Shown one piece after another: positions 1 to 37,082 of a DNA stretch of 37,082 nucleotides. How positions within the stretch are numbered: the first letter of the stretch is position 1; each line of letters opens with the position of its first letter. Source of the stretch: Planctomycetota bacterium (GTDB taxonomy: Bacteria > Planctomycetota > GCA-002687715 > DRQF01). The notes under the pieces were generated by a model. It searched no databases and was not told the origin of the DNA. It was given only the letters and a program-made list of their open reading frames with translations. Location of the stretch: positions 1 through 37,082 of the forward strand of contig JAZGFI010000164.1 in NCBI GenBank assembly GCA_036479435.1, given 5' to 3'. The position numbers and the translations under genes are program-made.

Positions 1-366
1 GGGGACTCAAGGGCACGAGCCGAAAGGCGGTCGACAAATGCGCCAGCTACCTGCTCAAGTATCGGAGCATGATCCGTTACGACGAATGTCTAAAGGAAGG
101 CTATCCGATTGCCTCTGGGGTCATCGAAGGCGCATGTCGCCACCTCATCAAGGATCGCCTCGACATCACTGGAGCGCGTTGGAGCCTCGATGGCGCCGAG
201 GCCATTCTCAGACTCCGTTCGCTTCGGGCGAGCGGCGACTTTGACGAATACTGGCGCTTCCACCAACGGCAACGGCTACATGAAAACCACCTACGAAACT
301 ACGAAGGTGGAAAATTGAGACTCGCGGGATGACCGACAACATCGTCGTCGCAAAGGAGCCACACCC
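1..366 (+). mobile_element. Right end of an ISKra4-family insertion sequence (truncated by the window edge)
   Basis: The transposase C-terminus is followed ~20 bp after the stop by AAAGGAGCCACACCC (352-366), which resembles the ...GAGCC(A/G)CACCC termini I recall for this IS family. The left end lies outside the window. Confidence 0.75.
3..332 (+). CDS. ISKra4-family transposase, C-terminal fragment (5' partial)
   Basis: Frame is open from nt 3: GLKGTSRKAVDKCASYLLKYRSMIRYDECLKEGYPIASGVIEGACRHLIKDRLDITGARWSLDGAEAILRLR. The PI(A/G)SGxIEGACR...R...GARWS signature is typical of ISKra4/UPF0236 DDE transposases. Confidence 0.88.
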   Translation, partial: GLKGTSRKAVDKCASYLLKYRSMIRYDECLKEGYPIASGVIEGACRHLIKDRLDITGARWSLDGAEAILRLRSLRASGDFDEYWRFHQRQRLHENHLRNYEGGKLRLAG

Positions 367-586
367 GAATTACAGTTCGTATTTGGCGTTCTCGACCGTG
401 TGTGTTTTGGGCATTTCTTCGGCGACGACGACGAGCCGATTTGGCCCTGAGAACGCTGGAGGCGACGATGGCCCAAGTAGGCTTCAAAGGCGAATGTCCC
501 GAGGTTAGATTGCTGTGATCTGCGCGGCGATTGAGAGGCTGTTCGGGTTTTGGTTGGCCACCGGCAGAGCCCTAGGAAGCACTTCG

Positions 587-1966
587 TCACAGTCCTCGCC
601 GTTGATGGCAGTAGTAGGTGTGCCTTTCGGTGGGAATGCGCTCGGTGTGTGGCATGCGGTACCAGTATTCCGGCGTGTTGTTGACGGGACACATGTGCCC
701 GACCAGGCTTCTTCTCGTAAGAGCCGGGTCGACCCGTGCCGTTCCGCCGTGGGCGAGGTCGGCGTGCCAGATGAAGACGTCGCCAGCTTGTGCGCAAAAA
801 CTGCGCTGGGTAAGGCCGAGGTCTTGGCAGCGTAGCGCGACCCATACGTAGTAGTCGTCGGTTTTAGCACCGTGGGCGCAGGCCCGGGCACGGCCGTCCC
901 ACAAGAACTCGGGAAGGCGATGACTACCTTCGACGTATATGAGTTCGCCCGACCCTTCGACAATCTCTTCGAGGGCGATCCAAACCCCAACGAATTCCAT
1001 GGGAGACGTCAAGGGAACGAACGCCGTATCTTGATGTAGGGGTTGTTCGGAACCGTACTCAAACATCAGGCTGTTGAAGAGCATCGGTGGGCGTTCAAAG
1101 AGCGCACTGAGGAATTTCTCTATTGCGGGGACCATGAAGAGGTCGCGTGCGCTTTTGGCATAGCCGTGGAGATCCAAAAGTTTGTGGGGGACGTTTCGAA
1201 CGTCTTGATGAATGGGTTGGTATTTGAATCCATCGGGAGTCGAGAGTTCGACCATGAGCTCGGGGTGACCACGATCCCAAAGCCCATCGAGCTCGTCGTG
1301 GAAGGCCGCGATGGCGTCTTTGCTGACGCCGCCTTCGAATCGTGCATAGCCGTTTTGAATCCAATTCGCCAAGCGTTCGGACATTTCGTCGTCGATCATC
1401 CCGAGTTCGCGTTTGCCCTCCAAAAGAGCTTCGGCGTCATTGCGGTCGGTCCAAAAACCTCCAAATTGGGAGTGAAACTTTGGTCCCGACGAGACGCGTT
1501 CATACCAGTCGTCGTGATCGACGGGGGAGAGCGCTTCAAGATGATCTCGAAGTCGCCGTAGTCGAAGAGTCCAGTCAACGCGAATGTGATCACGGGCCCG
1601 AAGATCCTCGGGTGCTTCGATCTCGACGTGGAGGAGGCAGCCTTCACGCTGTGGTTTCGCAACAAAGCGGACCACGGTGGGTTCGCCGGAGTCATCCCCG
1701 TTTTCGATTACCAGTTCGAGCGAGAAATCAGCGGCTTGTGCGTCGTAGGCACGAAGCTGACCGCGATGGGAGGTCTTTAATCGATCGGGGCCGACCCACG
1801 AGACGACGAATGGTTCGCTGACTGACTGTCCCATCGTTGACTCGATGCACTCGAATCCGGCATCAGGCAGATACCAAGAGCCGAGGCGACTGGGCTCACA
1901 CCATGCCAAAAGGGCTTCCGCAGGATCGCAAGCGACAGGCTCAGCGACGACTAATATCTTGCCCAA
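587..1966 (-). CDS. Phytanoyl-CoA dioxygenase (PhyH) family Fe(II)/2OG enzyme with an N-terminal SRPBCC/START-like domain
   Basis: 459 aa. HxD motif (QPLHQDTAF), VWIALE...GEL...GSH and distal His (WHADLAHGG). The N-terminal ~150 aa end in an SRPBCC-like helix (DWTLRLRRLRDHLE). GGAG lies upstream of the TTG start. Confidence 0.8.
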   Translation of the reverse strand: MGKILVVAEPVACDPAEALLAWCEPSRLGSWYLPDAGFECIESTMGQSVSEPFVVSWVGPDRLKTSHRGQLRAYDAQAADFSLELVIENGDDSGEPTVVRFVAKPQREGCLLHVEIEAPEDLRARDHIRVDWTLRLRRLRDHLEALSPVDHDDWYERVSSGPKFHSQFGGFWTDRNDAEALLEGKRELGMIDDEMSERLANWIQNGYARFEGGVSKDAIAAFHDELDGLWDRGHPELMVELSTPDGFKYQPIHQDVRNVPHKLLDLHGYAKSARDLFMVPAIEKFLSALFERPPMLFNSLMFEYGSEQPLHQDTAFVPLTSPMEFVGVWIALEEIVEGSGELIYVEGSHRLPEFLWDGRARACAHGAKTDDYYVWVALRCQDLGLTQRSFCAQAGDVFIWHADLAHGGTARVDPALTRRSLVGHMCPVNNTPEYWYRMPHTERIPTERHTYYCHQRRGL

Positions 1967-2162
1967 GGTGATCTCCTCTGCCGATTCTGAGTGCGGGATT
2001 TAATGGGATCCGCTGAATCTTCACTGACTCTGCGCGAGATTCCGCCGCGCGACTCCGTCTTCTAGGGAATCCTCAGTTCATGTTTCAATGAAGCGCTGGC
2101 GATCGAATTCTACACGGCTTTTGCTGGCGCGGCCAAATCGACGCAATTCAGGTCTTGGTAGC

Positions 2163-2285
2163 GGCTAAGAACCGCCGCCTTGAAGCCAATCATTCGAAAA
2201 GTCATCCTGGTAGCATCGTCACTTGTCGGCGCTTCGCGGGGTCGCCGGACGGCCGCGACAGCCACTAATCGCCAAGGCTTTAGGC
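2163..2285 (+). repeat. Degenerate attC-like site 1
   Basis: GGCTAAG (R''-like) follows a TAG stop; ...GCCACTAATCGCCAAGGC-TTTAGGC (L'/R'-like, GTT changed to TTT) lies 20 bp before the ATG at 2305. Confidence 0.4.
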
Positions 2286-2304
2286 GGTGCGGCGGAGATT
2301 GAGC

Positions 2305-2793
2305 ATGAGCGAACACCACGACCCGTACTGGAAGCTTCGTCCTCTAGCGCCAACGCCCGTTGACGAGCTGTGCTCCTGCGCCGGCTCCCCGCCGGTCATG
2401 CTTCAACCACACCTCTCATCGAACCCTCTGTCCTGCATCGCCTGCAACCTCGAGGTTCCCCCGGAGCGCATCGGCTTCTCTGAAGCGCTCGCTGAGAAGT
2501 TGGCTTTCTGGCAGAGTTTCCACAACTGCTTCTACTTGCTTTGGCTCGACTCCAGCGAGTTTGAGTCCTGGGCAAAGGCCCAGCTCTCGAACCCGGGCAG
2601 CGCGGTCAATAAGCGAGCGCTTGAGTTGGTGTCGGACCTCAACAGCTTTCGCTCCGCGTATTACTGGTGGTTCCAGGACACCGGGGCCGAAGACTTCCAT
2701 CCGCCATCGCGGTGCCCAGTTTGTCAGGGCGAGCTTTTGGAGCGATACGGGCGCAACGTTTGCGAGCCATGCTCGCTGGTCGTCCCCAACTAG
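2305..2793 (+). CDS. DUF2310-like Zn-ribbon protein (gene cassette)
   Basis: CSC, CIAC, CPVC and CEPC Cys pairs, plus NPLSCxxCNLEVPPE and YYWW motifs. GGAG precedes the ATG at 2305. Confidence 0.75.
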   Translation: MSEHHDPYWKLRPLAPTPVDELCSCAGSPPVMLQPHLSSNPLSCIACNLEVPPERIGFSEALAEKLAFWQSFHNCFYLLWLDSSEFESWAKAQLSNPGSAVNKRALELVSDLNSFRSAYYWWFQDTGAEDFHPPSRCPVCQGELLERYGRNVCEPCSLVVPN

Positions 2794-2803
2794 GGAGCGC
2801 GCC

Positions 2804-2939
2804 GTCTAACTGGGTGTCGCAGTTGACGTGGTACCGCGCGTTCCAATCGACCTTTGGTAGAGTCTGGCTTTGAACTTGGGTGCCTTAGCCCTACCTTCGA
2901 CGGCCTGTGCCACGAAGCTGAGTTCCCGATCTGTGGTAC
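2804..2939 (+). repeat. attC-like site 2 (136 bp, R' box degenerate)
   Basis: GTCTAAC (perfect RYYYAAC) lies 10 bp after the stop. The arm CAGTTGACGTGGTAC pairs imperfectly with GTGCCACGAAGCTG. The site ends in GTGGTAC instead of GTTRRRY, 6 bp before the ATG at 2946. Confidence 0.7.
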
Positions 2940-2945
2940 GCATCA

Positions 2946-3251
2946 ATGAAAAGACCCTTCGCCATTCTGAAGCGACTGCTTTTCCGACGTTGGCTGGTGA
3001 TCGTGGTCGCGTGCGTTTGCATCAATGTCGGAATTTACGCGGCCTTGCGATCAACATCTTGTCTTGAGTTTCGGCAAGGCAAGATCTTTGCGATGCATCT
3101 TGACGGCGGTTGTCGGGCAACGAAGTACTACTACGTTCACGAGTCAAAGCTCACGCCGAATTTTATCGCTGAACTCTATTCGCCCCTGCTCTATGCAGAA
3201 TTCGAAATTGAACCTGAAGGCCGAGAATCACTCATGACCATTCGCCGGTGA
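2946..3251 (+). CDS. Hypothetical membrane-anchored protein (gene cassette)
   Basis: 101 aa with a basic N-terminus and one hydrophobic helix; it fills the space between two attC-like sites. Confidence 0.6.
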   Translation: MKRPFAILKRLLFRRWLVIVVACVCINVGIYAALRSTSCLEFRQGKIFAMHLDGGCRATKYYYVHESKLTPNFIAELYSPLLYAEFEIEPEGRESLMTIRR

Positions 3252-3253
3252 GC

Positions 3254-3319
3254 GTCCAACAACTCAATGCAGCGGGCCGCACGCAGTGCCGAGTGGCAGA
3301 ACGTGCACTCGCTCGGAAC
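3254..3319 (+). repeat. Degenerate attC-like site 3
   Basis: GTCCAAC-AACTCAATGCAGCGGGC 2 bp after the stop is a typical attC left arm. The right arm is eroded (GCAGAACGTGCACTCGCTCGGAAC). Confidence 0.55.
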
Positions 3320-3327
3320 TCGAAAAC

Positions 3328-3774
3328 ATGAGCGACGACTGGTATCTAAACCCGACCTGGAATGACCAGATCGCAGCCACCTTCGAGACGGGACTCGAAA
3401 GGGCTCGCCACAAAGAACAGTATCTTCGCATCCAAGTCGGTTGCCTTTCGAAGGCGAAGCCGCTCGTCACGATCGAGTTTCCTTTCTTTGTCGCGACGAC
3501 CCCATTGCTGAGCTGGCATGCTCGTGCGCTAGAGATTCTTGATAACCATGACTATGAGTTGATGTTCGCGGTCGATCGATTTCGCTGGCAAGTTTCGAGA
3601 GCGATCATCTCAGCCGAATCTGAGAACCCAGGAATTGCGAAGTCTCATGCACTGAAAGCGATCGGCGAGGCCGAAAAGTCGACGTCGAGAATTCGAAACC
3701 ACCCGTCGGTGGGATTGGTTGGATCGAAGTACGAAGATGTCATCGCGGCAATGAAACGGTATGCAGACGTTTGA
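3328..3774 (+). CDS. Hypothetical helical (TPR-like) protein, possibly internally deleted (gene cassette)
   Basis: 148 aa from MSDDWYLNPTWN...RARHKEQYLRIQ...LMFAVDRFRW...SRIRNHPSVGLVG. It resembles a cassette-borne protein family that I recall being ~200 aa. Confidence 0.65.
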   Translation: MSDDWYLNPTWNDQIAATFETGLERARHKEQYLRIQVGCLSKAKPLVTIEFPFFVATTPLLSWHARALEILDNHDYELMFAVDRFRWQVSRAIISAESENPGIAKSHALKAIGEAEKSTSRIRNHPSVGLVGSKYEDVIAAMKRYADV

Positions 3775-3834
3775 CGGCTCAATGCGGCAGATAGTCTGCT
3801 GCCAGCGCCATCGCTGATTGAGCATTCGTTAGGC
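3769..3834 (+). repeat. attC-like site 4 (66 bp, R'' box degenerate)
   Basis: GTTTGAC overlaps the stop. L'' GCTCAATGCGGC pairs with L' GCTGATTGAGC with one extrahelical G. A perfect R' GTTAGGC (3828-3834) is followed by RBS AGGAG and the ATG at 3847. Confidence 0.72.
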
Positions 3835-3846
3835 AAAAGGAGAAGG

Positions 3847-4059
3847 ATGGTGGAAAGAAACGAAAACAGAATGCCGTTGGCTAAGGTCCTTACGATAGCG
3901 GTGATTTCAGGAATCGTCGTGGGCTCGGTCTGCTTCCTTGTCATCAAGCTAATAGGGGTGGATGTGAGCCCGGCCGTGACGGGCGGCGTGGTGGGTGGCG
4001 TAACGGGAGCGATTGTTCCGGCAATCCTCTCTCGGAAGTCGAAGTCAAGCGAGAAGTGA
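3847..4059 (+). CDS. Small two-TM glycine-rich membrane protein (gene cassette)
   Basis: 70 aa with a strong RBS (AGGAGAAGG), two hydrophobic GxxxG helices and a basic tail. Confidence 0.7.
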   Translation: MVERNENRMPLAKVLTIAVISGIVVGSVCFLVIKLIGVDVSPAVTGGVVGGVTGAIVPAILSRKSKSSEK

Positions 4060-4069
4060 TGGGTGTGCG

Positions 4070-4146
4070 GCCCAAGCCGGCAATAGGGCAGACACCGTCC
4101 CGCAGCGTTGGCGATTGCGATGCCGCTTTGAAGGAAGGGGCTAGAA
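4070..4146 (+). repeat. Highly degenerate attC-like site 5
   Basis: GCCCAAG...GCCGCT...GCTAGAA, placed between the stop at 4059 and the start at 4148; both core boxes are one substitution from consensus. Confidence 0.35.
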
Positions 4147-4147
4147 C

Positions 4148-4462
4148 GTGAAACTGCTCTTAGGAAAGTTTCTTTCAGTCGCCGTTCTCTTACTTCCTCT
4201 CAGCGCCGTTCTCAGCGGAACCATGGGCGATAGCTGGCGTGGTTCAACGAGCGCGATCGCCTTGTTGGCAATCGGAACCTGCGCCGGTTTCGCCCTTTGG
4301 ATTTGGATGCTAGTGGACTTCTTCCGTCTTCCTGACGGTCAGCGAAAAACATGGGTCGCCATCGTGCTCGTTCTGTTTAGTGTGGGGGCCGCCGTGGCAT
4401 ACTTCTTCTTCAAATTCGGGCCTCAGCAACGACGGGCTGCAAGCCTCGATCCGTTGATATAG
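4148..4462 (+). CDS. Small membrane protein with a PLDc_N-like C-terminal hairpin (gene cassette)
   Basis: 104 aa, three hydrophobic segments and the motif LWIWMLVDFF...RKTWVAIVLVLFSVGAAVAYFF. Confidence 0.65.
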   Translation: MKLLLGKFLSVAVLLLPLSAVLSGTMGDSWRGSTSAIALLAIGTCAGFALWIWMLVDFFRLPDGQRKTWVAIVLVLFSVGAAVAYFFFKFGPQQRRAASLDPLI

Positions 4463-4487
4463 TTTCTTGTTGCATGGGATGCTGCTG

Positions 4488-4525
4488 GTCCAACCCACCG
4501 CCGAATGAGCACTCCCAGGATGGAC
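4488..4525 (+). repeat. Collapsed attC-like site 6 (38 bp)
   Basis: GTCCAAC (4488-4494) and GATGGAC (4519-4525, one mismatch from its complement GTTGGAC), 4 bp before the ATG at 4530. The interior is shorter than a functional attC. Confidence 0.4.
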
Positions 4526-4529
4526 GAGA

Positions 4530-4913
4530 ATGACCGATTCTCAAGTTGATCTCTTGATCGCAGTCGGCTTCTTTTCGCTCTACCTTCTGTCGATTTCAGT
4601 TTTTTACTGGGCGCGAACTCCAGAGTTGTCTTCTTGGAAACGCCTAGCTTGCTCCGTTCACGGAATTGCATGGCTTACGGCGTTGGCACTCGCGCTTTGG
4701 TGTAGCGATTACGGGAATGGCGAGTTCGCCCTTCGCGTGGGCCAAGGCGTCTACCTAGTGTTGATTTCGATGGCGTTGATTTCGAACGTCGTCGCCTTCT
4801 TGGCGCCTAAGATCGAGCCAAAAGAGCATGTGATCGTGCAAGGGCTAGCCATGCCGTTCGAACTTGCGTCGCTGTTGATGGGATCAGCGGAGATCACTCA
4901 CCTGCCGCTCTAG
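4530..4913 (+). CDS. Hypothetical four-TM membrane protein (gene cassette)
   Basis: 127 aa with four hydrophobic segments; co-oriented with the neighbouring cassette ORFs. Confidence 0.65.
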   Translation: MTDSQVDLLIAVGFFSLYLLSISVFYWARTPELSSWKRLACSVHGIAWLTALALALWCSDYGNGEFALRVGQGVYLVLISMALISNVVAFLAPKIEPKEHVIVQGLAMPFELASLLMGSAEITHLPL

Positions 4914-4955
4914 CTTCGCCGGCGTCCCGCGAGGCGACCACGGTCGAAGCTGAAT

Positions 4956-4981
4956 CTCCGCCCTTGATCTGGCGGAGTTTT
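4956..4981 (+). terminator. Putative intrinsic terminator
   Basis: CTCCGCC-8 nt loop-GGCGGAG followed by TTTT, ~40 bp after the stop at 4913. Confidence 0.5.
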
Positions 4982-5261
4982 GGGGAGCTGTTGGTGGGAG
5001 CCAGCTAACGATCAGGCCTGGACAAGTTGTCGCATCTCCGGCACTCTCTTTGGTGTTCGCGTCGTCATTTTTCAGCCGCCGTTTTGGCGGCGGTCAACGC
5101 GGAGTGGCTCGTTGCCGTGGAGGGTTCTAACCCCGCGGTTGATGGATCGAGCGCTCGCGGGTGGCGCAGAACGCCGCGCCAAACACCAACTGGCCGATCA
5201 GAAGAACGAAGTGTCGTACCTTCAAAGCAACAACCACACTATTATCGGAAGCAGTTTGATC

Positions 5262-5684
5262 ATGAATCCCACCCTCAGGAACATCTTGGCGGTCATTGTC
5301 GGTTTTCTCGTTGGCAGCGTGGTCAATCTCGGATTGGTGGAAACGGGAATGGCGGTGGTTCCGCTTCCCGAGGGCGCGGACGTATCCACTATGGATGGCC
5401 TTCGCGAAGCCATGAAGTCCTTCACGCCGGCGAACTTCATCTTCCCGTTCTTGGGCCACGCACTAGGCACCCTCGCTGGTGCTTTCGTTGCCGCGAAGAT
5501 CGCGGCTAGTCACAAGATGAAGTTTGCGATTGGTATCGGCGTGTGCTTTTTGATCGGCGGGATCGCGATGGTGTCGATGTGCGGTGGTCCTCTTTGGTTC
5601 ATCGCGGCGGACTTGTTGGCCTATCTTCCGATGGGATTCCTCGGAGGCACTCTTGCTCATGGAAAGAAACCTCAGGCCACGTAG
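5262..5684 (+). CDS. Conserved-type hypothetical four-TM membrane protein
   Basis: Likely start MNPTLRNILAVIVG at 5262 rather than 4980. Motifs FIFPFLGHALGTLAGAFVAAKIA and PLWFIAADLLAYLPMGFLG. Confidence 0.8.
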   Translation: MNPTLRNILAVIVGFLVGSVVNLGLVETGMAVVPLPEGADVSTMDGLREAMKSFTPANFIFPFLGHALGTLAGAFVAAKIAASHKMKFAIGIGVCFLIGGIAMVSMCGGPLWFIAADLLAYLPMGFLGGTLAHGKKPQAT

Positions 5685-6077
5685 CCAGACCTCGGGCTGG
5701 AGCAGAACCTTTTGAGGACTACTTTCTCGGGACAATGACGACTGAGGTGGCTTGGCCCTTTCTTGTTTCGACGCTGACTTGGTGGAAGTACCGTCGTTGC
5801 GGCGACGCGAACGTCATCGCCAAGTCCTCGCTACCACCTGGCTGATATCTGGCTCACCGCGCGCTTTCCGTCCCAGCAGACGAAACGGAGCATTCCTTCT
5901 CCAATAGTTGGGGTCGAGGTCTGTTCCTGGAGCGGCGCGGTCGACCGGCGATCTGTTTGGTATCAAAGAGATTGCGATCGACCGGTGCGCCGCCGCGGCG
6001 ATGGTCAGGGACGCTCCTGATGAATTCGAAGTTAGAGACCAGCAGATTGGCACCAGCCGGTCTCAGCCGAAGGCCGG

Positions 6078-6350
6078 ATGGAAGCTGGGGTCCTTCTGCG
6101 TCGACTTCAAAAGGGGGAAAGGATTGGGATGCCCCACTCAAGGCCGATGCCATCCGTCGGATGGCGTTGCCTTGAGCTACGGATTCCTGACGAGAGGGAG
6201 AGTTGGCGGCTCATCCTTCGACTGGATCTCGATGCGGTTGTCATTGTTGGGGTGTTCAGCAAGAAGACTCGTGAGACGCCCGAGTCCGTCATCCGTGCCT
6301 GTAGAAACCGAATCAAGCGATACGACCAAGTGAGTAAGGAAGATGAATAA
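6078..6350 (+). CDS. RelE/ParE (phage Gp49-like/HigB) toxin, probably N-terminally truncated
   Basis: EAGVLLRRLQKGE..GMPHSRPMPSVG.RCLELRI...WRLI.R.D.DAVVIVGVFSKKTRETP. It overlaps the antitoxin start by 8 bp. The upstream in-frame PVSAEGR is cut by a TAG at 6033. Confidence 0.8.
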   Translation: MEAGVLLRRLQKGERIGMPHSRPMPSVGWRCLELRIPDERESWRLILRLDLDAVVIVGVFSKKTRETPESVIRACRNRIKRYDQVSKEDE

Positions 6351-6663
6351 GCTCAAGATGGAGAAGCTGAGAGCTGCAGGCTGGAAGGTTGGCAACGCAG
6401 GGGACTTTCTTGGACTCAGCCGGGAGGAAACCGCTTTCATTGAGATCAAAGTCGCTCTTGCCCTGAGTCTCAAGCGTCGTCGAATCCGGCGGCATCTTAC
6501 CCAAGTGGATTTGGCAACGTTGCTGAAGTCCAGCCAGTCTCGAGTGGCGAAGATGGAAGCGGCGGACGCTTCGGTGTCGATTGTTTGTTGCTGCGCTCTT
6601 TGCTGGCCCTTGGGGTCACTCCGCGGGGACTTGAGAAAATTCTGTATCCGGCAGCCTGAATAG
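6343..6663 (+). pseudogene. XRE-family HTH antitoxin (HigA-like) with an apparent 1-bp deletion frameshift near 6583
   Basis: LRAAGWKVG...FLGLS.EE...LTQVDLATLLKSSQSRVAKME is the HTH. After SVSI the expected tail LLLRSLLALGVTPRGLEKILYPAA* continues in another frame (6585-6659). Confidence 0.75.
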
Positions 6664-6765
6664 TTGCCTTGCCGCTGGCTGAGCTATGGCGTCATGTCAT
6701 TGCGTTCGGAGGAAAGCATGGTGGCCTCCGCAGCCGGAGCATCGCGCTCGCTGGGCTGAACGCGA

Positions 6766-6800
6766 AACCGGGTCGAAGCGAATGTGGCTCCGACCCGGTT
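6766..6800. terminator. Hairpin between convergent genes, probable terminator
   Basis: AACCGGGTCG...CGACCCGGTT is a perfect 10-bp inverted repeat, ~45 bp past the cyclophilin stop. Confidence 0.6.
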
Positions 6801-6846
6801 GGCTAGGGTTATCGTGTTCCGAATTGTGAGGCCCTGGGGCGAAAAC

Positions 6847-8046
6847 TCAGCGGATCTTTTGCGCTTCGTAGACGTGATCGCGCTTTTTCAGGATGCGGAT
6901 CGTCTTGATGCGGAACGGCTTGGCTTTGTTGGTCGGGTCGATGGGTTTGACGCGCGGGACCTTGAGGCCTTCGGGTTCAATGATGCGGCCGAAGACGGTG
7001 TGCTTTTTGTTGAGCCAGTGCGTCGTGGTGCTGGTCACGAAGAATTGGCTTCCGTTGGTGTCGGGGCGGCCGGTGTTGGCCATGCTAAGAGTGCCCGGGT
7101 AGTGGAAGCGCGCGTCGGGGCGAGCGAACTCGTCTTTGACTTTGTAGCCCGGTCCGCCGATGCCGGTGCCCTCGGGGTCACCGCCTTGAATCATGAAGTA
7201 GGCGGTGCAGCGGTGAAACATCAGGCCGTCGTAGAATTTCTTGTTCGCGAGCTCGATGAAGTTGGCCACTGAATTAGGGGCTTGGTCTTCGAATAGTTCG
7301 ACCTTCATCGTGCCGCGGTCGGTGACGATTTCAGCGATGGGATTGGTGTCGGAGTTTTCGCGGAACTTTTGCTCGGCGGCCCACTTTGCGACGTACTCGC
7401 CGGCGATAAGCGTCATCGTTTGCGATTCACGGCGTTTGTCTTTGTCGGAAGCTTTGGCCTGGGAGCGCTGGTAAATGTCGCGCGCCTTGGTGAACTGTTC
7501 GTTGTGCATGTAGGCGTCGCCGAGTGACTTCATGTTGGCGTAACTCACCGCGCGCTCGAGGCCTTTTTCCCACATGCGAACGGCGTCCGCGTACTGGTAG
7601 GCGTTCTCGTAGAACTTAGCGGCTTTGTGAATGAAAGCGCCGTCGGAGGTGATCTCGGCGAGGACTTCGGCGTCTTTGGCCTTGATGGTGGGATTGAGTC
7701 CCGTGAAGACCGTGTCATCTAGACGGCGCACCCGTATCTCTTTGTTCTTGGGGTACTTCGTGATGAAACCGTCGATCTCGGCGACCAGTTCTTTGGCCTG
7801 CTTGACCGCTCGGGCTTTGATCGCTTTGTACTGGCGACTGATGATGTCGCGCTTTTCAACTTCGGCGCCGTTGTAGCGGCTTTGGGTCGCTTGCAAGGAG
7901 CGTTCGTAGTCTCTCAGCTTGCGTTCGAAGCTGTCCCACTTGCTGTTGAGGGCCTTCACTTCGTCGGCCGTCTGGGCGTTCAAGGTGGGCGAAGTCCAAA
8001 GAGCTCCGATGAGCAGCACCAGGGTAAGAGCAGTACGTGAGATCAT
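6847..8046 (-). CDS. Exported cyclophilin-type peptidyl-prolyl isomerase with N-terminal coiled-coil/TPR region
   Basis: Signal peptide (…TLNA-Q) and TPR-like helices, then the cyclophilin motifs FYDGLMFHR, FMIQGGDP.GTG.GGPGY, LSMAN.G.PDTNGSQFF and WLNKKHTVFG. Confidence 0.92.
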   Translation of the reverse strand: MISRTALTLVLLIGALWTSPTLNAQTADEVKALNSKWDSFERKLRDYERSLQATQSRYNGAEVEKRDIISRQYKAIKARAVKQAKELVAEIDGFITKYPKNKEIRVRRLDDTVFTGLNPTIKAKDAEVLAEITSDGAFIHKAAKFYENAYQYADAVRMWEKGLERAVSYANMKSLGDAYMHNEQFTKARDIYQRSQAKASDKDKRRESQTMTLIAGEYVAKWAAEQKFRENSDTNPIAEIVTDRGTMKVELFEDQAPNSVANFIELANKKFYDGLMFHRCTAYFMIQGGDPEGTGIGGPGYKVKDEFARPDARFHYPGTLSMANTGRPDTNGSQFFVTSTTTHWLNKKHTVFGRIIEPEGLKVPRVKPIDPTNKAKPFRIKTIRILKKRDHVYEAQKIR

Positions 8047-8163
8047 GTGTTGGTTCCTTGCGCGGTGCGCCTTCGACGAAAAAGAGGCGTCAAAGACTTT
8101 ATCGAATGCCGGGCTCGAGGCGCCATAGGCCCCATGGGGCTTAATTTTCCCACAAGAAGGGTG

Positions 8164-8203
8164 AAAAAAAAGAGGGCGCGTCGTCGCGAACCCTCTCTTT
8201 TTT
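8164..8203. terminator. Bidirectional intrinsic terminator
   Basis: A-tract, AGAGGGCGCG-TCGT-CGCGAACCCTCT, then T-tract; ~45 bp downstream of the Cys-rich gene stop. Confidence 0.8.
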
Positions 8204-8248
8204 GTTGTCAGCGGCCAAAAAGGCTGCCAGCGTACGCTCAGAAGTGTC

Positions 8249-9271
8249 TTAGAGCTCTTTGAGAGCGACTTTCTTCACGATCTTAGCTTTGGCGCCATCG
8301 CAGCTACCGCAGCAGCTCTTTTTGGCGGTTTTCGCAACCTTGGTGGCCTTGGAGGCATCGCAGCTGCCGCAGCAGCTTTTGCTGCTCTTTTTGGAAACCT
8401 TGGCGGCTTTGGTGGCGCTGTCACAGCTGCCGCAGCAGCTCTTCTTCGCGCCCTTGGTGGCTACTTTAGTGGCTTTGGTGCCATCGCAACTTCCACAGCT
8501 GCTTTTCGCGGCTTTCTTGGAAACTTTGGCGGCCTTGGCGGCACCGTCGCAGCTACCGCAAGAGCTTTTGGCGCCCTTTTTGGCAACCTTAGTGGCCTTG
8601 GTGGCGCTGTCGCAGCTACCGCAGCAGCTCTTGGCACCCTTGGTGGCTTTTTTGGCTTCGGCGGCCTTGAAGTTCGCGACCATCAGGTCGAGCTTGGTTT
8701 GGCTGGTCTTGCAACCCTTGCAGGCGTTCTCGTAGAGACCGACGACTTTGCCGAGGCCGGGGTTGGCCTTTTCAAGCTTGACGAGTTTCGCCGCGCTGGC
8801 TTTGCAGCCCTTCGCGGAGAACTTCTTGGCGGCCATGTAGGCCTTCATGTTGTCGCAGGGTTGGAATTTCGCGACGGTCTTGGCCTTCGCGGTTTGGCAA
8901 CCTTCGCAGTCTTGGCAGGCACCAGCCGTGGCGCAATCGTCGCAGCAAGGAGCGGCCTTCGCGACCTTTTTGCCCTGCTTGACGTTCACAACCTTGACGA
9001 CTTTGGCCTTGGAAGCGTCGCAGCTGCCGCAGCAACTGCCTTCTTGCTTCTTAGTGACCTTGACGACTTTGGCTTTGGAAGCGTCGCAGCCGCCACAGCA
9101 CTCGTCTTGTTTGGCGACCTTGACGGTCTTAGCTGCGGTGCCGCAGCAGGATTTTTCCTGTTTTTTCGCAACTTTGGCTTCGCCACCGCAGCTGCCGCCA
9201 CAGTCCTGCGCTTGCGCGCTCAGGCCGAAGGCGACGACCAGGGCGAATGCCAGGCTCATCACTTTATTCAT
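8249..9271 (-). CDS. Exported Cys/Lys/Ala-rich tandem-repeat protein (metallothionein-like CCGSCD clusters), function unknown
   Basis: GGAG RBS before MNKVMSLAFALVVAFGLSAQA (Sec signal, AQA cleavage site). 340 aa, ~36 Cys by manual count, followed by its own terminator. Confidence 0.85.
   Translation of the reverse strand: MNKVMSLAFALVVAFGLSAQAQDCGGSCGGEAKVAKKQEKSCCGTAAKTVKVAKQDECCGGCDASKAKVVKVTKKQEGSCCGSCDASKAKVVKVVNVKQGKKVAKAAPCCDDCATAGACQDCEGCQTAKAKTVAKFQPCDNMKAYMAAKKFSAKGCKASAAKLVKLEKANPGLGKVVGLYENACKGCKTSQTKLDLMVANFKAAEAKKATKGAKSCCGSCDSATKATKVAKKGAKSSCGSCDGAAKAAKVSKKAAKSSCGSCDGTKATKVATKGAKKSCCGSCDSATKAAKVSKKSSKSCCGSCDASKATKVAKTAKKSCCGSCDGAKAKIVKKVALKEL
8290..8640 (-). repeat. Six coding tandem repeats of ~63 bp (KS[C/S]CGSCDxxxKAxKVxKKxx)
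   Basis: On the + strand, (G/A)TC(G/A)CA(G/A)CT(A/G/T)CC(G/A)CA recurs every 60-63 nt with synonymous variation between copies. Confidence 0.9.
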
Positions 9272-9504
9272 GGGTTGAGATCTCCGTTCCATATGGTTTT
9301 AGGCTGCGCGAACGTCGCTTTCTGGGCGCTTGGCCGGGCGTTGTTCCCAGCTAGCGAGAGAGGATCGACTAGATTCTCTCCGTCCGACGCATTCTTTATA
9401 CGTACCACCCTACAACACTTTTCGGCCCCAATCGATTCGCCGTTGCCCAGAAAAAAAGAGGCAGGTTTCGCCCTTCGTCAGTCGGCCGGGGGAGCTGGCA
9501 TAAG

Positions 9505-9520
9505 TGTTGACGCATCAACA
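9505..9520. promoter_or_regulatory. Palindromic operator candidate TGTTGA-N4-TCAACA
   Basis: Perfect 6-bp inverted repeat in an AT-rich intergenic patch upstream of the Cys-rich gene. Confidence 0.35.
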
Positions 9521-9534
9521 ATTTAATAGGATTT

Positions 9535-10908
9535 CTATCCGACCAGAAAGGCGGGGACCGCCGATCCGCCGCCGGCTGCGACATTAAGGAGCTCATCCTG
9601 GGACAAGCGAACCCCCAATCCCTCCACTTTTAGGCCCCCCAAAACATAGGGAGCGAGGTCAAAGCGGAAGTCTCCTCGTCGCACTTCTCCCGCTTGCTGC
9701 CAGGGACTCGCCAGGGTTTCGAGCGGGATTCGGGCTTGGACGATGAAACGACCCTCGCAGGCCCGATTCCAGGCCGATCGCCATGGTTCCGGCTCGGTAC
9801 GCCAACCCAAAACGACATCGCGCCCCCCGTAGTCAGCGGCGGGTTTCAAGACGAGCTGCTCGGCATTCGCCAGCACGATCGTCTCGAGGTCTTGCAATTC
9901 ACCGCCTCCGTCCGGGGCGGTAGAGCGGGCTCTTTTTTGGGCAATACGGGTCCAGGGGAGGCTGGAAGCCAAAGATTGAAGTTCGGCCGGGGTCAGGTCC
10001 AGCGGTCGGCGCTGAGGATCTGAAAGGTGGGCCAAAAGGCCTTTGTGGGCGAAAAAATAGCCTCCAAAACCGTTGCCGCAAAAGACGCGATCGGCGGCGA
10101 GCGCGTCGAGCAGGGCCTGGGCCATCTTGGGCTCTACGAGCAAGTCGGCGCTTAGTAATCGACGGTAGACCAGATCGACGGGGCGTCCCTTCACTACTAA
10201 GGTCGTACCGTTGAAATGAAGGTCCTCGGGACTAGCAATCTCGACTTCGCATCCCGCCTCACGAAAGGCGGTTTGGAAGAGCCGAAACTCGCCGATGGTC
10301 GGCGCCCCGGCCAGATCCAGGATGAGAACGCGGGGATGTCGGTTCGGAATGACCTTTCGCGCCGCGCACCACTGTCGCCAAGAGTTGAGGTAAGTATTGA
10401 CGACCCGAGGCAACATCTTGCAGCGTGTGAGCCCGAACTCTTTTTGCAACTTTGCGAAGAAGGGAAGGCTCTCAAACAAGTCGCCGAGCGCGTCGCCATA
10501 ACCGAGGCCGCCGGGGCTCTCGCCGTTGTACTCTAGAAAGCGAACGGATCCGTCTTTTTGCAAGATGCCATCGATCCGACCGAAGGTGTCGGGGTGATCG
10601 ACCTGAGCATCTAAGGCGATCAACTCTTCTTCCATCGCCGTGAAGCGGAGATCGGCAAAAGCTGCGGGGTCGGCGCGAAAGTCGCGCCACAAGCGCCCGA
10701 GCGCGGAGCGTAAGAGCTGCGATTCCCGCACCAAGATCTGGTAGGTTTCGCGGGCCAAAAACAGGGGGCGAAGCGCCTGGCAAACCGCTCGGTCCCCGTA
10801 CATCAAACCGCCTTTGCGTTGACCCTTAAGCAGAAAGGCCGCGGCCTTCTCTTTACCGTAGGAGGCTAATTCTTCCTCCCAGCGCCGAATCAGCGCGCTT
10901 TGCGTCAC
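9535..10908 (-). CDS. Circularly permuted ATP-grasp (type 2) amide ligase
   Basis: GRIDG...RFLEYNGESPGGLGY, VDLVYRR, LPWTR, LVLKPAADYGGRDVVLG, FIVQ..I and LLNVAAGGG motifs. Likely GTG start at 10908, 4 bp after the upstream stop. Confidence 0.88.
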   Translation of the reverse strand: MTQSALIRRWEEELASYGKEKAAAFLLKGQRKGGLMYGDRAVCQALRPLFLARETYQILVRESQLLRSALGRLWRDFRADPAAFADLRFTAMEEELIALDAQVDHPDTFGRIDGILQKDGSVRFLEYNGESPGGLGYGDALGDLFESLPFFAKLQKEFGLTRCKMLPRVVNTYLNSWRQWCAARKVIPNRHPRVLILDLAGAPTIGEFRLFQTAFREAGCEVEIASPEDLHFNGTTLVVKGRPVDLVYRRLLSADLLVEPKMAQALLDALAADRVFCGNGFGGYFFAHKGLLAHLSDPQRRPLDLTPAELQSLASSLPWTRIAQKRARSTAPDGGGELQDLETIVLANAEQLVLKPAADYGGRDVVLGWRTEPEPWRSAWNRACEGRFIVQARIPLETLASPWQQAGEVRRGDFRFDLAPYVLGGLKVEGLGVRLSQDELLNVAAGGGSAVPAFLVG

Positions 10909-10912
10909 CGCC

Positions 10913-11842
10913 TCACTTCGCCAAGTAGGAGTTCCAGCGCAGCGGTGACTCCAAGGCTTGCGGATTGTGCGCACGGTCGATCAACAAGTCGGCCAGCTTG
11001 TCGACAGCCCATTCAAACTGATCTTGGAGTAGAGAATTGCGGTCGAGATCCGGTGCTGAATTCATGAAGTCAATGGCGTAGGGAACGCCGTCTTTGACCG
11101 CAAACTCGACGGTGTTCATGTCGTAGCCGAAGGCGTGATTCAGGTCTTGGGCCTGCTTGATGATCTTGTCCATGACTTCGGGGGCGATGTCCGCGCGGGC
11201 CTTGCTGTAGCGTTCGTGGTGGGGGAGCGTCGGGTCCCAGGGAACGGGGTTGATGTGCTCTTTGCCGATGCAGATGCAGCGGACGTACTGATCCCAGTCA
11301 ATGAACTCTTGCAGCATCATGCAGAGGTCCTTGGACTGGTCGTAGGCCTTCATCAACTCGTCCATGTTTTCGACTTTGTCTACGGACTTCCAACCGCCGC
11401 CCCAGTGCGGCTTCAAGATCGCGGGCCAGCCGATCCAATTCGTGAGGCCGTCCCAGTCGAGCGGGTACTTCAGGTTACGAAGGCTTTCGGGCTCGATGCC
11501 TTCCATCGGAGTGTGCTGCGGTAAAGCCACAGTCTTGGGCACCGCGATGCCCAGCTTTTCGACTAGGGCCGTGCCGAAAAACTTGTCATCCGCAAGTTTC
11601 CAAAACGGGTTGTTGATCACCTCGCAGCCGTTCAGGGCTGCGACTTTGAGTGTCGTTTGGTAGTAGTTCACCTCGTGCGAGATCCGATCGAGGATCACCG
11701 CGTAGGGCAAGATCATCGAATGCGGTGTTCCTTCCAGCTCGACCATCTCGGCCACGCAGCCGGCGTCACGAGAGTTGATGGCCTCAATCAAGGCTTCGGG
11801 GAAGCTCGTTTCTTGACCAACGAGGATGCCGATTTTCTTCAT
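10913..11842 (-). CDS. RimK/glutathione-synthetase-like ATP-grasp protein
   Basis: MKKIGILVGQE.SFP, ILDRISHE, INNPFW..ADDKFF, PKT, LKPHWGGGWK, MLQEFI and YDMNTVEFAVKDGVPYAIDFMN motifs; GAGG RBS. Confidence 0.9.
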   Translation of the reverse strand: MKKIGILVGQETSFPEALIEAINSRDAGCVAEMVELEGTPHSMILPYAVILDRISHEVNYYQTTLKVAALNGCEVINNPFWKLADDKFFGTALVEKLGIAVPKTVALPQHTPMEGIEPESLRNLKYPLDWDGLTNWIGWPAILKPHWGGGWKSVDKVENMDELMKAYDQSKDLCMMLQEFIDWDQYVRCICIGKEHINPVPWDPTLPHHERYSKARADIAPEVMDKIIKQAQDLNHAFGYDMNTVEFAVKDGVPYAIDFMNSAPDLDRNSLLQDQFEWAVDKLADLLIDRAHNPQALESPLRWNSYLAK

Positions 11843-12073
11843 GACCGAGGTTCCTAAATTGGGGCTGCGTTGGAAGGAATCGTCGGCGGGGCGGCGACTG
11901 CTGACGTTAACAACCGGACCGCGAGGTGAAACTGCTTTGAAAGCATGGGAGCAAAGCTCTACGATCGCCGTAGATTCGATCCACCCGGCTCGATTTGTGC
12001 GCAGTAATATCTATTAAACCAAAGAAATATATCGGCTTGTGAATGCAAGGCAGGCCGAGGAGGGCTCGCTTCC

Positions 12074-13063
12074 GTGGAGTTTTCGATCCAAGCCATCAAC
12101 GACAAAGTCGCCGCGGAAAGCGCTTTTGTCGCCAGTGTCAAAACCGAATTGGCGAAGGTCATTGTCGGTCAAGAGGCCATGGTCCAAGGTCTTTTGGTGG
12201 GACTATTGACTAATGGGCATGTGCTTTTGGAGGGCGTGCCCGGGCTGGCCAAGACCCTCACCGTCTCGTCTTTGGCCCGCACCCTCGGCGTCGAGTTTCG
12301 CAGGATTCAGTTTACGCCAGATCTTTTGCCCGGCGACATCGTGGGCACCTTGATCTACAACCCCAAAGATGGCGAGTTCAAAGTCCGCAAGGGCCCGGTG
12401 TTCGCGAACATCGTGTTGGCCGATGAGGTCAACCGCGCTCCGGCCAAAGTACAAAGTGCGCTGTTGGAAGCGATGCAGGAACGCCAAGTTACCATCGGCG
12501 ACGAGACCTTTCCCTTGCCGCTGCCCTTTTTGGTTCTGGCGACTCAAAACCCCATCGAACAAGAGGGCACCTACCCATTGCCTGAGGCTCAAGTCGACCG
12601 CTTCATGTTGAAGTTAAAGATCGGCTATCCAGAGAAAAAAGACGAACGTCGAATCCTGGATTTGATGGCGACCACCGAGACCCCGAAAAGTTGCAGCCCC
12701 GTAGTGAGCGGCGAGGATATTCTCCGCGCGCGAAAAGTTGTCAATGAGATCTACATCGACGACAAGATCAAAGACTACATCGTCGAACTTGTCTTCGCGA
12801 CACGTGACCCCGAGGCCGCGGGCTTGGACATCAAACACCTGCTTGAGTACGGCGCTTCGCCGCGCGCGACGATCGCGCTGACACTGGCGTCGAAAGCACA
12901 TGCGTTTTTGGCGGGCCGCGGCTTCGTCACGCCGCAGGACGTCAAAGACATTGCGCCGGATGTGCTGCGCCATCGTTTGATCATCTCCTACGAAGCGGAG
13001 GCCGAAGAGATGACTTCGGATGACCTGATCCAAAAAGTGTTGGATCAAGTAGAGGTTCCTTAA
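12074..13063 (+). CDS. moxR: MoxR-family AAA+ ATPase
   Basis: Walker A GVPGLAKT, RIQFTPDLLP, Walker B LADEVNRAPAKVQSALLEAMQE, ATQNPIEQEGTYPLPEAQVDRF and GASPRA. Confidence 0.97.
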   Translation: MEFSIQAINDKVAAESAFVASVKTELAKVIVGQEAMVQGLLVGLLTNGHVLLEGVPGLAKTLTVSSLARTLGVEFRRIQFTPDLLPGDIVGTLIYNPKDGEFKVRKGPVFANIVLADEVNRAPAKVQSALLEAMQERQVTIGDETFPLPLPFLVLATQNPIEQEGTYPLPEAQVDRFMLKLKIGYPEKKDERRILDLMATTETPKSCSPVVSGEDILRARKVVNEIYIDDKIKDYIVELVFATRDPEAAGLDIKHLLEYGASPRATIALTLASKAHAFLAGRGFVTPQDVKDIAPDVLRHRLIISYEAEAEEMTSDDLIQKVLDQVEVP

Positions 13064-13066
13064 GCC

Positions 13067-13945
13067 GTGATTCCCAAGGAAATCTTGGACAAGGTTCGCC
13101 GGATTCAAATCCTGACGAGCCGCATGGTCACGGACACGATGGCCGGTCACTATCACTCGGTCTTCAAAGGCCGCGGGATGGAGTTCGCTGAAGTGCGCCC
13201 CTACCAAGCCGGCGACGACGTGAGGCATATTGACTGGAATGTCACGGCGCGAACCGGCGAAGCTTTCGTCAAGGAGTTCGTCGAAGAGCGTGAGCTTACG
13301 GTGATGATTCTCTTTGACGCATCACGTTCGCTGGATATCGGGAGCAAGGGCAAGACCAAGCGCGAGATCGCCGCTGAACTCGGAGCGGTGCTGGCTTTCA
13401 CTGCGGTTTCCAACAACGACAAAGTCGGCCTCATCATTTTCAGCGACGAGATCGAGCTCTTTGTCCCGCCCAAAAAGGGAAAAAAGCATGTCCTGCGCGT
13501 GATCCGTGAACTACTCGCGCACGAAGTCCGCGGCCACGGCACCGACATCAAGATGGCACTCGAGTATTTGAGTCGCGTCAACAAGCGTAAGACGGTGGCT
13601 TTTTTGATCTCGGATTTCTTAGACCAAGGTTACGAGCGCGATCTCGCCATCGTCAACCGTCGTCACGATCTTGTGGCGCTCTCGATCGGAGATCCAACCG
13701 AGGAACGTATCGAACGAATCCCCGCGATCTTGGACTTGCTAGATCCAGAAACCGGGCAGCGCGCCGTGGTTGATGGTCGCTCTGGAGCCTTCCTTAACCG
13801 TTACGCCGAAGACAGTCGCCGCGACCGCCGAGACCGCAAGGATCTCTTTCGAAAGCGCGGCATCGACCTCGTAGAGATGCGCTCTGACAAAGATTATGTG
13901 CAACCGCTCATGAACTATTTTCGCGAAAGAGAGAAACGACTGTGA
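13067..13945 (+). CDS. DUF58 family VWA-like protein
   Basis: GRGMEFAEVRPYQAGDDVRHIDWNVTAR, DASRS and LISDF motifs; directly follows moxR. Confidence 0.95.
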   Translation: MIPKEILDKVRRIQILTSRMVTDTMAGHYHSVFKGRGMEFAEVRPYQAGDDVRHIDWNVTARTGEAFVKEFVEERELTVMILFDASRSLDIGSKGKTKREIAAELGAVLAFTAVSNNDKVGLIIFSDEIELFVPPKKGKKHVLRVIRELLAHEVRGHGTDIKMALEYLSRVNKRKTVAFLISDFLDQGYERDLAIVNRRHDLVALSIGDPTEERIERIPAILDLLDPETGQRAVVDGRSGAFLNRYAEDSRRDRRDRKDLFRKRGIDLVEMRSDKDYVQPLMNYFREREKRL

Positions 13946-15213
13946 AGCTACCAGCGCTTGTCTCCGGCGCCATCTTATTGGCTGCGAGTTTGATATTGCT
14001 GGGCACGGCTTGCCAGCCGGAAGACGCCGCCTCGAACATTGGCGCCACCGCCGGCCAAGCGTTTGCACCTTCGGCCTGGAATCTTGAGAAACGCCGCGCC
14101 TGGGCTGCGAATCTTCGGGCCGAGGGCCTCGATGACCGCGCGGCCATCGCCTACGAAGCTTTGTTGTCAGAGTCGGGTCTCAGCGAGAATCTCGTTACTG
14201 GTATCTCGATAACTCTGGCCGAGATGCACCTGGCCAAAGGGCGTCACGACCAGGCCCTCGGCGCGGTTTTGCGCGCGAAGCTCTACGACTTGCCGCCAGC
14301 GCGGCGTCGCCGAGCCGACGAGATTGCTATTCAGTGCTTTGAGAGCCTGGGGCGCAGTGCGGCGGCGGATCGCTTGCTCGACAGGGCGAGCCGCCTGGGC
14401 CGAGATTCGAACCCGGCGAGCTCTGAGAGTGGGGTGGTTTTGGCGGAGATTGGCGACGAGGTGATTACCCTTTCGGATCTTGAGGGCTTAATCGCCATGA
14501 TGCCGCCTTCGAACGCGAAGCAGCTCGAAGCCCCGGGGGCTAAGTTTGAACTTCTAAAGAGCTTGGTCGCCCAGAAAGTCATGGTCCGAAAGGCCAGAAA
14601 ACTCGGCTACGACCAAGACGACAAAGTACAGCTTGCCCTCGACATGGCGCGGCGCGAAGTCTTGGTGAAAAAAGTCGTGGCGGAAGAGGTTCGGCAACGC
14701 GTCCAAATGAAACCAGAGGAAGTAGAGCTCTACTATCGCGCTCACCCTGAGGTTTTTCGGACCCCTTCTCGCGCTGAAGTCGACCACATCTTTGTGGCGA
14801 CAAAGGAGGACGCAGACGCCGCACGCGCTAGGCTCAAAGCCGGCGAGGACTTCTCGGCGCTCGCGAAAGAACTGAGCCAAGATCCTGGGACGGCTGCGAA
14901 AGGCGGGCGCATCGAAACCGCCCTCGTCGAAGGGCAAGCGCATGAGGTATTCGTTCGCCCTGAAGATGTCTTTGCGCAGTGCAGGGATCTTGAGCCTGGC
15001 GCGGTCGCGGCGAGCGATGTGGTCAGTGCCAAGGGCCGGCATCTCATTCGCCTGCGGTCTTTTAACGCCGGCAAAGCGGTTCCTTTTGAACAGTGCAAAG
15101 AAGATGTCGAACGAATCCTCCGCTCCGAGCGCGAGCAGCGGGCGATGCAGCGCCTCCTTGTGGAGTCTTTGACCGGCGCCGATATCAAAATCCACGAGGA
15201 CCGGCTGCCGTGA
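13942..15213 (+). CDS. PpiC/parvulin-type (SurA/PrsA-like) foldase lipoprotein with an N-terminal TPR-like region
   Basis: Lipobox LGTAC; SurA-N-like VLAEIGDEVIT...ARKLGYD; rotamase motifs HIFV...LKAGEDFSALAKELSQDPGTAAKGG and G.HLIRL. GTGA overlaps on both sides. Confidence 0.85.
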   Translation: MKLPALVSGAILLAASLILLGTACQPEDAASNIGATAGQAFAPSAWNLEKRRAWAANLRAEGLDDRAAIAYEALLSESGLSENLVTGISITLAEMHLAKGRHDQALGAVLRAKLYDLPPARRRRADEIAIQCFESLGRSAAADRLLDRASRLGRDSNPASSESGVVLAEIGDEVITLSDLEGLIAMMPPSNAKQLEAPGAKFELLKSLVAQKVMVRKARKLGYDQDDKVQLALDMARREVLVKKVVAEEVRQRVQMKPEEVELYYRAHPEVFRTPSRAEVDHIFVATKEDADAARARLKAGEDFSALAKELSQDPGTAAKGGRIETALVEGQAHEVFVRPEDVFAQCRDLEPGAVAASDVVSAKGRHLIRLRSFNAGKAVPFEQCKEDVERILRSEREQRAMQRLLVESLTGADIKIHEDRLP

Positions 15214-16277
15214 TTTCAGTCTGGCAATCGCGTTTGCTGGTCATCGGCTTGCCGCTGATGCTCGGAGCCTTGTTTCTGGGCGCCTGTTCCGAGGAAGGTC
15301 AGCGCCCCGAATCCAAGCGCGAATCGACAAAATCATCTGGACGCGGCGGCGAGGTCGCGTCGGGGCAGCCGGTCGTGGTATTGGCCAAGGTCGACAAGGC
15401 TCGGGTCGAGGTCGGAGAAAAAGTCATCTACCGCGTCGAGGTGCGTTTTTCGCCCGATGTGAAAGTTGAATTTCCGTCCGTACTCCATCAGTTTGCGAAT
15501 TGGTTGGTGCACGACGTCGGTTCTTGGCGCAGCGAAGCCGATTTCGGCACCAAGAAAGTCAAGGCCATCGAAGTGGTTCTCGATCCAGGCATCGGCCCCG
15601 TCCTTTCGATTCCGCCGACGAATATTCGCTGGCGCTACCCGGACGACGATGCCTGGGAAGTGTTGGCGACCGAAGCGATCACGGTTGAGATTGCAGCGAC
15701 AAGCAGCGAGGAATTGGACTTTCGCGAACCTATCGTCGGATTCAGTCTCCCTCAGCCAGCGCCAAGCGATCGAGAGAAGCCCCAGGGTTTGATTGCGATC
15801 TTGGCGCTGGGCATCGCGGGGCTCTTGGGTCTGTTGTGCTTCGTCATCTTTCGAAACAAAAAGAAGAAGGTCATCGTCTTGCCACCCCCGCATTTCGTGG
15901 CGACCCAAGAGCTGGACGCCTTGGAGGGGGCAGGTCTCGCACGAGCGGGGAAAGTGAAAGAGTACTACTACCGGCTCACTGGTATTCTTCGGCGCTACAT
16001 CGAAGCTCAATTTGGTGTCGCCGCCACCGACCAGACCACGGAGGAGTTTCTGGATGCAATGCGTCGCGGCGACGAACTCCCCGAGGGTCAGAAATCCGTC
16101 TTGCAGGAGTTCTTGACCCAGGCCGACATGGTCAAGTATGCGAAGCATCAACCCGAAGCCGCGGAATCAGATGCAGCCCTGACCGTGGCTCGACGCTTTG
16201 TCGAACTCACGCGCAGCTCTGCCGACGGATTAGACCCCTCAAACTCAGCTAGTAAGGCAACGGCCCATGCGCTTTGA
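15210..16277 (+). CDS. Bat-operon accessory membrane lipoprotein (BatD-like Ig domain, TM helix, DUF4381-like tail)
   Basis: GTG start overlaps the upstream TGA; lipobox LGAC; TM helix; C-terminal KEYYYRLTGILRRYIE...TTEEFL...ADMVKYAK. Confidence 0.82.
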   Translation: MISVWQSRLLVIGLPLMLGALFLGACSEEGQRPESKRESTKSSGRGGEVASGQPVVVLAKVDKARVEVGEKVIYRVEVRFSPDVKVEFPSVLHQFANWLVHDVGSWRSEADFGTKKVKAIEVVLDPGIGPVLSIPPTNIRWRYPDDDAWEVLATEAITVEIAATSSEELDFREPIVGFSLPQPAPSDREKPQGLIAILALGIAGLLGLLCFVIFRNKKKKVIVLPPPHFVATQELDALEGAGLARAGKVKEYYYRLTGILRRYIEAQFGVAATDQTTEEFLDAMRRGDELPEGQKSVLQEFLTQADMVKYAKHQPEAAESDAALTVARRFVELTRSSADGLDPSNSASKATAHAL

Positions 16278-17349
16278 ACATCCCCTTTGGTTGTTGGCAA
16301 GCGCCTTGGTCGCGGCGGGCCTCGGGGTGGTGGCGATCTTTCGTCAGACGGGCCGCTGGCCGCAGCCGGCCATCTTGTTCGCCAACATCCGCGCTGTTCT
16401 CGGCCGGCCGAATAGTTGGCGATTGATCTGTTCTGAATGGCAGTGGATCTTGCGCGTCCTGGCCTTGCTCTTGGTCATCATGGCCTTGGCGCGGCCGCAG
16501 AAGGGGCGGAGCGACTCGGTCGTGACGAGCGAGGGCATCGACATCATGATGCTCGTAGACACTTCCAGTTCGATGGCCGGAGAAGACTTCGGTGGTGACA
16601 TGACGCGGCTCGATCACGTGACAGAGGTGATGCGTGAATTTGCTGAGGCGCGTCCCGCCGATCGCATCGGGCTCGTTAGTTTCGGAATGTCGGCCTACAC
16701 GCGCTGCCCACTCACATTAGACCATGCGCTTTTGGACGGATTCTTCGAGTTCGTGCAGACCTCTTGGCACCGAGCCTACGAATCGCTGCGCAAAAAGCAG
16801 GCGCGCCAGGGCCGGGCCGACGAATCCAATCTTACCCCCGATGAGATGGACCTGATGGGGACGGCCATTGGCGACGCCCTCGTAACGGCCGTGGGGCGGC
16901 TTGAGAAATCTGATTCGAAAAGCAAGGTTATCGTTCTGCTGACCGATGGCGAGAACACCGCCGGTGAAACCAAGCCCCTGGACGGTGCGGCCATCGCCAA
17001 GGAGTTCGGGATCAAGGTCTACACCGTGGGGGCGGGCTCGGACGGCGCGGCCCCGGTCACGGTCTACGACCGACTCGGTCGCCGTCGCAAACAATACATG
17101 CGCGCCAATCTCGATGAAGTCACCTTGCAAGCCATCGCCGACGAGACGGGCGGGATTTTCTTTCACGCCAATACACGCGACCGCCTGGAAGAAGTCTACG
17201 ACGAGATCAATCGCCTTGAGCGCGGCGAGATCAAGACAAAGGACTATCGCGAATGGGATGAGCTGTTTGCGCCCTTCGCCTTAGCTGCGCTGGTGCTCAT
17301 CGTGCTAGACCGTCTACTCGCGGCAACCTGGTTGAGGAGGTTGCCATGA
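16267..17349 (+). CDS. batA: BatA-like VWA domain membrane protein
   Basis: MRFEHP.WL N-terminus, ALARPQ, MIDAS DTSSS, GTAIGDAL, LLTDGENT, IKVYTVG and a C-terminal TM helix. Confidence 0.9.
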   Translation: MRFEHPLWLLASALVAAGLGVVAIFRQTGRWPQPAILFANIRAVLGRPNSWRLICSEWQWILRVLALLLVIMALARPQKGRSDSVVTSEGIDIMMLVDTSSSMAGEDFGGDMTRLDHVTEVMREFAEARPADRIGLVSFGMSAYTRCPLTLDHALLDGFFEFVQTSWHRAYESLRKKQARQGRADESNLTPDEMDLMGTAIGDALVTAVGRLEKSDSKSKVIVLLTDGENTAGETKPLDGAAIAKEFGIKVYTVGAGSDGAAPVTVYDRLGRRRKQYMRANLDEVTLQAIADETGGIFFHANTRDRLEEVYDEINRLERGEIKTKDYREWDELFAPFALAALVLIVLDRLLAATWLRRLP

Positions 17350-18386
17350 ACGATTGGTTCGGAGAACCCGAGCGTCTGTGGCTGATCTTGGTGCCGCTTG
17401 CCCTTTTTGCCCTGTTCTTGTGGGACCGCCGTCGTCGCAGAGCTCTCCTCGACGAATTGGTGTCGGCGCGCCTGTTCGATGGCATGGTGGTAGGTCGCTC
17501 GCGGGCGCGGCGGCGTTGGCGTTTGATTCTCGTATTGATCGCGGTCTTGTTCATTGTCATTGCCCTCATGCGTCCGCAGTGGGGCAACCGAAACGTCGAG
17601 TTGACGCGCAAGGGGATCGACATCGTCTTTGCGATCGATGTTTCTAGAAGCATGCTCGCTCGCGACGTGAAGCCCAATCGAGTTGAGCGTGTGAAGCTGG
17701 ACGTCCGGTACTTTGTTCATGAGGTTGTTGAAGAGGACCGCATCGCTTTGGTCGCCTTCGCTGGCACCGCGCGCACTCTATGTCCCTTGACTCTCGATTT
17801 GGGTGCCTTTGAAGTGTTTTTGGACGAGCTGGATATCGGCAGCATCTCAAGAGGTGGAACAAACATGGCGTCCGCTTTGGCGGCGGCCTTGGATACTTTT
17901 GGCGATGACGAAAAGAACCACAAAGCCATCATCTTGTTTACTGACGGCGAGGGCCACGACCCCTTGCCTGATGATGAACTCAAGCTGGCGCTGAAGCGCG
18001 GCGTTCGGATTTACACCATCGGCATCGGCTCCGACGAGGGAGTTCGGATTCCTCTCGAAGGCGAGGATGGCGGCACAACTTGGCTAAAAGACCACAAGGG
18101 CAACATCGTGCTGACGCGCTTGGACGACAAGCGCCTGAAGACCATCGCACAGCGGAGTCTCGACGGGGCCTACACTCACCTTTCGGGGGGCAGAGGTAAC
18201 CTGGAGCGGATCTACGCTGACAACATTCGTAAGATCGAAGAGCGCGAGCTAAAAAGCCGTCGCCAGTACCGAAGGGTAGATCGTTTTCAAATCTTCCTCG
18301 TCATCGCTGGGCTGTTTTTGGGGCTGGCCTACTTCATGCCCGAGGGGCGCCGACTGCCCGCGCGGTTTACTGGAGATCAAGCATGA
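17346..18386 (+). CDS. batB: BatB-like VWA domain membrane protein
   Basis: ALMRPQWG, MIDAS DVSRSMLARDVKPNR, PLTLD, LFTDGE and IYTIGIG motifs. Confidence 0.9.
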   Translation: MNDWFGEPERLWLILVPLALFALFLWDRRRRRALLDELVSARLFDGMVVGRSRARRRWRLILVLIAVLFIVIALMRPQWGNRNVELTRKGIDIVFAIDVSRSMLARDVKPNRVERVKLDVRYFVHEVVEEDRIALVAFAGTARTLCPLTLDLGAFEVFLDELDIGSISRGGTNMASALAAALDTFGDDEKNHKAIILFTDGEGHDPLPDDELKLALKRGVRIYTIGIGSDEGVRIPLEGEDGGTTWLKDHKGNIVLTRLDDKRLKTIAQRSLDGAYTHLSGGRGNLERIYADNIRKIEERELKSRRQYRRVDRFQIFLVIAGLFLGLAYFMPEGRRLPARFTGDQA

Positions 18387-20122
18387 GAAGTTGCGGTATC
18401 TTGGTGCGACTTGTGCTGCTGATCTTGTCGACGACAAGTCTGGTGTCGAGTGCGACGTTCGCGGCGACTGTCAATTCCGACGAAGCGAGAAAACTCACTC
18501 GCGAGGGTCTGGCGCTTTTGAAGCAGGACAACTTCGATGGCGCCCTGACCAAGTTTCGCGACGCTCAAGTCGAAACACCCGAGTCCTCCGAGCTCCACTA
18601 CAACATCGGCCTTTGCCTTTACCGCCTCGAACGCTACGACGAAGCGGCGCAGGCTTTTGAGAGTGCCACCTTTAGTCCCAAAAAGGCCATCGAGAAGGCT
18701 AGCCTCCTGCAACTCGGAAATTGTGCGGTCAAAGAGGGCAAGCTCGAAGATGCTCTAAAGCACTATGACCGCGCCTTGTTGTTGGACGAAAAATTTGAAG
18801 ACGCCACTGTCAACCGAGCTTGGGTCGTTCGCAAGGTCGAGGAGCTAAGCCGCAAGAAAAAAGACCAAGAAGAAAAGCAAAAACAGCAACGGCGCTACAT
18901 CGAGAAACTGCAGGAAATCATCAAAAAGCAAACCATGGCTCACGCAGGGGTTCGGTTTTTGATGCGCCGGCAGGGGATGGAGCTTCCCGCAACGCGCGTG
19001 ACCTTACTGGCCGACCAGCTCAATATGCCCCCTTTGTCTGACGACGAACGTGCGGAGCCAGCGCCGACGCCGGAGGAGCGGTCGAAGTTCAGCGAAGGGC
19101 TTATCGCGGCCCAGGCCGACATCTTGGCGCTTAGCAAACAGCTCGTGGCTGAGGGTCAACAGCGCATCGCCGAACCCCAACAAAGCGATCAGGATCTTGA
19201 GGCGATCAAAAAGGCGGTACCGATCTTAGAAGGTGCCTTGCCGATCCTCGAACGCGCCCTGGAGCAGGCCAAGGGCGCCGACGAAGCGCTTCTCCACGCC
19301 GGGCAAGAAGAGGCCTTGATCCAACTATTGCGGGCGCTGAATGAACTTCTCGACGAGCTCACCCGTCTTATTCAAGATCAAGTACAGTTGCTTAAGACCA
19401 GCTCGAGCACGCTCGCGACAGAGCAATCAGAGGGCGCAGAGTCAAAGCCAGATCCGGCAGACTTACGTGGCTGGGGCATTGAACAGGCGAGCATACAGGC
19501 AGGCTTGCGTTCGCGTACACAATCGATCAGCGGACAAGTGGAATCGCAGGTCAAGGCCCTTCAACAGCAAGCAAGTAAGCCGGGCACAGCTCCCGAGGCG
19601 GGGCAGGATCCAAACGAGCAGCGCCGTCGTTTTCAAAAGGCACTCGGACATCTTCTCGCCGCGAGCACGGCGATGGAGGATGTCGATGCGGACCTGAAAG
19701 TCCCTTCTTTCGATGCCGCGGTGAAGGGCGAGAAGAAAGCGTTGGAGGAACTCGTCAAAGCGCGCGCCGCGCTGCAGCCTCCGCAGCAGTCGGGGCAGGA
19801 CGGCGAGAAAAAAGACCAAGACAAAAAGTCCGACGACAAGAAGCAGGATCAGGAAAAAAAAGACGAAAAGTCCGCTGACAAAAAGGACGGCGACCCCGAA
19901 GACCAGCCGCAAGACCAGCAGCCCAAATCTGAAGACAAGCCCGATGATCAAGGGAAGTCCGGAGAAAAAGAGGAGAAGCAAGAAGCTCGTCAGATCTCCA
20001 AAGAGCAGGCCAAAAAGATGCTCGAACGCGCGCGGCAAAACGAGCGAGACCGGCGCAAGAAAGACAAGAAGAAGGCCCGCAAGGTTCCCGCTCGTGGCGG
20101 CCGTCCGGCGAGGGATTGGTAG
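18383..20122 (+). CDS. Extended BatC-like TPR protein
   Basis: Signal peptide, TPRs (HYNIGLCLY, LGNCAVKEG..EDAL.HY), a long helical middle, a Q/D/K-rich linker and the BatC-type ending ISKEQAKKML...RDW. Confidence 0.82.
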   Translation: MRSCGILVRLVLLILSTTSLVSSATFAATVNSDEARKLTREGLALLKQDNFDGALTKFRDAQVETPESSELHYNIGLCLYRLERYDEAAQAFESATFSPKKAIEKASLLQLGNCAVKEGKLEDALKHYDRALLLDEKFEDATVNRAWVVRKVEELSRKKKDQEEKQKQQRRYIEKLQEIIKKQTMAHAGVRFLMRRQGMELPATRVTLLADQLNMPPLSDDERAEPAPTPEERSKFSEGLIAAQADILALSKQLVAEGQQRIAEPQQSDQDLEAIKKAVPILEGALPILERALEQAKGADEALLHAGQEEALIQLLRALNELLDELTRLIQDQVQLLKTSSSTLATEQSEGAESKPDPADLRGWGIEQASIQAGLRSRTQSISGQVESQVKALQQQASKPGTAPEAGQDPNEQRRRFQKALGHLLAASTAMEDVDADLKVPSFDAAVKGEKKALEELVKARAALQPPQQSGQDGEKKDQDKKSDDKKQDQEKKDEKSADKKDGDPEDQPQDQQPKSEDKPDDQGKSGEKEEKQEARQISKEQAKKMLERARQNERDRRKKDKKKARKVPARGGRPARDW

Positions 20123-21978
20123 TCGTGGCCTCAACGAAGTACATCTTGGCCTTAGGCGCCCTCATCTTGCTTTTGGGGTCGGTACCGTTAGTTGCCCAAG
20201 ACCTGAAAGTGCGCGTTGGCATGGAGCCTCAGCAGCCGGTGTTCGGCGAGGCCATCATCTTTGGCATTATTGTCACGCGAACGGCCAAGACGCCTTTTGA
20301 AGGCGGTGCGCCAGCAGAGGTCAAGATTCCGGACGGCGACGGCTACAAGCTCAAGTATCGCGAAACGCGCACGGGAAAAAGCACGCGAGGCTCAACCATC
20401 TTTGGCGGTCGCCGCAGCACTTACTATGAGGATTCTTGGACCCTCGTCTACGACCTTGTTCCCGAGCGTACCGGCGTCATTCAGATGCCGCCTTTTAGTT
20501 TTCAGATGCTCGGGAAGCCTCAGCGTGTTGGCAGCTTGACTTTCGAAGTTCTTAGCGAGGCGCCTGGCAATCGCTACGCGACGCTAGAGGTTTCGGCGAG
20601 CAACACCAGCCCCTACGTCAATCAGCCGGTCAAGCTAAGACTGGTCATCACCAGCGAAAAACCCACGGTTGATGTCAAAGTCAACCTGCCCTGGTCAAGC
20701 AACCCCAATGGCTTCAGCGGCCCGATTACGGCAGTCGGTTGGACCCAGGGACGCGGTGTCGCGGTGCAGCTCAACGGCGAGCGATTTGATTTTCAGCAAG
20801 AAGCGAATCCCGCAGTGCGTGGCGGTGAGCGTTTGGTGTACGAGCGCGTGGTTTATCCCATTGCCCCCGGTCGCGTCGAGCTTGCCCCGGCGAATTTGCA
20901 CATGGACGTAGCCCTGCGAATGGGGCGGGGAGTCTTTGGGCGGAGGCAGGTCCGAGAGTCGGCTAAAGTCGTGCTGGTCTCGCAACCTTTGGTGCTAGAA
21001 GTTCGCGATGCGCCGATCACCGGTCGGCCCCAACCTTTTACTGGAATCCTTGGCAATTTTAGCGGGCTGGTGCAGTTGGGTTCGACTTCGATCAAGGCGG
21101 GCGACGGGTTTACGCTGAGCTTGCAACTCGAAGGCGCGGGCGAGCTGGCTTCGCTGACGCCGCCTGACATTGCCGCCGCGCGCGGTTTCGAAAACTTCGA
21201 CGTCTACGCCCCCGACAAGACCATTGAGCCTGGGGCAAGAAAAGGTGACCAGCGGCTCACGATATCGTGGCTCATAGTCCCTAAGCTCGAGGCTAAGCTC
21301 GAGACTTTCCCGCGCTGGGAGTTTTCTTGGTTCAAGCCCTCGACGGAGACCTTCGAGACGGTCTCCGTCGGGCCAACGCCCATCGAAATCAAAGGAAGAG
21401 TCAGCGACGACGGGATCTTTGGCGGGGCGAGCAATGCCCGCGAAGCGCGGGAAATCATGACCTTGGGCGAAGGCCTGCGGCCGATCAAAGAGCTCCCCGA
21501 GGGACTGAGCGAACTGGCGCCCCGCGTGCCTTGGGCGGTGTTTTTGAGCGCCTTGATCCTTCCGGCTTTGCTTTTTGGCATCTCGACCCTTTTCCTGCGC
21601 CGCCGAGAAAACCTCGCGGGCGATGTGGCCCTCCAACGCCGCCGTCGGGCGTCGAAAGAGGCCACGGCCCGGCTGCAAGAAGCGCGGGAGCACATGAGTT
21701 CAGAACGCGGTTTTCATGGCAAGCTGGCGCGCAGTGTCACCGGGTTCCTCGGAGACAAGTTGGATTTGCCGCCGGCGCGGATCGCCGCGGCGACCGTTCG
21801 AGACTTGGTTCAGCAGGCGGGGGTGAGCGCGCAGCGCGGAGACGAATTGGCCACCTTGCTTCAAGACCTTGAGTCAAAAGAGTTCGGGGGTGGCGGGGCT
21901 AGTGCCGCCGAACGGCAGTCGGACTTTGACCGCGCCGAAGTTCTCATTCGAGCTCTCGACCGTGAGATCAAACGATGA
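20116..21978 (+). CDS. batD: BatD-like protein
   Basis: Signal peptide, repeated beta-rich domains (PYVNQPV, FTGILGNF, FSWFKP), a TM helix and a helical tail; position in the bat operon. Confidence 0.82.
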   Translation: MVVVASTKYILALGALILLLGSVPLVAQDLKVRVGMEPQQPVFGEAIIFGIIVTRTAKTPFEGGAPAEVKIPDGDGYKLKYRETRTGKSTRGSTIFGGRRSTYYEDSWTLVYDLVPERTGVIQMPPFSFQMLGKPQRVGSLTFEVLSEAPGNRYATLEVSASNTSPYVNQPVKLRLVITSEKPTVDVKVNLPWSSNPNGFSGPITAVGWTQGRGVAVQLNGERFDFQQEANPAVRGGERLVYERVVYPIAPGRVELAPANLHMDVALRMGRGVFGRRQVRESAKVVLVSQPLVLEVRDAPITGRPQPFTGILGNFSGLVQLGSTSIKAGDGFTLSLQLEGAGELASLTPPDIAAARGFENFDVYAPDKTIEPGARKGDQRLTISWLIVPKLEAKLETFPRWEFSWFKPSTETFETVSVGPTPIEIKGRVSDDGIFGGASNAREAREIMTLGEGLRPIKELPEGLSELAPRVPWAVFLSALILPALLFGISTLFLRRRENLAGDVALQRRRRASKEATARLQEAREHMSSERGFHGKLARSVTGFLGDKLDLPPARIAAATVRDLVQQAGVSAQRGDELATLLQDLESKEFGGGGASAAERQSDFDRAEVLIRALDREIKR

Positions 21979-22721
21979 TGCGCGTACTTGGGATTTTTGT
22001 TCTCGTTGCGATCTGGACGCCATGGGCAGGGGCGCAGGTCGAGGCCGAGCGTGCCTTCCACCGTGGCTCTGAGCTCTTCGACAAGGGTGACTTTGCTGCC
22101 GCCGCGAAGGCTTGGGAGGAAGCTCTCGCCGCCGACGCGGGAGGTCCCACGCTTCACTTTAACCTCGGCACGGCATACCTGAGGTTGGGTCGCAATGGCC
22201 CCGCCCTTCACCAACTCCTCGTTGCCGAACGTTTCGATCCGCGTGATGAAGATATCACGACCAACTTGGCGCTAGCGCGCAAAAGGCTCGGACGTTCCAG
22301 TCTGGATGACCGGCCGACCTTCATCCGCACCCTGTTGTGGCTCCACGAAAAGACCACTCCTAAAGAAGCTCTCTCGCTGTTCGCCGTACTGTGGTTCGTC
22401 GCCTTCGCCCTGTTGATCTTGCGACGCGCCTTTGGCCGTCCGCAAACTTTGGGGCTCGCGATGTCGCTCATCGCCTTGGGCCTAATCCTCGCGTTTTCGC
22501 TCTGCGCGCGACACTTTGCGTGGTGGTCTCCTACGCAGGCGGTCGTCCTCCAAAACGCCACCGCTTTCACCGGCCCCTCTGAAACCACCTATCAACCCCA
22601 CTTCAAACTCCCCGAAGGCGCCGAGGTCGAAGTGCTCGAATCCAAAGATACTTGGCTGAAAGTCAAAGCCGGAGACCAACAGGGCTTCCTCCCCGCCTCC
22701 CAACTTGGCCTCATCCCCTAA
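21975..22721 (+). CDS. batE: BatE-like TPR + TM + SH3 protein
   Basis: LHFNLGTAY...PRDEDI..NL, two TM helices and an SH3b-like FKLPEGAEVEVLE....WLKV....QGFLP. Confidence 0.85.
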   Translation: MMRVLGIFVLVAIWTPWAGAQVEAERAFHRGSELFDKGDFAAAAKAWEEALAADAGGPTLHFNLGTAYLRLGRNGPALHQLLVAERFDPRDEDITTNLALARKRLGRSSLDDRPTFIRTLLWLHEKTTPKEALSLFAVLWFVAFALLILRRAFGRPQTLGLAMSLIALGLILAFSLCARHFAWWSPTQAVVLQNATAFTGPSETTYQPHFKLPEGAEVEVLESKDTWLKVKAGDQQGFLPASQLGLIP

Positions 22722-22831
22722 TTACCGGTCATACGGTGTCAGACTAAATTCTCCCACTTTTTTGACCTCCCGCCTCCCTCCTCATTTTCATGTAGTCTCG
22801 ACTGGCTGGAGCAGGCAAGGAGACCACCATC

Positions 22832-24070
22832 ATGAAGCTCAGTTTCGCGAGTACCCTGGCTGCCGCCGTCGCAGCACTCTTGTGTCTTGGTCTCGGATTC
22901 TTTGTGGGAAGCGAATGGGGCGACTCTCAAGACCCCGATGAAGTTGGTGCTCCTCGTCAGACGGCGGATGGCGACATCGCGGAGAATCGATCGCCAAACC
23001 CGCGGTCGGAGGCGAAAAGTCGCCGGCGACTCGCGGCGATAGTGCCGGAGGAGACCCAAGACGCGGCCGACGTCTTGTTCAGTGAAAAGCTGATGGGGTA
23101 CTTTCGTACCGAGTACCGCGGAGCCTGGGAGACCGAGCGCGAGAACGAAATCAGCACTGCACAATGGGAGAAGGCCGTCAACGAATTCAAGACTGCAGTG
23201 TTGGCATTGCCCGCGACGATGGCGCTAAAATCCGCTTTGGATGCGAATCGAGATGAGCGCCTCGCCAAGGGCCTCGAGAACGCCGAGCAAGACTCTGTCT
23301 TGGAGGCGATTCAGAAGGGACTTTGGGCCCCGGATGCGACGACCTTTGACGCCGAGCTGATGGGTCGCATCCTCAAACCGCAGTTAGTCGGGGGCAACCA
23401 GGGGGGGCCTTCGTTTCAATCAGACAAAAGATCGAAGCCTCGCAATGGGCTCACCCTCTTTTTCCCTCGCGGCATCCACAAGCTCAGTCCGCGTAAGCTC
23501 CAAATTCGTCGCAACGTGGTCGAAGACCTGACGATTGCCGGCGCGGGTAAAGATCAGACTCTTCTGCAGCTTGGAGAGCTTGATAGCCGGGAGTCGATCA
23601 AGCGTTTGAGTTTCAAAGACCTGACGATCGATCTTGGCGATGACTACTTTTTTGATGTGCGGGGCAACAGTAACCTTTCGATCGACATGTTGCGGACACG
23701 ACTCGTGCGCTTCGACATGGGAGCGGGAGGCAGTCTCGCCTTTGCGGTCGGCGGCGGCGCGATCATCCGGGCAATCGACTGCGAGTTTCTCGGTGGCTAT
23801 GGTCGCAGTCCGGGGTCGGGCAACCTCTATCGAGGCCGGCCGGGTTGGATGTACTTTTCGCGCTGCCGTTTCTCCATGCTTGATCTCAACATTAGACAGG
23901 GGAGTGCTATCCGTTTTGACGACTGCAACTTCGACGGCATGCGCTCTGATCCGCGGAAGAGGCACCCAAAGTTGTTTCGCGGGGGGAGCTTCACGAAGCT
24001 CCAGAACCCAAGAGAGTACCGGCGGCGAAAGCCGATCTCCCTGGCAACTCTTTTCCCGGATTTCAAATGA
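22832..24070 (+). CDS. Hypothetical membrane-anchored protein with a C-terminal beta-helix-like region
   Basis: AAGGAG RBS, N-terminal TM/signal, FPRGIH..., LTIAGAGKDQTLL and repeated F..C.F turns typical of parallel beta-helices. Confidence 0.7.
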   Translation: MKLSFASTLAAAVAALLCLGLGFFVGSEWGDSQDPDEVGAPRQTADGDIAENRSPNPRSEAKSRRRLAAIVPEETQDAADVLFSEKLMGYFRTEYRGAWETERENEISTAQWEKAVNEFKTAVLALPATMALKSALDANRDERLAKGLENAEQDSVLEAIQKGLWAPDATTFDAELMGRILKPQLVGGNQGGPSFQSDKRSKPRNGLTLFFPRGIHKLSPRKLQIRRNVVEDLTIAGAGKDQTLLQLGELDSRESIKRLSFKDLTIDLGDDYFFDVRGNSNLSIDMLRTRLVRFDMGAGGSLAFAVGGGAIIRAIDCEFLGGYGRSPGSGNLYRGRPGWMYFSRCRFSMLDLNIRQGSAIRFDDCNFDGMRSDPRKRHPKLFRGGSFTKLQNPREYRRRKPISLATLFPDFK

Positions 24071-24109
24071 CAACGCTCAGCCGATACCAGGCCTAAAGGA
24101 GACGATGGG

Positions 24110-24922
24110 GTGATTTCCGACACCGAGATCTCACAGTTCGTCGATCGCTTTCATCGCGACGGGTTTTTGCTCATCGAGGGTGCTTTGACCCCTGAGCAGT
24201 GCACTGCCCTGCGGTCCGAGGTTGACCTCGCGATGGACGAGTACCCCACGCCCGGCCTTGCCCGCTGGGTCCGGTCGCAGATGTTTTTGCGAGGCCCGGT
24301 TTTCGAAGAACTCCTCGATCATCCTCCGGCCTTTGATGTCGCCGAAAAACTGCTCAGTTTTGAGCGCGGCGACAAAAGAGTTCTTGGCGGTGAGCAGATG
24401 TGGGAAGGCTGCCAAGTGATGAACGTCACGAGCATGGTGTCGCGGGGTGAAAGTCCCGGAGACCTGTGGCACGTCGATGACTTCCTGTTGTTTCCGCGGC
24501 CGGAGGGGATTCCCTGGGATGACCGAATCCCCTTTCCCGTTTTCATTGTCTCGGCGCTTTACTACCTAAACGACCTCACAGCCGAGATGGGGCCGACGCT
24601 GGTGGTACCGGGAAGTCACAAGGCTGGGTATCGCCCCGACCCCAAGGCCGAAAAACCCACCTACGAGGGGCGCGGCCCCCAGACAGTCTTGGCAAGGGCT
24701 GGAGACTGTTTGCTTTTTCACAGTCAGCTTTGGCATCGCGCGGATGGACATCGCTGCGACCGACCTCGTTATGTGCAGCAGGTGCACTACGGAGCTCGCT
24801 TTATCTCTCAGCGCCTCTTTCCGATGCCCAATTTCCACATGCCGCAAGATTTTCTTCTGCGGCTGACGCCGCGCCGGCAGCGGCTCATGGGCATGCACGC
24901 CTGTTGGGGTCAGTTCACCTAA
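24110..24922 (+). CDS. Phytanoyl-CoA dioxygenase (PhyH) family protein
   Basis: FHRDGFLLIEGAL, WHVD (HxD), GPTLVVPGSH and AGDCLLFHSQLWHR motifs; AAGGAG RBS. Confidence 0.9.
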   Translation: MISDTEISQFVDRFHRDGFLLIEGALTPEQCTALRSEVDLAMDEYPTPGLARWVRSQMFLRGPVFEELLDHPPAFDVAEKLLSFERGDKRVLGGEQMWEGCQVMNVTSMVSRGESPGDLWHVDDFLLFPRPEGIPWDDRIPFPVFIVSALYYLNDLTAEMGPTLVVPGSHKAGYRPDPKAEKPTYEGRGPQTVLARAGDCLLFHSQLWHRADGHRCDRPRYVQQVHYGARFISQRLFPMPNFHMPQDFLLRLTPRRQRLMGMHACWGQFT

Positions 24923-24927
24923 GCACA

Positions 24928-26154
24928 TCAGACTCCGAGGCCGAGGTAAGACCAACCCGCGGCTTCGACCGCGCGCCGGCGCAGGGAGTTGGAGAGATCC
25001 ACGAGTACCTCACAGTTGGGATACTCGGCGACATCGATTCGATGCCATGACAAGTCGTCACGGGCGATGACCAAAGCCCTGATCTCGGGTCTCGGGGTTC
25101 CGATTGGGGCGTCTTCGTTGGGCCGGATTTGGGTGCTGATTTTTGAATCGCGGTGCTCCAGACTGTTCAAGAAATCTCGGAGGCGGCTGGGAAGTGGATC
25201 AGCCGACGGCTCCGGCAAGAAGACTTCGATCGCAAGTCCTTTCAAGGGTCCCATCTTTGCCTCGAGCCGCTCTATCATGAGCTCTCCAACCGCGTTGTTG
25301 GCCGACTGAGCGGCTGCAAGCAGGCGCGATTCGGTTGCCCGGCCCAAAAGCGTAGCGCAGACTCTGACCTCATCGCCAATTCCCTGCATCCCCGCACCGT
25401 GTACCGGAAAAAAGGGCTGGGTGTTCGTCAAGTAGAGGACGAGTTCGAGGTCGATATCGAGAGCTGGCGTGTGCGCCGCAAGCTCGTGTGTGAACGCGGC
25501 GCTCAACTCTCGGTTGGCTCGCTCGACTAAACCGACGAATTCGGCCGTCTCAAGGTTTGGGACCTGCGTCAAGATGGTGTCGGCAACATCGCGATAGAAC
25601 TCAGTAGCCACCTCAGAACTCTTCTCGTTCCAAGCGCCATAGACTTTGGGGAATCGAACGATGTCGGCAAAGACGTGCCCGGCGGTGTAGCGCGGTGGAC
25701 TCATGGCAACATGAAAGTCCTCGCCAACGCGGAGGCCTGAGGCGCGCTGAAGCTCCGGGACGAAGCGTTTGCGGACGTCACCCAGGCCCACAAGAGTCTC
25801 GAAGCAGATCAGAGTTCCCTTGCTGAGTCCGGCGCCCACGGCGCGAACGACTTCGTCAAGTGGCCCGTAGTCCGGCCCGTCGGCCCCATTCCCAAGCTTC
25901 GTAAAGATGACGACGACTTGCGCGTCACGGGTCGCCTCCGAAATGTCAGTCCCGAGACGAAGGAGTCCGCGCCCATGGGCCGCCATCACGCGCTCTTCGA
26001 GCAGTGGCTCATTGGGGTCGGGTATGCGACCCGCGGCTAAAGCCGCCGATCGTTCTGGATCCGGATCACACAACACCACTTTTCGCTCCTTGAGAGCGAA
26101 GTGGGTGGCAAGGGCTGCGCTAACTGGACCTGATCCTACAACGAGGATTGACAT
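24928..26154 (-). CDS. UDP-glucose/GDP-mannose dehydrogenase family homolog with degenerate catalytic motifs
   Basis: N-terminal Rossmann fold, EPLL, SGL..GEDF.VAMSPPR, PKV.G and TAEF..LVE. The canonical Lys, the GGHC Cys and the PER Glu are all absent. Confidence 0.8.
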   Translation of the reverse strand: MSILVVGSGPVSAALATHFALKERKVVLCDPDPERSAALAAGRIPDPNEPLLEERVMAAHGRGLLRLGTDISEATRDAQVVVIFTKLGNGADGPDYGPLDEVVRAVGAGLSKGTLICFETLVGLGDVRKRFVPELQRASGLRVGEDFHVAMSPPRYTAGHVFADIVRFPKVYGAWNEKSSEVATEFYRDVADTILTQVPNLETAEFVGLVERANRELSAAFTHELAAHTPALDIDLELVLYLTNTQPFFPVHGAGMQGIGDEVRVCATLLGRATESRLLAAAQSANNAVGELMIERLEAKMGPLKGLAIEVFLPEPSADPLPSRLRDFLNSLEHRDSKISTQIRPNEDAPIGTPRPEIRALVIARDDLSWHRIDVAEYPNCEVLVDLSNSLRRRAVEAAGWSYLGLGV

Positions 26155-26230
26155 CGATAGGAAGTTTCCGTGTTCAAGCTACCTTCAGCCTCTCCGCCGA
26201 GCCCGATCATTCTCTTTCGCTGCCGATGGC

Positions 26231-27049
26231 TCACCGACGTTGGAGGGTCGTCGAGACAAGATCTTCGGTCCAGGCGATACTGTCCTCTTCGTGGCGAACT
26301 CTGCGTACACAACATAGGTCGGGATGCAACCAACGGGTGGTTCGGCTCCCGTCCTCGAAGGTCTGCTCGATGACTCGGCAATCGAAAACTCCGGCGGGAA
26401 CCTCGATGACTTCGGAGCTAAGGTAGACGAACCGGCTTTTACTATCGCGGCTAGGCCAAGAGTCCTTTGGCTCTCGCCTTTGGATCCTAGGCCAATACTC
26501 GGCATCGAACTCCTCCGTTTCGCCGTAGCGGTTAACGATGGTGACCGAAGGACTTTGGGCCGTCAGTAGAACTCCAATCATCGTATAGCGGGCGGTGGTT
26601 GGTGAGTTGTCAAAGTCAGCCTGCGATTTGCGCTCGTAGGTCCATTCAAGGCTTGTAACGGGCGGAACCATGGCGGGCGAGGGGCTTGCAAGCACGGTTA
26701 TTGTCACGGGACTCGAGCTTGAGACCGTGCTGGACGTGACGATAGAACTGATATTGAGCAAGGCGCTGTAGACGCCGGGATCCATGTAGGTGTGGCTGAC
26801 GGTCTGTCCGGTTGCGGTCTCGCCGTCGCCGAAGACCCAATGGTAGGTGAAGCCCCCAGGCGTGGCATCACTGGTATCTTGAAAGTCGACGATCAAGGGC
26901 GCGTTGCCAGAATTTACAGATACCGTGAAAGTCGCATCCGGGGTGTCGCTTGGTTGCAAGAAGTCGTCAAGGAGAAACTCGCCTACCTTCTTGCTGGAGC
27001 AGGCGCCGAGGAAAATTAATATGAGCAGAACCAAAAGTCTAGGTGCCAT
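26231..27049 (-). CDS. PKD-domain lipoprotein
   Basis: Lipobox LGAC; PKD motif GNAPLIVDF...YHWVFGDG......VSHTY..PGVY; C-terminal IEVPAGVFDC beta domain. Start may instead be 27070. Confidence 0.8.
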   Translation of the reverse strand: MAPRLLVLLILIFLGACSSKKVGEFLLDDFLQPSDTPDATFTVSVNSGNAPLIVDFQDTSDATPGGFTYHWVFGDGETATGQTVSHTYMDPGVYSALLNISSIVTSSTVSSSSPVTITVLASPSPAMVPPVTSLEWTYERKSQADFDNSPTTARYTMIGVLLTAQSPSVTIVNRYGETEEFDAEYWPRIQRREPKDSWPSRDSKSRFVYLSSEVIEVPAGVFDCRVIEQTFEDGSRTTRWLHPDLCCVRRVRHEEDSIAWTEDLVSTTLQRR

Positions 27050-27200
27050 AGAAACATTCGCATGCTGCATCGAATTCTCCGATTCGTTGACGAGACAGTC
27101 TGACCACAGCTGTGGCCATCCCCGATAGCTTAACGCTACGCCCCGGCAACCGGTTTGTCATGGTGTCGGTGAAGGCCGCAGAAACTGCCGCCAAGATGGC

Positions 27201-28199
27201 CTATCGCGAAAGCGCCTTCAGGAAAGCGACGAGGGCGTCGACGTCTTTGTCATCGAGGACGATGGGGCGAATGCGAGAATCGAGGTGGGAGTTCTTGGTG
27301 CCGCCGTCGCGATAGAACTCGACGACTTCTTTGAGGGTCTTCATGCTGCCGTCGTGCATGTAGGGTGCAGTTAGAGTGAGCCCGCGCAGGGTCGGAGTCT
27401 TGAAACGGCCACGGTCTTCATCTTTTTTGGTGTGTGCGAAACGGCCCAGTTCGGGCTTGCCGTCTTGGGCGCTGACGCCGGTGTTGTGGAATGACTCGTT
27501 CGAGAAGTTGGCGTTGTCATGACACTGCCAACAGCGCCCACGACTTTCGTAGAGCCAAAGCCCGCGCTTCTCAAGATTGTTGAGCGTGTTGGCGTCACCG
27601 CTGCGAAAGCGATCCACGGGACTGTCGGCACGACGAAGATGGCGGATGAAGTGGGCCAAAGAGCTGGCCAGAGTGGACTTGTCGAGTTCTCGCTTTGGCC
27701 ACGCCTTAGCGAAAAGGGCGGGGTATTCTTTTGAATCTTGAAGGCGCTTCAGAGCCGCGGGGACCCCGAGTGCCATCTCCTTTTCATTGTCGATGGGGTC
27801 CGTGACCTGGGCCTCCAAAGTTGCAAACCGACCGTCCCACATGAAACTTTCACCGAGGTAACGGTTGACGAGCGAAGGTGCGTTGAAACCAGTGGTCTTA
27901 CCGCCGACACCTTTGGAGGTCGCCACGGAATCGGCGAAGGCGAGCTCGGGTTTGTGACAGTTGCTGCAGGCGATGGTGCGATCTAGGGACAACATCGGAT
28001 CAAAGAACAGCTTGCGTCCCAGCTCGAGTCGATCGGCGCTTCGGGCGTGCTTGAGGCCGGGATGAGTTGGTTTGGGGAGTGGATCTGGAACGGAGGTGAC
28101 CACATATTCGTGGGGCTCTGTCTTTTGAGCCATCGCCGCGGTGCCGCCGCCCAAAAACAGAGTCAAAGTGCCGATGGCAATCACGCTGCGACAGATCAT
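27201..28199 (-). CDS. Di-heme cytochrome c peroxidase / MauG family protein
   Basis: Signal peptide, LGRKLFFDP.LS, two CxxCH (CSNCH, CWQCH), FMWDGR and FKTPTLR....TAPYMHDG. Confidence 0.93.
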   Translation of the reverse strand: MICRSVIAIGTLTLFLGGGTAAMAQKTEPHEYVVTSVPDPLPKPTHPGLKHARSADRLELGRKLFFDPMLSLDRTIACSNCHKPELAFADSVATSKGVGGKTTGFNAPSLVNRYLGESFMWDGRFATLEAQVTDPIDNEKEMALGVPAALKRLQDSKEYPALFAKAWPKRELDKSTLASSLAHFIRHLRRADSPVDRFRSGDANTLNNLEKRGLWLYESRGRCWQCHDNANFSNESFHNTGVSAQDGKPELGRFAHTKKDEDRGRFKTPTLRGLTLTAPYMHDGSMKTLKEVVEFYRDGGTKNSHLDSRIRPIVLDDKDVDALVAFLKALSR

Positions 28200-28288
28200 C
28201 TACCCGTACCTCCAAGCCAGCACTCTCGGCCATTATTGATTCGAAAGCAAGTCGCCCTGGAAACGCCTGGGCGCCCGAGACCTTTCGC

Positions 28289-30898
28289 TTAACCCGTTCG
28301 CAGGTCTGCCACCGGGTCCAGCCGGTTGGTGCGCCAGATCGGGTAAAGCACGGCGAGGACCGCCAAGGCCCAGGAACCGATCAGGACGTACAGCGAAAAC
28401 CACCCCGCCCCCCGCGTGGGCAAAGGCAATCCCGAGACGAGCTCCAGCGCTCCGATCACCAACGGTGACAGAATCGACCCCATCAGCAATCCGAGGAGGC
28501 CGCCGATGATCCCGGTGAGGCTCGCCTCAACCAGGGTCGCGCCGGCGATCTGGCGTGGCTCGGCGCCGAGAGCGCGGAGGATGCCGAATTCCTTGCGGCG
28601 CTCCAAAGCTGAAAGCAGTTGACCATTGAGTAGCCCCATCGCCGCCAACAGAGCGGAGAGCCCCAAGATGATGTCGAAGAGAAAAAAGTCCCGGTCGATG
28701 TCGTAGCGGAAGAAATCATGAATAAACCGGCCGCTTTCGTAACGCCATTTCCCGGCGCCCGGAAAAGCGAGTTCCAACTTCGATCGCAGATCCGCTAGCA
28801 CTTTGCCGTCATCGTCGGAGCCGTCCTTCAATCTCAGGCTCACTCGGTTGACTCGGGTCGGCTTGACGCAAAAGTCATTCGCCATGGTGCGGGCACTGAT
28901 GACGCCGTAGAGACGTTCGTCGGGGTGGGGCGCATAGCCGTAGTCGTCTGAGACTGCAATGACAATGAACAACTCGACAACGCCGCGGCCGGTACGGATC
29001 GGGATTTCGTCTCCCGGTAAGTACCCGAGGTCCGTGGCCAGCCGACCGGAAACGATGATTCCCCTGCGCTCGCGGAATCGATGAAGCAAGTTCTCGTTCT
29101 GCAGCGGCCCGTAGTCACGAAGCTGATCGTCGGGAATGCCGACAATCAGAAACGGGGCGTAGGTCCGCATGCTGCCGTGCTCAATCGACAGGACCTCCGG
29201 GTGGTCCAAGACGACGCCCTTGAAGGTTTCGTAGTCGACGTCGGGAATGTCGGTGATGAAAAGCCGGTCCTTGAGCGCCACGTCACTCCATACGTCGATC
29301 TCGGCGCTAAGGCTATTCGTCATGCCCTTCAGCACGATGAAGGCCGTGGCGACCATCGCGACTCCAATGATGCCGACAGCGATGCGAGTGGGCCGTTCGA
29401 GCAAAGTTCGACTGGCCAATAGGCCCGCGAAGGGAAACCAGCGCTGCAAAGGTTTGGCAAACCACGCTCCCATTCGCGCCAGTACCTCAGGTACCAGTAG
29501 GGGAAGGCCAACCAGCAGCGACAGGAATCCCGTTCCGATGAAAAGCGTCGTCGCAAAAGTCGCGGCGAACTCGCCAACACTGGGGACCACGATAATGTAG
29601 AGCAGCGGCAAGGCGAAGGCCAACAGGACCGCGCTGAAGAAGCGAAATCCTCGCGAGCCCTCATTGCTTTCGAAGGCCTGTTCGCCACCTAGGCCGGCGG
29701 CAGAGGAACCCTTCTTGAGCCGCAGAATCGGGTAGACCGATCCGAGCAAGGCCATCGCGCAGCCGACGCCAATGAGCGGCAACACCGTTCCCCAGGGGAT
29801 CTCGAAGACTTCAATATTCTTGCCGACGCCGAGCGTTGTGATTTTTAGCTTGAGCAAGATCTTGGCGATTGCCGCGCCCAAACCGAGACCGGCAACACCG
29901 CCCAACAGCGCCAAAATGCAGGCTTCCAGAAAAAAGACACCCGCGATCTGGCGGCGAGTTGTTCCTAGTGCATGCAGAGTCGAAATCTCGCGCACCCGTT
30001 CGATGAGGGCGATCGACAGGGTGTGGAAAATCACGAAGAGGCCTAGGACCATCGTGAGGAGCCCGGCGAAACGCACGCCGTTGCGAAACGCCCGCTCGTC
30101 TGCGGCCTGTCCCACCAGAATCTGGCGGTTGATATCGTAAGAGTAGGACTCGCCGAGACTCATCTTCAAACGTTCGATGTCGACGCGAGGGTCACGCTTG
30201 ATGACGAAGGTCTCGCCGATGTTGACACCCTCGAAGAGGTCGCGGCCACGCGCATAGTCGGCGATGACCAGGCGTCCCCGTGAGCGAGCGCCCAGTCGCT
30301 CTCTAGCCAAAATGCCCGCGACCAGGAAAGTCTCCGCTCGCGGCGGCAGCGGCTTGTCGGGATGCACCAACTGGATCTGACCATCGACGCACAGTTTCTT
30401 GGCTGAACTCGGCGGTCGGATTAACGTGAGGCGGTCGCCGGGAGAGAGGCGAAGGTCTTCAGCGAGGCCATTTCCGATCAGGATTTCCTGGTTGCGGTTG
30501 TGCGGATCGAGGTCCTTGCCTTTTTCGACGCGGTAGACACCGAGGCCTTTGGCCTCGGAGGTCTCGATTCCGTAGAAACGTGTACGGCGCGGAGCCTTGG
30601 AGGAGTCGTCGGGAAGCTGGGCGAGGACTTCATTCTGAAAAAACGCCGAGACCTTGGCGACGCCCGGTATGCCTGCGAGGTCGCGGCGCGGATCCAAAGT
30701 CTTCACCGTCGGGCTGACTTCGATGTCAGCTCGCCAGTCGGAACCGCTGGGCTGCGACAGGCCAAGAATAGTATTGTGGTCGAGCGTGAAGATCCCGACC
30801 ACGGTGGCGATGCCGATCGCAATACCAAAAACGGCGAAGAAGGTCCGGCTTGGACGGGCGAGAAGGCTGCGGAAGGCGAGAAGGCTTGCGAGTCTCAT
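28289..30898 (-). CDS. ABC transporter permease, duplicated MacB/FtsX type
   Basis: 869 aa with two MacB-periplasmic + FtsX repeats (ERVREISTLHALG, ERRKEFGILRALG). Confidence 0.92.
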   Translation of the reverse strand: MRLASLLAFRSLLARPSRTFFAVFGIAIGIATVVGIFTLDHNTILGLSQPSGSDWRADIEVSPTVKTLDPRRDLAGIPGVAKVSAFFQNEVLAQLPDDSSKAPRRTRFYGIETSEAKGLGVYRVEKGKDLDPHNRNQEILIGNGLAEDLRLSPGDRLTLIRPPSSAKKLCVDGQIQLVHPDKPLPPRAETFLVAGILARERLGARSRGRLVIADYARGRDLFEGVNIGETFVIKRDPRVDIERLKMSLGESYSYDINRQILVGQAADERAFRNGVRFAGLLTMVLGLFVIFHTLSIALIERVREISTLHALGTTRRQIAGVFFLEACILALLGGVAGLGLGAAIAKILLKLKITTLGVGKNIEVFEIPWGTVLPLIGVGCAMALLGSVYPILRLKKGSSAAGLGGEQAFESNEGSRGFRFFSAVLLAFALPLLYIIVVPSVGEFAATFATTLFIGTGFLSLLVGLPLLVPEVLARMGAWFAKPLQRWFPFAGLLASRTLLERPTRIAVGIIGVAMVATAFIVLKGMTNSLSAEIDVWSDVALKDRLFITDIPDVDYETFKGVVLDHPEVLSIEHGSMRTYAPFLIVGIPDDQLRDYGPLQNENLLHRFRERRGIIVSGRLATDLGYLPGDEIPIRTGRGVVELFIVIAVSDDYGYAPHPDERLYGVISARTMANDFCVKPTRVNRVSLRLKDGSDDDGKVLADLRSKLELAFPGAGKWRYESGRFIHDFFRYDIDRDFFLFDIILGLSALLAAMGLLNGQLLSALERRKEFGILRALGAEPRQIAGATLVEASLTGIIGGLLGLLMGSILSPLVIGALELVSGLPLPTRGAGWFSLYVLIGSWALAVLAVLYPIWRTNRLDPVADLRTG

Positions 30899-30905
30899 CG
30901 ACCCC

Positions 30906-31649
30906 TCAAATACTCAGCGCACTGAGCGCCTCGTGAACGGCTTCAGTTGTGATATCTGGGCCCTTCAAGACCTGCTCCGTGTCGATCTGCCCGTCGACGA
31001 GGAAGAGTACTCGATCGGCGAAAGTGGCGTCGCGCGGATTGTGAGTAACCAACAAGATGCTGCGTCCATCATCTTTGTTGACTTGGCGCAAGCTCTCCAT
31101 GACTTCGCGACCGGCACGCTGACTGAGGTTGCCGGTGGGTTCGTCACAAAGCAGAAGCTCTTGTCCACCCGCAAGCGCACGCGCGATTGAGGTGCGCTGC
31201 ATTTCGCCTCCGCTCAACTCGTGAGGCAATGCTGAGGCCCGGGCAGTTAATCCAAAGCGCTCGATCAGCGTCTCGACTAGCGCGATGCCTGCCGCGTCCT
31301 GCTGACCGGCGATGGTCAAGGGCAAGAGGATATTCTCACGGCAAGACAGATTCGGCATCAAGTTGAAGAACTGGAAGACGTGGCCAATTGTGCGGCGGCG
31401 CTTCAAGGTGAGATCGCGACCCTCGAGATCGGCGAGGTCTTGGCCGTCCAAAAAAATACGCCCGCCCGATGGTCGATCTAAGCCCGACAGCAAGTGCAAT
31501 AGAGTGCTCTTGCCGGAACCGCTCGGGCCCATGATGCAAAGGAATTCACCGCGCGTTTGCTGAAAACTCAAGCCCCGAAGGACCGGGGTCGCGCCCCGCT
31601 TGGATTCGTGAATCTTGACGAGGTCTTCGACCTTGATGATGTCGGTCAT
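30906..31649 (-). CDS. ABC transporter ATP-binding protein (LolD/MacB-like)
   Basis: GPSGSGKS, VFQFFNL, LSGGEMQR, LLCDEPTGNL and LVTH motifs. Confidence 0.96.
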   Translation of the reverse strand: MTDIIKVEDLVKIHESKRGATPVLRGLSFQQTRGEFLCIMGPSGSGKSTLLHLLSGLDRPSGGRIFLDGQDLADLEGRDLTLKRRRTIGHVFQFFNLMPNLSCRENILLPLTIAGQQDAAGIALVETLIERFGLTARASALPHELSGGEMQRTSIARALAGGQELLLCDEPTGNLSQRAGREVMESLRQVNKDDGRSILLVTHNPRDATFADRVLFLVDGQIDTEQVLKGPDITTEAVHEALSALSI

Positions 31650-31656
31650 TGAGATC

Positions 31657-33111
31657 TCAATGGAGATCGGGAACGAGTCGCCAGCGATCGCCCGACTCAG
31701 CTTTCATGGCCAGTTGGGCGGGCTCAAGCAAAAAGACCCGGGTCTGCTGCGATGTGCTCGTGAGCGTGACGTGACCGTCGGCGACACGATACTGCCCAAG
31801 CTCGATGCGGTTTTCGCCGTCGGCGACTTCAGTCGCGCGGTAGCGTCCGTCAGTTTCGAATTGAATGTCCGCGCTGTGCCCACCCCGAAAGACCCCATTC
31901 TCGTCGTAGAGGTCGAATGCTGGGCGGCGGACGCGGCAGCGCATCTCTAACTTGTCACCCTTCAAGGCAAACGCAGAAAACTCAGGGATTTTCGCGCCAC
32001 CGTGAAGGCTTGCGATCGTTTGAAGGGCGAGGCCCCAAGATCGTCCCTGCCAGCCCGCCGGCAGCGACAAGAACGCCAAGTGAACCGATCCGCCGCGCTC
32101 AAAGACGACGACTTGTTGGCCGCGTTTTCCGTTGTGGCTGAAGACGCCGATTCCTTCGCCGCCGCCGGGCATGCGCACCCGCGCGGCATCTTCTAGCCGG
32201 CTCGCCGGAAACAGCTTCATCTGGTCGACCAACAACACCTTGGCGAGCTGCTTGGCCTCACTTCGTCCAAGTGTCTTGCTGTCTTTGCGTGCTAAAGATC
32301 GTAGCACGAGTTCGGTGCCATCGGGGGCTTCGAGCTGAGTCGCCACCGAGTTGTCGTCGGTACGTATGCGGTTGACGGGCCAAGTGGCGAGGTGCGAAAA
32401 CCCCTGGATCGTAGGCCCCGTCACCGGCCGCAGCAACTTCTGTCGTTGTGGGTTCAAGGAAGTGCGAAAAGAATTGAGCACGGCTCGCGCTCTTTCATCG
32501 AGTCCCTTCGGCGGGCCTTTGGACTCGTTCTCGCGCCAAGAAAATTCCGCCGCCAAGACGCTGGTATTGGCTACCGCGTAGAGCAAGTAACCGCGCCGGC
32601 TGGCTTTGCTGCTGCCCTCAGGGGTCAAGGCGAATGCCGCAATCTGAGCGTCGAGGTTGCCAATCGGCGCTTTTTCGCCCGCGCTTATTTCGAGTCGGTG
32701 CTGGGGATTCCTGCGGAGCATGTCTCGAGCCAAGGTCTCGCGAACGAGCCGCTCGGGATCGGGACACAAAAGCAAACTTGCTTCATGTCCAATCGCCGTG
32801 ACCCACAGCGTGGGCGCTGCCGCCGCAGAGCTGTGCGTGGCTTTTACCCAATGGTAGGCGGGGTTAGCAGGGTTGCTGTGCTCGACTCGCCAGTCTTTGC
32901 CGTAGGCAAAAGAGAATGAGAACACGAGGTCGTGGCGGTAGCGAAGACTGAGGTTCGTAGCCCTGTCTTGGCCTGACCCTTGGGCCAACATGGCGCTCGC
33001 CAAGATCGTCGATCCAAGGCCCATGACAACACAACAAAAGGCGAGCCGAAGAAACCGAGCGCCCAAACCATAGCTCATGCTCTGCAACCCTTGCTCGCCT
33101 TCACATTTCAT
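31657..33111 (-). CDS. Hypothetical exported protein
   Basis: 484-aa ORF with a signal-like hydrophobic stretch, packed 7-8 bp from both neighbours; start uncertain. Confidence 0.7.
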   Translation of the reverse strand: MKCEGEQGLQSMSYGLGARFLRLAFCCVVMGLGSTILASAMLAQGSGQDRATNLSLRYRHDLVFSFSFAYGKDWRVEHSNPANPAYHWVKATHSSAAAAPTLWVTAIGHEASLLLCPDPERLVRETLARDMLRRNPQHRLEISAGEKAPIGNLDAQIAAFALTPEGSSKASRRGYLLYAVANTSVLAAEFSWRENESKGPPKGLDERARAVLNSFRTSLNPQRQKLLRPVTGPTIQGFSHLATWPVNRIRTDDNSVATQLEAPDGTELVLRSLARKDSKTLGRSEAKQLAKVLLVDQMKLFPASRLEDAARVRMPGGGEGIGVFSHNGKRGQQVVVFERGGSVHLAFLSLPAGWQGRSWGLALQTIASLHGGAKIPEFSAFALKGDKLEMRCRVRRPAFDLYDENGVFRGGHSADIQFETDGRYRATEVADGENRIELGQYRVADGHVTLTSTSQQTRVFLLEPAQLAMKAESGDRWRLVPDLH

Positions 33112-33119
33112 CTGATCTC

Positions 33120-35159
33120 TTACTCGTTTTTGAACACCGGTCGCGACTTGCCGAGAGTAGAAAGCCCTTCGTAGGCGTCTTTCGTGCGGAAAATCTCGTC
33201 GAGGTGGGAGAGTTCCATTTGGAGACCCTCAGCTAAGGAGACGGCCGTGCCCTCGGTGATTAGCTTATCCGAAAGCCGCAAGGCAATGGGGGCCTTAAAG
33301 CTAATGGACTTCAAAGCGCGCGCGGCGTGCTTGTCCTGGGTGGAGGCCGGGTCCATGCCTCGGAAGGATTCGAGGTCGGTATCGGTGAAAAGCTCGCCCA
33401 AGGCCTCGAAGCCCGCGGGAACCTGATCGGGGCCGGGGCAATCCCGATCGCGCTTGCCCTGGGCGCCCAGGCGCTGAATGGCGGCGTCGAGACCTTCAAA
33501 GCCCGTGACTTCGTCCACCAATCCCATGCTCAAGGCGGTTTTCGCGTCGACCATGGCACCGGAAAGCACGAGCCAGCGGGCGAGGGCTTTGCCGATGCGG
33601 CGTGGCAAGCGTTGCGTGCCGCCGAGTCCGGGGTAGATGCCGATTCCGGTTTCGGGGAAGGCCATCGTCGCCTTTTCGGTCGCGACGATGTAGTCGCAAG
33701 CCAAAGCGATTTCACAGCCGCCACCGAGCGCTAAGCCGTCGACGCGGGCGATCACGGGTTTAGATGACTTCGCGAAGCTCGCGATGAGATCTTGTCCCTT
33801 GGACGTGAAGGACTGGATTGCCGGGATGTCATCCTTCTCAATGTTCTTGACGAAGAAGCGAATGTCGGCGCCAGCGATGAAGCCCTTTCCCTTGCCAGCG
33901 ATGACAATGGTCTTCACCTCAGGATCGGCGTCCACCTCGGTGAAGCGCGCCTGAAGTTGGGCGACAAGTTCTTCGTTGATCGCATTCATCGCGTCCGGGC
34001 GATTCAACCACAGTGTCGCGGTGTCGCCTTCGCGTTCGACCTGAACCAGTTCGAACTCGAAGGGTGCGCCCTTTTCGACTTGCGCCGCCAAGTGAATCGG
34101 AACTTCGACGTCCCAGCGCTTGCCGAGGGCCGCGACCATTTCGACGGCGCGCGGCACACCGATGCGGTTCATGAGTTCAAAGGGGCCTTTCGACCAGCGA
34201 AGACCGACGCGGGCTCCGATGTCGATGTCCTCGATACTGCCCACCTCGTCGTCGAGCAATTCACCCGCGACCAAAAAGACGACGCCGAGTAAACGGTCAC
34301 CGACCAAGTCGAACTTCGACTCATCGACGTCGCCGTCAAGGCTCCAATGCTCCCCTGTGCTGACTTGTTCTTTGAGTTTGGCCGCCGGGGCGTAGAAGTC
34401 GCCGAGTTCACGGCCGAGAGTCGTGGCCGCGTGCATGGCGATCGGCACGCCGGTGACGTTCATGAGTTCGAAGGGGCCCATGCCGATCCGAAAGGCCTTT
34501 TTGGCCGCAGCCTCAATCGTCGCGATGTTGGCGATGCCTTCTTCCAAAAGGCGTACGGATTCGTTCAACCAAGGAACAAAATAGCGGTTGACGACAAATC
34601 CCGGCGCGTCCGAACAAGCGATCGGCGTCTTGCCCATCGCCTCTTGGATGGCCCAGGCTTTCTTGTAGATGGCGGCGTCGGTTTGTTTGGTGGGAACGAC
34701 TTCGACGAGGCGGTTTTTGGCGGGGTGATAAAAGTAGTGAAGCCCCACGACACGCTCGGGGTTCTTGACTTCGAGTGCGAGATCACAAACATAAAACGAC
34801 GAGGTGTTGGAGCCCAAGATGGCGCCTGACTTAGTGTGTTCCGACAAGCGGCGAAAGACGTCTTTTTTGACGGCGAGGTCTTCGAAGACGGCCTCCACCA
34901 CCATTTCGCAATCGCCCAACTTTGCCCAGTCGGTCGTCGGCTCAATAAGCCCGAGGATGGTGTCGGCACGCGCCGGCGACAAGATTCGCCGTTCGACGGC
35001 TTCGTCGAGGGTCTTTTTGATTCCCGCGATTCCGCGTTCTAGTCCGTCATGGTTGAGGTCCACCAAGACGACTTTGAATCCCTCAGTCGCCATCTTCTGA
35101 GCGATTCCGGAACCCATATTTCCGGCTCCGATCACCGCTAACCGTCGCTCATCGCTCAT
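33120..35159 (-). CDS. 3-hydroxyacyl-CoA dehydrogenase / enoyl-CoA hydratase fusion (HAD N-terminal, ECH C-terminal)
   Basis: GAGNMGSGIA, VEAVFED, SNTSS, GLHYF..PA...LVE and PGFVVNR, then LNRPDAMNA, AGADI, GGGCEIALACD and PETGIG.YPG.GGTQRL. Confidence 0.95.
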   Translation of the reverse strand: MSDERRLAVIGAGNMGSGIAQKMATEGFKVVLVDLNHDGLERGIAGIKKTLDEAVERRILSPARADTILGLIEPTTDWAKLGDCEMVVEAVFEDLAVKKDVFRRLSEHTKSGAILGSNTSSFYVCDLALEVKNPERVVGLHYFYHPAKNRLVEVVPTKQTDAAIYKKAWAIQEAMGKTPIACSDAPGFVVNRYFVPWLNESVRLLEEGIANIATIEAAAKKAFRIGMGPFELMNVTGVPIAMHAATTLGRELGDFYAPAAKLKEQVSTGEHWSLDGDVDESKFDLVGDRLLGVVFLVAGELLDDEVGSIEDIDIGARVGLRWSKGPFELMNRIGVPRAVEMVAALGKRWDVEVPIHLAAQVEKGAPFEFELVQVEREGDTATLWLNRPDAMNAINEELVAQLQARFTEVDADPEVKTIVIAGKGKGFIAGADIRFFVKNIEKDDIPAIQSFTSKGQDLIASFAKSSKPVIARVDGLALGGGCEIALACDYIVATEKATMAFPETGIGIYPGLGGTQRLPRRIGKALARWLVLSGAMVDAKTALSMGLVDEVTGFEGLDAAIQRLGAQGKRDRDCPGPDQVPAGFEALGELFTDTDLESFRGMDPASTQDKHAARALKSISFKAPIALRLSDKLITEGTAVSLAEGLQMELSHLDEIFRTKDAYEGLSTLGKSRPVFKNE

Positions 35160-35294
35160 GCTTTTGTCACCCGTCGTGTCCGTTCGTGAATGAGGGACCT
35201 TCTAACACTGAGATGGGGAGGCGAACATCCCGTGGGGCGGCTTCATTTCGCCGAGGTCGTGACGCCAGGCCGTTGGTGGTCTAACCTGCGCGCC

Positions 35295-36008
35295 ATGACC
35301 ACACTCGCCAGCTTTTTGGCCGCAGGGCCTTTTCACCTTTCGCTCAGCATCGGCTGGTTTGGTTTCTATGCCCACGCGGGATTCCTGTTGGCTCTCGAGG
35401 AGGCAGGCTTTCAGCCGTCGAGCTTGAGTGGGGCCAGCAGCGGGGCGATCGCCGCCTCGGCGCGGGCCTCGGGTTTAAGTTCGCAAGAAGTCTGTGACTT
35501 GATTCTTAGTGTCGGCCGCCGTGATTTCTGGGACCCGGGCTGGGGCTTGGGCGTCTTGAAAGGGCAAAAACTGCGCGCCCTGCTCGCCAAGAGACTCCCG
35601 GTTCGACGCTTCGAGGATGCTGTGATTCCGCTGAGTCTTTCGAGTTGGTCCAAGTCGCGACATGCAGTACACGTGCATACCTCGGGTGACCTTGCAGCTG
35701 GCGTTCACGCAAGTGTCGCGGTGCCACCGCTCTTCATGCCGGCGATAATCGCCGGCGAGAAGTTTGTCGACGTCGCCTACCGCGATCCCTTCGCCTTGTC
35801 GGGAGTCGATCGTGGTCGTCGGATTTTGGTTCACGATTTATGTTCAAGCCAAAAGGCGGCAGAGAAACTAAAATCTGAGCCAATCTCATCCGAAGTCTAT
35901 GTTTGCCGGTTTTCCGATCGACTTCCCATGGGGCCATTTCGCATGAAGAATGGAGCCGCCGCGATCGACGAAAGTTACCGCCGAACCAAAGACCTGCTGG
36001 GGACTTAG
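35295..36008 (+). CDS. Patatin-like phospholipase
   Basis: G.FGFYAHAG oxyanion region, GASSG nucleophile elbow and ASVAVPPLF. The catalytic Asp sits in FVDVA rather than DGG. Likely start is the ATG at 35295. Confidence 0.85.
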   Translation: MTTLASFLAAGPFHLSLSIGWFGFYAHAGFLLALEEAGFQPSSLSGASSGAIAASARASGLSSQEVCDLILSVGRRDFWDPGWGLGVLKGQKLRALLAKRLPVRRFEDAVIPLSLSSWSKSRHAVHVHTSGDLAAGVHASVAVPPLFMPAIIAGEKFVDVAYRDPFALSGVDRGRRILVHDLCSSQKAAEKLKSEPISSEVYVCRFSDRLPMGPFRMKNGAAAIDESYRRTKDLLGT

Positions 36009-36098
36009 AACTAGGACCGGAATCGGATCCAACGTGGCGCGGGATCAGACGTATTGGCAGCGCGATCAGCACGCTGATGTGCGACGAATAAGAACTCA

Positions 36099-36926
36099 AT
36101 GCCGGGAGCCGCGATGAGCCTCAACGAAGCCGACAAAAAAGCCCTCACCCGTGCCGTGCGACTATTGGAAACACCGGGTCTCGGCATCCGCGTTTCAAAC
36201 CTCATCGGCAAGCCGATTGAAGACGGTCTGAGAAAACTACCCACACCCGTCCGCGACAAGATCACGGCGGCGACCGAACTGGCGTTGCAGGCGGCCATGA
36301 AGGCGGCTTTGGCCACGATGAAGGAAGGGCAACCCGCCGCGCCGCGCAAAAGGCGCCACAAGTTTGCTGCAGCGCTTAGCGGTAGTTTGGGCGGCGCCTT
36401 CGGTTTCACCGCTTTGGCGGCCGAGCTGCCCATCTCGACCACAATCATGCTGCGCGCGATCGCCGAGATCGCTCGCGCTGAAGGCGAGGATCTGCGCCAA
36501 GCATCGACGCAGATGGCCTGCCTAGAAGTCTTCGCCCTTGGTGGCCGATCCGATCAAGACGACGGCGCCGAGTCAGCTTACTTCGCCACTCGAAACGGTC
36601 TCGCCATGCTCTCCAAAAAAGCGGCCAGCTATCTCGCCGAGAAGTCTATCGCCGACGACGCCGCTCCGATCATGCTGCGTCTCATCAGTTCCATCGCCGC
36701 CAAGTTCAGCATTCCCGTCTCCGAAAAGTTCGTAGCTCAGGCGATCCCCGTCATTGGCGCCCTCGGCGGTGGTGCCATCAACCTCTTATTCATCGACCAC
36801 TTCCAAGACGTCGCGACCGGCCACTTCACCGTGCGCCGCCTCGAAAAAACCTACGGCGAAGAACTCGTTCGCAAAGAGTACCGCCGCATCCGCGTCGCCG
36901 GCGAACCCTGGCTCGACGACACCTAG
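36099..36926 (+). CDS. EcsC family protein
   Basis: GGAFG...LAAELPISTTIMLRAIAEIAR.EGEDL, ACLEVFALGG, AQAIPVIGALGG..IN..F..HFQ..A.GHF..RRLE..YG. Start may instead be 36114. Confidence 0.92.
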   Translation: MPGAAMSLNEADKKALTRAVRLLETPGLGIRVSNLIGKPIEDGLRKLPTPVRDKITAATELALQAAMKAALATMKEGQPAAPRKRRHKFAAALSGSLGGAFGFTALAAELPISTTIMLRAIAEIARAEGEDLRQASTQMACLEVFALGGRSDQDDGAESAYFATRNGLAMLSKKAASYLAEKSIADDAAPIMLRLISSIAAKFSIPVSEKFVAQAIPVIGALGGGAINLLFIDHFQDVATGHFTVRRLEKTYGEELVRKEYRRIRVAGEPWLDDT

Positions 36927-37082
36927 CCCTAACTCAAAAAACCAAGTATCGGTTGTACGGCGTCAGTGCGCTGGGAAAGCTCAGTCAAGGAGGACGAAAT
37001 GACTTAGTCAGATCTGAAACTTTGCTCGAAACCCTATGGGTACCCAATCCCATCCGGCCAAGGTCGACCACCAGCTGGAACC

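Follow-up and report, generated by a model that had tools for sequence, protein, structure and literature searches.

A conserved, predicted exported cysteine- and lysine-rich protein with an uncatalogued, putatively helical module in a family of Planctomycetota

The window analysed here, a stretch of 37,082 nucleotides from a Planctomycetota bacterium (assembly GCA_036479435.1, contig JAZGFI010000164.1), carries a gene for a 340-residue protein (P0001) that is rich in cysteine and lysine and predicted to be exported (Table 1). The stretch is matched with zero differences by contigs from three runs of one sample, possibly its source. The protein contains 36 Cys (10.6%), 70 Lys and 61 Ala, only two Tyr and no Trp, His or Arg, for a net charge of +46; a preliminary description made from the sequence had counted about 36 Cys and recorded the high Lys content and the absence of Trp and His, to which that of Arg can now be added. 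The histone-like character proposed at the same time is one of composition only. The protein has the top Cys fraction among the 3,793 genes called in its own genome, in which no paralogue was found. A second ORF in this genome (G000, C123:2058-2732, + strand; 224 aa, 10.3% Cys) is non-exported by the signal rule used.

Table 1. Features of the gene, its product and its neighbours, in window coordinates.
Feature	Position	Strand	Basis or remark
Gene for 340-aa Cys/Lys-rich predicted exported protein (P0001)	8249..9271	-	ORF; orthologues in 9/9 family genomes
Predicted Sec/SPI signal peptide, aa 1-21, cleavage AQA↓QDC	9209..9271	-	A↓QDC invariant in 8 aligned orthologues
N-terminal Cys/Lys arm, aa 22-135, 16 Cys	8867..9208	-	CxxxC, CC, CCxxC and CxxCxxC clusters; without L/I/M/F/Y/W
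Conserved module, aa 136-199	8675..8866	-	Four predicted helices, two helix-Gly-Cys-helix turns
C-terminal arm, aa 200-340, 16 Cys, 35 Lys	8252..8674	-	Six KS(C/S)CGSCD repeats, Lys/Ala/Val/Thr spacers
Ribosome-binding site GGAG	9282..9285	-	Sequence; 10 nt 5' of ATG
Intrinsic terminator-like GC-rich hairpin, T8 tail, preceded by A tract	8164..8203	-	RNA fold
Weak terminator-like hairpin and T run, between ATP-grasp pair and gene	9459..9473	-	Pattern match only
RimK-like ATP-grasp	10913-11842	-	Fixed upstream neighbour in family
Circularly permuted ATP-grasp	9535-10908	-	Fixed upstream neighbour in family
Cyclophilin-type PPIase, hydrophobic N-terminus	6847..8046	-	PF00160; fixed downstream neighbour

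The signal peptide, judged by sequence and orthologue alignment, was borne out as a prediction, and neither a twin-Arg motif nor a lipobox was found in it; nor did the protein as a whole yield a lipobox or other envelope anchor. All orthologues open with a signal peptide of 20–21 aa and A↓QDC, and because every one of them starts in this way an alternative ATG upstream, at 9292, is disfavoured. The gene has its own ribosome-binding site and terminator-like hairpin, as had been described; the pattern scan did not pick up this hairpin, and a strong hairpin lies 3' of the gene in all eight family members with downstream DNA. The weak hairpin on the other side suggests that the gene may be transcribed separately from the ATP-grasp pair. 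No sigma-70 promoter was found by pattern scan. A codon-bias score at the 98th percentile depended on an unverified set of reference genes; when 19 recognisable genes for ribosomal proteins serve as reference, the gene falls to the 28th percentile (z -1.1), flagellin-, pilin- and EF-Tu-like genes standing at the top of the same ranking, and we therefore do not claim high expression. Run X4 was likewise set aside as expression evidence: its coverage is uneven, but two of its four loose ends finish in GATC, which would fit a DNA library made by proximity ligation.

The surroundings of the gene are fixed within the family. The ATP-grasp pair adjoins it upstream in 8/8 relatives and the cyclophilin gene downstream in seven, the contig ending in the eighth. 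The circularly permuted ATP-grasp is present in 22 of 23 genomes of the class, often with a second copy, and no Cys/Lys-rich gene lies within 1.5 kb of it at the 9 non-family loci inspected; the ATP-grasp neighbours therefore probably represent synteny only, at family level, and a functional link to them was rejected. Neither the 9 family loci nor the 9 distant loci show a recurring metal-homeostasis gene next to the Cys-rich gene, and no regulator was found. The nine distant loci share no neighbour theme (42 of 57 candidate frames scanned), methyltransferase, TerC and TrkH genes occurring once each. The cyclophilin has a long helical, weakly TPR-like N-terminal half. Elsewhere in the window, a MoxR-DUF58-BatA/B/D-type operon whose third gene encodes a parvulin (Rotamase) (12074-22721, +) is divergent from the ATP-grasp genes in 6/8 relatives, and a Gp49/RelE-like gene followed by an HTH gene (6078-6663, +) forms a probable toxin-antitoxin pair. 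Biomineralisation, raised earlier as a possible role, gained no support; a magnetosome link was dropped, magnetochrome having matched 0/5 genomes with the control likewise silent.

Within the C-terminal arm, the repeats of 20–21 aa that had been noticed begin at aa 214, 235, 256, 277, 298 and 318 (spacing 21, 21, 21, 21 and 20). Two related copies in the N-terminal arm bring the matches of [CS]CG[SG]CD in the protein to 8, and two or more such matches occurred in 0 of 20,000 shuffled versions. Over the 8 core codons, the six copies differ pairwise by 45 synonymous and 8 non-synonymous changes, and 49 of 59 base differences in the cores fall at codon position 3; the spacers are far less constrained (50 synonymous versus 90 non-synonymous over 20 codons in five copies). 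This pattern agrees with the earlier suggestion and points to selection on the repeat cores at the protein level. The CC/CCxxC clusters reported for the N-terminal part are present (16 Cys in aa 22–135), and the arms together carry 32 Cys in clusters spaced 15–19 residues apart. Among orthologues the arms differ freely in length and Cys pattern (C, CC, CxxC, CxxxC, CCxxC). The N-terminal arm is likely disordered; the Atlas model of the whole protein has a pLDDT of 0.48. Sequence comparison thus presents the repeats as the variable part of the protein and the central helical module as its defining conserved part.

The preliminary description placed a region of about 75 aa with spaced Cys between the arms. 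Its Cys are present, but the region spans about 64 aa and is a conserved, predicted folded module. Of its 4 Cys, C156 and C187 are invariant and C139 and C184 nearly so; mean column identity is 73% over 10 modules, and pN is below pS in 4/4 genome pairs. The module is predicted as four helices with a pLDDT of 86.8. The model of a distant relative has eight helices in two modules, with 141 residues above 90 and tails of pLDDT <50. Turn units are spaced 31 aa apart in this protein and 36–37 aa in distant members. Among 203 units from 43 proteins, seeded from Cys-bearing units and scored with the post-Gly column masked, Cys follows the turn Gly in 91%, and D, S or N in the rest. Co-loss of the two turn Cys within a module was seen in none of 64 modules; they are therefore not an obligate pair, and an obligate disulfide between them was rejected. 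The second turn Cys is weakly linked to a loop Cys (p 0.012), and adjacent units show an overall co-loss at p 0.002, both values being uncorrected and drawn from few related proteins.

Orthologues were found by genome search in 8/8 genomes of the host's Planctomycetota family and in 0/32 others, and the module profile matched 9/9 family genomes and 0/14 other genomes of the class, the family genomes being 81–92% complete and mutually related. The orthologues measure 331–598 aa, with one relative of 197 aa, and carry 1–4 modules, the number varying in frame. One orthologue (G001; L009/L023) is broken by an N run within the repeats, which is an assembly gap and not a broken gene, and the copy in G007 ends at a contig end. 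The whole protein matched no family in Pfam or NCBIfam, and phmmer with the whole protein found no match in a set of 5.8 billion proteins, in line with its earlier description as an uncharacterised polycationic, Cys-rich, predicted exported protein; it can now be called a conserved one. The phmmer search came back empty because the repeats mask the family, which was recovered by the module profile.

This profile, built on the central region, retrieved 15 proteins, mostly secreted. The secreted relatives have about 4–8 helix-Gly-Cys-helix units (about 2–4 modules) with a 36–37-aa period and Cys-rich tails on both sides, and the family module profile matched the profile of the wider family with a probability of 97% and an E value of 5.5e-11. 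A profile from 13 relatives, run against 1.84 billion proteins, yielded 33 representatives (clustered at 50% identity) at E<=1e-30, 45 at 1e-10 and 101 at 0.001. The 45 include one unrelated repeat protein, and about 45 representatives fall within the domain; among the weaker matches are fragments, Sel1 and HEAT proteins, members of a second secreted family with short units, and noise. In a sample of the phylum, 14 of 301 genomes matched: 3 from the host family, 9 strongly from three other families, and 2 weakly (G166 and G196), which on inspection were dropped as outside the family. Three known carriers escaped this profile, so the count of 9 among 295 non-family genomes is a minimum. A tree of 60 modules, built on few columns, sets the 14 family modules apart from the rest by a well-supported branch, and copies from the same protein often cluster together.

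Other repeat proteins came to light in these searches. The second, mostly secreted family (100–220 aa) is built of shorter helix-Gly-Cys-helix units, in many of which the turn is a conserved GCEHS (Cys-x-His); its members are P0052, P0057, P0061–P0063, P0074, P0075, P0081, P0082, P0084, P0086, P0096, P0105 and P0108, with no Pfam family in P0082 and P0108 (scanned) or in P0062. P0067, P0107 and P0109 contain related GCP(H/M)A repeats. A 1666-aa frame in G196 (C65; L045/L048) carries many Cys-free AAAGD helix-turn-helix repeats like the turn motif of the family.

Fold searches with the models of the module and of the relative gave no significant match in Foldseek, and the best VIA hits (Z 5.0 and 5.2) were unrelated helical chains. 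A PDB sequence search with the module returned a single match at E 0.75. In the ESM Atlas the whole protein met three unnamed clusters at 0.80–0.83, below the reliable range, with no structure match of TM >=0.5 by query, and the helical core of the relative gave no usable match. The lack of a significant fold match shows neither a new nor a different fold. Searches of the open literature listed no description of the family. We conclude that this is a real, undescribed protein family with a new small domain; the module is an uncatalogued domain with a confident predicted model and no structural match found in these searches.

Profile searches with positive controls detected DsbB in 0/9 and VKOR in 0/9 family genomes; DSBA was found in one of the nine but not in the host's own, where Thioredoxin_4 was not found either and DsbD is present with its N-terminal and membrane domains. 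VKOR occurs in 6/7 distant carriers tested, and the wider family therefore lives where disulfides can form. An excess of even Cys counts accompanies DsbA and DsbB/VKOR (PMC12453122, in the part available). In a test that used a home-made gene caller and a heuristic signal rule, without a positive-control genome, predicted exported proteins of the host genome had 149 even versus 214 odd counts and cytoplasmic ones 816 versus 1032 (p 0.30); a strict exported rule gave 29 versus 39, and predicted lipoproteins showed a slight even excess (36 versus 29, p 0.04–0.08). The mature Cys count is odd in 7 of 8 complete family proteins (p 0.07) and in 18 of 37 distant proteins, one of which has a wrongly placed start, and odd counts are also compatible with inter-chain disulfides. 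In family proteins 8 of 11 His adjoin Cys (1.7 expected), often where other copies have CC, although this amounts to about three events in two genera; in distant members the figure is 0/38 (5.1 expected). Heme-copper oxidase genes are present in 5/5 genomes tested. Two MraY-family genes are also present, so peptidoglycan is probably made.

From these sequence data we tentatively prefer a role in the envelope in which the exported protein would take up soft metals (Cu(I), Zn(II), Cd(II)) like a multivalent sponge of thiolates and would also buffer thiol redox. The chain would be exported by Sec, unfolded and metal-free, as its signal peptide suggests, and the central module would fold into its four predicted helices, one Cys capping each of the two Gly-Cys turns. 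With DsbD encoded and neither DsbB nor VKOR detected, the thiols would stay largely reduced. The CC/CxxC clusters of the arms, which vary freely in number, could then bind metal additively, which with every Cys engaged and four sulfurs per ion would allow about 9 Zn(II), and the Lys-rich spacers may lower the thiol pKa and retain the protein on anionic envelope polymers. Freely varying Cys clusters, odd Cys counts, His beside Cys, non-obligate turn Cys, heme-copper oxidases and the top Cys fraction all lend this reading some weight, short of making it probable. Counting against it are the lack of recurring metal genes nearby and of any regulator found, VKOR in distant carriers, the few events behind the His signal, the even excess among lipoproteins, the heuristic nature of the even-Cys test, the incomplete and related genomes, the low Cys density (11%), the 15–19 residues between clusters, and odd counts that would also fit inter-chain disulfides.

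The protein had been called metallothionein-like. The metal-binding or thiol-buffer option raised along with that name fits the absence of DsbA, DsbB and VKOR matches from the host genome; membership of the family does not hold up, given its size, 11% Cys, predicted export, free Cys patterns and helical core. The metallothioneins SmtA/BmtA and MymT are small and cytosolic, SmtA having a zinc-finger core and SmtB control (PMC3323870 and PMC7558416, in the excerpts available). Our protein shares with them Cys-rich CC/CxxC clusters, few aromatics, probably unstructured arms and the proposed thiolate metal binding. However, it has 340 aa, a signal peptide, long Lys spacers and a predicted helical module, and no metallothionein profile or BmtA zinc-finger core was matched in Pfam or NCBIfam; family membership thus fails on size, predicted export and profile match. 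Csp1, a Tat-exported protein whose Cys line the core of a four-helix bundle (PMC7558416), is an exported helical Cys-thiolate store for Cu(I), and so a precedent for exported thiol metal storage. Our protein differs from Csp1 in its Sec-type signal without twin-Arg, and from Csp3 in having a signal at all; its arms carry most of the Cys, leaving only 4 to the module. No Csp protein appeared among the sequence matches or the listed fold matches.

We regard it as slightly less likely that the protein is structural, its chains joined by disulfides that O2 or some non-canonical oxidase would make, into a polycationic mesh in the envelope that would be unrelated to YTV proteins, OmcB and CagY but like them in function. 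Chlamydial OmcA/B are exported, Cys-rich envelope proteins. A single gene at a fixed locus in 9/9 family genomes, repeat and module numbers that vary in frame (1–4 modules), odd Cys counts that leave thiols free for cross-links, and VKOR in 6/7 distant carriers tested are all in keeping with such a mesh. Known examples of comparable design are the Cys-rich wall proteins of the phylum (PMC8567305, PMC12673574) and the middle repeat of Helicobacter pylori CagY, a Lys/Cys-rich helical repeat that varies in number in frame and belongs to a protein of disulfide-dependent assembly (PMC2581425, as far as these sources were available). The planctomycete YTV cell-wall proteins (PF07639) come from the same phylum and are exported, Cys-rich and repetitive, but our protein has no YTV motif and its lineage no detected Dsb oxidation pathway. 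The available parts of PMC8567305 and PMC12673574 report YTV only in Planctomycetales/Planctomycetia. A search for YTV genes in the host lineage matched 0/5 genomes, but the control matched nowhere either. YTV identity was rejected for want of a PF07639 match, and kinship with the planctomycete Cys-rich wall proteins, the comparison drawn at the outset, is not supported. CagY, a membrane-linked component of a type IV secretion machinery (PMC2581425, in the part available), gave no sequence match and serves as an analogy only. No DsbB or VKOR in the family, no even-Cys bias in the host genome, codon usage at the 28th percentile, unlike that of abundant proteins, the probable presence of peptidoglycan and the lack of a lipobox or other anchor speak against a mesh. 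No DsbB or VKOR in the family, together with DsbD and no even-Cys bias, leads us to favour the reduced-thiol buffer over the disulfide scaffold.

It is improbable, in our view, that the module derives from Sel1 repeats, its Cys being mainly helix caps, and that the protein is a scaffold for proteins or polyanions whose Lys arms bind LPS, polysaccharide, polyphosphate or extracellular DNA. The turn motif does resemble the Sel1 cap, KAAxxGxxxAxxxL, the family profile draws Sel1 proteins from E 3e-10 downward, and a PDB profile search matches cyclin F (0.0026), EsiB (0.13) and a SEL-1 repeat protein (0.22). Sel1-like repeat proteins (PF08238; HcpB/HcpC, EsiB) also share with the family the 36–37-aa helix-turn-helix period of its distant members, an A-x-x-G turn, export and, in Hcp, Cys; replacement of the turn Cys by D, S or N, typical N-cap residues, fits capping, and the net charge of +15 to +45 in family proteins fits polyanion binding. 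However, 91% Cys exceeds what capping needs, the net charge of distant members runs from -9 to +31, so that charge is not conserved whereas Cys is, and the 32 Cys of the arms are left unexplained. The family lacks the aromatic consensus, places Cys right after the turn Gly, and is modelled as separate four-helix modules instead of a matching solenoid. Against Sel1 solenoids Foldseek gives the models E>2 and an rmsd of about 15 Å, so that they do not superimpose, and the likeness is therefore one of a local turn motif. PF08238 matched 0/10 family modules and 0/13 distant members, and identity as an SLR protein (compare PMC3851747, available in part) was rejected for the members scanned.

Least probable is a giant stand-alone precursor of bufferin or oxazolin type, in which an MNIO encoded elsewhere would turn Cys into copper-binding heterocycles. 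Bufferin-2 and EGKCG/oxazolin precursors (NF050166; MNIO PF05114) likewise combine a Sec signal with Lys/Cys/Gly-rich repeats of variable number, PF05114 matches occur in 9/9 family genomes, and, in the available parts of the sources, bufferins have a periplasmic copper role (PMC11626156, PMC12452194) and long, stand-alone precursors exist (PMC12452194). The gene stands beside an MNIO in 0/9 family loci, yet since stand-alone precursors exist this leaves room for modification in trans. Our protein has no partner gene, different motifs without EGKCG, and an extra helical module. Seven relatives with bufferin-type MNIO have their own precursors directly upstream, of which 2/3 tested match the BufA2 model at E 1e-9 to 1e-11 (below its cut-off), whereas 8 family proteins give no BufA2 match at E 0.1, and the host genome has only a distant MNIO (81 bits versus a cut-off of 310). 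Bufferin precursor identity thus fails on the NF050166/EGKCG and adjacency features. The distant MNIO gene (C24; L103:584-2316) appears to share an operon with an aminotransferase-like gene and a gene of unknown kind, and no Cys-rich precursor is evident there. In relatives, MNIO clusters of the bufferin type contain two precursor genes in tandem (L091:2397-3278, L092, L093, L095 and L097; G006, G008, G001, G005 and G002); the leaders of these precursors read KRRDF/NRRDF and finish on a lipobox-like Cys.

To our knowledge, the metal sponges of bacteria that use free thiols stay in the cytosol (metallothioneins, Csp3), leave it folded through Tat (Csp1) or are chemically modified (bufferins). 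We consider it unlikely, though worth stating, that the protein represents a new class, in which exported, unmodified, metallothionein-like reduced thiolates in an envelope free of Dsb oxidase would combine with a Cys-capped four-helix module, metal-bridged chains forming an envelope network. If the preferred metal and thiol-redox buffer is right, bacteria would have a further way of handling metals in the envelope, by Sec export of a chain with 36 unmodified Cys, which is plausible where thiols stay unoxidised in the periplasm. Should the protein be a cross-linked scaffold, planctomycete lineages beyond the YTV carriers would have a Cys-rich envelope protein of a second, unrelated kind, which would bear on the long dispute over planctomycete walls. 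On either reading, the family defines an uncatalogued domain with about 45 representatives at 50% identity.
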